From a virus: 64,000 nt of DNA. The notes under the pieces were generated by a model, which was not told the DNA's origin, ran no database searches, and saw only the letters and a list, made by a program, of their open reading frames with translations. Shown here piece by piece: positions 1 to 64,000 of this stretch; the first letter of the stretch is position 1, and each line of letters opens with the position of its first letter. Position numbers and translations under genes: made by a program. The stretch is from IMG/VR virus record IMGVR_UViG_3300045988_043972, positions 1-64,000 of that record. The stretch is one strand, 5' to 3'.

Positions 1-123
1 ATCTGTATCAGTAATTACACGTACATTTTCCGCATATCTATACTGATTGTCTGGTATCATAGTTACATCTGTATCTAGATTCATACCACCAACGAAAGTA
101 TTTGTCTATAATGTATTAGTCAT
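1..123 (-). CDS. First 41 codons of a late/virion protein that runs off the window start
   Basis: ATG 123-121 overlaps the upstream stop (TAATG). Sequence MTNTL-TAG-TNTFVGGMNLDTDVTMIPDNQYRYAENV, with one in-frame TAG. Confidence 0.45.
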
Positions 124-1031
124 TATCTATTCCAATTATAAAGTATTTGTTCATCTCCTGTACTCTCAAAGAATGTATCATGATCTCTCATCTCAGTATA
201 AGGTTTGTGCCATACATTCTTAATAGTTTCTAATTCATCTACAGTAGGCATCATAGCTTCTGCATATGCCTATCTACGGTAGAAGTTCCATGAGTTTCTC
301 ATATCATAGTATATATTCTAATTCAGCTGTCCTTTTAAATATTTAGGATAAGACATCTTCATTGCTACATACCAGAATATAGCTTCAAAATATGATGGTA
401 TATCTGGTATCATGGGCATACTATCTTCATCAGTAGGTATAGCGTGATAAGATACTTTAACCCAACCACATGGTACATTAACTGTAATGTAACCCGGTTT
501 AGTAGAGTACTGTAGGCTAGTATTGAATGTAGCAGGATTACCTACTATAAGTCTACCATTGTTACTAGGTACAGTATACTGATTTACTAAAGCACTAAGT
601 GTTTGTTTAATGTTCTAATCACTGTTGAGTATCTCTAATGCATCCTTATCATTATCTAAGTTAAAGATATTCTTTACTAGTGGAAGTAAAGCATTATCTT
701 GTATCAACATCTTAGGATCACATTCTCCACACTTCTTATATATACCAAAAGAGTTAGTCACCTTTCTCATTGGTAACCAACCACAACTATTCTCAAATGA
801 GAATGCAACTTGATTTAATCTATACAGATCACACGGTAGTTTAGCTTGATAGTCACATATCTTCAGATTAGCTACTTTGTGTTCTAACTATTGAACAGCT
901 CCAATCTTTTCCATGGCTTCAGATATCCACTCTCGTATGTCCGTTATTTTAATATCGTCTTCTTTTAAATCCAAATCAGCTATAATCTTAGCAATAACTG
1001 CTTTGGATGATACCATATTATTATTTATCAT
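123..1031 (-). CDS. Hypothetical late/virion protein, 302 aa, TAG-recoded
   Basis: Frame is open from ATG 1031 to TAA 125-123 only if 4 in-frame TAG are sense; no in-frame TAA/TGA. N-terminus MINNNMVSSKAVIAKIIADLDLKEDD. Confidence 0.6.
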
Positions 1032-1695
1032 AATTATTATCTTTGTGATATTTCCATTTAAATCCGTACGCTGATTTGTATTTTCCCTAACAACATCTTT
1101 TTATAGATACTCTTTTGTTAATATTGCCCATATGTTTTGCAGCGTCTGCTATAGAATCATATGTGCACATATAAGTATTATCTAATGAGTACATATCTAT
1201 CTTTTTTCTCTGTGATGCAACAAGGGCACTGGTTTTCATCCATTCTGATTTTTTCTATAGACTTGACTCGCTCCACTGTCTGTTTTTATTACTATTAGCA
1301 ATTATCTACTTATGAGCCTCTGATATAGCGTGTCCACTATTGTGTATTCCAGTGGTTTTTCCTGCAACCTTACATATATTGTAGTCACCCAGTTCATCTA
1401 TATATTTCTATTCGATAAATAGCAAAGTATCCTTCACGTCTTCGCAAGTTTCTAATATCAAAAAACCGAAATGTTTCTATCCATATTTATTGAAAGCGCG
1501 CTATAATATAGTATTAGAATGTTTATTATTACATAGTTCATTGAAATGCTAACGGTATCTTCTTCTTATAGAGCTGCTAGATCCAATATATTTTTTATTG
1601 TTCAATAGATTAACTATAGCGTATACCCCAGATACGTCATCAAATTGGTACTATCCGTCCTACTTGAATTCAAATATATTATCGAATTTCAACAT
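1021..1695 (-). CDS. GIY-YIG family homing endonuclease with C-terminal NUMOD-like DNA-binding region (224 aa, 9 in-frame TAG)
   Basis: GVYAIVNLLNNKKYIGSSSSIRRRYRQH..NKYG block matches the GIY-YIG signature; C-terminus ..SAYGFKWKY. The 675-nt frame is open only with TAG as sense. Both ends overlap the neighbouring genes. Confidence 0.8.
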
Positions 1696-2122
1696 AATCG
1701 TGTTCTCTATTCTTAATTATCTATGCTAGCCTTCTCTTATTAGCTCTTGAAGCTACGAACTAATACTTTGTCTTATTAGTAAGTAGACAATCCTTCTTAC
1801 TCCACAGGAATCTAAACTTGTAGTAATTACTGTGTTCGTTAATAAAGTAAATAGGTTTACCTTGTATCTTACTTTCGTGATAATCTATTCTTAAGCTCTT
1901 GTTATCAAAGTTCTTAGGCTATCTCTTAACTATACTTAGATTACCTAGTCTACATGGAAGTTTAAACTCTCTGCTGTTATCCATAACTTCCTCTACTATA
2001 TACTTAAAGTAATCTTCAACTATATGTCTGTATGTTTTGTAATCAACATCATATACAGTTTCCCTTTCGATATAAGATAAGTAGAACTCATAGAAGTCGC
2101 TTATTGTATAAGATTTCTTCAT
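1679..2122 (-). CDS. Small basic protein, possible DNA-binding (147 aa, 3 TAG)
   Basis: Track ORF 1919..2122 continues in frame through 3 TAG to TAA 1681-1679. Lys/Arg-rich C-terminal half (..FVASRANKRRLAQIIKNREH). Function is only a guess. Confidence 0.5.
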
Positions 2123-2142
2123 TGCTATCTAACATTAATGTT

Positions 2143-2781
2143 CTACATATCATCTCTAGAGTTATTAGTTTCGTCTGATGGCATCTGATGCATGATATTC
2201 AATTCTTTAGTAAATATCATATCTTTGATTACAGGTATCATATGCGCAGGTGCAGGATATGGACTATCAGGATCAAAACATTCATTGATATCAGCAGGGT
2301 TCTCAGCTATTACTCCTATCTCTACCCATTCAAGCTGGTGATCATTACCCGGATCTTCTACATACAATCTATTGTTTTTGATGTATGCTATATAGTCTCC
2401 GCAAGTATATTTTCTATACTTTTGATATTTCATCTTTGTTTCATTACCTAGCTGAATTAGATTACCAAACATGTCTTTTACATATACTAGACCTGTTCTA
2501 AAATGAAAGTCTATCAGTTTAGGTAGTTCTATGTCACTTCTATATTCTATATGACCTGCTGTACTATCTATTCTATCAATGTGTACACATGGAATAGTTT
2601 GAACATACATAGGATTTATATCTCTACCCTTATCTATGTCCTGCTTGATGAGTACAGCTCTATAGTTGTGAATCCATTGCTCAATCTATATTCTACTTAT
2701 ATGTTCTGATTCAGCAACAGAACTATTGCGCAATTCAAGTAGAATATCATCAATAATAGTATTCAGTGTGTTTAATTTCAT
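2143..2781 (-). CDS. Hypothetical late protein, 212 aa (1 TAG)
   Basis: Track ORF 2143..2610 extends in frame across one TAG to ATG 2781 (MKLNTLNTIIDDILLELRNS..). Confidence 0.6.
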
Positions 2782-2894
2782 AATGCATTATTTATTAAAT
2801 ATCTTTATAACGTATTTAGATGCGTTCTAAGCCATTTTATAGGTGTAGTAGTACAATTGGTCAAGTAATATAATAGCGTTTGTCTAGAAGTCTT

Positions 2895-2924
2895 AAAATA
2901 AAAAAAGGCTAGTATTAACTAGCC
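2895..2924 (-). terminator. Rho-independent terminator
   Basis: On the minus strand GGCTAGT-TAAT-ACTAGCC is followed by TTTTTTTATTTT. The stop of the upstream gene lies in the loop. Confidence 0.6.
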
Positions 2925-3481
2925 TCATTCATTGCATTCTGTATATTCTATGGTAACATCTGTTTCATCTAAGGTGGAACCATATTACTTGCTTGCTTTA
3001 TTAATCCTTTTAATTCTGCAACTTGTTCTTGTAATTCTTTTATTCTAGGATCTTCTTGTTTCAAATTTTCCTCCTAATAATCCAACTACTTGAGTATTGC
3101 ATCGCACTTATTCATTTCTTCTTCATACTTAGCTAAAGCCTCCTTCTTTGCTTTGTATTCGTTATAATTATTCTTTACCATTGTTATTATCTGCTGTTTA
3201 TCTGTTGCAATAGTTAAACCTACAGTTCCATCCGTTATGATAGACTTATTTTCTTCTACAGATAATTTCTTCTATTCACCATCACACCCTATTGTTATAT
3301 CAACTAGTTTTTTTCTATTCTAATTTGGTAGAGGAAACTATTGAGGAGGAAGGGGTTCATCATAAACCTTGGATACATTCATTACAGTACCTTTATAATA
3401 AGTAGTACTTTTCTTGAACGTTCCGGTTATCTCTAATACATGTATAGGATCTCCTATATTTAATTGTGCAAATGTTATCAT
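2915..3481 (-). CDS. Coiled-coil late protein, 188 aa (7 TAG)
   Basis: Hand triplet scan from ATG 3481 to TAA 2917-2915 found 7 in-frame TAG and no TAA/TGA. The C-terminal half is K/E/Q-rich and heptad-like. Confidence 0.6.
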
Positions 3482-3498
3482 AATAAGTATTTATTAAA

Positions 3499-3520
3499 GG
3501 GCTCCTAAGAGCCCTTTTTT
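3499..3520. terminator. GC hairpin between late genes, possibly a bidirectional terminator
   Basis: GGGCTC-CTAA-GAGCCC with T6 on the plus side and TTTAATAAAT on the minus side. It lies directly after the stop of 3530..3964. Confidence 0.4.
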
Positions 3521-3529
3521 GATTAAAGA

Positions 3530-3964
3530 TTACGCAGTAGCAGTAGTAGGCGGTATAATATGGTTTACAGTTTGAAATATACCATTTGATTTATTATAGT
3601 AAATCAGATATCTATTGCCAGTGGATATTTCTTCTGTAGCCATTTGATCGCCTGAACCATTTATAAGAGCTCTAGCCCCTGTAGAAGTAGTAGTCGTAGG
3701 ACTTACTTGATTAGCTGTTCTAGTAGTATCTATACTTACTAAAGAAGCTGCAGTTACTGTTGCAGCAGGGGTATTTACTATATTAAGTAAAAACATTCCT
3801 TCACAAGGAAGTTGTCTCCAGATTCTAGGACAGATACCATAAGTAACAGTATTGTTGGTAGTATCAGTGGTAACATATATCGTTCTCAACGAAGGTATAC
3901 CAAAGTTATCTATAGTTCTTACTCTACTTCTGTTAAATGTATAAGGATTAAAATTAAAAAACAT
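3530..3964 (-). CDS. Thr/Asn-rich hypothetical protein, 144 aa
   Basis: ATG 3964 is preceded by AAGGAGG. The longer track ORF start (3997) overlaps the upstream gene. Confidence 0.6.
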   Translation of the reverse strand: MFFNFNPYTFNRSRVRTIDNFGIPSLRTIYVTTDTTNNTVTYGICPRIWRQLPCEGMFLLNIVNTPAATVTAASLVSIDTTRTANQVSPTTTTSTGARALINGSGDQMATEEISTGNRYLIYYNKSNGIFQTVNHIIPPTTATA

Positions 3965-3978
3965 ATTTACCTCCTTTC

Positions 3979-4842
3979 TTAGCATCCACAGCCACATCCA
4001 TCAGAGTAACCATTGTAACCATAGCCTGTAAAGCCACCATTACATCCATACGGGTTACAAGTCAGATATGCAGGAACCGGAGTAGGTCTTAACTGATTAA
4101 CAATGTTAGCGGTTTGAGCTTGCTGAGAAGCAGCTAAAGCCAACTGATTGTTTTCTTGACGCAATGAGTCAATCTTGTTCTGCATTTCACGCATTTCAAG
4201 TTGACAGAATCTGTCATTAATTATTTGAGTCTAAGCGTCTATTTTAGCACCCAAGATGTTGAACTGAGTATTAGCGTTGCTTGTCAGAGTATTAGTCTGA
4301 TTTACAATAGCTAATTGGCTCTCATAACCCTGAGTAGTTATAGCGTTACGTACATCACAGCAGCAAGAAGCCAATTGTGATGCAAGGCTAGCATTACCAC
4401 TCTGGATAGCATTGATTACTTGTGCGCCTGTCAATTTAGTATCACAAGCTATCTGGCTAACACTAGTATTAATAGTGTTCAGTGCATTCTGTACTGCATT
4501 AATATCACAATTCAAAGTATTGGACAAAGTAGCGATAGCTTCTTTGTTACCATTGATTGCTTGCATTAACAAGTTAGTATTAGCATCTGTGTTCAACTGA
4601 GAAGCAAGCTGTGAAGCTTCACCACTTCTGTTACCGAAGCCGTTGCCTCCCCAGCCACCCCAGCAGAAGAAGATCAGGATAATCCAGATCCACCACCATC
4701 CGCCGTTACCGCCGAATCCGCCATTGTTATTCATCATAGCCATCAAAGCAGCAGGGTCCATACCTTTATTTGCATTCTGCATTAAAGCAGCCAGACCAGC
4801 GTCAAAACCGCGGTCTTGAAGGATAATTTTATCTTCTAACAT
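3979..4842 (-). CDS. Membrane-anchored coiled-coil protein with Trp/Gly-rich TM segment and Cys/Gly-rich C-terminus (287 aa, 1 TAG)
   Basis: Track ORFs 4231..4842 and 3979..4194 are in frame and joined by TAG 4233-4231. Contains GGWWWIWIILIFFCWGGWGG and the C-terminus CNPYGCNGGFTGYGYNGYSDGCGCGC. Confidence 0.65.
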
Positions 4843-4874
4843 AATTGATTTTATTTAGGATTGATTTAATTTGA

Positions 4875-5480
4875 TTAATATCTAATATAACGTACAGAAC
4901 GACCGCGTTTGAGTTCATCTTCGTAAGGAAACATCTTTTCCTTCTCATAGTCTCTCTCATCGTATTCTCTGTCATATTCTCTACGTCTACCATATGAAGA
5001 TCTCCCCATTCTTCCACCTCTACGGTAAGTTCCATAGGGTTCGTCATCGTCATCATCTTCATCTTCATATTTGCTGTAGTTTCTATCGAAGTATTCTTCT
5101 TCTGCATCTCTCAGCTTATCGCACATTACATAAATATAATAGTACCACATTTTACCTTCATCAATGTCTTTGTCACATATCCAGGCTTTAGCTAACTCTA
5201 CGAAATACTTAGAGTTATTAGAACCTGTCATGTTAACAATTACTTTGTAGTAATCTGAGTAAACCATATTCAATGCAACATACCAATCATACTTATTGAA
5301 CTTGCTATCAAAGCGAATTCCGTATTGATTTGCAAGAGCAGAAGTTTCTTCTACAGACCAATGTTGGCCTCTAGATCCGTCTTCGTTTTCCATCTTACTT
5401 ACAGCTTTACGTGCATGTTCTTCATCAAAGTGAGGACCATGTTTAGCTTCATAAGCTTTTGTACGGATTATTCTATGCAT
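4875..5480 (-). CDS. Hypothetical protein with acidic then Arg/Tyr-rich tail, 201 aa
   Basis: Intact track ORF with no TAG. Tail reads EDEDDDDDEPYGTYRRGGRMGRSSYGRRREYDREYDERDYEKE. Confidence 0.7.
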   Translation of the reverse strand: MHRIIRTKAYEAKHGPHFDEEHARKAVSKMENEDGSRGQHWSVEETSALANQYGIRFDSKFNKYDWYVALNMVYSDYYKVIVNMTGSNNSKYFVELAKAWICDKDIDEGKMWYYYIYVMCDKLRDAEEEYFDRNYSKYEDEDDDDDEPYGTYRRGGRMGRSSYGRRREYDREYDERDYEKEKMFPYEDELKRGRSVRYIRY

Positions 5481-5510
5481 ATTATTATTGATTAATATTA
5501 TAGATTGATT

Positions 5511-6149
5511 TTATTTACTAATCTCTATTATTCTAGTATCTGTTACTTTGATAAGTTTGTTAGAGTTGTTAATCGTATATTTTCTGTGAATATCTTTTTT
5601 AAAATCAAAGTGGAAGAATCTGGCTAGCCACGTCTTATACTTATTACGATATTCTTTCTTTTCTTCTACAAACAGCGTTTGCTAGTTTTTTAAATCTAAT
5701 GTGGCTGTTAAGATTGAGTCTTTTCTACTTACTATGATAGTTGTTAAATCATTTAACTTTAATTCCTAAGTAAAGTCAACCTCTTTGGTTTTAATTACTG
5801 TTTTGACGGAATCTTTAACTTCGGTATTGATTACCTGTGCCTATACCAGATTCTTGTCTTTGATTTTTAATTTCTTTTTAGTATCGTTCAACTATTGTAC
5901 TATACTATCTCTACTAGTATTAAGATCAGATATAGTTAGTTGTAACGTTCGATTTTCTTTTCTACTTGAATCTAATAACGATTCATAATATTCACTATTA
6001 TTGGATAGTCTAGCTATTTCCTTGTCCTTCTTTTGTAGCTGCTTGTACATAAAAAAAGCACTTACCGACAGTATACATATGAAACCTATGGTAAGTGCTC
6101 TGAAATGTGTTGCAAGCCAGTTAACTACTGATATTATTGCTGTTATCAT
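5511..6149 (-). CDS. N-terminal TM plus coiled-coil protein, possible spanin-like lysis component (212 aa, 4 TAG)
   Basis: Track ORF 5892..6149 continues through TAG codons to TAA 5513-5511. A hydrophobic N-terminus is followed by a K/E/L-rich region. Confidence 0.5.
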
Positions 6150-6651
6150 TGTTATTTGGTTTAAAATCTTTTATATCTAAATCTACTCCTAGATACTTTT
6201 CACCTTTAGCTTTGATAACTTTGCCTAGTACTTTTTCTAATACTTTACATATTTTGCAATCCGGATGTAAGTCCTTCATTGATTCTAGCCAGGATATGAA
6301 TTCAGTTCCACATATCATACCAGATACAAACTCTACGGCATGTAAGTTCAATGAGGTAACTATATGAGTATCTATAACGTATGCTCCTACTATCAACAAT
6401 GTAGCTTCAAATACTTTATTAATAGTTTTCCATAACTTATAAGACTCGATATGTTTGTGTCCGTATTTCCTTGATACTTTGTAACCTAATATGACATCTA
6501 TCAGTATAAAACTAGTTGCCGCAATTATAGCTACCTAAACTGGTGCTAAGAAAGATGTTATTCCAGCAAAGCAACTGCTGGCGAATCTCCCTGCGCTACT
6601 GAATATACTTTTGAACAAAGTCATTATTGAATCTCCTATATCGTGAATCAT
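6121..6651 (-). CDS. Holin-like multi-TM protein (176 aa, 1 TAG)
   Basis: Track ORF 6121..6399 extends upstream across one TAG to ATG 6651 (alternative 6624). Several hydrophobic segments. Resemblance to phage holin families is from memory only. Confidence 0.5.
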
Positions 6652-6671
6652 AGCAAGTATTTTGAGAAAGT

Positions 6672-6701
6672 AAAAAACCCTGAGAGATTGCTCTGACAGG
6701 G
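6672..6701 (-). terminator. Rho-independent terminator after the RT gene
   Basis: Minus strand has CCCTGTCAGAG..CTCTCAGGG followed by TTTTTT. Confidence 0.6.
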
Positions 6702-6746
6702 ATGATATTTTATCTGAGATATACCTTAAAAACGTATGTTATTGCG

Positions 6747-7772
6747 TTAGGTTTTCTTCTTCTTACTTTTTGATATGTATCGCAATAGCTCTTTATGTTT
6801 AGTCATTTTACTAAATAAATTACGACCATTACAGTACTTAATCCAACCTATATAACTACATATTTTCTATTGATAAGTACTCTTGTCTAGGTTATCTTTT
6901 TTGTTCAATTTACTTACTCTTTTACAGAAATTCTTCTTAATATGTTTTCTTAATAGAGTGTGAGTATGAAATATCTTATACCCTACAAAATCTATTCCTC
7001 TATCGTCAACTTTAAATATTTGCCAGTTGTCTTTAAAGTTAATATTAAGTCTTTCTTCTAAGTACTACTTCATATCCTTAAATAACTATCTTAAATAGTC
7101 TTTGTCTCCATGAAGTATTACAATATCATCTGCGTATCTGAAATAGTATTTTATATGTTTTTCTTCTTTGATCCAGTGATCTAGATATGTTAAATATAGA
7201 TTAGCAAAGAATTGTGATAAGTAATTACCAATTGGTACTCCCTATGCAGAATCTATTATTTCATCTAATATAATTAATAATTTCTTATCTTTTACTTTTC
7301 TTCTTATTAGCTATTTTAATATATCATGATCTATTGAAGGATAAAATTTTCTGACATCTAACTTAAGACAGTATTTTGTATTGGCTTCATCTTTCAGTGC
7401 GAACTTAACATCTTTCAGAGCTTTATGTATACCACGATTTTTTATACAACTATAAGTTCCTTTAATGAAGGATGATACCCAAATAGGTTCCATAATATTC
7501 ATAATAGCATGATGTACTATTCTATCTGGATAGTATGGAAGCTTGAATATTTCTCTTTCTTTAGGTTCATATATCTTGAATATATAATATTCAGAAGTCT
7601 TATATTCACCATCTATTAATTTCTTCTATAGATCTAAAAGTAATTTTTCTCTATTCTTATCAAAATTAATTATTTCAGGTCTATGTTGTTTTTGTCTTCT
7701 AGCTCTTTTATCCGCTAGATATAAATTGTCTAAAGTTACTATTTTGTCAAATAAATTATTATATCTTTTCAT
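6747..7772 (-). CDS. DGR-type reverse transcriptase (341 aa, 6 in-frame TAG)
   Basis: Translation gives ..YEPKEREIFKLPYYPDRIVHHA.., SCIKNRGIHKA, LDVRKFYPSIDH, GVPIGNYLSQFFANLYL, YFRYADDIVIL, GIDFVGY. It lies immediately downstream of the TR. Confidence 0.9.
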
Positions 7773-7890
7773 CTGTAATCCATTACCGAGTTTTCACGAA
7801 AAAAGTTACTAACACAGTTAATTAGTATGTTATCTTTTACCAAGGGGTAAGGTCTCCCTCTACAGTCTCTTAATTTCTTTATTTGTTTAA

Positions 7891-8014
7891 TTACGGATTC
7901 AGTGTACTGACATTAGCATTAGCATTGCTGAGCTCATTGTTAGAATTAACATTGAGTAAGCCTGAATTAGCACTATTACTCGCATTACTGCTTAATGATG
8001 AGGAACAACCTATC
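7891..8014 (-). repeat. DGR template repeat (TR)
   Basis: Coding-sense TR is Asn-codon rich (AGC AGT AAT GCG AGT AAT AGT GCT AAT TCA GGC TTA CTC AAT GTT AAT TCT AAC AAT GAG ..). It aligns to VR1 and VR2 with differences only at its adenines. Confidence 0.85.
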
Positions 8015-8030
8015 TATATTTTTAATTAAA

Positions 8031-8159
8031 TTACGGTATATAGATTAACCGAGTACCGACATCAGCATAAGCAGCGCCGAGCCCACGGTGAGAATAAACA
8101 CTGAGCAAGCCCGAACCAGCACCACCACCCGCACTACCGCCTATTAATGTTAGCCTATC
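8031..8159 (-). repeat. DGR variable repeat VR1 (3' end of target gene 1)
   Basis: 8053-8143 aligns gap-free to 7904-7994. By hand I count 23 mismatches in 91 nt, all where the plus-strand TR has T (A in coding sense). Confidence 0.85.
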
Positions 8160-9272
8160 AGTTGTACTATTATTAGTCCAATTGTAGTCACACCAATAAG
8201 TTGTATTACTACCACCAAATGCTTCATCTATTGGAGGAAGTATGTCAAATGCTGCATTGTATACCAATTTCTTCTTATAACCTTCAGTAATAGCAGTACT
8301 ACATTGATAGTCATAATCAGATATATCAGTAGATCCAAATGTACTTAAGTCGGTATTTATATAAACGTCATTTTTATTAGTTTGTGCATTAAAATGCATA
8401 AGTGTGTCTATACAATTTTTCCATACATGACCAAATGGATTTTCAATACCTCTATAAGTAGGAACATTATAAGACTTCTGAGTTGCAACACCTTCTGCAT
8501 CAGTACTATTAACAGTAACAGAAGTTATACCAGTAGAGTTTCCATGTTCGTCTGTACTTCCACAAGGTATAAAACTCCATGTATCAACTCCATTTACTTT
8601 AATATTACCTGTAGTAACTCCATCTCCTAAGCCTCCTTGATGATATCCTTCTGCAGTTAATTCGGCATTGAAAGCTTTCTAACTGTTGGTACATGCATAT
8701 TCAACTAAGTAAAGCACAGTAAGTATTCTATGAGCTCTGTAAGTATACATGTTCCAATTCGTAGTACTGGAGTTATTAGCCCTAGCTCTAGATTGCATAG
8801 TAGTTCTATTAATGTTTACTACTGGAGTGATAGATCCATTGTTAATAGATTTTAACACATTGTCTACATTAGATGCTTCATATGCAGAAATATAGAACTT
8901 CTCCACATGTTCAGCTTCTGGAATATGAGGATTTGCTGGATATAAGTTCAAATATACAGTAGTATCATCTCTCATACATTTATACCAGAACTCTGGTATT
9001 TCTACCATAGTATTTAATGTCATGTCTCTATCAGTACCATCTTCATACTTGGTTCTATCTGTAGCATTAAGATATTTAACTGTTCCATCAGAAGTAATCG
9101 TGCAAGACTTCATCTTAGAATGTATAGGAAGTTCTTTATGCCAAGGCATATACCCGGTTCTAGTCAATAATGTACTCTACGGTTCTATAGGAAAGCTAAC
9201 TCCATAATAGTTAGTAAATACATTAACATCGCCAAGATATGCAGCTACAATATTTTTATCTCCTAATTTCAT
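8031..9272 (-). CDS. DGR target 1: tail-associated variable protein (413 aa, 2 TAG)
   Basis: Track ORFs 8679..9167 and 8031..8399 are in frame with ATG 9272. The C-terminus ..YNWTNNSTTDRLTLIGGSAGGGAGSGLLSVYSHRGLGAAYADVGTRLIYIP is encoded by VR1. Confidence 0.85.
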
Positions 9273-9273
9273 A

Positions 9274-9804
9274 TTATTCGTGAATTAAATATAGTGTTTT
9301 AGAATCTTTAACAGACAAAGTGTCATATTCTGTCTAAGTCATAGATACTACAGTAGATACTTCATCAGATGTTACACAGTGACTCAAGTCTACTGTTTCA
9401 GATAACTTATCCCATTCAGCAGGACTAGCTACAATACATACATAGTTAGCACCAGTATCTGTTAGATTATATACGTCTCCAACTACAGCTGTAGCAGGTA
9501 GTGCTTCGAAATTAGCTACAGAACCTTTCACTCTATATACAGATGCTACTTTAGCATCTACTTGTTCCTTAGTATATGCATCCTGAATACCATAACCAGA
9601 CAAAGTAGTAGCTTTATTTGCTTTATTAGCTAGTTCTTTGTTAATAGATTCAATTAGATCATTATCAGTAATAGTACTCCATTCAGATCCAGTCCATGCT
9701 TTAATACATCTACCATATGGATCAGTTTGTAAGTCTATCCAATACTGTACTTCTTTGTGATTGGGGGTTGACTTACTAGGTACGAAATTTATAGTTTCTC
9801 TCAT
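9274..9804 (-). CDS. Tail-fibre-like protein, 176 aa (1 TAG)
   Basis: Track ORF 9334..9804, then TAG, then 19 codons to TAA 9276-9274, ending just before the next ATG. Confidence 0.55.
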
Positions 9805-10076
9805 AGTTGTTCTTCTTTATTAGTCCATTTATCACTGCTTAACAATTTCTGTAATTCTTCTCCTTCATAGGTAGGATACGGATATACTACTTCCGGAGTT
9901 TCATCTTCTTCTGTTAAAGGTAATGTCATTGCTGATGGAAATAGTAATTCATAGTTAGCAACTTTCATGATTACTTCAGTTCCATCTACACTATAACGAA
10001 ATACTAAATGCATTTCGTCTAGCGTATCTTGTGTTATATCAATCAGCACTTCGGCTGGTACAACAATATATTTCAT
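9801..10076 (-). CDS. Hypothetical protein, 91 aa
   Basis: Intact track ORF. Both ends overlap the neighbouring genes by 4 nt. Confidence 0.6.
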   Translation of the reverse strand: MKYIVVPAEVLIDITQDTLDEMHLVFRYSVDGTEVIMKVANYELLFPSAMTLPLTEEDETPEVVYPYPTYEGEELQKLLSSDKWTNKEEQL

Positions 10077-13000
10077 TCTTGTATAAATATTGGGTTAGTT
10101 AAATCAATTATTTCATCCTTTTCCATCAGGTTCTTTAGGAAGTTAATCTGTAATAACGGTATGGTTTTAGGATATAGAACTAATTTGTATAATACTATCG
10201 ACTTGTAGTTACTGCTCCAGTGTCCAATATCCAACCCGTTTTCGTCAGTATTAGAACCTACTGTTAAAGCACTACCGTTATAAGATGTTTTAGTTCCATA
10301 TATAATTGTATTTTCATTTAGTGGCAATAATGTAGGATTACCATAAGAATACTGTTGACTCCCATTTGATGCTATATAGTCAACAATAAAAGCACCACCT
10401 CCGACTTTATTACCTTTATACATTGTAGCACTATTAACATTATTATTTAAGTTCTCACGCTTAATTACATAGGTATAATCCGTCAACGCTGGAATATTAG
10501 TATTTACTGAATAATCCTCTACTCCATCATATACTAGACCATTTTCATATTCAGGAAGAACTTTAATAGTAATATCACTTAAAAAATTGGTAACTCCTTC
10601 TTCAATTGGACTTATTGAAAAACCTACCACAGCATTATTAATCAAAGCCTCTGTCGGAAGGAATGATTTGGGTAGTTCATGAGTACCATTCTCAAGATAT
10701 AGATTTGTTTCCTTAGTCGCATCGCTTGTTGCTAAATACTTATATATAAATTTAGACCTACCTTCTAACCCTTTAATTTCAATCTTAAAAGGAGGTATTT
10801 CTTTTATATTTTGAAGATTACCATTATATTTAACATAAGAATACAATAAAGCTAAACCTGCATTTAGAACATTAGTAATATGAATAGTATTACTAGTAAT
10901 ACTAGTAACATATCCGTTAGATTCATTCGCCCAAGTTTTATTAGCACCAAATACAACAGGATAACCATTATATCCACTCATACCTTCGTAAGTATGATTA
11001 TAATTAGTTAAATCATAATCACCTATGGCTACACCTCTTTGTTGAATAGTTGCCTTATCTGCATCGAAATTGGTTTTACCATAAGTGTCCCAATAATAAG
11101 GAGGAAGCTCTACTTTAGGTTCAATACCTATGTACTTGTTCAGGTTGAGTATCTCTTCGTCAGTTGAGATGTTGTCGAAGAGCATGAAGTCATAGAGAGC
11201 TAAACTACCATAGTTAGTATTCATATACGACTTGCCAATAATAGGATTGATATTACCTGTTGCGTAAGAAGTATCTAATATTTCTACAATATTATGAGTA
11301 ACGTTTCTTAATTGACTAGCAATAATATATTCATTTCTAATACCATCAATATATGTAGTACCAGCAGCATTTCTTCCTCTATAAGCAGAAACTCTAATAG
11401 GATCACTTGGGTTATTATAATCAGAACAATATATTGCAAAACCTCCACTACCTCTTTGGTCATATATAATACTATTAATGGTATTCCAATTCACCTTCAT
11501 CAACATCTGTTTACCTCCATTAGACAAAGTAGGAATAGTAACAAAGTCGTCTACGCCATCAAATTGATATGAACCATCTTCATTAACTCCACTTCCTTCC
11601 GCATAAGCAGAATTGTTTATCTTACCATGATTACCGTGACCTGATATATCAGGAATATAACCCAATATCTTATAGCTAGAATTTGGAATACGTAGTAGTC
11701 TAGGAGATAGAATACATTTAGGTTCATTATCATCAATTGACCAAATAGGGCTATTTGTCCAAGCAAATATCATCTCTTTAGCAACAGTAATATATTGATT
11801 ATTATCATATACATATACACCGTTGCACTCTAATTGACCCTTTAAAGTATAAGCTCCTTCTAATAGGTTTACAGATGAATTATACCTGATAGTATCTCCT
11901 ACTTTTAGCTTATCTCCCCAAGTATAAGTATAAGTTCTATCTAGGTTTTCTAACTTAACGAAACTTGGATACGGTTGCACAATATCCTCGTATCTAATGT
12001 ACTCGTCAACAGTGATGTTTATCTTTTGAGGAGACTTAGTAATTGGAAGAGTTACGTAATAAAATCCATTACTATTAATCTTAAGATTGGTATATTCAGT
12101 ACCGTTTACAACTATCTTAGTTACTTCATCTGCGTCTTTTGGTTTTACATAGATACCGATAGTACTATCCTTTTTTAAATAAATACCTGTTTTATCATCA
12201 TTAATAGCAGGTCTATATAATGATTTATCTCCTTGCCATATTTCTATTATATTCCATTTAACATTACTCTTCACTATCGGTCTAAACTCCACCATATCCG
12301 GATACAGCGTACCCAGCTTATGCTTCTTCAACTGACGCTCTATCAAGAACTCGGACATACTATAAGGGAAGGACATGAGAGAGTAGATAGCACCGTTAAA
12401 GAATCTTTGGTCATTGTCTCTAAATGTTCCTAGCCAAAGAGTATCACTATCAACTCCTTCGCCTACTGTTAAATCAACATCTCCACATTTATATTTACTT
12501 TGATATAACAAAGCTCTTGTAAAATCATCTCTATTAAATGAAGTAACTCCTCCAAAAGAATAAACCTGTTTACCCGGTTCAACTTCTGTATTAGCTGTCA
12601 TTAAAATAAAAGCTCCTTGATTAGCTACATGAGATTTAGATACAACACCAGCTACCCATCTTTCAGATGAAGCATAACTTATTCTCTCATAGTCTATAAT
12701 GAAAGTATAATCCTTGTAAATCGGCATTCCTGTCACCTTACCGAAGTCATTTACTCCGTCAAGGCATAGACCACCTGCGTGGGAAGGAATTTGGGTGATG
12801 GTTATATCACAAGAAGCATTATAAACGTTCTCTCCACCAAAACGTATATCTATACTTGTAGTATCATCGGGTGGAGTCATAGTGTATATACCATCTTCCT
12901 TTATTGAATGAAAATCAACAGTGTTTGCTCTATTTACTCTAATTTCTACTGACAAGCCATAACTCTTATACAGTTCTGTCACTCCTTTAAAGTCAGCCGA

Positions 13001-14194
13001 ATAAGTACCATTGATAGAATCATAATAAACAATACGAGCGTATTTATTCCCTTGTGTAACATTAACTTTCCAGTTAGGATAATTATACTTACCTATACCA
13101 CTATCTCCGTCCCAAGCAATATTGTTCAACTGAATATCCCTACCGTTGCCGGAATAGTCTATCAGCTTGTCGCCAAACTTTGCGTGGTTCTCGTTGGTGA
13201 TGCCCTGCTTCTCGATATTACACAGTATATCAGGTTTAAGAGTTCTATCCAAGTTGAAGTAAGCGATTACTTGGTTGATTTGGTCGGTAGTCAGTACCTT
13301 GTTGGCGATGATTGTCCAGTACCAAGCGACAGAGCTAAAATCACCAGTATTATTACCGTCATTATACGAATATCCTTGAACGCTAAAATTGCCATTGATT
13401 ATGGAGTCTCTATTGTCGCCATTAGACGTATAATCATTCTTATCACCTAATATATTATTTACAACTGACAAACCCTTTAAGTCAGAAGAAGTATATCCAT
13501 ATATTCCAGTCTTGTCGTAGTTATTCACGATATTACGGAAATAGCCATTGGCACTACCTCTTATATAATTGGTAAAAGATACATTATTAGCTGAATCTTT
13601 AACTTGATGAACCATACTCACCACCGTAATCTCATTACTTTCTCCCAGCATCTCCTGTACGGTCTTGGTGGAAGTAATCAGGTCGTCGATTCCATCGGTG
13701 ACGAAGGCACCATAGTAAGGACTACCTTTATCTGCGTAGCCACTTCCTTCGGTGTAAGCTGCGTTACTAATCACAAACGGATTGTCAGGGTCCACCAAGT
13801 TCTTGACTATAGCTCTATCAGAATCATTATTAGTCTTATTGCCAACTATAACTACAGCTTTAAGAGAGGCTAATACTTCTGGATCTATATAAGGAAGATC
13901 TGATTCCATATTACCAATCTTCCACTCTCCTAAGACACATGAACCTACTTTAGTGAATAGACTAATACGTATCCACGTATTCTTAAATTCACTTAGGTCT
14001 ATAGAATCTGTATTAGTATAGGTTCTTTTTAAAGTAGTATCTCCATATGCTATTACCTTTACTTCAATTGTACCTATATAGTTAGCTGGTTCCGCAGTAG
14101 ACTCATTGTCTGGTTGCAGATACCTAGTTAGCCTTGGAAATACATAGTATGCCTAAGGATTAATGAATATAGGATTATATAAAATTGTTTTCAT
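10073..14194 (-). CDS. 1373-aa tail/receptor-binding-type protein with four LamG/ConA-like modules
   Basis: Track ORF 10073..13909 (1278 aa, no TAG) extends 95 codons upstream in frame (one TAG) to ATG 14194, which is preceded by GAGGAGG. Four modules begin DG[IV][DNE]D[LFY] (FVTDGIDDL, LCLDGVNDF, YQFDGVDDF, LVYDGVEDY). Confidence 0.75.
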
Positions 14195-14211
14195 CTGTAT
14201 CCTCCTCTGTA

Positions 14212-14673
14212 TTACTTAATAGTAATAGTAATCTCTTCTCCATTCTCTACTGCTCCTTGCATCTTATCATATAATGCTTTAAACGTCACAGTACTTTCTG
14301 TTACTTTACCAACTACATTATTTTTTCCTACTAATAAGCACCCATCTGTATCCTCCTCTGTATTACCGATGTGAATTAGTATACCATCGAAACCAGGTGT
14401 ATCTAATAGTCTAGGTAATTTACCATTACAGAATTTGTATTGTTTATATTTACTAAACTTGGGAGATACAATATCTAAAGTAACTTTATATGTACCAGTA
14501 GGTATAGCAGTCTTACCATATACTTTGGCTTTCTATATATCCTCTATCGACATATCTTGTGTAAGTCCCCTATCCGTATCTTCAAGAACATTGCAGAACT
14601 TAACGCCATCTATATACATATTACTTATAGTATATGTACTTCTTTTTGCTATTCTTTCTGATATTATATGCAT
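14212..14673 (-). CDS. DUF5675-like protein, possibly cell-wall-active (153 aa, 1 TAG)
   Basis: ..GKTAIPTGTYKVTLDIVSPKF..LPRLLDTPGFDGILIHIGNTEEDTDGCLLVGKN.. resembles the DUF5675 signature as I remember it. Frame runs from ATG 14673 to TAA 14214-14212. Confidence 0.5.
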
Positions 14674-14927
14674 AATTTCAATAATAATATTATACCTACT
14701 TGAATTGCTTGACCTATAGTACCACCAATTATAGTAGCTATCCAATCTAACCAATCCCATTTACCACCATACATTTTATCTTTAAACTCCATACCTGATG
14801 CTAGACCAGCTACGAATAGTATGGTGAACAGAGCACCTGGTACTATTGCGTACTTCAGGTGCTTCATTCTATTACTCTCTTTTAACCATTTAATTTGCAT
14901 ATCTTGTAGTTCTAGGTTGAGCGTCAT
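14664..14927 (-). CDS. Small membrane protein (start uncertain)
   Basis: Track ORF with hydrophobic segments AIVPGALFTILFVAGLASG and IATIIGGTIGQAIQVGIILLL. Internal ATGs at about 14900 and 14866 are alternative starts. Confidence 0.5.
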   Translation of the reverse strand: MTLNLELQDMQIKWLKESNRMKHLKYAIVPGALFTILFVAGLASGMEFKDKMYGGKWDWLDWIATIIGGTIGQAIQVGIILLLKLCI

Positions 14928-15075
14928 AAACTATGCTGCCAAGTAAGTCAGCAGCCAAGTTCATGCCAAATTGTTTATCGTCATTATCTATTTCGTTTAC
15001 CTTGACTAATACATACTACAACATAGTATATATGCCTTCCAATAACTCTCTGTCAGTTAATAACTTCACATCCAT
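14890..15075 (-). CDS. Small protein, 61 aa (1 TAG)
   Basis: ATG 15075 lies 1 nt after the TAA of the giant gene. Frame is open to TAA 14892-14890 with one TAG. Confidence 0.35.
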
Positions 15076-15076
15076 A

Positions 15077-18000
15077 TTAATCCCTCATATTAGTTGCCCA
15101 TTGTTCTGGTATACTGCTACTATTAGTGATAAGACTCTTACTCATGTAAGCAAATACATTTTGTTTATTCGTATTAGTAAGATTATTTAACCATGTCCAG
15201 AATTCTGGCACAGAACCTGTTGTGGAAGTATCTCCATAGAATAAACCTGTTACATTCGTAAGATTCTTGTGTTTAGATTGAGTAAACAGATTTGATCCTA
15301 TCTTCTTAGGTCCTTGTCCCATCCATCCTCCAGTAGAACTGGTACTAGCTAATGCGTATGATATATTCTGTAATATGTAGTTATACTAGAATGTAGTATC
15401 ACTTAACTGTTGAACATCATCAGCAGAACCTTGGAATGTAGCATCGTAGAATAAATAAGATATATCTGTAAGAGCCAAGTTCTTACTAAGTAAAGTAGAA
15501 GGTATAACTACTTTTGTAGGTATATATATTCCACGGAATAGTCCTGAAACGCTTTTTAATGCAGTATTGTTAGATAACATATCAGAAGGAAACATCTGTC
15601 CATTATTACTATCATCATTCCAAGTATACGGATTAATGCAATAACAATACGCAAACACATTAGTTAAACTGGATATGTTAGTAAGAGTTTTGAATATTCT
15701 ATTTGGTATTCTACCATATATACCATAATTATATCTTTGTACTCCATGATCAGTTTTTCTACCACTACTTGTAAGAGCATTTGATATGTTAGTATTAGTA
15801 TTGTTGACGCAATATTTAAATAGATCTGACGGAACTATGTAATTCATACTATCTAATCTATTCTATCCAGCAGGACTAAGAGGATATCGCATATCGTCTT
15901 CATTGAAGAATTCTGATGGTATATTAGGATCAATATCTGTTATAACACCAGATTGTATGTTCTGATACAAAGTGCTATTCTATATCAAATCCCCTAGACC
16001 ATATACTCCATCATAGTAATCAATATTCCATATTTTCTTGTAAGGACTATAGTTTGGATTCTTTATTACTCTATGTATATCCTTATTGGGATTATCAATA
16101 TATTCTGGAGTAGAACCAGGATTATTAGGATCATACACTGGATTAGGTATTTGATCTCTCGGGTCATACGCAGTATTTACTATGAATTCTGAAACATTGT
16201 AATTCTCATTAGTTATTATCAAATCTCCTGCGTCTTCAACAGTATTTAATTCTACTTGTTTTCTGATGTATCCTTCCGCATTAGGGCTAGAGAAATTTGC
16301 TAATACATACCGCATATCAGTTATACTACTTCTAACAGCTTTTATTGATTCACTGTAATCAATAGTTTGTGGAAGTACTGCACCAGGATCATGTTCTCCT
16401 TCTTCAGTTATACCAAAGTTTTCAGTTATTCCTAGTCTAAGTGCATCTGCATGACTCCAACCAGTAGAAGATCTTACTACATCTCTTTCCATATAAAACA
16501 AACCATATGGAACTCCTCCTTCTTTTGTATAACTGTTTGAATCTTCATAGAATGCATACGCAACATTTGTAAGTTTACAATTAGTAAATCCCTTACCTGT
16601 TAACTTATACTTTACTGATTGATTTCTAAAACAACCTGTTATCTGTACTAGATTTGAACAGTCCTAGAAAATGGTTCCTGGTAGTTCATATACTACACCA
16701 CTGGAATTAGGAATAGTTATGTTAGCAAAGAAACATGGGCACGCAATTAGATTGACAACTCCTTTAAACACATCATAAGGATATGTTTCATCAGACTCTC
16801 TAACAAATACTCTATTTATACCAGCACCATGAAAACATGTAGCAGCCTAATCCGGAATCTGATTAGTATCTTCTGTATTACCTATGTATTGTAAAGTAAG
16901 TTTAATCTATCTAAACATGCTATTGTGTATAGGGAAATACACCTTGTCTCCATCATTAGAAGTTATATAGAAACATCCTAATAATTTAGTTATTTGCCTA
17001 GAGAATAAATTACTACTATCAAATGCTGAATTACCACCAAATAGATTAATCAATGAACCTTTAGCTTTGATATTTCTGAAACTCCAACTAACTACTCTTA
17101 GTTTGTTATTATAAGCAAACAACGGACTATATGTTACACTATCGTCGGTACTTTCTGTGTCGAAATTAAACCAACAACCATTAAACATATTAGATATAGT
17201 GTCTAGATTGGGAAGATCCCTTAATAATTTAGATGCTCTAGCATATGCTCTTCGTCCCTCTGCTACTTCTGTTGAAGTTAAAGTTTCATCACAGTTATCT
17301 ACAAATACTACATTACTACCACCGTAATTGAACATACTAGACAGATGCGCTAATTGTAAATATTGATTATTGCCTATCTATGCAAAGAATAAATCATCTA
17401 TATAGAAATTGCCAGCAGTAGTTTCGAACATACTATTGCAAGATACTAACTTCTTCAAAGGACTTAATAAACCATTGTATTCAATGATTGTATCTCCAGT
17501 GTGAGTAGGACTATACATAGGACCTGTCAGTCTAGTAGCATAGAAGGCATGCTAAGCATTAGTAACATTACCACAATATTTAAAGGTGTCTCTACTTAGA
17601 GGATTACTAAAATCTGTAATTACATTTGAACAAGAATGAAATATAGAAACAATGTTTTCGACATCATCACACATATTCAATATATAATACACATCATATA
17701 TGTTTACTTTAGTTCCTACAAAGCAGCTACTTAAATTAGTAGTACCTATGGATATATTAGTCTCTAATCCTTGATTGTTATCCCACTATTCCTAGCCTTC
17801 TGTAGTATCTGTATCTGGACCGTACCATTGCCCTCTAGTTGGTTTAATAGTAACGTCTTCTAGTACATCGTGTATAAAGAAGTTAGGGCAAGTATTGAAT
17901 ACACTTCCTGATGTTAGTTTTATGTGTCCGAATACTCTGGTTAAACTAGAACAGTTATTAAAAGTAGAACTATTAACTGCAAAAGGATTTGTTTTACTAT

Positions 18001-21000
18001 TCTTGAATTTTACATACTTAGAACTATTATAGTACATATACAGATTAGTAAAGGTAAATGGACTAAGATCTAGTATTCTTTCACCTGTAGATGTAGTAGC
18101 TACAGGATCATTTCCAAATTGGAATGCATTAATGTTACTTGAAGCAATATTTAATACCTTCAATTTATTGAATCCTGGTGCAAATTCAATTACATCAGTA
18201 GTATTTGTATTATCTAGATTCAGTTCTTCAAGATTAGGAGCTCCTACTAAACTAATACTTAAGTTAGCATTATTGCAATTAGATAGTGTTACAGATTTAA
18301 GTGCATTGGCATTTGATACATTAAATGTGGCTAACTTATTACAGTTAGGTGCATAAATTCTTTCAAGCTTAGCACAACCAATAATATTGATACTAGTTAA
18401 GTCACTCAAATTACGTAAGTCTAATTCCGTTATCTAGTTACAATTACTTACTTCTACGGATTGTAGTTTATTACACCCTGTAAAATCAATTTTACTAATA
18501 AAAGGTTGGTCAGCTAGAGTTACCCTTTCTATAGCAGAATTTGTTAAAGTAAGAGTAGATAATGCGGCATTAGGCAGTGCCAGTGAAGTTACACATCCAT
18601 TTGATATATCTATTGTCTTTAGTTTGTTATAGTTCTATATGTCTACTGGAAATGAGTTAACACCACTGTTTCCTGACCAAAAACTAGTGTTAGACAAATT
18701 AATATGTCTAATATCTGAAACACTCTTGCCATCCTATCTCTTAACGAATATAGTAGCAAAGTCAATAGGATTAGATGATAGTGTACTAGTATTCTATATA
18801 TCTATTTCAGACATACTAGGTAATGACATAGAAGTCATGAAACCCTAGAAACGTATTACATCTAGTCCCTTCATATTACTAATCTCTGACATGTTGTTAA
18901 CAGTGATCTGAGTATTAAATGATGAAAGAGATGGCAAGTAGATATCTGTATCTACATTCTCTTCAACATAATACCTAGTCTCACTACCAGCAGCATTACC
19001 AATGTTCACAGTAAGTATAGCAGGACTGTTCATCTTAACGGTTAGCTTAGAGTTGTTAGTCTAAGCACCACCACACTTGAATGAACCTTTTTCATTATAT
19101 GGATAGATGACATTATTGTTAGCAAACAAGAATACACCATCCATAAACGTTAGACGCTTCTTCAACCAATCTCTAACAAAGTCATTACGAGTACCGTGCA
19201 AGAACTCTACGTTCGCGTATGAAGCTGGACTATCATCATCTTTCTGATACTTAGTCAGATACTTAACACGATAGTCATAGTTGTATAGAAGCTCACCACA
19301 GTCTTTAGTTTGAGAACTGAAGTAATTCTCTACGAACATAGAAGAACTCGTTAGAAGCGAGCTATTCGTTCTCCAGAGATCCCATAGACCATTGTAATCA
19401 CTACCAGAATATACACCAGTACTTATGAATCTACTATCTCTAAGTACATCCCATAATCTACTAGAGTATTCATCATACCCGTTGTTAGGATCATTCTGTT
19501 TAATGATTAACGAGTTAACACCTGTAGTAGTATCTGCATTACTAAATCCATCAATGTATGCTGTCTTAGCTACATTCTCCTCACCAGTATTACTTAGACC
19601 ATTGGCTGTATCCATATCGTAGAAACAAGGATACCATTTGTTCATGTTAGGGTCTGTAGTAGATCCACCTACATTCCATGAACGTAATACCATGTTCTTA
19701 CCTAATGAGTCTACTAGACCGAACACTACGCATATCATAAAGTATGAATACGCATTACGTATACTCAATCTTAAAGTAAGATCATCAGCTAATGCTGACC
19801 ATGATTGCTGTGCAGGGTATGTAGCTCCAGTCTTTTCATAACCTTTGTTGATAGTATTCCACCTATACTTATCTATCTCTTCACCAGTCATACCAGCTAG
19901 AGTAGTAAATAGTAACTGTAGTCTCTACCATATATTGTTATCGGTTACAGCTGTAGCATCCTAAGTAGCACCATTAAACTTGAACTCTCCTACGTGTTGG
20001 ATAACAGTTAAGTCATCCTGCATGAACAATGCAGTGGGTTGTATACCTTCGGCTGTCTCGATGATATTCGCGTTATCACCAAACTCATATGAGTATATCT
20101 ACTGTTGATTGATACTACCAAAATTCTCATTTACTTTATATGCTTCATACTTAGTTATGAATGCTGGAAGTGGTTGATCAACGTACTCACCTGTTACATT
20201 CTTAATCTTAGTAGTAAAGTTCTTTAAGAACTTCATACCCATATTATAGTATGCTGCACGACCTAAATTGAATGAGTAGATACCCAACATCTCTTGAGTA
20301 CTAGTACCATCAAACTGGATAAGTAATATTACAGGAAAACCTTCTAGTGTATGCTTGATAGTTACATCAGTATGAGTCTAACTTGGAGTGATAGAGTCTA
20401 CAGGACGTCTAGCTTCAAGTTCCTACATAGGTGGTGTCTTATCAAACAACACATCTGCATTATCATTAATCCACTTACCTATAGAAGCATTGTTAGCATG
20501 AGCACTGTCTACTACGTCAGCTTTCAAAGTAAACTGATTCTCTGGCATCCATGTAGACTTAGGTTGGAATAACTCTGGTCCAATAGTTTTACCTTCATCG
20601 TCAGTAATTACTTTGTTAAATGCTATCTCTAAGTTCTTACTTCTATAACCAGTAGATGATGTACCCTGTATCTGTATAGACATTTCTGTAGTAGATACAG
20701 CTGAACCACTTGATGAATCTGGATCGAAATAACTGAATGTACAACCATTGTACATAGTAGTATTAGGACCAATAGCTTCATATACTGCTTTAGTAAAACC
20801 AGAGTTAGAACAGTTTATATATACTACAGGCAACGGTGGTTTCCTATTAACATCACCAATCAAACTATTAAAGTTTAACTTCGCGTATGTACCAGTTGAA
20901 TCATCCCATAGAGTTGATGAACTACTATTCTCTGTAATACTAAAGAAGTTCTTCAGTTTAAGGTTGTTATACTCTACGAAGTCTACTGAACCTGTGCTAG

Positions 21001-23020
21001 TTAACGTAGATCTAACTCTTGCATTAAGAGCATTAATAACTATCTGTTTATCGTTCAATGGACTTCTAAACAGATTCATTTCATAGAACTCTACATCACT
21101 GAAGTTAGAAGGTCTATCATTCTTATAAGTACATGCTAAGTATATCTTACTTGAAGTATTCCATGTAAAGTTATCCTTGATCTCTCTAGCTACATTCAAT
21201 ACACCATTAACAAAGATCTTTACTTCTTTATTACTTTGGTCTACTACGAAGTCTAGAGTATTAACAGTATTCTGTTGTATCTTACAGGATATACTTTCCT
21301 TAATAGCACCATCAGTATACTTCCACACAACATCTTCTAGACTTACTATAATACCTTCTTGGAACTCTCCATCAGATGAATAGTCACCGATATAGAATAT
21401 AGTTCTATCATTGTAAGGATGTAGGTCTGATTTAAATGTAGTAGATAATGTAAACCCTAATCTGGACCAGTTATCATTAGTAGAAGTAGCTGCTGCGAAT
21501 GGCTATAGATCAACTACAGCATATGCTTCACCAGACAGTCTCAACTTACTCTAACCATTCTCATTAAGGAAACCAGACAGTATACCATTAGTATCGTATA
21601 CATTTAAGTTAGTAGTAACAGATTGTTCTTCTTGCTAACCAGGCATGATGAAATTAGGTACTACGCTGGGCCAAACCTTAGCAGCAGTCTCCTATGGGAA
21701 TGTAGCTTGTTTAATGTTCCACTGAGCATACATTGTACTGTTAGGATTCTGCGTAGGTATAAGACTCTAGTCAGCAGCAATAACATTACATCTAAGAACA
21801 GTATCAGTAATAGGACTACCCTTTTCAGACCAACATCTTAAAGTAATAATATAGTCTCCTAGATAGTTTTCCTCTTGTGGTATAGACCAACTGAATACTT
21901 GAGCTTTACCTCTTAACACATAGTTGTTAGAGTTAAAGTTAGTTTCATCTGCATCAAACGTACCTATATCTGTAGTAAGTGTTCCTCTCTATATTCTTAA
22001 TGCATAGTATATAATAGATACACCAGCTAAGTAAGGAGTAAAGGAGAATGATATATTACCAGACTGTGCGAATTCAGTAGGTTCAATTCCTGCTTCTATA
22101 TCAGCTTGAGTAGTAATACCATCTATCAATACTACTAGAGTTTCACCATCCTCTACTACTACTTTATTAGTAACAGTATCAGATTGAATTATCTATGTAT
22201 CTACAGAAGTAGTAGCTTGTGCAGATATAGTATATGAACTACCGGCAGTAGGAGTAGCACCATTGAATAAGTCAAAGAAGTTTACATCCAATAGTTTAGG
22301 TTCTACTGAAGTAAACTTTCCTACAGAATAACTCTTAGATATACCATTAGTAGTATTAGTAACGATTAGAGATGTTTCAGATCCTAATACCTTATTAGTT
22401 ATCCTATAAGTGATATTATAAGGAAGACCAATAGTAGCAGTTACTGAAGTAACTGAAGATGTCAAACTAATAGATGATTCTACTACAGTAAGCAGATAAG
22501 GACTTACTGATAGACCTTCAGCATTCTCAGCAGTAACAATAACACTGTGGCTAGCTGAGTCAGAGAACTATGCAATATTAGGTATCTCTAATGTTCCTTG
22601 TACAGATGAATAACCTACCTAGTTAGATATGATAGTATTACCATCAAGTGATACTGATATGTTGTACTTCTCATTAGGTTTCGTAGATGAAATCAAATAG
22701 TTAAGTACAATCCTAGTTTCAGTAGAGTATAAGTAATGTACTCCTTCACTAGTAGTAATATTACCATTAGTGAGTCGGATGGAAGCAGTGGAACCTCCAC
22801 CGCCTCCTCCTCCACCTATAGTACCATTGATTACTACCCAGCTTAGATTTCTCTTCGTTTCTTCAACCTTATCATCCATATCAACTAATACCTAGTTGAC
22901 AGATTTATAAGTCTCTCCTTCACTTAGAAAGTGAGGATCGGTAACCATAATACCAGAAGCGTTTCCAGAAGAGATTATGTCCCAAGTACCGGTAGATTCG
23001 TTATACTTTTTTAAATTCAT
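15077..23020 (-). CDS. Giant 2647-aa multidomain tail-associated protein (TAG-recoded)
   Basis: Hand triplet scan of all gaps found 31 in-frame TAG and no TAA/TGA between ATG 23020 and TAA 15079-15077. This joins 11 track ORFs. Contains a LamG-like block (about 20.9-21.3 kb), a CotH-like block (19.06-19.89 kb) and Leu/Asn-rich repeats (17.8-18.8 kb). Confidence 0.85.
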
Positions 23021-26000
23021 TTTGTTATAACTATTATATCATTACCATTGTTAATTTCTCCATTACCACCTATAGCTGTAGGAGGATTGCTACTACTAGG
23101 TATATTCACATTGTACTTACCTGCTTCTGTAAATAAATAGTTAATCTTCTTAGTAGTACATTGAATATTATTAGCAGATATCTTATAGATAGTATAGAAA
23201 GGATATCTCTGTCCAGCATTTACTTTAGCTGTAATATCTGTCTGACTAGTTTGTGTAATAGTAGCTGGGAAGAAGTAATGATCCCATGGAGTATATGGTG
23301 ATGGTAACTCTTTATTAGATGTGTGTTTATAACCTGTAGCCTGATTAGTAATGTATACAGGAGCATCAATCTTATCTACTAACTCGAATGTACATAGATG
23401 TTTCTGTGTCTTATACGCATCATTACCAATCCAAGTCGATGGGAATAACTGTCCTGACAATTGACTATCAGAAGTATCTTCAGCTAATGTAGTAGTACCA
23501 AATGATTCCTGTAACATCTCTTCTGTTACTTGGATAATAGGTTTCATAGTACTATTAGGATTCTCCTTCAATGGGAATGTAGCTGCATAAGTATGTTTAT
23601 GACCACCGATAGCTAATCTAATATCATTGTTCTGACAGAACTTACTAAACCAATACTTATCTTCAGCTAGAGTATTATAGTTCAAGTGACTACCAGATCT
23701 CTCAATCTTAGGATTCTCTACATTATCCCAGTAGAAATTACTGATTACATTCTGAGTGATTATAGTAAATGGCAACTCATGAGTGAACGCTATCTTCCAA
23801 TTCTTATCAGAATTCTTATTAATATCATTCTGACACCATGTTTTCATCTTAGAGTATACTAGACCATTAGTACTCAAGCCATATACATTCTTCTCAGTAC
23901 CATCTGTAATCTCAGAGTTAATAGCCATGAAGTGAGTATTACCATAGTTGAATGAGTAAAGAGAATCTATGAATACTTCTTTATCTTCTATAGTAAAGAT
24001 AGGTGGATTCTCTTCATCTATTTCAAAAGTATAGAAGAATGACAAGTTCTTAGGATTAATCTTAGAACTATCACCACCATTACCTAACTGATAGATATTA
24101 GCAGGACACAAGTCATTGTTACCAATAACAGGCATTTCTTCGAAATCTCTCATAGCTTGTCTACCGGTATAGTAATCAATCCATTCATTAACGCGATTAC
24201 CATTCTGTGTCATATCACCAGTATTTACTGTGAACTCCATATCAGCTACATTGTCTTTGATGTATTCAGCAGATGATTTCCATATCTGATATTCATCCCA
24301 TCTAAATCCCTATTGGTCTGATACTTGAACAAAGGTGAATTCATCTGATCCTTCACGTACAGTAAAATGTAATACTTCACTTTCGTAATTCTCATCTCTA
24401 ACTACCTTGTAATCGTATACTCCAGCACTTAGATTTTTGATTATTACTTTATGAGTAGTGAATGCTGTACCATCGGTAAACTCAGATCTAATTCTATTAT
24501 AATACTTTCTAATACCAGATTCATTTTTGAATGATTCTACTTTGTTCCATTCTGATTCTCCTTGCTTCTTATACCATAAGAATTCGTCATGATACTCAGT
24601 AGATATCCAGTTAAAGCATCTAGTAGCATTAGGAGCAGTTGCTTGAATACCAAAAGTACATGTAATATAGTTCGGTTTAGTAGTATCTAGTTTGGTTTTA
24701 TTATAGAATATATTTTTATGCTCATAAGTAGCCTTAGGAGTATAAGATTCTATCATAGGAATAATATCTTTAGTCAAATCTACGAAATACCAATCATTGG
24801 CATTATTTCTCTTATCCAACGATTTAGTAGCTTGACTTACTGGGTCCATACTATAATACTTAGTAAATAATCTGTTGGAATTGAGATAAGCATATGGATT
24901 ATTTTCTTTAGCATCAATAGTATCTGCATCACCGGCATTTTCTTTATTTAATCCCACTAAATCTATATATCCTTTACTTACTTTATAACTTCCTCCAACA
25001 TTACTGTATGGAGATGCTACACTAGAAGGAGTATTACCCCAAGTAAGATAAAACTTTGCTTTAGTATTATCAAACTTAATTAACTATCCGTCTTTAGCAT
25101 ACCATTCCATATCATAACTGTTTACTTTGATACGAGTAGTATTTGCGTCCATTACAGAACACTATGCTCCTCTAATGAGGAACGTTTCTCCTTTCTTAAT
25201 TAGCCCTTCAAGAGGGAGAACCTCCCAATTAGTTCCACCACTAGAATACTGTAATGATAAACCATTAAGATTGATATCAGCATCAGTCAAATTGGATAGT
25301 TCTACAAAGTTATGAGAACAATAATTATATGAGTGTTCGTCTGTGGTTAATCCACCACAATACAAACTATTAATGTACAATTTCTGTAAATACAGAGATG
25401 TTACGTACACCCAACCTGTAGAAGGATCTGTTTGTCCTCCAGTTGGTTCTGCTTGAGGTGTATCGAGTTCTTTCATGTAAACAATAAGTTTACCATCATT
25501 ACTTACCTTAACACGATAAGTTTGTCCACTTGGAGCTACAAATCCAATATAGTCCAGTTTATCTAAATCATCTTTAGTCATGCCTTCATCTCCTGGGTCT
25601 GGGTCTTCACCTCCACCACCTCCGGATTTATTAATCCATACAAGGTTACCTTCACTTTTAATATAAAGTCTTTGGGTATCGGTACACCACAATAATTCAT
25701 TATTTAAAAATTTATCTTGATTAGCTAGCAGATCTGTGTATTTACCTGCCTTAATGCATAGGTGTTTAAGATTAGGTATCATTGTTTCAGCATATGTTGG
25801 GTACTCTGGATCTCTAGCTGTATTAGTTCCTATATATTTTAGGTTCTATTCTTCTGTATACTCTACAGGCTATTCTGGGTCTACACTAGTAATTACATCG
25901 GCTGTATTATTAGTAAAATCTCCTGAACTCAACTGATTGTTAAATGCATATTCATACTTTTTAATTTGCTATTGAATAGCATTAACAGCTTGTATTAAGC

Positions 26001-26397
26001 TCTGTAAATCTTCATTTACATATTCAGGAATTGATTTCTCGGAGTCATCTGCCCATATGTCATTAGTATCTAAAGGCGGAGTATCTGATATAACAATGTT
26101 AGTACCTCCATCACCACTCCCGCCTTGCACTACTGACCAACCTCTACTATTATTTCTATTTTCCCAGCTGATTAATTGGTAATAAGCCTATGAACTCTGT
26201 ACAAACCACCTCTAACCTATAGCATCATTATTAGTGTTATCTTTACTTTCGCTAAGTATAGAATCAGAAATAGTATACAGATCACTAGTAGTAAAAACCT
26301 ATTTATGCCCAGAAACCTATGTCGCATTAACTGCCCCATAGGCTTTAGGGTTATTACTACCAATCTTCGACGGGAATGTGATTATACTCTCTGTCAT
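23017..26397 (-). CDS. 1126-aa tail protein with a metallophosphoesterase-like domain (10 TAG)
   Basis: Joins track ORFs 23017..24240, 24310..24957 and 25162..25782 up to ATG 26397. Ordered motifs VSDQ, GDMTQNG, GNND, GGHKH. ATGA overlaps at both ends. Confidence 0.8.
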
Positions 26398-27416
26398 TTA
26401 AAGTTTAGTTTAGCATTAGTAAATGCTCCTGGATTAGCAGAAGTATATACTCTCATTGTTAATTTAAGTCCTGTATCAGTTGTGAATGATTCTTCACTAT
26501 AGTTAAATGCTTGTGTAACATTATAAGCATCATTCTAAGTAATAGTAGTCAGCTTAGGAAAATTACTAGGATATTTGTACACAAAATATTCACTGCCACT
26601 GGTGGTTATGTTAGATATAGTTATGTTGTTAGAAGAAACTAATTGTTTATTCATATCACCTTCTACTCCATAATAAGCAGGATATAGGAATGTAATTTTA
26701 CTATTCACTGTTTCTTCGTCATCTCCAGTAGCTGGTACTAACTGTCCATCTACTACTTCATAACCAGTCTTAGGAGCTTTAAGTGTTACATAGTAATTAG
26801 CATTAGATAATGTTTCCATCTCTACTGTAGGAGATTGTATTCCATCTTCTGTTAATTCACTAAATACATTACTTTCCATAGTTTCAGGATCTTTATAATT
26901 TTTCTTTGATTGCCACATATAGTTACCACTCCATTTATAGGTATCCCCTATTTCAGTATTAATGTTTAGTGAGTTACTAGTATTACCAGTTCTTTTATTA
27001 GTCCACTATACTGTCATGATTGGTTTAACTAGAGGAGTGTTTGTTTCCATTTCTCCTCCACCTCCGCCTGTAACTTCACTCCATTTAGCATTCTGTCTAG
27101 CATACTACTTACCATCAATCGGAGCTTCTTCTATACCTCCTCCTAATTGGAATAGGTTGTATATTACTCTACCGTGTAAACATTCAGGTTCTGTATAAGG
27201 AGTGAACAAATTACATATAGTAGTAAATCCTAGTGGAATGTCGGTCCCTATCTGTCTTTCGCAATGACAGATCATAGCTTTCAACATCTACCGATCTTGA
27301 ACGAAATCTACTTTACTAAGTAAAGATGTTAGTTCATTTACACAGATAGATGCTAAAACATCTCTGTAATTTATTTTAACAGAATATCTCAATTGCTTAT
27401 CTATCGCATTTTTCAT
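26394..27416 (-). CDS. Hypothetical tail-module protein, 340 aa (4 TAG)
   Basis: Frame runs from ATG 27416 (TAATG overlap) to TGA 26396-26394. Joins track ORFs 27105..27287 and 26535..26918. Confidence 0.65.
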
Positions 27417-30136
27417 TAGAGTTGTAACATTTTATAAGTAACACTTCCCACGGTCCAATTATCTACAATAGAAACCACCCTATTTTGATTTGGACTTATC
27501 AACACTAACTCATTTACATAACCAGCATTAGATATTCCATCGAAATCAACAGCAGTATCATTCGGTACTCTTATCTTTGTTAATGTAACAGAACTATATT
27601 TAGAGGGCAATATAACTCCATAATATAAATCTCCAAGATAACAAAAAGCTTTGAAACAACCGGAAAAGTAATTTGTTATCAAAAGAGGGGTATCTGATAT
27701 ATTTGTAACAGTATATGCCGACCATTGCTTTTCAGCACTAGCAATATCGTATATCCAACCACTACCAACACTTATATGTTGATGTGTACCTTTCCCCATT
27801 ATGTCATCTACACTTCTATTTACACTTATATTACCTCCACCTAGTGTTACATAAAAATAACTAGAATTATCTACTAATTTGGTTTGTTCCTTGTATGCAC
27901 CTTTTATATATGCATTCCTAGCAACCACTTTACCTGTAAGTCCATTTACATAGAAGTTAGGCTAAAAACTTCCTGAATCAGGGCTATCTGGATTGAAGTC
28001 CTCATAATTATTAGAACTATCTCCATCACTATTAACACCTTCTTGACTAAACATGTAATTTCCATTAAACACAAACTTACCTAATGTACCGTTATCTGCA
28101 ATCAATAACTTAGCGTATACAGCTTCAAACTTTTCCATTGGTATCCATGTAGCATGTTCGCCGTATTGTTCATAGTCATCTGCAGGAGTTTTACCATCAT
28201 TCTATGAACCAGTCCAACTAGTGGTTACGTTCATAACATAATATGTTTCTCCATATAATACGTATGGTGCTTTAGTATCAGTAGCTGTATAAGTTACTGT
28301 AGCGTCATATATACCAGCAGGATATACAATTCTACCATCTCTACCGTCTTTTCCATTGGTACCATTAGTACCATCTGCTCCTCTAAATAGACTCCAAGTA
28401 TAGACCATTGCATCTGTACTTTCAGATGCTGTATCTTTATTTACTGCTATACCGATATACTTAGTATTCTAATTAGGTATATCATATATAGTACTAGATG
28501 AAGAAGAAGGCATAGTGTCTGCGTACTTAATCCAAGTGTATAATGTTTTACCGTCTTCTCCAGCAGGACCAGCTACTCCATCTTTACCTGTTATCTTTGA
28601 CCATGTATAATCACTAGGATTATTACTTTCAGATGCTGTTTCTTTGTTGTAAGCTAAGCCTATATAACTTTTACCATCAGGACTATTGCTTATACCTGTA
28701 CCATTTGCATCTTCTGCATATCTGATCCAAGTATATAATGTTTTACCATCCTATCCTGCTGGACCTGGTACTCCTTGTGGTCCATCATTACCTGTATCCC
28801 CTTTATCTCCTTTATTCTTCTGCCATTTATATACTAAAGGATCCTACGAATCTGCTACAGTATGATCAGCATAAGTACCTATGAATGGTTTCATAACAGT
28901 ATATCCACTAGTAGTGAATCCGTATACCTATGCTACGTTGCCCATACTATCTGTTACAACATTGTCTGCAAATGCTATATGTACATATGCGGAATCACCA
29001 GCTGGACCTTTGATACCACCTATATTATTCCATCTTAATCCATCCCATACATATAAATTTCCATTTACTACGTAGGCATCTCCAGGTTGAGCTGATTCTG
29101 GCAATTGATCTTCTGATGCTACTTCTCCTTTTATATTAACAGATGTACCATCATTCCCATCCTTACCTGGTTCTCCCTTCTCTCCCCATTTTGCCCATAA
29201 AGCAGGATTACTGAATTCACTCCAAATTCCTTCTTTGTACTTTCTAACACATACCCATTCGTACATGTTATCTTCATTAACCCCTGTAGGGTCATCTGTC
29301 CAACCATCTGGAACAAATTCATCTTCTTGACTTACTTCAGTAGGTCTGTCAGGTGAAACGTTAGTAATAGTTCTTTTATAAATATATTCTACTCCATCAC
29401 CATCTTTACCATTAGCTCCCCATTTAGCCCATACTGTAGGTCCATTCCAATCTGACCATACGTCTTCTGTCTTTATTCTATTACACATCCATTCGTATGG
29501 AGTACCTTCGGTAATACCGGTAGGGTTATTATTCCATCCTTCTGGTACATTACCATCTACATTTACGCTACTGGGTTTATCAGCACTAGTCGGTGTTCTA
29601 TTAGATGTTTTATATATGAACTCTATGGATTTACCATCTTGTCCATCTTTACCATTTTCTCCAGTTAATCTTATCGGAGTAGACCATTCTCCCTAAATAG
29701 AACCATCGGTTTGAAATACTGCCCAAGACATCCAAATAGTACCTACCATGTCTTGATCTGTTGTATACCAACCTGTTGGAGGAGTAAAAATATTAGTATC
29801 TAAGTTCCAACTACCACCCACTGGTTTGCTAGGTTCGCTTTCGCTAGACTTAAAGACAAATGCAGTAAGGTTAGATGGAACACTTGTACCAGGTTTACCG
29901 TCTTCTCCCTTATCTCCTTTTTCACCTTTGAATTCTCGCCACTTTCCTGTGAGTTCGTCAGCAACATTACCAACATTAAATTTATAGTGTTTATCAGTGG
30001 ATATGCAATAAGATATATGTCCTTCGTCGATATCCTCATCACGAACATTTCTCATGTCCTCTAATGTAGTAAATTGGTCTCTAGTAAAGTTAGGCAATTT
30101 ACTTCTATGTTCAAAGTTGTCTATAATTTGTATCAT
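27416..30136 (-). CDS. 906-aa collagen-like tail fibre (7 TAG)
   Basis: Gly-X-Y runs include GEKGDKGEDGKPG, GENGKDGQDGK, GANGKDGDG, GEKGEPGKDGNDG and GADGTNGTNGKDGRDG. Three P-x-GW..YEW modules and two DGKTLYTWI[RK]YA modules. All gaps scanned contain only TAG. Confidence 0.8.
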
Positions 30137-30142
30137 ATATCT

Positions 30143-31300
30143 TTAATTAAATGTTATTTTGTAATTTGTTACTGTAGATGGTGTCTTAAGAACATAGACG
30201 TAATACATCTCATCATTGATTGCTATTTCAGTATAAACATAAGAACCATTCAAATTTTGATTACTCATATCTCTAATATCAGTTAGCATACCAAATGCTT
30301 TCGGATATGCATAACAGTTCTTCTAAGCGTTCTGTGTAAATGTAGGGGTAGCGTAGGTCTTAGTATTCTTTATAATATCACCACTACTAAGTTCCTTCAC
30401 TAGTTCTTCTGTAGGTACAAAATTACTAGGAACTACTCCAAAATATGATGGATTAACAAATCTTGCTGTAACTGTACCAGTATACTCGATCCCATCTTTA
30501 GTGGCTTTGATCACATAATCAGTATCTACACCTACATCTAGGTATGTCTTACTAGTCTATGAAGGAGCTACAGACTCTCCATTAATAGTTAATGTATCAG
30601 GTGTAGCAGTCGTAGTACCTTGTACAAATGACCATCTAACAGTAACTGAAGAAGTAGTGCCTTTCTTATATACTCCACCTCCACTAACTGTAAATTTATA
30701 TGGGAACATAGCTTCTTCCAATCTCTTTACTCTTTCTTCTAAATCACTAAGATCTCCTCCACTTCCTGTACCTGATTCCTACCAAGTACCATCAAATGTA
30801 GCATCTCCTTTATTACTTATAGTACCATATGCCATAGTATCTGTACCTACTATAGTACCTGCATTTAAAGTACCTCCTTTAAAGTATAGTGCACATCCTT
30901 CTGGCATAGTAATAGTATCATCACCTAAATAGAAATCATACTCTATTACATATAATGTATTAGCCTAATTGAAGTCTTCCTATGTGATTATATTGTCTTT
31001 TCTCTTGCGTAGTATAATATAACCCATACCACTATTTTGTGTAGGGTTATACTCTTTATTTGCAAATTTAATACGTAGATTCTCATCTACCATTAAATCC
31101 TCATTATCAGCTGTAATTATGCTTAATGGTTGCCAATAGGTCTTATTGTCAATACTAATGTTAGCTGGTACATCTTTAATGGATATGAAAGATCTATATG
31201 CAGAGTCATATACTAAGCATAGTCTATCATATGTTCTAGCACTATCGTGTAGACCATCTGTTGTTAAGGTTACTTTACCAAGTAATTTTGTGTATTCCAT
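30143..31300 (-). CDS. 385-aa tail protein with N-terminal beta-helix-like module (5 TAG)
   Basis: Frame runs from ATG 31300 to TAA 30145-30143. ..NTLYVIEYDFYLGDDTITMPEGCALYFKGGTLNAGTIVG.. resembles pectate-lyase-type tailspike N-termini (from memory). Confidence 0.65.
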
Positions 31301-31559
31301 TGTAAAACAGTTTAGTATCAGGTTTATTGAAATCCGTAACCTCTTTATCATAGAACGTAATCTATTGATCAGCTGGGTCCACTTCTACTTCAGGATATTT
31401 AACATAGTCAGATATTATTACTAAATTACCTTTGTAATCTACAGTTACATAGAAGAATTGATTAAGAGGTTGGATGCAGTTTTTATTACAGGGAACACAT
31501 CCCGTTAAAGCACACTTTACATTCCTAGCATCCATTATTATCACATTTTTTATTAACAT
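31275..31559 (-). CDS. Small Cys-containing protein, 94 aa (1 TAG)
   Basis: Track ORF 31362..31559, then TAG, then 28 codons to TAA 31277-31275. It overlaps both neighbours in other frames, so it is uncertain. Confidence 0.35.
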
Positions 31560-32112
31560 TAACGCCCATTAAGCGCACCAAATCTAAATAATATTGCATA
31601 GCTTCTTTATTATGAGAAGTAGCAATAGCCTATTCTAAAAGCTGTCTTTTAAAGACTAATATCATTACCTTCTGCATTTGCTTATCATCTAAGCAAGTGT
31701 TACAATAACCATGTAACATCTTTATCTCTGCTTCATATAACGTATTAGGATCGTAGATTATGCCATCTATGTAATCGTTAACATAATTCTCTGTAGTGCA
31801 GTATAATTTGATATACTTCATGTTAGAATCAAAACTACTAATTATATCAGAAGTAATAGATACTTCATAAGCATATACAGTAGTAATTAGTTCTGGTTCA
31901 CCTTCTCTAACAATTGGAGTTACAGATATGGCACTATTCGTAGAATCAAATACATAATCCTGCAGCTTAGGATCATCGCTATACAGGTTCTTAATATTAC
32001 TGCATTCATTTATGTATACTATTACTTGTGAACTATTGGTAATGGATACATCTGCTATAATATTAAACTTCAGTATGTTATCCTTTATATTTGCATCAAC
32101 TATTTTATTCAT
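31486..32112 (-). CDS. Hypothetical protein, 208 aa (2 TAG)
   Basis: Track ORF 31630..32154 read from ATG 32112 (downstream of the terminator stem) through 2 TAG to TAA 31488-31486. C-terminus is Cys-rich. Confidence 0.55.
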
Positions 32113-32122
32113 ATTATAAAAA

Positions 32123-32166
32123 TAAAAAAAGTGGAGTGGGAAGGAATAATCCAACCCGCCCCACTT
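32123..32166 (-). terminator. Rho-independent terminator after the 326-aa gene
   Basis: Minus strand has AGTGGGGCGGG..CCCACTCCACT (about 10 bp) followed by TTTTTTTATTTTT. Confidence 0.65.
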
Positions 32167-32187
32167 AGTTATTACAGTAATTTATTA

Positions 32188-33168
32188 TTAGGCTGCTTTA
32201 CCTGCGATAAATGCTTCGATACCTTTAGCAACGATAGAACTAGCAAAACCACTTGAATGCTTAACATACAGTTCAGTAGTAAGCGGAGTAGTTTTGATAT
32301 ATTGATTATCATTACTCAAATACAGGTTATCGTTTTCGATAGTAATATAGTCGTAAGTTGCACCTTCTTCTACCATTCTAGCCTGTTCTACTTCAGGATA
32401 AGCTCCAGTAAATACATGACCTTGGTATCCCATGAAACGTACTTCAGCGTCACGTACTTGTTTCCAGTAACCTTTACCAGGATTACCAGGAGTCTTAACG
32501 ATAGTAGCACCAGGGATTGCAGTAGGCTGATTAGCCAGCAATGCACCAGGAACAGTAGTATACAAGGTAGCTTCCATGCTAACTACAGAGTATTCACTCA
32601 ATGAGTAAACTCCTTCATTATCGTCTTTTTCCATAGCTGTCAAAGTAATAACAGCAGCAGAAGCCTGAGCTTGGATTCTACGATTTTTGTGTTTGTTAAT
32701 CTTCTTAACAATAGCAGCTGCCAAAGCTTCAGCATCATCAGAATCAGCATATACTTCATAAGTATGAGTAAACTGACCTGGAGCTTCATAGATATCTTTG
32801 TAAACCATTCTCAGAACATATCTATGACCAGCAACGATAGTAGCGTCAGTCAAAGTAATAACAATTTTGTCCTGAACAGGTGCTACATATTCACCAATAA
32901 CTGCACTCGGTTTAGAAGCTTTTTGGATTTCATTACCGAATTTAATATTAGCTTTCTGAGCAACTGTACCATCTGGCATAGTTACATTAATCTTATTTTG
33001 AGCAACTCCTACGTAAAGAGAAGTAGCATTAACTGCATCAGCAGCAGTCTTAATGATAGCTCTATTCTGGTCGAACAAAGCAACGTCGCCTGCACTCAAA
33101 GCATCAGCAGTTGTATATGATGCCGGCAGATTTTTACCAATTAGGATATAATCCACATGTTGAAGCAT
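32188..33168 (-). CDS. Probable abundant virion protein, 326 aa (auxiliary capsid/decoration candidate)
   Basis: Intact ORF with no TAG and visibly higher G+C. It has a long upstream leader and a strong terminator. The function call rests on context only. Confidence 0.8.
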   Translation of the reverse strand: MLQHVDYILIGKNLPASYTTADALSAGDVALFDQNRAIIKTAADAVNATSLYVGVAQNKINVTMPDGTVAQKANIKFGNEIQKASKPSAVIGEYVAPVQDKIVITLTDATIVAGHRYVLRMVYKDIYEAPGQFTHTYEVYADSDDAEALAAAIVKKINKHKNRRIQAQASAAVITLTAMEKDDNEGVYSLSEYSVVSMEATLYTTVPGALLANQPTAIPGATIVKTPGNPGKGYWKQVRDAEVRFMGYQGHVFTGAYPEVEQARMVEEGATYDYITIENDNLYLSNDNQYIKTTPLTTELYVKHSSGFASSIVAKGIEAFIAGKAA

Positions 33169-33291
33169 AATTATATATTTTATTTAGTTTAACAATGTGC
33201 GCTCATGTAAACTTTTTTGTTCATGTACTACTTTCCTTATTTCAGATTTCCACGCCCATGAACGCGTTTATTATTCGTCAGATTTATCTGA

Positions 33292-33933
33292 CTATTTAGT
33301 TGAAGCCGCTTCTGACAGATATAGTCTAACTGCCGCATCAACAATTTCTTGGTGAGTTACTTCTGGTAACTCTGTATATTCTTTCACTAGATCCTTACCT
33401 AAATCTTTTGCATTTCTTAAGTAAGTAAGTATATACTTAGTAATACCGTAATTTCCATCAGTAATCAAGACTATCTTGTTCTCCGTATATAGGCGAACAG
33501 GTCTGGCTTGATTGTGGTGGAGGTGGTATTCTGACAAACTATTTTCTAGAATTCTGTCTACTGTTTCTATGGTAGCTTCTAATACGTCCCTGGTTCTAAC
33601 TACTAACAATGGGCAAGCATTAGAATAAATATCAATAAATGTTTCTTCACCTAGTGCAAACAAATAGTTATTTGGATAGCTAGTTGACCATCTATTATCC
33701 TCTACCATAAAGTCAGATTTAGTATAGATAGTCTTATCTACCAATGTACGTAATTTATCAGTTATCTCTTGATTCTGCTGAAATACTCTATACAACTATT
33801 TCACATACTCATCTTTAGCACGATTTATATATGAAAAGATAGTATCTGAATTAAGTTTAGTAGTAGTATTATACCCAGGTATTAAAGTCTACAACTATCT
33901 TTCAAACTGTATTTGAAAATCTCTCTCACGCAT
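33292..33933 (-). CDS. Connector/head-completion-like protein, 213 aa (3 TAG)
   Basis: Frame runs from ATG 33933 to the stop at 33292. Looks paralogous to 33957..34634 (C-termini ..EIVDAAVRLYLSEAAS versus ..EVINRAVVLALENIES). Confidence 0.55.
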
Positions 33934-33956
33934 AATTATTCAGATAATTGGTTTAA

Positions 33957-34634
33957 CTATAACTTTCCAGCAGTTCTTTGTGATTCTATATTCTCTAATG
34001 CCAGTACTACAGCTCTGTTTATTACTTCAGTCATTACATCATTAGGTAAATCTAGCTCTTCGTCTGGCTTAGTATAATCAAAAGGAGTAGGCTTCTTTAT
34101 ATAAGTAATATCAACAGCATATTTATTATCTGTAGGTCTATATAACTCATCTTCCATCAATATAGGATCAACATATATTAACAGTTGATTATCCTCTATT
34201 GCAGATACTGGGTATTCTACCCATGGAGTATTATTATATGTCTACTTAAATAATCCAGCTGTATTATGATCTACTAGTAAACAGTTAGTAGGATAATCAC
34301 CATACTTCAGCATTACACTCCATATAGTAAGTCTTTCTCCGTCCTTGTGCACATTATCTAATACGAATTCGTTGAATTCTCTTCTATTAGCAGTTACATT
34401 CTTATCTGTACGTACTAATGCATCTAGTTCTGATATTCTCTATTGAGAACCTTCAAATCCTACTTTAAGTACATTGTTACCACTAATCTTATTACTTATG
34501 ATCTCATCCTATCCTTGGTTAAGAAATAAGTCTATTTCCTATGGTAAAAATGCGGGAGCACCACCGAAGGCAACCCCCTAAGCATTCTTATCAAGGATAA
34601 CTTTAAACTAAATATGTGCAGTACGATTATTCAT
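33957..34634 (-). CDS. Connector/head-completion-like protein, 225 aa (6 TAG)
   Basis: Hand scan from ATG 34634 (TAATG overlap) to the stop at 33957 found 6 in-frame TAG and no TAA/TGA. Confidence 0.55.
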
Positions 34635-35386
34635 TATTTAGACTTAATTTCATTAAGAATTGCCATCTTAATATCATTATTCTTTTTATCTTTCAAATAA
34701 GCAACTACATCATCAAGACCATTACCAATCAAGTCTGTTCCAAAATAATAGTTAGCTCTATTCTTTCTAATAATGTTTTTAGAGATAGCTTCTTCGATTA
34801 CGAAGTGAATTTCTTTATTAGGGTTTTCAACCCATTTCATCATAAAGTTCTTAGGTGAGTTTTCGATCTGTTCAGTCATCTTAGCTTCAATAAGCTCATT
34901 AGACATAGTATCAGATTTAATACCATACAGTCTCAAACACTTACGCATATCTTCAATAGACATCTTATCCATCTCTCTATATGCATCACGTTTAACTTTA
35001 TTGATCTTGTTAGCTTCTTCAGCTTCACTATCCTTATTAATCATTACATAGTCACTAGATGGTTTAATGTTATTAAGACCATTAGCTACTCTTTTATGAC
35101 TTTTAAGGAACAAATATTGCAGTTCATCGTAAGGATTTTCTGTGTGCAAGATCAAATCTTTTTTACCAATCTGACATGCAAATGTTTTCCAATAATTACT
35201 ATTTGGAGAGAGTTCTCCTTCCTGATAACCAATTTCTTTTTCTAGACGTCTTGCTTGTTCTTCAGTAAGACCTGTATAACGATTACCTGATCTTGTCCAA
35301 TAAGATCCAACATAATCAAAACATGTGGGCCATTTAGTAATCCCGGTCCAAGGATTTGTTTTAATGATTCTAACGATTACTTCCAT
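34634..35386 (-). CDS. Conserved-looking hypothetical head-module protein, 250 aa
   Basis: Intact track ORF with no TAG. Confidence 0.7.
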   Translation of the reverse strand: MEVIVRIIKTNPWTGITKWPTCFDYVGSYWTRSGNRYTGLTEEQARRLEKEIGYQEGELSPNSNYWKTFACQIGKKDLILHTENPYDELQYLFLKSHKRVANGLNNIKPSSDYVMINKDSEAEEANKINKVKRDAYREMDKMSIEDMRKCLRLYGIKSDTMSNELIEAKMTEQIENSPKNFMMKWVENPNKEIHFVIEEAISKNIIRKNRANYYFGTDLIGNGLDDVVAYLKDKKNNDIKMAILNEIKSK

Positions 35387-35416
35387 AATATCAAATATTA
35401 GATTATCTAGTTAGGT

Positions 35417-35432
35417 GGGGCCCGAAGGCCCC
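35417..35432. terminator. GC hairpin after the capsid gene
   Basis: GGGGCC-CGAA-GGCCCC. The T-tract (TTTATTTT) is on the plus side and only an A-tract precedes it on the minus strand, so it may be a stabiliser or bidirectional terminator. Confidence 0.4.
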
Positions 35433-35457
35433 TTTATTTTGGATTCCAGAGTGTAAA

Positions 35458-36927
35458 TTACTCTGCTTCCATGATAAGTTCACCACAAGCTCTTGGGTCT
35501 CTCAACATGATACCCATTTCGCCCAGGAAGTAAACGGTATAACCGTCCTTACCATTAGATCTCAGAGTATTGATTGATTTACCATAACCTGACGGAAGAA
35601 CAGCACCACCAGTAGTCCAAGTAACGAATTCACGATCTTTACGAACTACTTTTACGATGTTAGCTTCACCATCACGTCTACCAAGATCAAGGAATGTCAT
35701 ACGATATGATTCCAACGGTTTCTTAGTAACCGGATGCAGTTTACGGTTGTACATCAGATCATCATACAATGGGAAGTATTTCAATGTGAGTTCAATGCCA
35801 TTAGTCATCTTGAATGTTTTGAACTGACCACCAAAAGTAAGGTTATCACCAGAACCTGTTACAAATACTGTATCAATCAAGTTCATGTTAACAACTTTTT
35901 CTTTAAGGATTCTGTCGAATTCTCTCATACCCATTTCACCAGTCAAGGCAACAAACTTACGTTCGTTAGTACCAAGTACATTGTAAGACAGGTCGAACAA
36001 GAAATCTTCCAACAGTTCTGCAGTCAATTCAGTGTAATAACGTCTGTTAGATGGAGCAATCTGTTCCAGCAAACCAGCACCGATAAATACCGGACGACCG
36101 TTAGTACCTTTCAAGTTACAAGAACCATCTTTGTTTACATTATTTTTCATGTAAACCAACATTCTTTCACATCTCTTATACCATTCTCTCATGGCTTTCC
36201 ATTCCTGATAATCTGCCCACAGATAAGATTTCTTACCTGTTTTCGGATCCTGCAATGCAATTGCCATTACAGTAGAATAAGCTGAACCAGTAATATCATA
36301 GTTAATACGAATTGTCGTCAGATAATTACGCATTTTAAAATGAGTACTATAGTTCAGGATATCACCTTCTTCACTGTATTCTTCTACAGCAGAAGCAAGA
36401 CGAGATACTTGACAACCCGGAGTCAACAGATCTGCAGGGATATAAGATGACGGCTGACCATCAGCTACGAAACAAGTGTACACCCAAAGATTACCATCTT
36501 GGTAAGGAGCACCTGCTACACGTACTTGGTATTCTTTATCATCAAATTCCAAGATTGCAGTAGGACCGAACCAGTTATCTTCAAGCCACAATTGGATAGG
36601 AGTATTTCCCAGACCTGGTGTAGAATCTGAAGTAATAGCTGCACCATTCCATCTTGCATCTCTAATAGTTACTGCTCTGTCAGCATCAATCATTACGTTC
36701 CATTCCCAGCTCGGTTGGTCAATAGTCATTACGTTACCAAGACCACCTGTCAACATATCCAGGGAAGTGTTGTAACCGCTATCCTTAGTTCCAAATACAT
36801 AAGACAATACGGTAGCAACCTGATACGGGTTCTATTGCGAAGCTGCACTGATTTTGGCAGTGTCAATCAAGTCTGAAAACCATTTACCTTTGTATAAAAC
36901 TAAGTTATTTAGAATATTATTATCCAT
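35458..36927 (-). CDS. Major capsid protein candidate, 489 aa (1 TAG near the N-terminus)
   Basis: Track ORF 35458..36807 extends in frame to ATG 36927. Size and position (portal, then acidic scaffold-like gene, then this gene) fit an MCP. No motif-level proof. Confidence 0.65.
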
Positions 36928-36962
36928 AAAATACTAGTAATTTTAATTTATTTAGTTTATTA

Positions 36963-38129
36963 TTAATTTGTACGCAACTGTTGCGCAAAAGACTTCCACA
37001 TATCTGTAGTGCTAGTGTTGTCCGTTTTCTTTGTTCTCCTACTTACACCAGTCTTATTCAGACTACTCTTAAACTTATTGATAGCAGTATTAGAACCTTC
37101 ATTCTTAGCTGCTTTCAGTAAAGTATCACCTTTCATAGTGAAGTAAGCGGATTCAAGCAAATTCTTTACGCTCTTAGACCAGTCTTTCTAATACTGTGTC
37201 TTACCCTCGGCGTCAGGCTTAAAGATATATTCTAACAAGGCTTTCTTGTCTTTTTCTGGTATCTTAATACCGCGAATATCATCCATGCCTTTTATTTCGT
37301 TGACAACGCTATTAAAGTATTCCTGTTGACGCTTTGCAGCAGCCTTAGCTTGGTTTTCTTGGTCTTTCAATAGCTGTTGTTTCTTTTGCTCTTTAATCTC
37401 TTTGAGGGCTTCTAAAGCATCTTCAGCCTCATCTTCAAGCAAACCAGCATCTTCATATTTGGACAATTTCTTTTCAATCTGTTTAGCATTAAATCCTTTC
37501 TCTTTCAAGAATTCTTTTACTACAAGTTTCTGGTTTACTTCATCGTCCTCAATACTAATCTCTTCAAGATCTAATTCTCCGTCAATCTCAAAGTAATCTC
37601 TCAGATTGCCACCATTCTTAACAAAGTTGTCCAATGCTTCTACTTCCTCACTGGCATACTGAGGTACTGAGTTCTCTTCGATTACTGATTGAAAATAGTC
37701 AACAAGCTCTTCAGGAGTAGAAGGAACTTCATCTTCTTCATCTAGTTCCCAGCCCATTTTCTCTGCCATTACTCCGAAGAATGCGCTCACTGCATTAGTG
37801 TCATCATCAGTTTCTTCAGTTTCTGTACTTCCCTCGTCTTCTCCAGTTGAATTATCATCTTTTTCAACTTCTTTATCCTTCCCGGTCTTCTTTTTAGCAG
37901 GCGTGTCCTCCTTTTCATCCTCTTTAGTCGAATTATCATCTTCTTTGTCTTTTTTAGGATTACGTAATGCTTCAAGTTCCTCGTCAGTCAATTCTTCTCC
38001 AGCAGCATCTATATCCGGATTAATAACTTCTTCTTCCTGTTCAGTCTGCTGTGTTTCTTTTTTTGGTACATTAGCTCCTGGCAGGAAGTCTTCAAATACT
38101 TCAAAACCGTTTAATGTAATTTCTTCCAT
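36963..38129 (-). CDS. Acidic coiled-coil scaffold-like protein, 388 aa (1 TAG)
   Basis: Track ORFs 37188..38129 and 36963..37160 are joined in frame by TAG 37190-37188. Long D/E/K-rich stretches. Lies directly upstream of the MCP candidate. Confidence 0.6.
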
Positions 38130-38147
38130 AATTATATATAATTAGAT

Positions 38148-38387
38148 TTATTTTTTCTTTCTTCCTTTATGTTTCCACTTCTTAGCATTCTAAGCAAAGA
38201 TAGCTCTCTTACGAGTCAATGGGTTTTTGCTATGTGTAAGTTCTTCAGTACTTTTGCCAGTACGTTTCTTTAAGGCATTAAACTTACCTCTATTCTCTTT
38301 CTTGATATGTATGCCACCATCCTTATACTTAGGAATTGGATATTCTGGCATTATCAGCGCCATATCTATTTGATATGAATTATCCAT
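38148..38387 (-). CDS. Small basic protein, 79 aa if TAG is read through
   Basis: Track ORF 38190..38387 ends at TAG. 13 further in-frame codons (NAKKWKHKGRKKK) reach TAA 38150-38148. Confidence 0.5.
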
Positions 38388-39649
38388 TATACTATAGTGT
38401 TATTATCGTTATTATTTACTATAGGTATCATCTGAAAGTCCTTGTTGAATAACTTAGGACTTCTATAAAGATTGAAGATTGCTTTGATATTATTGAAGCT
38501 TTCTCTAGGAGCATCAATTATTTCCTTCTTCAAATTCTTATAACTACCTGTATAGTTTCCTCTATTTAGTTTACCTTTCTGATTCAAGTAATTCCTAAAC
38601 TAATTCATGTAGCTCTTGATTTCAGTACCCTGTAATATGTTATTGTACATATCCCTGGTCATATTAGGATACATAGTCTTAGCCTGATTGAATGGGATGA
38701 ATTTGCTCTTGTCTCCAAGTTTTCTTAAGAACTCATTATTCATGCCAGCTGCACCGTCTACCAAGTGACCCATTTCATGAAGCACTACACTATTAGGAAT
38801 ATCTTCTGGTGTTTTGATCATGTCTCTATTGAAATACATAGTATTTCCTTCTGAAGGAGTAACTTGTGCTCCAATAGTAGGTCTTTCCATCTTCTTGTAT
38901 TTCGGTTCTGGAAGTTGGAAGTATTCATCAATATCAACATATTTCTCTAACATACTATCATACACCTTCAGATAATCTGTACCATACTGATGATCCACAG
39001 CCTTTGCTCTTTCTCTAGCATACGGTTCCTGCATTAAATCGTATGTTCTATTACGTTGATCATTTATCTCTTCAACTAGACTTAATGGCATGTCTGAATA
39101 ACTTTTCTGCTCATGTAGAGCCTTATCTATAACATTCTATTTATAGTTAGGGTCCACTTTAGGAATATAAGTACTCTTAGGTTTACTGATTTTCTTAGAA
39201 GATCTAACAGCAACTCCTCCAAAACTAGGCACAAAAGGGACTAGACCCAAAGCTGCTAATCCTGCATTTCCCCAGTCTTTGTTCCTTAAAGCTTTATAAG
39301 TATCATATACAGATATAGCGTCTCCCACAGGTGTTACGTTCGCAGCGTCTTCTATATCTCCTACTGGCCTTAATCCTCTAATGAATGGTTTCCCAGTGAA
39401 TCTATCAATCTCATCACTACTATTGTTATAATAATCAGCCAACTGATCTTCAGTATACTTACGCCCATATCTATCTTTATATAATTTACCTTTATATGGT
39501 TGAGGCTCTTCAGGAATTATAGGTTTGTTGTTAGGTGGTATCTCTCCTCCTTCAGCATACTTTTTAAAGTCAAGATAAGTCTTACCGGGATTCTACTCCC
39601 GGTACTACTTCAACTATTGCATCCTATTTCTAAATGCTTGTCTGTCCAT
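38387..39649 (-). CDS. 420-aa virion-module protein with HExxH zinc-metallopeptidase motif (5 TAG)
   Basis: Track ORFs 39137..39442, 38600..39091 and 38387..38587 share one frame from ATG 39649. Motif VVLHEMGHLVDG. Confidence 0.65.
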
Positions 39650-39697
39650 AACCTTATTTCTTTACAGGTTTCTTTCCGCCTTTCTTGCATCCCATAA

Positions 39698-40051
39698 TTA
39701 ATCCTCCTTATAACTTTTAATTTTACAGTACTTCAACCAAGAATAATGTTTCCTAGTCTCAGGGTAAGTGTAGTTATCATCATTATTGTGAGCTTCCTCT
39801 TCAAAGCTAACATCGTGATATACTACATCTTGCTTGTCAAAGAATCTAAGTAGTCTAATAATACAGTACTCTATTCCATACCATAAGTAAAATGGTAACC
39901 ATAGCATCTCTTGCATCTACTTCAAATGAATCTTCTCGTGATTATATTCTTTAGCATTTATTTTAGATGCATCTCTAGTAAATATTAAGCCAAATAGATT
40001 TATATATTTATAACCCTTAAAAGGTATCCATTTATTCTGTATTACTCTCAT
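39698..40051 (-). CDS. Small HExxH-motif protein, 117 aa (1 TAG)
   Basis: Frame from ATG 40051 crosses one TAG into track ORF 39698..39916. Motif NHEKIHLKQ. Confidence 0.55.
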
Positions 40052-40052
40052 A

Positions 40053-42557
40053 TTATTTCTCTCCCGCTACTTTATTCTTTAATGCTGTTCTAGCTTTAAT
40101 TCTTTCTCTTTCAAGAGCCGCATCATCTTTTTGTTTTTGGATATCTTTTTGAGCTTGCAATTTCTGTTTTTCAAGTTCAATCTTCTTATCCTCTATCTCC
40201 TTCTTCAATTGTTGTTCACGCATTTTAGCATTGAACTCAAACTGTTTAGAAGCTTCTTCTGATGCTTGCTTTCTCTCTTCAAGTGCTTGTGCTGCTATTT
40301 CCATAGTATCTGGAATACCATTATCATTCTGATCTTGATCTTCCAAACCTCTATAAGCATTAAGTTGAGCTACTGTAATCTTAGTTGCATTATTCTGATC
40401 AATCTCATATTTCTTAAGATCCATTTCTGCTTCTTTGATCATTAACTCTTCTTCCTTAACCTCATTCTGCATTTGTAACATCTACTGTTCACGTTCAGCT
40501 TGTGCTTGTTCCATAGCTTGCTGTTGTTCCATACGTTTCTGTTCAATTTCCTCTAATCTATTTTTGATCATAGTAACATTGTCCAGAGTAATGATTTCAG
40601 CAATATCTAATAGACTAGCACCATTCTGCATAGCAGGTTGCATAAGGTTCTTAAGTGCTTCTATCTATTGTTGATTCTTAGTAGTATCTTCTACAAATAT
40701 ATCGAAATCTTCATAGAACATATCATCATTAAGAGTTATAAATGCTCTAGTAGCATCATCAAATACATATTGTAAACTCGTTTTACTATCCTTCCAAGCA
40801 TACTTAGCTGTATTTAATAGCATGATCAAACACTCTCTCTTTACTTGGTTATGAACCCAAAACCATGGCTCTGTAATATGAGCTGATTGTACTACAGATC
40901 TTTCTACATTACCTACTAATTCATTAGATGAAATAGAACCTTCACGTTGTTTAGATACACCAGTTATCTCTGACAACATGGCTTCTATCTTATCCATCAA
41001 TGCTATATACTGATCAATAGTATTAGCCATAGTAAGATCTAATGCTGTGATCTGATTGAACTATGACGGTTTACCTCCTTCTCTACCAGGTATATCCCAA
41101 CCTTCTTCATATGGGTTGATAAAGTTAACCCCAAGTGCAGATAAGTAATGCATCCACTTAGCTACGTCTATATTCATAGACTTAGGAATCTAAGTAATAT
41201 CCATATTTACTACTTTACCCTTATCTCTTGACATAGCAAGTTCTAGACGATACCAAAGTACAATATACATGTACTGTAATGGTTTCATCATGCTTACTAA
41301 TGATCTAGGTCTACTATTAGTATTATTGTATATTACTCCAGTATACGGTAATCTCTATGCATTAGGATTATCGGCAGATACATGTTGGTACTCAATAGGA
41401 CCCATACCAAAGTAAAGATCATCTCCTGCTCTATATCCTTCCCATGTCTCAATGATCCATTTCCATTCTACACTTATTTCAGTACCTGTCTCATTGTATG
41501 ATTCATCTACAATATATTCTACCGGTTCTCCTGTTTCAGGGTCTGCAATAGTAACAAATGCTATCTTTCTAAATGACTACCAACAACAATGCCATACACT
41601 AATTGCATTAGTACTATCAAACGGGTTAGATGTAAACCCATTAATACTATGAGTCTTTATATGTGGGTAGTCTAACGATGTCTTTCTTACTTCAGGATTG
41701 AACCCTCCTTTAGACGTATCATCCATCATGTCTAGGAGCTGATTTAGCTGCTTCTCAGACAGTTTATCATAATACCTGTCATATATATCAGTAGCAGATA
41801 ATTTCATCTCATATACGCACCATTGAGCGTCATGGATATACTCTAAGTCTGAAGTATCTGTATCGTAATCAAAGTAAATAGGATTAATGCGCTCTAGGCA
41901 GGGATTACCATTCTGTATACCTACGTAATAGATCTCCTCCCCGCCTATTAGTGCATCCTTCCAGCCTTTATAGAACTCATGTGTAATATTAAGTTTATTC
42001 TTTAAATAATTCAAACTATGGTATGCAGTTATCTCTGCTATATCCTTATAGTCTTTACTCATGTATTTCTGTATCTATTCAGGAGGCATAATCTCACCAG
42101 ACTGCAATGCTTGCTGATATCTAGCTTGTTCTTCTGGACCTAGCTTACTCATGATAGTAGCTTGTATGTACTGAATAAGGAGTTCTTTAGCCTTATCCTA
42201 CATCTCACTAGTAGCTATCTCACTAGTACGTACTACTTTGAAGTTAAACGGTCTTTTTGTTTCTTCTCCTAATAGTAGGTCAATCTTAGGCTTAACTATA
42301 TTATAGTCCTATGCCATTGCAGGAAATCCATCCTATTGCTTAAATGGATTAGTAACATACTTTAGATCTTTCTCATTGTATATACTATTATAAAGATCAT
42401 AGTATGTCTACATTTCCTCTTTGCGAGTTCTGTTATTGCCATTTCTAGAACCTCCCATACTTCTACCTATAATATAGTCTACACAAGATTCTTTCCAGTC
42501 TTGTGTCTTCTTAGAAGATGGTAATTTCTATATTGGAAACTGATTGATATTTCTCAT
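40053..42557 (-). CDS. Portal protein candidate, 834 aa (12 TAG)
   Basis: Hand scan from ATG 42557 to TAA 40055-40053 found 12 in-frame TAG and no TAA/TGA. Joins track ORFs 41577..42062, 40665..41030 and 40053..40481. Immediately downstream of terL; Q/E/K-rich coiled-coil C-terminus. Confidence 0.7.
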
Positions 42558-42559
42558 AA

Positions 42560-44524
42560 TTAAAACATATATGCTTTTAGATTATCAATGGATTCATCGT
42601 CATGAAACCATTCTTGAGTAAAGATAGGACCTTCAAATAGTATCCTATTCTTATTCTCTTTTTTCTTCTCTTTAACCTTTACATTATAGAGCTGTTCTCT
42701 ATAAATCATTACTTGCATCAACGCCATGACCCTATCGAAGTTTCCAGTGTCATTATAGCTTATAAGTTCTTCTAATAGCGGCTCTGATAGTATGTTATGT
42801 AGGTTCTTCTTACCAGGTGCTTGTTCTTCGTTTAGCCAATCTTTGATTAAGCCTTCACCCCATTGCTTAATCTGTTTATTCATATGACAACCCTTCTTTC
42901 TCTATACTTTAGTATTACCTACTATATCAGATATAATATCAGGTTGATCAGCCAATAGATAATCACAATGCTTAGCAGTAAAGTAAGGAAATAAGCCTTT
43001 ACGCTCATTTTCATACATTATCCTACCATTATAGTATACTGCTAGCTTACGTAGGTTTTCATAGTATTCTTCAGCTGTTGATGGACGTCCAGTATATTCA
43101 GCAACAATTATATCATAATAGTTCTCAAAGTCCTAGAATCGCTTATATACGAATGTAGATCCTAATGAGTTAGTACCAGACTAATCATGGTCATACGGGT
43201 CAACTCCTAATATGTATAGTCCTATAGGAGCATCTTTCATTGGGTGTTCCCATATTACTATTGAACCTGTAGGATCATCGTCTTTTTTCAAAGGATAATG
43301 CGTAATATCACCGTGTTTCTTAATAACCCATTTAAGTGACCCATCTGTTTCCCATACTAGATCACCTACTTGTTTCATATTACTAAGGCTCTTATTGATA
43401 CGTATTTTGGCTAATTGCTCTTGTAATTCCTTTTTAGGGAATATGTTACCACCAAACTCCAAACACGCTTCCTAGGGCGTTATACAGTGTTCTGCAACGT
43501 ATCTATCTACTGCTACAGAGTTAGTAGCATTTTCTATTACTTTTCTACGCTCAGCTAATATATACTCTACAGACTTTCTACGTAACGTATTTCCATCATT
43601 GTCCATGTATATTCTGTTACCAGCATCATCACGGAAGTCCATGTTAGTATACTGAGGTATAAAGAATCCACACTTTTTATCTGATGGAGTTTCATCCCAT
43701 ATGTTATCAAATCCTATACAGTTATAACCATCTGGATTATAGAACATATCTTTAAGAGTCTCAAAATGGCTATCTTCGTCACCACCTGTACCGAATGCAA
43801 TCATAGTACCGAATGCCATGCCATCTTGCTCTACAGACGGTCTAGCAATCTGCCATGCAGCACCTAGTTCTGAGAATGAACCAGCTTCTTCAAAGATAAT
43901 TAATTTACCAGCTTTACCACGAACTACGTCAGGATTATCTTTTAGAGTAACACCAATTATTTCTGACTTGAAACCTAATTCTATCTCATTACCATACTCA
44001 TCTTTAGTAAAGAATCCAGCACGTTTACGCATCTAAGTATTAACAGATCTTTTCTTACCCCAAGCTGTATTCTTATCTATAAAGTCCATATAGTCCCATG
44101 CTTTAGTAAGAATACCGTCTTCTGTTAAATACTGTTTATTACTAGCATATATGTATGTTTTACTACCAGCAAATAAGTAATAGTTACGACAAGCCATGGC
44201 TGCATTCTTATAAGAATAACCTTTACGTCTACTCTTCAATGCACATAAATGTTTGCCTTCTCCTTCAGCATCTTCTACCGCTTGAAAGAAGTAATAGTCG
44301 TAATCGTAGAAATCTGGAAACTATAGATCACGTGTCTTTTTTATCTTAGTAGATCCATCTGGATTGTTTATAGTAGTATAGATAATTCTTTGAATGGGAC
44401 AGAAGTTTAAATAAAAATAGTTATACCCACTGATGAAATCTCCATCATCAGCTGTATAACCATATTTACATCTGTCCATCTATTCGTCCCAGTATTTAAA
44501 GTACTCTGATGTACCTTCTGGGTA
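42560..44524 (-). CDS. terL: Terminase large subunit, main (3') exon
   Basis: One frame joins track ORFs 44033..44239, 43472..44032, 43181..43462 and 42560..42883 through TAG only. Motifs ..ALKSRRKGYS.., ..KLIIFEEAGSF.., ..ILGVDPYDHD... The upstream boundary is approximate. Confidence 0.8.
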
Positions 44525-45309
44525 CTAACAATAAGAGCCGACTTCGAGAAATCTCAGAGCCGGCTGTCTAAACTTATTGCTGTTTTTTATCTATTTATTG
44601 AAGTCTACCATCTTGTGAATTACTTAATCTGTATCTTTTAGGATATCTTTTATATAGAGTATCTTCTTTATATATAATATAATGTATAGTTCCTTTACTG
44701 GATATATTATATTTATTCATTAATTGAGTATATGTAAAACCAGATTCTCTATCTTTTCTTATATTTTCTACTATATCTGCAGAGTATTTTCTACGTATTT
44801 GACCACAATTAATAGATATCAGTTCTTTTGGAATATCGTGTTTATTGTCTTTAATAGTTCCTATTCCTATATTATCGTAAGAATTATCATATCTATCTCC
44901 ATTCAAGTGTCTTACTACTATTCCATCTTCATAAATTTTATCACCAAACTTTTGATATGCTTGTAACCTGTGAATCATACAATGTACCTTCTTATTTTCT
45001 CTTCTAGGTCCTATTCTTATATCGAAATTGTAGTAATCTCTCTTACGATCTTTTATCCTACCTTTTACTTGTACTCCATTTCTGTTTAAAAGAATTCCAT
45101 CTTTTGTGACAGTGTAACCCTTAATAAGGGCTAATTCTTCTGGTTTTATCATACTTCTTTAATTTTTAATTGGTCGGCGTAGTAGGAGTCAAACCCACCC
45201 GGTCGGCTTCAGAGGCCACACGGTTTTAGAGACCGTCCATGCAATCGTACATCATACGCCGAAATGTGCCGGGGAATACTTATTGTCCATCCCCGTTGGA
45301 CGTCTTGTA
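44525..45309 (-). mobile_element. Probable group I-type intron carrying an HNH homing-endonuclease ORF (boundaries approximate)
   Basis: G+C-rich structured segments flank the HNH ORF. Examples: CGGCGTA..TACGCCG long-range pair and ACGGT-CTCTAAA-ACCGT upstream; CAATAAG..CTTATTG enclosing a 12-bp hairpin downstream. The insert ends in G just before TACCCAGAAGG. Confidence 0.5.
44595..45152 (-). CDS. HNH homing endonuclease, 185 aa
   Basis: ..VHCMIHRLQAYQKFG..VVRHLNGDRYDNSYDNIGIGTIKDNKHD.. is an HNH_3-like pattern, followed by a C-terminal helix-turn-helix-like region. No TAG. Confidence 0.8.
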   Translation of the reverse strand: MIKPEELALIKGYTVTKDGILLNRNGVQVKGRIKDRKRDYYNFDIRIGPRRENKKVHCMIHRLQAYQKFGDKIYEDGIVVRHLNGDRYDNSYDNIGIGTIKDNKHDIPKELISINCGQIRRKYSADIVENIRKDRESGFTYTQLMNKYNISSKGTIHYIIYKEDTLYKRYPKRYRLSNSQDGRLQ

Positions 45310-45447
45310 TCAGAACCAAGATTTAATTCTTTGCCACAATGAAGGCTTTTTCGCCTTCATTATAGCTTCATGAGCTTCATAGATATCAGCCCAGAATTTC
45401 TCTGCACCTTGTGTTGCATCAATCGAAATAATCATCTGCTTTTTCAT
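45310..45447 (-). CDS. terL: Candidate terL 5' exon (45-codon ORF ending at TGA inside the structured insert)
   Basis: Sequence MKKQMIISIDATQGAEKFWADIYEAHEAIMKAKKPSLWQRIKSWF. It could instead be an independent small gene. Confidence 0.4.
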   Translation of the reverse strand: MKKQMIISIDATQGAEKFWADIYEAHEAIMKAKKPSLWQRIKSWF

Positions 45448-45507
45448 ATTAGTTTAGTTTTATAACACCTATAACGTGTTGTTTATTTTATGTTGTTTTT
45501 TACTGTA

Positions 45508-46041
45508 TTATCCTGCCAACTCATAAGGATTAACCTTGGCGTCGCCTTTTACTTTACCCATTGCTAATTCTTCAGCTTGAACCATAGATTTTAAAGCCTC
45601 TATACTCTTAATAGTATTGGCAGTAGATCCCATTCCAGCTAGCAAATCTTTAATCTTTTTCTCGTCCAAACAATCATCTAGTGAATCTTCATACCACTTT
45701 GTAACAGAGTCTAGTTTGTTCATTTGAGCGTCTAGCATCTTAAGTATCCTAGTATTTTGCCAGTCTATGTATTCTTGTTCAGCTATCTTTTCATCTTCAG
45801 TAAGCTGATAATTTACATCGTTGAATACTTGCTCTTTTAACCTTATTTCCCTAGTAGAAGCATCCATGCTCTTCTTATATGGGCTACTCCACTTGTGCAT
45901 AAGTACTATATAAGTAATAACAAGCTCTTGATGAATCTTATCTTCTGAAGTATCTTGTTCGTATAACTTTTTAAATGCTGGTACAAAGTATAAGTCAGGA
46001 TGAATTACTACTTTACCGCCTACTATATCAACAAGATTCAT
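45508..46041 (-). CDS. Hypothetical protein upstream of terL, 177 aa (small-terminase position)
   Basis: Intact track ORF. The small-terminase idea rests on position only. Confidence 0.6.
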   Translation of the reverse strand: MNLVDIVGGKVVIHPDLYFVPAFKKLYEQDTSEDKIHQELVITYIVLMHKWSSPYKKSMDASTREIRLKEQVFNDVNYQLTEDEKIAEQEYIDWQNTRILKMLDAQMNKLDSVTKWYEDSLDDCLDEKKIKDLLAGMGSTANTIKSIEALKSMVQAEELAMGKVKGDAKVNPYELAG

Positions 46042-46354
46042 TCTTTTCTTCTTTATATTCTTTGTGATACTTCATTTTCTCTAAAGCTTTATTCAGATCA
46101 TAAGCAGCAACTTTGTCTGTAATGACTATTACTTCAGTCATTTCCTTATTCTCTTTCTTAGAGAAATAATATATTGGAATGACGATATCTCCAGCATTAA
46201 CATCAATCAACTAAGTTTCCGTGATTACTTGTCCACTCTTTTGTGGAGAGTACATTTCATTACAATATACATATGTTGGGCTACAATATCCTATGCTGTT
46301 AGTATCAGTATCGTATACTACGATACGACCTCTTTTAATTAAAATCTTTTCCAT
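46028..46354 (-). CDS. Hypothetical protein, 108 aa (1 TAG); first recoded gene in the transcription direction
   Basis: ATG 46354 overlaps the upstream TGA. The frame crosses TAG into track ORF 46028..46210. Confidence 0.55.
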
Positions 46355-46725
46355 CACTTTTCTCCAATTGATCCACAATCACAACAAACTTTCTCACCAG
46401 ACACTGCTTCTCTTGCTTTTTTATCAGCCTCTAATTTCTCAGTCATTCTACGATAATAGTCCTTCAATTCTGGATTATTTATTACTATATATTCTTTATC
46501 TTCAAAACTATCAGTAATACTGTACATCTTAAATAGCACATCATGCTTTTTTACTTCAATAGTCTTCTTATTGCCATCTTTATCAGTTATTTCTAAGATG
46601 CCATCTTCTGGTATAAGATAACGATAATCAATGTCACTACAGTAACCTATTGGTTCAAATTCTTCTTTCTCGAAATCTACTCTATAGATATCTCTATCAT
46701 TTACTCTTGCACAAAACTTTACCAT
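46354..46725 (-). CDS. Hypothetical protein, 123 aa
   Basis: Intact track ORF. Confidence 0.6.
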   Translation of the reverse strand: MVKFCARVNDRDIYRVDFEKEEFEPIGYCSDIDYRYLIPEDGILEITDKDGNKKTIEVKKHDVLFKMYSITDSFEDKEYIVINNPELKDYYRRMTEKLEADKKAREAVSGEKVCCDCGSIGEK

Positions 46726-46758
46726 AATTAATCAATTCTATAACCTGTTAATCTTTCT

Positions 46759-47169
46759 TTACGCAATCTCGCTACTATCGCCATTGCACTCCTCAGAGAC
46801 ACATTCGGATTCGTGTAGTTCTTCAGTGTCTGATACTTCTGTATTATCTGTTGATAATTCTGTAGTTCCTGTTCCAGACTCTCTTTCGTTATATTTGGTT
46901 TCATACTTTTCAGCTAAACGTTTACATATGATATCAACTTCTGTAGATCTATCTTTAGGATCCTTACCAGCTTTTCCTTCTTCTACCATTAGTGTAGTAA
47001 GTTCGTCAATCATATCATTGGTAAAATCTTCATAAGTAATAATACCTTCAGTAATTACTGTATCAAGGATTTTATACATTTTTTTCATGTCTTTGGAAGC
47101 CATTTCAATATTCTTATTGAAATTCTCCATTTCAAGCTTCCACATCATCAGACTCTCTTCGTGTGTCAT
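46759..47169 (-). CDS. Acidic hypothetical protein, 136 aa
   Basis: Intact track ORF with an acidic, Cys-containing C-terminus. Confidence 0.6.
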   Translation of the reverse strand: MTHEESLMMWKLEMENFNKNIEMASKDMKKMYKILDTVITEGIITYEDFTNDMIDELTTLMVEEGKAGKDPKDRSTEVDIICKRLAEKYETKYNERESGTGTTELSTDNTEVSDTEELHESECVSEECNGDSSEIA

Positions 47170-47593
47170 ATTCTCTTTTTATATTTACTAATGTTTTACT
47201 TATGCACCCCGCTGCCCAACCTACTAAGTATGCGTATTGTTCATTGTGATTTACAAACGACTGTGTATACATCCCTAGTTCATCAAATATATAGTCAGCT
47301 ACATGGACTGCTTCATGAGCCTCACTACCTTTTTCTAAACTGGCATCCATTATTATTACTAAGGCTCCGTATTCACCAGTTGCTTTATGTGTTACAGGAC
47401 AAGTAAGCCATCCATCTTTAGTAGTGTTATATTCTTCAACTAGTTCACTATAAGCAGATGTACATTCTTGTTTAGTATCATCTAACTTATTGAATGTAAA
47501 GATCTTATTTAGTCCAATAACGTCTCCAGTTACCCATAATTTACGAGGGTATACTATTGGATCGTATCTATCTACTTTTGGCATCTTCTTCAT
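47132..47593 (-). CDS. Hypothetical protein with HExxH motif, 153 aa
   Basis: Intact track ORF. Motif SEAHEAVHVADY. Confidence 0.6.
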   Translation of the reverse strand: MKKMPKVDRYDPIVYPRKLWVTGDVIGLNKIFTFNKLDDTKQECTSAYSELVEEYNTTKDGWLTCPVTHKATGEYGALVIIMDASLEKGSEAHEAVHVADYIFDELGMYTQSFVNHNEQYAYLVGWAAGCISKTLVNIKREYDTRRESDDVEA

Positions 47594-47739
47594 ATCTCTT
47601 CTTTACTTTAAATTTACCCAAGTAAGCCATCATAACCGGTTTAGGATCAAATTCTGTTATGGCTTTGTTAGCAAATTTAAATGGGCTGTTGCATATTACT
47701 TCTATTACTTGATACGGTATATTGTATTTATTACTAAGT

Positions 47740-48126
47740 TTAGTATATATACTCGTCTAATTTCTCATTCCATTGTACCTTCTTATAGTACTTACACTTA
47801 TCAATACTGCTTGTTGTAAGCAGCGTATTAGGTCGTACTAGGTTAATTATAGTAACTACTTCATCCCATTGTTTTGAGGAACCTAATCCAAAAGTAATAG
47901 TCGTAAGTTTGTTACTTTCTAATTTATTGTACTTCCTGATGGGTTCATATACCATTACGTTTTCAAGCTTATCTGAAGTAAGAAGTTCTGTCTTCTGCCC
48001 TACTATAGTAAAACGGTTAAAAGGCAGTTCTTTCCTTCTCAACTTGTTCCATAGCTTGTGTAGTATATTATACTCTTTCCAAAGTATAATAGAACCTGCA
48101 TCAAGCATTAGTGATCTCATCTTCAT
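47740..48126 (-). CDS. Hypothetical protein, 128 aa
   Basis: Intact track ORF with a TAA stop. Confidence 0.6.
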   Translation of the reverse strand: MKMRSLMLDAGSIILWKEYNILHKLWNKLRRKELPFNRFTIVGQKTELLTSDKLENVMVYEPIRKYNKLESNKLTTITFGLGSSKQWDEVVTIINLVRPNTLLTTSSIDKCKYYKKVQWNEKLDEYIY

Positions 48127-48238
48127 CTTTCTTTAATTTTAGTATTATTGTGATTTGTACTCTATCGCCTATTATCTCTGGAATTAGAGCCTTATTCACA
48201 AATACTTCATCTTCGGCTTTTCCCCTCTGTAATATCCC

Positions 48239-48493
48239 CTAAGCTTTAAACTTAGCAATGTATCTACTTAGATTATCAGGAGTAATACCTAAAGTACGTT
48301 TAATATACTTTCTATTTTCTGTAGATATAACATTCTTGTGAATATTAGGGAGTTTTGGAGTGTTAACATCTAACTCTACGAAAGTTGTTAACAACTCCAA
48401 TTCTCTGTCTGTTAGATTAAGTATGCCATTCAGGCTTTTCAGAAATTCCTTTAATAAATCGGTCTTAGGTACAGCCTTAACCAATTTATTCAT
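48239..48493 (-). CDS. Small HTH-like protein, 84 aa (TAG stop; 46-codon in-frame extension to 48101 if read through)
   Basis: ..LTDRELELLTTFVELD..RTLGITPDNLSRYIAKFKA. The stop is TAG 48241-48239 and the next in-frame stop is TGA 48103-48101. Confidence 0.55.
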   Translation of the reverse strand: MNKLVKAVPKTDLLKEFLKSLNGILNLTDRELELLTTFVELDVNTPKLPNIHKNVISTENRKYIKRTLGITPDNLSRYIAKFKA

Positions 48494-48866
48494 TTGTCAA
48501 TTCTTCTCTAACTTTATTTAATACTTTAGTAAGATTATAGTATACTGTTTCAGCTTCTACTTTAACACAAGGTTGTATATTACCTTCGTTATACTTGTCC
48601 ATTACTTCTTTGTAGTCTTTCTCATACTGGTCAAGTAAGTTGTCAATAAACTCAACGGTGCTGTTGATCTTATCTTCTTTCTGATCAGAATCCTCTTTCA
48701 GCAAACCTTCGTTACACATGTCTTTAACAGTATTACCGTCAATCATTGCAGATCTGAAACTATCACCTTCTTTTACATCCATAGTAAAAGCTTTAAGCTC
48801 ACCATCCCAAGTGAGTGTATCATTTGCTTTGAAAAAGCCGAAATCTTTTCTAAATGTGTATTTCAT
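48486..48866 (-). CDS. Hypothetical protein, 126 aa
   Basis: Intact track ORF. Confidence 0.6.
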   Translation of the reverse strand: MKYTFRKDFGFFKANDTLTWDGELKAFTMDVKEGDSFRSAMIDGNTVKDMCNEGLLKEDSDQKEDKINSTVEFIDNLLDQYEKDYKEVMDKYNEGNIQPCVKVEAETVYYNLTKVLNKVREELTNE

Positions 48867-48991
48867 AATTATTTCCTATTTTTATCATTAAGTCCCCATA
48901 TGGCTAACCATATTATGGAAAAGCAGAGACCTATTACTATTAATTTTTCCATATGCCTATAAAACGTTAGTTGTGAATAATTGTTAATAGC

Positions 48992-49012
48992 TTTTAACAT
49001 TTGTTAACAATT
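48992..49012. promoter_or_regulatory. TTAACA-N4-TTAACA intergenic motif copy
   Basis: ttttaacatttgttaacaatt, with 18 of 21 positions identical to 49922-49942. Lies between two minus-strand genes. Confidence 0.4.
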
Positions 49013-49022
49013 AATTAATATA

Positions 49023-49051
49023 TAAAAAGAAAGCCCGACCTAAGTCGAGCT
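49023..49051 (-). terminator. Rho-independent terminator
   Basis: Minus strand has AGCTCGAC-TTAG-GTCGGGCT followed by TTCTTTTT. Confidence 0.55.
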
Positions 49052-49120
49052 CTCAGTGCCTTTCAGCGGGTTAAAATTTATGTTGAACCTTTTTGATTAT
49101 GAAAAATTTAATTAGATATA

Positions 49121-49471
49121 TTACTTAACGGCAACAATGTCGTAAGGTTTCACTAATTGTGTATCTTTTAGTAGATCAAAATACATTGCAAACTTCTTAT
49201 TATAAGCAACTGTATCACCAACCTTAAATTTGACATCTGTTAAGTGTGAAGGAATCTGTAACACAATACCTGTAGCCCAATCAGATTCTACTTCCTTGGT
49301 TTCAGTCTTAGTATCATACTCATTGAAACCATCTTCATCTACTTTACCATTAGGTACTTGTTCTGTAAACTCCTTAGTAACCATAATTGCAGGCAGTGGT
49401 TTAACCAACACATCCTTCAATACTTCCCACTTAATGCCATTAACTACTGTTTCTAGTACTTTATCTTCCAT
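49121..49471 (-). CDS. Hypothetical protein, 116 aa (GroES/Cpn10-like pattern, weak)
   Basis: Intact track ORF. ..VLVKPLP..KVGDTVAYNK..YDIVAVK loosely resembles co-chaperonin layout. Confidence 0.55.
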   Translation of the reverse strand: MEDKVLETVVNGIKWEVLKDVLVKPLPAIMVTKEFTEQVPNGKVDEDGFNEYDTKTETKEVESDWATGIVLQIPSHLTDVKFKVGDTVAYNKKFAMYFDLLKDTQLVKPYDIVAVK

Positions 49472-49503
49472 ATTCTTTTTACTTAGTTTCTAACTATAAC
49501 GTA

Positions 49504-49788
49504 TTATTTCTTATTTGGTTCTGCTTCTACTATGATATTTCCTCCATTTGAAGTACAATATGTTACAGCTCTCTGTGGGCATTGTTTACCCATAAAGCAA
49601 CAACCATCACAAGTACCTAGAGGAGAACTCTCTATATGGTATCTGTTACCTTGAATTTCTACTACTTCTCTATTCTTGATTATCTCTGCTAATTCTGGAT
49701 CGTATAGTGTCATACCTAATTGTGTATTAATGTTATATAAGTAATTTCTAGCTTCTTCTACTTGTTTTCTAGTTACTTTTGTATTCAT
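49504..49788 (-). CDS. Cys-rich hypothetical protein, 94 aa; first gene of the minus-strand arm
   Basis: Intact track ORF. Contains CDGCCFMGKQCPQRAVTYC. Confidence 0.6.
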   Translation of the reverse strand: MNTKVTRKQVEEARNYLYNINTQLGMTLYDPELAEIIKNREVVEIQGNRYHIESSPLGTCDGCCFMGKQCPQRAVTYCTSNGGNIIVEAEPNKK

Positions 49789-49921
49789 ATGTGTTTATTA
49801 AAGTAAAGGTACAATAGTAGTTAAAACTAATACTCTTACTTTAGATTACAATAACTAGTAAGTACTACTATCCCCTCTTACTCCCCTTATAACGTCTCTT
49901 ATATGTGTTTGGTTCCCATTC

Positions 49922-49942
49922 CTTTAACATTTATTAACAATG
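49922..49942. promoter_or_regulatory. TTAACA-N4-TTAACA motif copy in the divergent region
   Basis: ctttaacatttattaacaatg. A further related copy tttaacattatttaacaaaa lies at 49967-49986. Confidence 0.4.
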
Positions 49943-50442
49943 TTTAAAGCTATTTAACTACAGAAATTTAACATTATTTAACAAAAAATATTATAAAAAA
50001 TTTTGGGGGATAAAAATTTAGGGAGGGGTTGTGCGTGTGAGGAGTAGTACACCAAGTCATCCCCTCCTACCAAAAACTGGGGGAAGTCCCCGTATTGTTT
50101 TATCAAATCAAAATTACGATTATGGCATTACTATGTATGTATCCTTGGTTAGCATATGCTTTCTTTGGAGCTTATTTTGTATTCTTAATTTGCTACTTAT
50201 GGAGTATGTTGAAGACGAATTCACAGACGCATTAATTGATGCTATCTGTGGTGAGGACTTATCCTCACCATCTATCTAACAGGGGCATTTCAGCCTCTGT
50301 TAGCATCTATTGGGGATAGGTAAGTTCTACTTATGTTAGTAGGTAATAAATGAAGTTTTAGGATAGATTAACATCGAGTCCTATTACCCTTATCTATCCT
50401 CATTTGATTAGATTGAACGGTAAAAAGCTGTTGCGTACTCTT

Positions 50443-50470
50443 ACATTTATTAACATTTAATTCAATTAAC
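50443..50470 (+). promoter_or_regulatory. Related TTAACA motif directly upstream of the first plus-strand gene
   Basis: acatttattaacatttaattcaattaac ends 1 nt before ATG 50472. Confidence 0.35.
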
Positions 50471-50471
50471 T

Positions 50472-50681
50472 ATGAAACAGAGTGAAAAACTGTTGAAGTT
50501 GAAAGATGCTGGTACTATACTGATTAACCTAGGCATTCTTGTAATGTGCATTACTCCTGTTATTATGGTAGCAAGAGAAGTATATGACTTTCATGCTTGG
50601 TTGACAGTATGGAGGTGGGGAGTAGGTATAGCTTTCAGTGGGCTAGTCATCCGCATAGCAAGATTCTTGTATTTGTGGTAA
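50472..50681 (+). CDS. Small two-TM membrane protein, 69 aa
   Basis: Intact track ORF followed by a terminator. Confidence 0.6.
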   Translation: MKQSEKLLKLKDAGTILINLGILVMCITPVIMVAREVYDFHAWLTVWRWGVGIAFSGLVIRIARFLYLW

Positions 50682-50690
50682 ATTAGTCTT

Positions 50691-50718
50691 GGGCAGTCCT
50701 TAGCGGCTGCCCTTTTTA
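50691..50718 (+). terminator. Rho-independent terminator
   Basis: GGGCAG..CTGCCC followed by TTTTTATT. Confidence 0.6.
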
Positions 50719-50825
50719 TTGTATTTTATAGCTTGAGATAGAATATATAGTGTAGTTTGTATAAGCTAGCTTAAAGCTGCGCACAGGGGCAAGTCAAGCA
50801 CACCTACCAAGAATTGGGGACGCAT

Positions 50826-50929
50826 GAAGAGGAAGGAATAATGGAGAATTGAGAGCGTAGTTATTGGGGTTCGGTCATGTTCCTAGCGGTGTACTATACA
50901 TATCATCACTCTTTTCCTTCCTTTTCTTC
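50826..50929 (+). promoter_or_regulatory. Structured 5' leader of gene 50999..51715
   Basis: GAAGAGGAAGGAA (50826-50838) pairs with TTCCTTCCT-ttt-CTTC (50914-50929), 9+4 bp enclosing about 75 nt. Confidence 0.4.
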
Positions 50930-50998
50930 GCCCTTTATTTAGTCATTCAGACCAATATATAGCTTTTCGATTATTCACCAATTAAAAATACATGTATT

Positions 50999-51715
50999 AT
51001 GGCACGTTACAAATTAATGAATGTTCAAATTAAGAAAGTTGGACAAAAACCTGACGGTACAATTGACGCAACTATTAATCCAGACGGAAAACGTCGTTTT
51101 ATGACTGCATCATTAATACCAACAGCAGGTGTATGGGCAGCAGCAGCTGGCTCATTACCACCAGTGTTTGATGAAGCAATCATCAGAATGTATGAACCAT
51201 TGTTATCTCAACAGAACGGAGGAACTGCACAAGCAGACCAACCATTACCTGATGAGTTAGCATATCTCAATGGAGCATGGGCTGAATGGATTGCACCTGC
51301 ACCTTTTTACAAGAAATATCTTGTAGGAGTTGCAGCACGTAAACCAACAGCATTAGCACCACAAGGTAGACCAGCTTATCCAGCAGGTCACAGAGTTATG
51401 AATGCAGACGGTTCTGCACCAGTTATTTACACATCTATTCGTGTATTTACCATATTTGGTAGAGACGAAGACTTAGGTAATGAAATAGTTTACCGTCCAG
51501 GTTTTAGTGTAAATGAATTAGGTGTAGCTCAGTTCAGTAATTACTGTGAGTATGTACAACCACAAACTGCGCCAGTAATTGCACCACAGGATGATGTAAT
51601 GGGAGACGCAACAGTTCAGCAACCAGCACAAGCTACTGTACAACCACAAACTGTAGCTCAGCAGCAACCAGCATTCGTACAACAACCTCAGCAACCACAA
51701 GGAGCTATGGTTTAA
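50999..51715 (+). CDS. Hypothetical early protein with Gln/Pro-rich C-terminus, 238 aa
   Basis: Intact ORF, visibly G+C-richer. ..QQPAQATVQPQTVAQQQPAFVQQPQQPQ. Followed by a strong terminator. Confidence 0.75.
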   Translation: MARYKLMNVQIKKVGQKPDGTIDATINPDGKRRFMTASLIPTAGVWAAAAGSLPPVFDEAIIRMYEPLLSQQNGGTAQADQPLPDELAYLNGAWAEWIAPAPFYKKYLVGVAARKPTALAPQGRPAYPAGHRVMNADGSAPVIYTSIRVFTIFGRDEDLGNEIVYRPGFSVNELGVAQFSNYCEYVQPQTAPVIAPQDDVMGDATVQQPAQATVQPQTVAQQQPAFVQQPQQPQGAMV

Positions 51716-51724
51716 TAAAAGATT

Positions 51725-51752
51725 GTCACTCTTCGGAGTGACTTTCTTTTTT
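51725..51752 (+). terminator. Rho-independent terminator
   Basis: GTCACTC-TTCG-GAGTGAC followed by TTTCTTTTTT. Confidence 0.7.
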
Positions 51753-51796
51753 ATTGTCAATAACAACACATAATTAAAATAGAAACTTTCATTAAT

Positions 51797-51880
51797 ATGG
51801 AATGGTCACAGATACAATTTGCAGGAGGAATAATCATAATATGTATAATTATATACTATTATTTAAAAGAAAAGGAATAA
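51797..51880 (+). CDS. Possible 27-aa hydrophobic micro-protein
   Basis: MEWSQIQFAGGIIIICIIIYYYLKEKE. Below the track's size cut-off. Confidence 0.3.
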   Translation: MEWSQIQFAGGIIIICIIIYYYLKEKE

Positions 51881-52557
51881 CAACTAATATAATTTGATAA
51901 TAAGTTTTAGGTGTAAAATGCAAGAGATTTTCTGAAAAATTAAACTAACAATTACACGGTCTGTGAAGATAGTGTAATTTCACATGTATTATTACTTTAA
52001 TGCAACCAATGAGGGCCGTGACAAGTCGGTGGACAATGCAGAGTCAAAGTAATTAATTATTATTTATCCTTAATTTATATGCACAATAAATTATTGATAT
52101 TTAATAGTTAAATAATCCACGTGGTAGAGACATAGTTAGGTTCGCTATGTGTGCAACTCTTAGTAGTAACTAATCCAAGCAAGTAAGGAGAATAACCTCA
52201 ACCAAGAGAAAGTGTGAAATGGTGCTTGACAGTCTGATACTAACTGAACAATAAGTATCATTTAAAGTAAGAGAATAGCATAGTTATTGCTGCGCATAAC
52301 TGCAAATTATGAGAGCGAATATAATGCGCTTACTTTATTCTTGATTAAATTATAATAATATAATACCTCTCACGTAACCTCCGACTACTACATGTAAAAT
52401 CCGTGCTAATAAGGTATTGTAGTAGTCTTCTCTATCAATAAATACAACCTCATCGTGGTGATAGAGTCTAGTAACATGTTAAAAACAAAACCTTCCTAGT
52501 TTGCATGTGAAGCTAATGTATTTAAATTATTTAACAGTATTAACAAATTAAATATTA
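51881..52557 (+). ncRNA. ORF-free structured block A (candidate large ncRNA; strand inferred from context)
   Basis: No track ORF on either strand. Helices: GACTACTACA/TGTAGTAGTC (52383-92/52418-27), CTCTATCA/TGATAGAG (52430-37/52459-66), AAAGTAAG/CTTACTTT (52264-71/52329-36). Confidence 0.4.
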
Positions 52558-52659
52558 ATGACAACATTTTTCAATTTACTTCTATTTATAGGAGCAATTG
52601 CTGTTGTTTTCCTAGTAATACATGAAGGAATTGAATTATGGAAGGAAATCAACAAATAG
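52558..52659 (+). CDS. Possible 33-aa hydrophobic micro-protein (TAG stop)
   Basis: MTTFFNLLLFIGAIAVVFLVIHEGIELWKEINK. Confidence 0.3.
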   Translation: MTTFFNLLLFIGAIAVVFLVIHEGIELWKEINK

Positions 52660-52951
52660 TATGATAAGAAGGAGTAGTAATATTCTTAATTCAACAAGCA
52701 AGTTATTAGTAGTAATGGTAACTATAGTAGTTATTATTTATATACTAAAGAACTGGGAGCCTAAAGATCCATATGGTTTTGTGGATTTGCAAATGAGGTT
52801 TAAACATTATGTAGTATCTGATAAATATCAAGAAGATGAAGATACATATGTAATACGTTTAGTAAATCCTGTTACTGGAAATGAATACAAAGCATATATT
52901 GCAGATTATTTATATATGAATGTATACTTTGTAGGTGATACTATTAAATAA
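52622..52951 (+). CDS. Single-TM protein (109 aa; ATG 52661 is an alternative start)
   Basis: Track ORF with TM segment LLVVMVTIVVIIYIL. Confidence 0.55.
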   Translation: MKELNYGRKSTNSMIRRSSNILNSTSKLLVVMVTIVVIIYILKNWEPKDPYGFVDLQMRFKHYVVSDKYQEDEDTYVIRLVNPVTGNEYKAYIADYLYMNVYFVGDTIK

Positions 52952-52958
52952 TTATTAA

Positions 52959-52977
52959 TTTTAAAAACATTATCAAA
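52959..52977 (+). promoter_or_regulatory. Conserved leader motif copy 1 (TTTAAAAACATTATCAAA-ATG)
   Basis: ttttaaaaacattatcaaa abuts ATG 52978. The core AAACATTATCAAAA is also at 55968-55981 and 59651-59664. Confidence 0.45.
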
Positions 52978-53163
52978 ATGGGAAAAAAAAGATCTGCTAC
53001 AGTCCATACAGTGGACGGAGAAGAGTTAACATTCACATCGGTATCATTAGATTACTGCTGTGGAAATAGTAACGGAAGTTTAGTATCAATATGCGGTGAG
53101 AAGTTCGATATCATCGAGACTCCGTCCGTAGTATCTGAACTACTAGATGAACTGGAGGATTGA
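52978..53163 (+). CDS. Hypothetical protein, 61 aa
   Basis: Track ORF. Starts MGKK directly after the leader motif. Confidence 0.6.
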   Translation: MGKKRSATVHTVDGEELTFTSVSLDYCCGNSNGSLVSICGEKFDIIETPSVVSELLDELED

Positions 53164-53618
53164 GTATGGAAGATAATCAATATCCTGTAGTAAAAAAATC
53201 GTCTAATGGATGCTTTTGGACGATATTAGTAGTCATTGCATTAGCAATCGCTACTGGAGTAATAGTGTTTCTGTGTCATGAGCCTATTGCTAAGATTGTT
53301 ACGTCGGAAGACGAATCAGTTTGCATTGATACTGCAAAAGCAGTTGAACATGTACCAACGGTACAAGAAATTCTCAAATTTAGAGAAGACGTAAAAGAGG
53401 GAATGCGCATTGATAGTATATTTTTAGCAATGCCTGAAGCTGTTTTGATTGATATACTTATGACTCATGGTACATCATTGTCGAACAGCGACATTGTTTA
53501 TATATATGAATCAAACAAAGAGCATTTTAAAGATGTATTAAAAGGCGCAGTTATTCAACGCGATATAATTACCCCAATGGATTCTGTGAAGAATCCTCGT
53601 GATTCTCTAAGGCGTTAG
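53160..53618 (+). CDS. Single-TM protein, 152 aa (stops at TAG)
   Basis: Track ORF. The stop is TAG 53616-53618. Confidence 0.65.
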   Translation: MSMEDNQYPVVKKSSNGCFWTILVVIALAIATGVIVFLCHEPIAKIVTSEDESVCIDTAKAVEHVPTVQEILKFREDVKEGMRIDSIFLAMPEAVLIDILMTHGTSLSNSDIVYIYESNKEHFKDVLKGAVIQRDIITPMDSVKNPRDSLRR

Positions 53619-54101
53619 AGAGTAATAATTAACAACAATTTATTACAGTTTTTTGAAGCATTTTGCATAATAGAAATGGTTTAAAAATTTCGACTTAATA
53701 ACTAGTCAGTTCGTGAGAATAGACTAGTCTTCAGAAGATGACAAGCCTGTGGGGCGTAAATAGATATGTCTTGTCAAAAGAATTAGGCCTACATAATTCA
53801 ATTGAGCCCAAGGTGTAGGAACATATCTATGATCGTGCGGACGTTAAAATCAGGTGAGTTCTAAGATTTAGTTTGACAGCTATTTCTGTATGTACTCTGG
53901 AGTAATCCTAAAACATATGAGGGTTTAAATTAACATAGTAATATGTGTGAAGGTGATTTCTTTAATAACAGATGTACAATAGAGCGCTATTGTTTTATAG
54001 TATTAGTCGCGAACCCGTAGCACTGCGGTAAATTATTCTGTATATAGTGCTGTATACAGACGTCATCAATTTTACTAACAATTAAAACTTAAGCTTATGT
54101 A
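53619..54101 (+). ncRNA. ORF-free structured block B (candidate ncRNA)
   Basis: No track ORF. Helices: ACTAGTC/GACTAGT (53701-07/53722-28); ATAGATATGT/ACATATCTAT (53760-69/53821-30) enclosing CCTACA/TGTAGG; ACAATAG-agcg-CTATTGT near 53976-93. Confidence 0.4.
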
Positions 54102-54359
54102 ATGAAAACAAAAAAATCGGAATCCAAAAGGCAAATTACCAGTATAATATTGCATACTGGACATTTGTATGCTAACATTTTAGCATTAAATAAAATACTA
54201 GGTATACCTTTTAGTGAAGCTAGAAGATTAGCTAGAAGTAAACCAAGTGAAGAAATTCATCTATGTCCATACTTAGATCTTAATTCAAATATGTCTACTG
54301 ATGATATTAAGAATGAATTAGATGAGTATGAAATAGAAATAAAAATAATTAATCAATAA
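54102..54359 (+). CDS. Hypothetical protein, 85 aa
   Basis: Track ORF. Confidence 0.6.
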   Translation: MKTKKSESKRQITSIILHTGHLYANILALNKILGIPFSEARRLARSKPSEEIHLCPYLDLNSNMSTDDIKNELDEYEIEIKIINQ

Positions 54360-54361
54360 TT

Positions 54362-54832
54362 ATGAAAGCAATTGTAATTTTATTTGAAGGCGATTATGTA
54401 AGTAATGCTCGTAAAGATGTAACTATCCGTGACATTGCTAATGCTGTAACTCAACACATAAAAATAGAGTCAGACAGTTTAAAAATTGTTGATTTCGAAG
54501 ATGTTGATGTAGCTAAGATATTAGTATCAAAAGCAGAAACAATAACATCTAAGGAGCCAAATCTTGAAGAACTTACAACAATATTCTGTGATAATATTAT
54601 CACAAAAGTAGGTAATCCGGTAAACTTTAGCAATGAAAGTTTATTCAAGGTAGAGTTTGTAAAAAGATTCCTTAATGATGAGGATATCCGCAAACAAAAT
54701 ACAGATATGATTAAATATCTAATATCTGCTGGAAGACTACAGCCTAGTTGCAAAAAAGTTCTTGAGGCTAAACATCTTTCAAATATTCCATATTATTTGA
54801 AAGAAATCAACGGTATGTTAAAACTCTTTTAA
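54362..54832 (+). CDS. Hypothetical protein, 156 aa
   Basis: Track ORF starting 2 nt after the previous stop. Confidence 0.65.
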   Translation: MKAIVILFEGDYVSNARKDVTIRDIANAVTQHIKIESDSLKIVDFEDVDVAKILVSKAETITSKEPNLEELTTIFCDNIITKVGNPVNFSNESLFKVEFVKRFLNDEDIRKQNTDMIKYLISAGRLQPSCKKVLEAKHLSNIPYYLKEINGMLKLF

Positions 54833-54834
54833 TT

Positions 54835-54933
54835 ATGGGAAAGAATAAGGAGAAAGAAGTAAAAACTAAGACGGAATATAAAAAACGTCCTAAGCATAAG
54901 AAAATGGAACCTTATAATCGTAAAAAGGCATGA
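54835..54933 (+). CDS. Possible 32-aa Lys-rich micro-protein
   Basis: MGKNKEKEVKTKTEYKKRPKHKKMEPYNRKKA. Its TGA overlaps the next ATG (ATGA). Confidence 0.35.
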   Translation: MGKNKEKEVKTKTEYKKRPKHKKMEPYNRKKA

Positions 54934-55337
54934 TTGAATTAAGTAAAGAAAAACCGTATGAAGATGCATGCAAATTGCTAGGTCTTCGTCCTGTAGCTAA
55001 TTATAAAAGCTACAAATTAACAGATGAAACTAGGAACTTCATCAAGTTAGAAACTATTGCAAAAGCTTTGAATGAAGGCTGGAAACCTAAAGTAACAGAT
55101 CCAAAAGAAGTAAGATATTACATATGGGGCTGGAACTATACAGATAACCAAAAACCTTCGGGCTTGCTCTTTGTTGGTTCTGGCGATGGGCTCGGCCTTG
55201 CTGATGCTGATGTCGGTACTTCCTTGGAATTCAAAGACAGAGATACAGCAAAAGAATTTGCAAGAATATGTAAACCCATGATTGTCAAACATTTATTTGG
55301 TCGAGATGATCATGAAAACTTCAAATTCAATTTCTAA
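54930..55337 (+). CDS. DGR target 2: small cytoplasmic-looking variable protein, 135 aa
   Basis: Track ORF. ..RYYIWGWNYTDNQKPSGLLFVGSGDGLGLADADVGTSLEF.. parallels the VR1-encoded end of 8031..9272. No signal peptide or TM segment is visible. Confidence 0.8.
   Translation: MIELSKEKPYEDACKLLGLRPVANYKSYKLTDETRNFIKLETIAKALNEGWKPKVTDPKEVRYYIWGWNYTDNQKPSGLLFVGSGDGLGLADADVGTSLEFKDRDTAKEFARICKPMIVKHLFGRDDHENFKFNF
55157..55219 (+). repeat. DGR variable repeat VR2 (remote, opposite strand to TR)
   Basis: Gap-free alignment to the reverse complement of 7904-7966. By hand I count 17 mismatches in 63 nt, all at TR adenines; every non-A position is identical. Confidence 0.85.
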
Positions 55338-55464
55338 CGAATGCCCTACACGAGATAATATTATCAACTGTAGTGAATGTGATCTTGAGTGTAAACTCAG
55401 AATGGCAACGAATAACAAGCAAGAGGTTCCGCCAGAGCCTCTGCCCGCTGTTATATATTACTAA
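55306..55464 (+). CDS. Small Cys-containing protein (about 52 aa from ATG 55306)
   Basis: Track ORF 55282..55464. It overlaps the end of the VR2 gene. Confidence 0.4.
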   Translation: MIMKTSNSISNECPTRDNIINCSECDLECKLRMATNNKQEVPPEPLPAVIYY

Positions 55465-55501
55465 TTAAATTGTTAGTATGGTGGATTCCAATCAACCCGA
55501 A

Positions 55502-55647
55502 AGAACTGTAAATATACCAAAACCCTAATACATATTATTATGTAATGGCTATTCAACGGCAATCTGTAAATCTACAGATAAAGGGAGAGAAGGATAGGGG
55601 TTATCTGTAGAATAAGAGATAGGAATATACAGAACAGTTCTTTTTTT
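55502..55647 (+). ncRNA. Small structured RNA or terminator-capped element
   Basis: AGAACTGT/ACAGTTCT (55502-09/55634-41) closes the element and is followed by T7. An inner 11-bp hairpin TCTACAGATAA/TTATCTGTAGA (55571-81/55601-11) has a purine-rich loop. Confidence 0.4.
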
Positions 55648-55673
55648 AATTCTAAAACCAAATTATCAAAAAT

Positions 55674-55950
55674 ATGGGACAAAAAAAGAATTCAAGCTAA
55701 TCTTTACAAAAGATATGGAAAAGAAGAAGCAGAAAAAAGAATTATTGCTCATCGAAAAAAAGCAGTAAAGAATTTTGCTAAAGAAATTCTTTATCTTCAG
55801 ATTATCGCTGAAAATAAAACAAAAAACCAAACTGCTTATGACAATCGTAAGCTTGTTAAGGCAGGAGAACGTGAATCATGTAAACAACGCAAGAGACGTC
55901 TTCGTAAAGAATATCTTGCGAAAAAAAGTGAGACACTTAGAGTTAATTAA
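55674..55950 (+). CDS. Basic helical protein ORF interrupted at an A7 run (about 91 aa if one A is skipped)
   Basis: ATG GGA CAA AAA AAG AAT TCA AGC TAA stops after 8 codons. The +1-shifted frame is open to TAA 55948-55950 but has no ATG of its own. The leader resembles the conserved motif. Confidence 0.45.
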
Positions 55951-55963
55951 TAATAGTATCAAT

Positions 55964-55983
55964 CTTTAAACATTATCAAAAAA
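55964..55983 (+). promoter_or_regulatory. Conserved leader motif copy 2
   Basis: ctttaaacattatcaaaaaa abuts ATG 55984. Confidence 0.45.
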
Positions 55984-56448
55984 ATGGCAAAAGAAGAAGT
56001 AAAAGTAGCTGATATTACAAAAGTATCAGCAGAGAACATTGAAGAAGTAATCAACAATGGCTCAACTGTAACAGAAGATGTTGCAAAAGCTGCTGCTGAA
56101 AAGATTGCAAAACAGCGTAAAGAGGAGCTCACGGAACGTCATATTGACGTAACTTTGAAGAGTGAGTATACTCGTCTTGCAACTTATTTGAGTATGAAAA
56201 AGACCGACAAGGAAAAAGAGGTCAAACTCAATTACTTGAAGAAGTTCTCTGAAAAAGATGACAAACTGCGTAACGGCGGCATCACTATTGAAGACTACCT
56301 GAAGGATTGTAAAGAGCTCTACAAAGAGGCTAACAATCTTCTTCGTGAAGTTGACAAATGGTATCAGGAACAGCAAAACAAATTGCTTAACCAGTACCCG
56401 AAAGCCCGTTATGATTGGAGATGGGATGGACAATTGTTGTCCCTTTAA
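55984..56448 (+). CDS. Hypothetical K/E-rich protein, 154 aa
   Basis: Track ORF. Confidence 0.65.
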   Translation: MAKEEVKVADITKVSAENIEEVINNGSTVTEDVAKAAAEKIAKQRKEELTERHIDVTLKSEYTRLATYLSMKKTDKEKEVKLNYLKKFSEKDDKLRNGGITIEDYLKDCKELYKEANNLLREVDKWYQEQQNKLLNQYPKARYDWRWDGQLLSL

Positions 56449-56820
56449 TTCTCCGCGCATAGTCCAGGTATAGTGTTTTAGCAGTAGAAAATACTGACTA
56501 TATAACCTAACTAGAGAAAGTAGCTAATAGGTGGTGATGACATTTTATGTGCTAAGTACCAGAAGATGCAGCTCATGCGTGAATTAACACGCATACAACA
56601 AGTGTAAGGCGTAGAAATACGACCGATGCCAGAGTAGGACAATATGACAACGTGCCACTGATCATGTGCCTAAGATCGTGAGGATGTATTAATAAATTGC
56701 GCAATATATAAATACAGATTCTATACTCAATGAGTATATTATGCAATAGCATTCTTATGATATCAAATCGGCATATTGGAATAGTGCGATGCTAGACATC
56801 ATGCCGTATAGAGGCTGAAA
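56449..56820 (+). ncRNA. ORF-free structured block C, 5' part
   Basis: No credible ORF, and it contains short inverted repeats. Shares the 11-mer CCAGAGTAGGA with block D (near 63124). Confidence 0.35.
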
Positions 56821-57199
56821 GGTATTCTATACTTCCAAGACAAGTTATCAAGGCATTAGAAAATAATTTAAAAAAGACCAAAGACTATGTAGGTTTGGTC
56901 GCCTACATAGTCACAATTGACTGTTAGGTCTATTTAAGCCCGAGCAAGACGAGCTTTCGCAGGCTCCACCTCCACTAATAAAGAAATATTAAAAAGGGGG
57001 TGTATATGTATTGATTGGCGGAAACTAAGTAGAATAGGTCAATAAGCAGATAACTGGCAATACAAGTTATGTAACAGACTATACACGTTTAGTAGCGTAA
57101 GATAGTCTAACGGCTAAGCTAATGTCGTAGAAAGCTGGAGGTATATCAGGCTAGATCAGACGTAAGGGCTGTTGGAGGGTTCGATTCCCTCTAATACCA
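56821..57199 (+). ncRNA. About 380-nt RNA whose ends form a tRNA-like acceptor/T-arm domain (tmRNA-like topology, not a canonical tRNA or tmRNA)
   Basis: T-arm GAGGG-TTCGATT-CCCTC (57175-91). TAATACC (57192-98) pairs with GGTATTC (56821-27), 6 of 7. TATACTTCCA (56828-37) pairs with TGGAGGTATA (57136-45), 10 bp including one G-U. Confidence 0.5.
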
Positions 57200-57235
57200 C
57201 AATTAAATTAAGTTTAATCAATAAATTAATTTGAA

Positions 57236-57514
57236 ATGGGATTAATGAACTTCATTAGGCAGAACTTACCAGAATCATGGGAGAAAGCTGCAACAGAACT
57301 GAAAATGAAGACAGAGTTAATAACTCGTCTACATGCAAATGTTCCCAGAATTTATAAGAATAAATATCATTATAAAGAGGGAATGAACTACATTCGTGGT
57401 GTATTTAGAGCATCTTGTGATATCATCTACTTAGTAGAAGCAACTGATATCGACAAGGAAAAATGGGAGTTATTGAATAACAAAATTAAAGAATACGAAT
57501 ATCAATGCGCGTAG
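57236..57514 (+). CDS. Hypothetical protein, 92 aa (stops at TAG)
   Basis: Track ORF. The stop is TAG 57512-57514. Confidence 0.6.
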   Translation: MGLMNFIRQNLPESWEKAATELKMKTELITRLHANVPRIYKNKYHYKEGMNYIRGVFRASCDIIYLVEATDIDKEKWELLNNKIKEYEYQCA

Positions 57515-57693
57515 TACCTTGGTGGGTTTGGTTTGACTCCAGACAAGAAGAAAGAGAGTTCAAGAAAATGTTGAACGAAAGCAAATCAGATATTGAAGCA
57601 ATAGGTAAAGTAATGGATAAATATCCACAACTAACCATGGATCAAGTATCTGGTATAGTAGATAACTTTAAAAAAGAAATCAATAAACCATGA
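57505..57693 (+). CDS. Hypothetical protein, 62 aa
   Basis: Track ORF overlapping both neighbours. Confidence 0.55.
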   Translation: MRVVPWWVWFDSRQEEREFKKMLNESKSDIEAIGKVMDKYPQLTMDQVSGIVDNFKKEINKP

Positions 57694-58160
57694 GACTAAA
57701 TGAACCAGGCGTATATCAAGTGGTTGGAAGTGATATCGAACTTCTAGCAATTGTTGTTGGTGAAACTCCTCATTTGAGGATAGTTTCTGCGATTATTATG
57801 AATGATGCTTTTCAAAAAGCAAAATTCAGAGAAGTAAAGGAAGAATCTCTTGAGATTCAAAGTATATATGCACATCCAGAGATGTATGTGTTTTATCCTT
57901 ATGAATCCTCAGATGTATGTCAACTACCTATAGAACTACGTTCTATGCGTGGTGCGAAGATGCCAAGCATTGATGATGCTATGTATCACACCTTTAAAGA
58001 AAGGTATAAAGTAGATACTTCTATTCCAGGTAGAGGTGCTATGAGTACTAAAGTATATATCATGAGTATGACAGGTTGGTCAGCTGCACAAGCACAACTT
58101 GTAATATGCAAGATAGCTAGAGAAATCAAAAAGGAAAATGGTATTATACAGTCTTACTAA
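57690..58160 (+). CDS. Hypothetical protein, 156 aa
   Basis: Track ORF. Confidence 0.65.
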   Translation: MRLNEPGVYQVVGSDIELLAIVVGETPHLRIVSAIIMNDAFQKAKFREVKEESLEIQSIYAHPEMYVFYPYESSDVCQLPIELRSMRGAKMPSIDDAMYHTFKERYKVDTSIPGRGAMSTKVYIMSMTGWSAAQAQLVICKIAREIKKENGIIQSY

Positions 58161-58494
58161 CAGAGTATATACTCCGTGGGGTAAACAATATCAATCATTT
58201 CATTGGAGAGCATCATGGTGGGTCTATACAAATTTAGAGAAAACTCATGAATCTGTTAGACACATAATATATTGGTTTGATACTAATATACTTCAAAGAA
58301 TTGGTAAAGATACTAAGTTTACTCTGGATGTCCGTATTAGAATAGTATGCGGAATGGTTAATAAACTCTCTTCAAATAGAATATCTATAGCTATGAAAAG
58401 AGAATTTATGGAATGTATTTGGGATGCTTATCAAAAGTTCTCAAAAGATTATATGGAGTATCACTGTAGATATGAACTAGGATTACCATTTTAA
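58138..58494 (+). CDS. Hypothetical protein, 118 aa
   Basis: Track ORF followed by the 10-bp hairpin GTTATAGGGC/GCCCTATAAC (58496-58523). Confidence 0.6.
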   Translation: MVLYSLTNRVYTPWGKQYQSFHWRASWWVYTNLEKTHESVRHIIYWFDTNILQRIGKDTKFTLDVRIRIVCGMVNKLSSNRISIAMKREFMECIWDAYQKFSKDYMEYHCRYELGLPF

Positions 58495-58648
58495 GGTTAT
58501 AGGGCTTTGATCGGCCCTATAACTACTAACGAGAGAGGTCAAGCAAAAAAGGATGAATAACAGTAGTCCACGTGCCAGATTAACTTTAGAGTTACTTCAA
58601 TAAAACAGTAATATATATGCACATACTCTAGCGATTACCTCTCACAAA

Positions 58649-59224
58649 ATGCCCGTAATTATGACAGATTTAGAAAAGCAACAGATTTTCGAACTGATCA
58701 AACAGGCAAAAGAAGGCAAACAATCTGCCTTCACAAAGCTTTATAATCGTTTTAGTAAGATTATTTATAATACAATTTATTATATTGTAAATAATAAAGA
58801 TGTAGCAGATGATTTATTATCTGTTACTTTTACTAAAGCTTTTAGTAAGCTAGATAGCTATGTAAACAATATCTCATTTGAGATGTGGTTGAAAACTATT
58901 GCAATAAATACTAGTATTGATTATATTCGACATACTAAAAAGGAAAAAGCGAACTATTGGATTGACGACGATGCCAACTCTCTACAGTTGAGTAACCAGG
59001 CCAGTTACTCACCTGAAGAAGATTTTATCTTCGCAGAGAAAAGTGATGCTCTAGATAATGCCTTGTCGCGGCTTCGTTGGAAGTATAAGAATATAATTGA
59101 ACTACGCTCTATACAAAATCTGTCTTACAAACAGATATCAGAGCAACTTGGACTCACAGAGTCTCAAGTAAAATCACGCCTTAACAAGGCAAGAGAAAAA
59201 TTAAAAGAATTATTAACAGATTAA
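58649..59224 (+). CDS. ECF-type sigma-70 family RNA polymerase sigma factor, 191 aa
   Basis: Region-2-like ..DLLSVTFTKAFSKLDSY..SFEMWLKTIAINTSIDYIRH. Region-4-like ..LRWKYKNIIELRSIQNLSYKQISEQLGLTESQVKSRLNKAREKLKELL. Confidence 0.85.
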   Translation: MPVIMTDLEKQQIFELIKQAKEGKQSAFTKLYNRFSKIIYNTIYYIVNNKDVADDLLSVTFTKAFSKLDSYVNNISFEMWLKTIAINTSIDYIRHTKKEKANYWIDDDANSLQLSNQASYSPEEDFIFAEKSDALDNALSRLRWKYKNIIELRSIQNLSYKQISEQLGLTESQVKSRLNKAREKLKELLTD

Positions 59225-59234
59225 TTTACTAATT

Positions 59235-59603
59235 ATGTCAGCAACATGGATTACTTTATTACTTCTAGCAGGAGTAATATTTGCGCGTGCAATGCGTTCC
59301 ACTAAGATGTGGTGGATATTTTTATTCACTATCATGGCTGGTTTATTAGTAGGTATGTTGAGTAAAGAGGCTGTAAAACATCTCGTAAAGAATGAAACTA
59401 CAGCTTCTATTACTCAGCTAATTAATACCGTAGACAATACGGATTTGAATTGCACACTACCAGTAGTTTTAGTGACAGAGACTACTAGCCAGTCTGGAGT
59501 AGTGAGTTACATTTCAAGTCCTTCAGTAGTATTGTCAGACGCATTAGTTAGTAATCATACTACTAAGGGCAGAGATTCACCAGCTTATGAGGATGATAGT
59601 TGA
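59235..59603 (+). CDS. Two-TM membrane protein, 122 aa (anti-sigma position)
   Basis: Track ORF starting 8 nt after the sigma gene. The anti-sigma role is inferred from position only. Confidence 0.6.
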   Translation: MSATWITLLLLAGVIFARAMRSTKMWWIFLFTIMAGLLVGMLSKEAVKHLVKNETTASITQLINTVDNTDLNCTLPVVLVTETTSQSGVVSYISSPSVVLSDALVSNHTTKGRDSPAYEDDS

Positions 59604-59643
59604 ACCTCAATAAACAATCTATCAGAATTCATTTATTTATTAA

Positions 59644-59664
59644 CAATTTAAAAACATTATCAAA
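59644..59664 (+). promoter_or_regulatory. Conserved leader motif copy 3
   Basis: caatttaaaaacattatcaaa abuts ATG 59665. Confidence 0.45.
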
Positions 59665-61143
59665 ATGGGAAATAAAAATAAAGCAGCTAAAGGAGCTGCA
59701 AGTACTGCAGCAAAACCTGCAGAAACAGCTAAAGCAGAAAACACTGCTAAAGTAACTAAAACAGAGAAGGAGAATGCTAATGCTCAGCAAGTAAAAGAGG
59801 AGAAAGTACAAACTCAGGCTAAAACAGAGAAACAGTCCACCCAAAAAGAGACTGCTAAGCCTAAGAAAGATAAGACTCCTACAGTTATTGCTGAAGAAGT
59901 ATCTCCAGAGGAAGCAGTAAAAACACTTGCTAAATCTATCGGCGCTCCTTCCGGTTCCTATGTAAGTTCCACAGATGCTAAAGCTATGCTTTCATTTGTT
60001 GGTCATCAACGTTTCACTAATAATGAAGAGTTGAAGAAGAACTTCCCGGAACAATACAACGCTATTAATCAAGCGATTAATGCAGTATGGTTCCTTGGAA
60101 TGCTTGGAGTACAACAGGAATTGGCTGGAATGCAAGCTGATGGTAAGCTTCAGTTAATTGTAGCACCAGAGCAAGTTATGCCGTTACAAGAAATGGCAGA
60201 AATGTTTGGTGTTAAATTAGCATCTCCAAAAGCTCTTCCTGGAGCAACTGACGGACAATTAGCAATTCCGTTCAGTGCTCAAGAAACAATAGTTCCTGAA
60301 GAACTAAAGGATTCAAAGTTGACAAAACTTGAAGTCCCGGAAACTGATATTGAAAAAGTAGGGTCAGATCATGAAAAGATCTGCAATGCTTTGGAATATC
60401 TGTTACGTAAGGATCGTAACATTGTAATTAGTTTAATTGACACCATAGAATGGTATCGTAAACTTTGTATCAATAACGCTACTTCTACTGATGAAAAGTT
60501 GAAGCTTGACAATCGTCAAATTGACGAATGGATCAATGAGATTTTCCATCTTGTACCTGTAGCAGGTCTAATGAAAGGAATTGGACGTGCAGTATATCTG
60601 TATACTAAGAAGGAGGGTTCGCCGGTAAGTGCTCATTGCATAGTTCACGGTGCTGTGCCTTCAGTTACAGAGGATGAAATAGTACGTATTGTTCGTACAT
60701 TCATTCAGGAAAATTTCCGATACAATCTTGAAGACAAGATTGATGTTAATGGTAATGTTATCAAAACCGAAAAGATTGAAAATCCGGTAGATGACAAAGC
60801 CATTCAAGCAACAATGGGAGTAATTGGTGTAGATTATGTTGATAAATTGATGCATGACTATACTTGTTCTGTTCCTGAAAATGCAACAGACGAACAGTTA
60901 GTAGAAATCAAAATGGCTCGAGACGGAGCTAGAAAGATTATTTCTCTAATTCGTGCAAATTACTATCCCGGAAAGATTCCTCCTACAAACGAACAGCTTC
61001 GATTTGCAATTGGTAAAATTATCAACGCTTATCGTTCGCCAATGGATCGAATTGCCGAATTTGAAGGCCCACTTCCTGTACTTGTAGGTGAATATCCAGA
61101 AACCAAGAAAGAAGAGGCTACAGCTGAAGAAAAAAAAAGCTAA
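59665..61143 (+). CDS. 492-aa protein with Lys/Ala/Glu-rich low-complexity N-terminus
   Basis: Track ORF. The first ~70 residues, e.g. AAKGAASTAAKPAETAKAENTAKVTKTEKE.., are histone-H1-like in composition. Confidence 0.7.
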   Translation: MGNKNKAAKGAASTAAKPAETAKAENTAKVTKTEKENANAQQVKEEKVQTQAKTEKQSTQKETAKPKKDKTPTVIAEEVSPEEAVKTLAKSIGAPSGSYVSSTDAKAMLSFVGHQRFTNNEELKKNFPEQYNAINQAINAVWFLGMLGVQQELAGMQADGKLQLIVAPEQVMPLQEMAEMFGVKLASPKALPGATDGQLAIPFSAQETIVPEELKDSKLTKLEVPETDIEKVGSDHEKICNALEYLLRKDRNIVISLIDTIEWYRKLCINNATSTDEKLKLDNRQIDEWINEIFHLVPVAGLMKGIGRAVYLYTKKEGSPVSAHCIVHGAVPSVTEDEIVRIVRTFIQENFRYNLEDKIDVNGNVIKTEKIENPVDDKAIQATMGVIGVDYVDKLMHDYTCSVPENATDEQLVEIKMARDGARKIISLIRANYYPGKIPPTNEQLRFAIGKIINAYRSPMDRIAEFEGPLPVLVGEYPETKKEEATAEEKKS

Positions 61144-61210
61144 GCCGGTTCCATAATTGGTGGAGTATTGTATATAAGTTTAAGAGACTGTTCACTAATT
61201 CGTAATCAAT

Positions 61211-61612
61211 ATGAATAGTAGAATCTTATCAGCTGTAGTTTTGTTTACGGCTAGCGTATTTGTTGGCTGGAACTTAATCAGTACAGTTGAACCCGTGCAG
61301 GCACAACCGCCTGTAGTACCTTCATATTTAGAGTTGATGTCTATGATGCACTCTAATAAGGAAGCAAAGTCTGTGAGTAAGGTAGATACTATAGAAGTAT
61401 CTTATGATGTTAATACTCAGGAAGTATCCGTAAAAGGAACAGCAGACGCCATTGTGAATGTAACAACCACTGGTGAATTAAAACCAGTAGTTAAGTGGAG
61501 AACTAAAGTAAAAGAAGTAAATACAGGATTTCCAAAGGTACGTAGTATAGCTAACCTACCAGAGGATGTAAAACCACTTTCTCCTTTTACTAAAGAATCT
61601 CAAAATGAGTAA
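61211..61612 (+). CDS. Secreted or membrane-anchored protein, 133 aa
   Basis: Track ORF with an N-terminal hydrophobic segment ILSAVVLFTASVFVGWNLI. Confidence 0.6.
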   Translation: MNSRILSAVVLFTASVFVGWNLISTVEPVQAQPPVVPSYLELMSMMHSNKEAKSVSKVDTIEVSYDVNTQEVSVKGTADAIVNVTTTGELKPVVKWRTKVKEVNTGFPKVRSIANLPEDVKPLSPFTKESQNE

Positions 61613-62030
61613 GAAGAATCTTATTATGCTTAATAGTATGATACGACTATCACGTATCATACGAAATAGCAAAGATGCTAGGCGTAATTTAGATTTGATA
61701 GTAGACCAAACTGGTTACTTTATAGTAGCTGGAGAGAGTTCTAATATGATACAAGTACAAGCAAAAGCTAGTATAAGTAACATCTTATTCGTAGAACAGT
61801 ACTTACGCTCGTCTGTAAGTAGTATATGTGTGCACTTGGATGGTTTTGATCCAGGATGTATGGATCCAATTGATTATATCAGTAGTAGTGATATAAAAAA
61901 TGGCATAGTTGATCTATGCAGGGGTAAGAAGGTGGTTGCAAACATCAACTTATCTTCTGGAGACATATTTCTTGTAAAACCAGAGTCAGAAATTGTAGGA
62001 GAAGATAAATCCTCAGCGGAAAAAAGTTAA
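61605..62030 (+). CDS. Hypothetical protein, 141 aa
   Basis: Track ORF overlapping the previous gene by 8 nt. Confidence 0.6.
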   Translation: MSKKNLIMLNSMIRLSRIIRNSKDARRNLDLIVDQTGYFIVAGESSNMIQVQAKASISNILFVEQYLRSSVSSICVHLDGFDPGCMDPIDYISSSDIKNGIVDLCRGKKVVANINLSSGDIFLVKPESEIVGEDKSSAEKS

Positions 62031-64000
62031 TGATAATAGCCGCTATATAAATACTATAATTATATCATAGTTCGAGAGGAGTAAAACTATAGCGTAAATC
62101 ACTCCGGTAGAAGGCATTGCGGTATTTAAAATAAAATAACACGCGCTACGTCAGGGAGTTTGTGTCCATTTACACATAGCCCGAAAAAGACAGAATCCGA
62201 GAATATGTAAGCTGCAATCACAGTGAGATACACAAAAGGTAGGATAATAACTTATACTGGTGAAAAAGGTATAAGAAAGCAGGAGAGGGTGAATAACCTG
62301 CGCAATTAGCATGAGAACCGTTTGGTGATGTTAAAAGTGAAGAACCCGTAATATAGGAGCTACAAGAAGATACCCTAGTTACAAAGTAATTCAAATGGAA
62401 CGAAATCCATATATTCGTATGCATTAATCAAAATGTGATTCAAAAAGGAATATAAACACGATGCTGAAACAAGAGCAAAGGGCTCTTGGATAATCCCTTG
62501 GAAAAGGATTATCGAATAATATTATGGCTGACTAACGCAACAAGCGGGCTCCAACCTCGCTTTATACAAAAGCGCAACTATGCGTCCTGACTGGAAAAAT
62601 AGGCTAACTCTAGTGTTTTTATGATAATTGGTTCATAATATAAAGGGAGTAATTACTGATACTAATGTAAGGATAACCGTGTTATGGTACATACTTATAC
62701 AAAGTAAAGATATGAAGGCTGGACATGCAATGATCCTAAGTAGCTATGTTAAATTATAGTGAAAATAGACTGATTACCAGGGAGCAGGAGCCAATCCTGT
62801 GCGCTACCGTAACTAGCGTGCCGCAAAAGAATTTACGTATAAGGGATGAGGTATATGAGATTGATACCGTCTTTCAAGTCTAAGGTGACTCACGTGCTTA
62901 TTCGTTCGTGTGAGTATAATTGAATGAGGAATGAATAGACCAAGAGTGTCTAAGCGGTTTGAGGGCGCAATAACCCTGATTCTAGTTGTCACGTACCTTT
63001 AGCAAGTACGATTATGACATAAAATAATACTAAGGAGAAGCTTTGGAACTCCTTCTAAAAAACAGCAGAGCTTATACCTTTCAAGATATGTAAAAGGTGC
63101 ATTTACTAGATTATCACACTCATTCCAGAGTAGGAGATATTAGTAGTGGTTAAAATAATAAATTAATAAGTAAGAGCCAAGCTGCTCCAGCTTAGAACCC
63201 TGGAACCAGAGAGGTAGGACTGTAACAGATGATGTTACTTTACTGCATCTGAAAGTTAATGCCGAATAGAACCGGCCTAGTTAAATCTGTTCTAAGAGAA
63301 TAAATTAATATTATTAATCAGACTGCATAGTGTAGGAAGGCTATGAGTCACATAGAAGTTGGGGAAGTCCAATGATAGTACAGAAGTAGCAAATTGTCAT
63401 TTGTAAGACAAACCGTATGGAGTATAAGTCACCCCCAGACTGCCAACCGTCATCGCTGACATTAGAAACTCCTAAAGTATATATTGCAAGTATATATGTA
63501 AAGAGAACGCTGATTCGTTAATAACCTGCCTCCTATCACCCTGTCTCGGTAGATTAAAGGGAGTAGTATATTTTGACTCAATAGTAATAACAATTGAGCA
63601 GCAAGGAAACGATGAGAGGTGGAAATCCTCGTGTTCGAGCAGTAATAAACAACAAATCCTATGCATGGTACAAGTGGGTCATGCTATTAATCCGGTGGAG
63701 CGCTGTAACAGTGAACGTTTTTAACACGGATGATATAGTCAATGAGCTTGTGAGTTGGTAACGTTAGATAAACGACCGTAATTCTATGAATTTCGATAAT
63801 CCGGAAATACCAGGTAGACTACCGTGTGAGTCGATGATCTGTGTTTCTTATATTGCATCTAATCGCGATATAAGATAACGGTGAGAGGTGCGTTAAGCAT
63901 CGAAAGAGTTGAATCTTAACCGTCGAAACGGGACGCTAAAACTATTATAATTATCAGAATTTAACAGAGAATTTATCAGAAGATATTTTCAAGTAAATTA
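62031..64000 (+). ncRNA. ORF-free structured block D, at least 1.97 kb and running to the window end (candidate giant ncRNA or ncRNA cluster)
   Basis: TAA, TAG and TGA are frequent in all plus frames. Only two short antisense track ORFs. Visibly higher G+C. Many hairpins, e.g. GATAATCC/GGATTATC (62489-96/62506-13), CGCTATA/TATAGCG (62041-47/62089-95), CTCAAT/ATTGAG (63576-81/63592-97). Confidence 0.45.

Follow-up and report, generated by a model that had tools for sequence, protein, structure and literature searches.

A non-coding block of about 2.1 kb was found to be homologous and collinear at one syntenic position in every lineage of delta-group crAss-like phages examined, and most of it lies at the right-hand end of the window, the 64,000-nucleotide stretch of viral DNA analysed here. 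Its hairpins number at least 30, and together with several multi-branch domains they have kept their pairing through compensatory substitutions; the block as a whole changes more slowly than the genes that flank it. We give a probability of roughly 60% to the reading that it is a non-coding locus for a highly structured RNA, conserved across the delta group and working as RNA in trans. An earlier reading, made from the sequence only, had proposed a non-coding block of structured RNA, either a giant molecule or a cluster; that core proposal is supported by the conservation of position and size, the lack of a coding signature and the compensatory changes described below.

The window is about 99% identical to cr60_1, a crAss-like phage (Buchavirus), and the 1970 nt of the block that it contains (62031-64000) are 99.0% identical to cr60_1 5331-7302. 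The question of whether the block continues beyond position 64000 could be answered in cr60_1, where it runs for 172 nt more, to 2142 nt in total (limits set from locus L001 8001-10142). Its 5' edge is the stop codon of the gene at 61605..62030 (gp06), homologues of which lie directly 5' of the block in Loutivirinae loci, and its 3' limit is the start codon of a 210-aa gene, such that a small conserved gene borders it on each side. The genes around the block are all encoded on the plus strand. The last genes of the early operon, a sigma-factor-like gene and three small genes, are followed by the block and then by replication genes; a three-module genome organisation has been described previously (PMC10136315). 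The block had been placed at the end of the plus-strand module, which has to be corrected, since plus-strand replication genes, including the DNA polymerase, come after it. Searches of the flanking and neighbouring proteins against PHROG and Pfam gave no match; the predicted model of gp08 had no structural match in the PDB, and that of gp05 (pLDDT 43) was too poor for a fold search. ARAGORN reported a single tRNA in the window (45171-45261) and none within the block, and tRNA genes were seen 1.3-2.8 kb downstream of the block in several relatives. The early plus-strand region also carries a Hatchet ribozyme, RAGATH-7, -9 and -20, and a permuted-tmRNA-like element, the Hatchet and RAGATH models of Rfam matching at 52-57 kb of the window.

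The absence of coding capacity was apparent from several tests. As noted from the sequence, the block is free of ORFs, the longest up to position 64000 being at most 68 aa on both strands, and stop codons are indeed frequent: TAA, TAG and TGA are all present in six of six frames, with 5-33 of each, so that reading any one of the three as sense opens no frame. The longest stop-free stretches (60-131 codons) showed no conservation. The fraction of variable sites by codon phase was 0.62/0.60/0.64, without 3-base periodicity, and gap lengths modulo 3 gave 965, 477 and 307 for remainders 1, 2 and 0, most indels therefore not being multiples of three. Stop-codon reassignment of the kind seen in the late genes of this phage was rejected for the block, which stays closed and shows no codon periodicity; recoding explains the fragmented minus-strand late genes, not the block. 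When TAG was read as sense, the total ORF length in the window rose from 10.9k to 18.2k aa, and a tRNA with the anticodon CUA is present in the window. Minus-strand ORFs annotated within the block in cr7_1 and Bohxovirus were judged spurious; the one in cr7_1 contains in-frame stops and shares 31% identity over 67 aa with that of Bohxovirus. By analogy, the minus-strand ORFs annotated in the block of cr109_1 and cr113_1 are probably spurious as well. Public records are systematically mis-annotated at this locus, with false ORFs called within the block.

Full-length copies of the block were found 106 times (88 unique sequences), at identities down to 64%, and its length was 2056-2174 nt in the 27 loci measured; the loci collected for the family number more than 200. 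In cr56_1 the block is 82% identical at the nucleotide level, compared to 41% for the adjacent 492-aa protein. The lineages examined were Loutivirinae, Bearivirinae, Boorivirinae, Uncouvirinae and Oafivirinae, sampled from the gut of humans, macaques, pigs and lemurs and from the human airway. In every one an ORF-free gap of ~1.9-2.5 kb occupies the same syntenic position (Bearivirinae, 2080 nt; Boorivirinae, 2076-2514 nt; Uncouvirinae, 1849-2053 and 1920 nt; Oafivirinae, 2025-2223 nt; a lemur virus, 2116 nt). An nhmmer search with a Loutivirinae profile revealed collinear conserved islands in 9 of 10 distant genomes and core 2 collinear with core 1 in 8 of the 10; with covariance model R1, built from Loutivirinae only, core 1 was located at the syntenic spot in all 10. 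Three matches in all were obtained in bacterial genomes, and each proved to be a misbinned or contaminant phage contig.

Comparison with relatives, which had been suggested as a check, showed that they share the ORF-free block and that its pairing covaries strongly. Over the 361 predicted pairs, 94.8% of cells were paired, against 36-42% in slid controls, and two-sided (compensatory) changes were present in 144 pairs, against 28-38 in the controls. The covariation score was 0.308, compared to 0.05-0.07 in controls, a value reached by none of 500 shuffles. A structure predicted from Buchavirus-like sequences only was 78.8% canonical in the other clade (slid, 38-42%), and the reverse cross-clade test gave 84.2% (slid controls overall, 36-43%). 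The cross-subfamily MAFFT alignment (A2) was too poorly registered for pair counts, and a covariance-model alignment was therefore used in its place; in the cross-subfamily alignment of core 1, compensatory changes occurred in 11 of 12 pairs, and 92% of cells were paired versus 41-52% after sliding. Local hairpins with at least two compensatory pairs numbered 33, whereas ~1.5 would be expected from the long-range background density. The folding energy of single sequences was ordinary on the plus strand (z = -0.44 and -0.83), and the first half of the block on the minus strand gave z = -3.33, a value derived from 20 shuffles only. In two structure-free searches no helix spanning more than 260 nt was reproducibly supported by covariation; the long-range candidates of 4-6 bp were inconsistent between searches, occurred at background density and were dismissed as noise. 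The features recognised are listed in Table 1.

Table 1. Features of the block and its upstream neighbour, in window coordinates.
Feature	Position	Strand	Basis and remarks
Upstream flanking gene	61605..62030	+	141 aa, gp06 of cr60_1; ORF list and RefSeq annotation
Non-coding block, part within the window	62031..64000	+	First 1970 of ~2142 nt
AT-rich motif AAATACTATAATTAT	62049..62063	+	Almost invariant; invariant columns in alignment A1
5' multi-helix domain	62066..62207	+	RNAalifold consensus and pair counts
5' domain, outer helix	62066-62077 with 62196-62207	+
5' domain, inner hairpins	62078-62105, 62107-62149, 62151-62183	+	62151-62183: compensatory changes in 6 of 11 pairs
Core 1	62192..62331	+	Conserved in every lineage examined; R1 E 1.9e-16 to 3.1e-05
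Core 1, motifs	GAGAAUAUGU 62199-62208; CAAAAGGUAGGAU 62233-62245; AUGAGAACCGU 62311-62321	+
Core 1, hairpins	62211-62224; 62251-62275 (UGAAAA loop); 62279-62301	+
Hairpin series	62395..62513	+	Helices 13-20, 2-5 compensatory pairs each
Hairpins of this series	62395-62410 (ACGAAA loop), 62412-62452 (inner 62422-62435), 62470-62488, 62489-62513	+	Pattern GAACGAAATC...TCAANNAGG...TAAACACGA common to the Bearivirinae clade
Single-stranded conserved UAAACACGAUG	62453-62463	+
Two hairpins	62543-62561 (CUCCAAC loop), 62572-62585	+	Helices 21-22, 3 and 2 compensatory pairs
Best-supported multi-branch domain	62666..62876	+	~210 nt
Multi-branch domain, outer helices	62666-62674 with 62869-62876; 62690-62700 with 62837-62848	+	Second helix: compensatory changes in 6 of 10 pairs; found independently by structure-free stack search (7 bp, 5 compensatory)
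Multi-branch domain, inner hairpins	62676-62688, 62736-62768, 62784-62800, 62801-62819, 62850-62868	+
Hairpins	62896-62940, 62956-62983, 62987-63019, 63033-63053	+	Helices 36-41
More variable hairpin stretch	63076..63276	+	Helices 43-47, 2-6 compensatory pairs each; lowest sequence conservation of the block
Hairpins of this stretch	63076-63097, 63118-63131, 63182-63209, 63224-63241, 63261-63276	+
Core 2	63360..63637	+	Recognisable across subfamilies (nhmmer); pair counts
Core 2, motif GGGGAAGUCCAAUG	63361-63374	+
Core 2, helix	63360-63369 with 63438-63446	+
Core 2, hairpins	63449-63460, 63469-63505	+
Core 2, UGGAAAU-loop hairpin	63610-63637, stem 63616-63619 with 63627-63630	+
3' region	63669..63935	+	Helices 59-67; alternative cassettes in some lineages (alignment columns 2050-2100, 2250-2460)
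Long hairpin	63669-63752	+	~50-nt insertion at the tip in this phage
3' domain	63775-63882, inner 63809-63844 and 63846-63875	+
3' region, other hairpins	63762-63774, 63887-63901, 63921-63935	+

The motif AAATACTATAATTAT lies directly 3' of the upstream stop codon and 2 nt ahead of the first helix, a location at which it may act as an unstructured leader or a promoter-like element. Like the UGGAAAU-loop hairpin, GAGAACCG was named as a core of the block. In connection with the two hairpins at 62543..62585, hairpins with YCCAAA loops and covarying stems were seen by eye in Oafivirinae and in Dulem virus 42.

The sequence-only reading had matched the block to no RNA family, and no family of Rfam 15 matches it. 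A cmscan of 61500-64000 with permissive filters returned no match at E <= 10, GOLLD, ROOL, OLE, HEARO and raiA included, and no match inside the block was obtained in seven relatives at the gathering score or in four distant relatives at E <= 0.5. The Hatchet, twister, pistol, hammerhead and RAGATH models, the tRNA and tmRNA models, and the intron models RF00028 and RF00029 likewise gave no match in the block. The block does have the general features of a large structured non-coding RNA, being free of ORFs and conserved beyond its neighbouring genes, with compensatory helices above controls. The closest known parallels include GOLLD (RF01998) and ROOL (RF03087), large "ornate" RNAs of bacteria and phages that form RNA-only multimeric cages (PMC12286853; PMC5737381). 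Like the block, these are sizeable RNAs that lack an ORF and are strongly conserved; many of their helices covary, unpaired nucleotides are conserved in them as well, and they are phage-borne, with tRNA genes nearby and a function that is not known. In contrast to them (~800 nt for GOLLD and ~580 nt for ROOL), the block is ~2.1 kb long, shows no supported long-range closing helices and is confined to a single crAss-like phage group of Bacteroidota. The RAGATH and Hatchet elements (RF03159, RF03146, RF03048, RF02678) are also structured RNAs without a known role that lie in the early plus-strand region, in relatives too, and their hairpin-rich, A-rich style resembles that of the block; each of them is, however, a separate RNA of 100-210 nt for which a curated model exists, and no sequence similarity to them was detected in the block.

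Delta and zeta crAss-like phages commonly carry self-splicing group I and II introns (PMC7886860; PMC12350094), which, similarly to the block, are structured RNAs of kilobase scale with stops in all frames. An intron was nevertheless rejected, as two distinct genes, each of them complete, flank the block in all 16 annotated genomes examined; moreover, the block has no homing-endonuclease or reverse-transcriptase ORF and, instead of occurring sporadically, is present at a single invariable location in all delta-group genomes examined. Repeat-based RNA loci (a CRISPR array, a ToxI-like antitoxin or repeat decoys) were rejected because tandem and interspersed repeats are missing: the only direct repeats found in the block were two short two-copy matches of 18-19 nt.

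Plus is tentatively favoured as the functional strand. The RNAalifold energy was -467 for plus and -430 for minus, and in helices defined symmetrically for both strands G-U outnumbered A-C by 2-3 to 1, a difference that was not significant in column counts (16 vs 8, p=0.15; 17 vs 7, p=0.06). Across subfamilies, 11 of 15 sequences retain the closing G-U pair of hairpin 62211-62224. Cross-validation showed no difference between strands, minus-strand structures scoring 77.9% and 84.5%. No conserved intrinsic terminators were found inside the block, the sole plus-strand terminator-like hairpin being located in a cr60_1-specific insertion; sigma-70-type promoter-like sites were not enriched in it, and the conserved motifs TATGNGATTGA and AAATACTATAATTAT were not repeated in the window above chance.

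The block would be transcribed rightward, within or right after the early operon, and its product, working as RNA in trans, would be a single multi-domain RNA of ~2.1 kb or else several large modules in fixed order, cut from one precursor. By analogy with GOLLD, ROOL and OLE, the conserved loops and unpaired stretches may be contact sites for tertiary folding, self-assembly, or phage or host proteins, in which case the RNA could serve as a scaffold or decoy in early-to-middle infection. The constant spacing of the cores and the lack of conserved internal terminators suggest that the block acts as one unit. We propose only tentatively that the whole of it is a single structured RNA of ~2.1 kb that folds, or assembles, to give a large particle of RNA or RNP whose function in infection would be new; were this so, no larger structured RNA, ribosomal RNA apart, would be known from bacteria or phages, and it would be about three times the size of GOLLD. 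As no helix above 260 nt is supported, a string of independent modules is no worse a fit than a single globular RNA. It is possible, if doubtful, that the block is instead made up of numerous small structured RNAs, clustered but separate, with promoters of their own or cut from a read-through transcript, each acting alone. This would agree with covariation that supports only local hairpins and domains up to ~210 nt, with individual hairpins that are inserted, lost or swapped as cassettes between lineages, with just two core regions being recognisable across subfamilies, and with the several discrete small RNAs already present in the same region of the phage. A cluster does not readily account for the retention of total length and of a core 1-core 2 spacing of ~1.0-1.4 kb across subfamilies while the sequence in between has diverged past recognition, nor for the strictly collinear order of modules between lineages; conservation is also unbroken from the upstream stop to the next start, with no neutral-looking spacers, and neither conserved internal terminators nor a repeated promoter motif were seen.

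Two further explanations would not involve an RNA acting in trans. A cis-acting operon element, namely a very long leader or 3' UTR that switches expression from early to replication genes by antitermination, attenuation, mRNA stability or translation of the next gene, would suit a block situated exactly between the early regulatory genes, with their sigma-factor-like gene, and the replication module, and a conserved hairpin followed by AAAAAGGA lies just ahead of the downstream start codon and is retained in Bearivirinae and Boorivirinae. Known leaders and antiterminator RNAs, however, measure tens to a few hundred nucleotides; 2 kb with over 30 conserved hairpins and many invariant loops exceeds the needs of such a role, and the most conserved cores are located 0.3-1.9 kb from that start codon, so we regard this explanation as improbable. 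Still less credible is an element acting as DNA, for instance an origin of replication or a packaging site, with hairpins in single-stranded or extruded DNA. The block does adjoin the replication genes, and both strands support the structure equally well, but it has no iterons or other repeats, the cumulative GC skew rises steadily through it without inflection, and there is no AT-rich unwinding region, its G+C being slightly above the genome average. The excess of G-U-compatible over A-C substitutions also argues against a DNA element, as do the conserved loops beside covarying stems, a combination typical of RNA. We know of no replication origin with 2 kb of covarying hairpins.

The preferred reading, a structured RNA working in trans, concerns an abundant group of viruses, as delta-group crAss-like phages (Suoliviridae, Darmviridae) form a major share of the human gut virome. 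To our knowledge these phages are still uncultured. The block takes up ~2% of a compact 100-kb genome. It is more tightly constrained than the genes around it, and must therefore do something important. It is not described in the searchable literature, and neither RNA families, protein domains nor published papers account for it. It is a ready candidate for a new class of functional RNAs of very large size, with more than 100 natural sequence variants at hand for structure determination. Suoliviridae had not been cultured as of a 2023 review (PMC10136315).

The G+C content, the perfect inverted repeats and the words shared with other blocks, the cues from which a structured RNA had originally been suspected, do not carry that conclusion. 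A G+C excess was not upheld: the block has 37.6% G+C, compared to 34.3% for the whole window and 37.5% for the adjacent genes (59665-62030), and is thus no richer than its immediate neighbours. The perfect inverted repeats described as dense were not above chance, with 34 at k=6 (22.8 +/- 5.9 in shuffles), 8 at k=7 (6.0 +/- 3.2) and 2 at k=8 (1.7); a coding control gave 28, 6 and 1, respectively. Both of the words said to be shared with other parts of the window do exist, CCAGAGTAGGA at 56629 (within RAGATH-20) and 63125, and GTGTAGGAA at 53813 (within the Hatchet ribozyme) and 63330, but the similarity of the block to the rest of the window, the other non-coding blocks included, was at chance level (best BLAST E = 0.36). 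Among the four inverted repeats that had been singled out, CGCTATA/TATAGCG was unsupported, and the other three form hairpins or covary to differing degrees: CTCAAT/ATTGAG (63577-63598) showed covariation within Buchavirus only, AAGGAG/CTCCTT (63033-63053) forms a hairpin in which one pair is compensatory, and GATAATCC/GGATTATC (62489-62513) is a true covarying hairpin.

The lack of open reading frames past the stop codon at 62030, claimed in the sequence-only reading, was borne out. In the non-coding stretch that follows (window 62031-64000, plus strand; hereafter the block) the longest ORF on either strand is at most 68 aa, and TAA, TAG and TGA were each found in all six frames, so that no single stop reassignment opens a frame. 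It matched the uncultured crAss-like phage cr60_1 (NC_055891; Crassvirales, Suoliviridae, Loutivirinae, Buchavirus hominis), with 99.0% identity across all 1970 bases. The block continues beyond 64000: the cr60_1 gap measures 2142 nt and ends at the start codon of the next gene (210 aa), and the window therefore contains its first 1970 nt. The block does not, as first thought, end the plus-strand module, since in cr60_1 the plus strand runs on beyond the window edge into replication genes, DNA polymerase included.

Viral contigs were scanned for copies of the block by protein anchors and by DNA pattern. Full-length copies numbered 106 (88 unique; 20 after 97% dereplication), with a lowest identity to the window's version of 64% and, at 27 loci measured, a length of 2056-2174 nt. 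Conservation is unbroken between the stop codon upstream and the start codon downstream, save for short variable islands of hairpin insertion, loss or replacement. Compared with cr56_1, nucleotide identity is 82% in the block, while the adjacent 492-aa protein and the downstream 210-aa protein are 41% and 43% identical; the block evolves more slowly than the neighbouring genes. No coding signal was detected in it: variable sites are equally common in each of the three phases, most indel lengths are not divisible by three, and there are no conserved ORFs. The "hypothetical proteins" annotated within the block in public records (see table) look like spurious gene calls; the cr7_1 ORF has in-frame stop codons and is only 31% identical to that of Bohxovirus over 67 aa, and about 12 tiny ORFs are annotated in the block of Dulem virus 42. 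The block is also a mosaic, hairpin-sized cassettes being present, absent or swapped among lineages. The pairwise identities are not tree-like (for example, locus L019 is 0.90 identical to L005 and 0.92 to L024), suggesting recombination inside the block.

Other annotated genomes were reached by tracking the sigma-factor-like gene, located in the early regulatory region (plus-strand genes, window ~50 kb onward). The gene order shared by all of them begins with the sigma-like gene and, in most genomes, a small ORF (~120-140 aa); a 460-570-aa ORF and then one or two small ORFs precede the ORF-free gap, and two ORFs of ~170-210 aa follow it. As Oafivirinae are at present placed in Darmviridae, two families (the "delta" group of Yutin et al.) carry the block. 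A Loutivirinae block profile gave collinear islands in nine of ten distant genomes, namely core 1 (~62160-62460 in the window) and core 2 (~63300-63840), and in some of them also recovered the last hairpin before the next gene; the cores lie ~1.0-1.4 kb apart throughout, with unrecognisable sequence between them. PHROG and Pfam returned no matches for any neighbouring protein scanned. AlphaFold gave a model of fair quality for the 492-aa neighbour, and a search of the PDB with it returned no significant match; the quality of the model for the 210-aa neighbour was too low for use. Metagenome scans yielded at least 120 contigs with the block, many of ~100 kb and many labelled human gut. Scans of bacterial genomes gave three matches only (L208, L209 and L210, from GTDB: Thauera sp. 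2A1, a Clostridium MAG and a Sphaerochaeta MAG whose contig measures 100,100 bp), and all three look like crAss-like phage contigs placed there by contamination or misbinning. Several relatives have tRNA genes 1.3-2.8 kb downstream of the block.

RNAalifold, applied to 20 representatives, predicted 391 pairs, of which the 361 spanning ≤260 nt were kept. Canonical pairs made up 94.8% of their cells, versus 36-42% with the partners slid; both sides changed in 144 of the 361, versus 28-38 in slid controls, and the covariation score was 0.308 versus 0.05-0.07, a value reached by none of 500 shuffles. Because this structure was predicted from the same alignment that scored it, it was cross-validated. 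A structure derived from nine Buchavirus-like sequences alone was 78.8% canonical in the other eleven, which are 69% identical to the training set (slid, 38-42%), with 394 fully compensatory new pair cells versus 99-169 in controls; the reverse test gave 84.2%. A core 1 covariance model built from Loutivirinae only found a syntenic match in all ten distant genomes (E 1.9e-16 to 3.1e-05), and 11 of 12 pairs carried compensatory changes in a cross-subfamily alignment that leans toward structure because it was fitted to the model. A search for complementary, covarying stacks that assumed no structure retrieved 33 local hairpins, versus ~1.5 predicted from long-range density, and also the nested domain 62666-62876. 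The comparative data thus uphold the proposal of a structured non-coding RNA, and a ~2.1 kb locus encoding such RNA, conserved across the whole delta group, is well supported.

Several signs first put forward for it fared less well. The supposed G+C excess disappears (the block has 37.6%, the adjacent genes 37.5% and the window as a whole 34.3%), and perfect inverted repeats do not exceed their frequency in shuffles or a coding control. Words common to other blocks are present, only at chance level; three of the four inverted repeats named fall on hairpins backed fully or partly by comparative data, and the remaining one does not. The single-sequence folding energy is ordinary.

As the sequence-only reading had recognised no RNA family, so Rfam 15 gave no match in the window's part of the block at E ≤ 10, nor any in the blocks of eleven relatives; it is therefore not a member of the GOLLD, ROOL, OLE, intron, ribozyme, RAGATH, tRNA or tmRNA families, and by these searches the locus belongs to no known family. 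In every lineage both flanking ORFs are complete genes in their own right, which further rules out an intron, and the absence of repeats rules out a CRISPR-like or ToxI-like array; no features of a replication origin are present. Closest in kind are GOLLD and ROOL, large ornate phage-carried RNAs of unknown function; like the block, they lack ORFs, are strongly conserved and lie near tRNAs (PMC5737381, PMC12286853). Their association with tRNAs is loose, as is that of the block in several relatives; the block, however, is ~3 times longer and unrelated to them by sequence and model. It is not described in the searchable crAss-like genomics literature (PMC7886860, the review PMC10136315 and a 2026 preprint) or that on Crassvirales, Suoliviridae, RAGATH and structured RNA, subscription-only texts lying outside this scope.

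The block could be a loose cluster of many RNAs rather than one, as no helix spanning >260 nt was reproducibly supported and the architecture seen is a string of hairpins and domains, each ≤210 nt. However, total length and core-to-core spacing are conserved, module order is fixed, neutral spacers are absent, and no conserved terminators were found inside. Predicted minus-strand structures cross-validate as well as plus-strand ones; several weaker signs favour the plus strand as the functional one. Alignment folding energy is -467 for plus versus -430 for minus, G-U exceeds A-C by 2-3 to 1 in strand-symmetric helices (not significant by column), a G-U closing pair is kept across subfamilies, and the neighbouring genes are all plus-oriented. 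As the best reading of strand, transcript architecture and function, we infer a multi-domain RNA of plus sense that acts in trans, either whole or processed, and might serve as scaffold or decoy during the early-to-middle infection phase. We judge the finding real and interesting, as a delta-group-wide structured RNA locus outside known families.

Features of the window and of related loci (A1, alignment of block copies; L-numbers, collected loci)
Feature	Sequence	Position or length	Strand	Remark
Cassette sites	A1	columns 184-207, 407-482, 630-700, 2050-2100, 2250-2460		
Cassette sites	window	about 62208, 62390, 62520, 63680-63730, 63860-63930		from A1 columns
Sigma-factor-like gene	window	58649-59224	+	
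tRNA, anticodon CUA	window	45171-45261	-	91 nt
RAGATH-7	window	52051-52260	+	above Rfam gathering threshold
Hatchet ribozyme	window	53727-53855	+	above Rfam gathering threshold
RAGATH-9	window	55488-55644	+	above Rfam gathering threshold
RAGATH-20	window	56576-56677	+	above Rfam gathering threshold
Permuted tmRNA (RF04321)	window	56916-57100	+	sub-threshold; 34.4 bits vs gathering score 47, E = 4.5e-5
RT-17 RNA	window	7766-7854	-	40.8 bits vs gathering score 40.4, barely at threshold
ORF-free gap	cr6_1 (Bearivirinae)	2080 nt		
ORF-free gap	cr10_1 (Boorivirinae)	2076-2456 nt		
ORF-free gap	cr50_1 (Boorivirinae)	2514 nt		
ORF-free gap	cr114_1 (Uncouvirinae)	1849-2053 nt		
ORF-free gap	cr118_1 (Uncouvirinae)	1920 nt		
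ORF-free gap	cr130_1 (Oafivirinae)	2025 nt		macaque
ORF-free gap	cr7_1 (Oafivirinae)	2171 nt		
ORF-free gap	cr273_1 (Oafivirinae)	2223 nt		pig
ORF-free gap	Bohxovirus (Oafivirinae)	2189 nt		human airway
ORF-free gap	Dulem virus 42	2116 nt		lemur
Downstream tRNA genes	relatives	L001 12944-13001, L007 6422-6495, L047 4472-4545, L146 12098-12170		
"Hypothetical proteins" within block	public records	L002 6510-6947, L003 4438-4875, L336 10921-11403, L338 10848-11354, L146 8741-10749		

The early plus-strand region holds unusually many known structured RNAs, and a Hatchet ribozyme and RAGATH-22 are likewise present in cr50_1. The permuted-tmRNA element of cr50_1 scores 60.3 bits; with the match in the window, this makes the RefSeq "tmRNA" features in these phages look real, that is, genuine two-piece tmRNAs carried by the phage. 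The RT-17 motif, matched in the window, is associated with reverse transcriptases. Under the standard code the minus-strand genes (window 1-49.8 kb) are broken into fragments; with TAG as sense they are much longer, the total for ORFs of ≥150 codons rising from 10.9k to 18.2k aa. This lengthening, together with the CUA tRNA, indicates that the late genes of the window are amber-recoded, and such recoding, already described in this phage group (PMC7886860), is consistent with the window's minus-strand genes.
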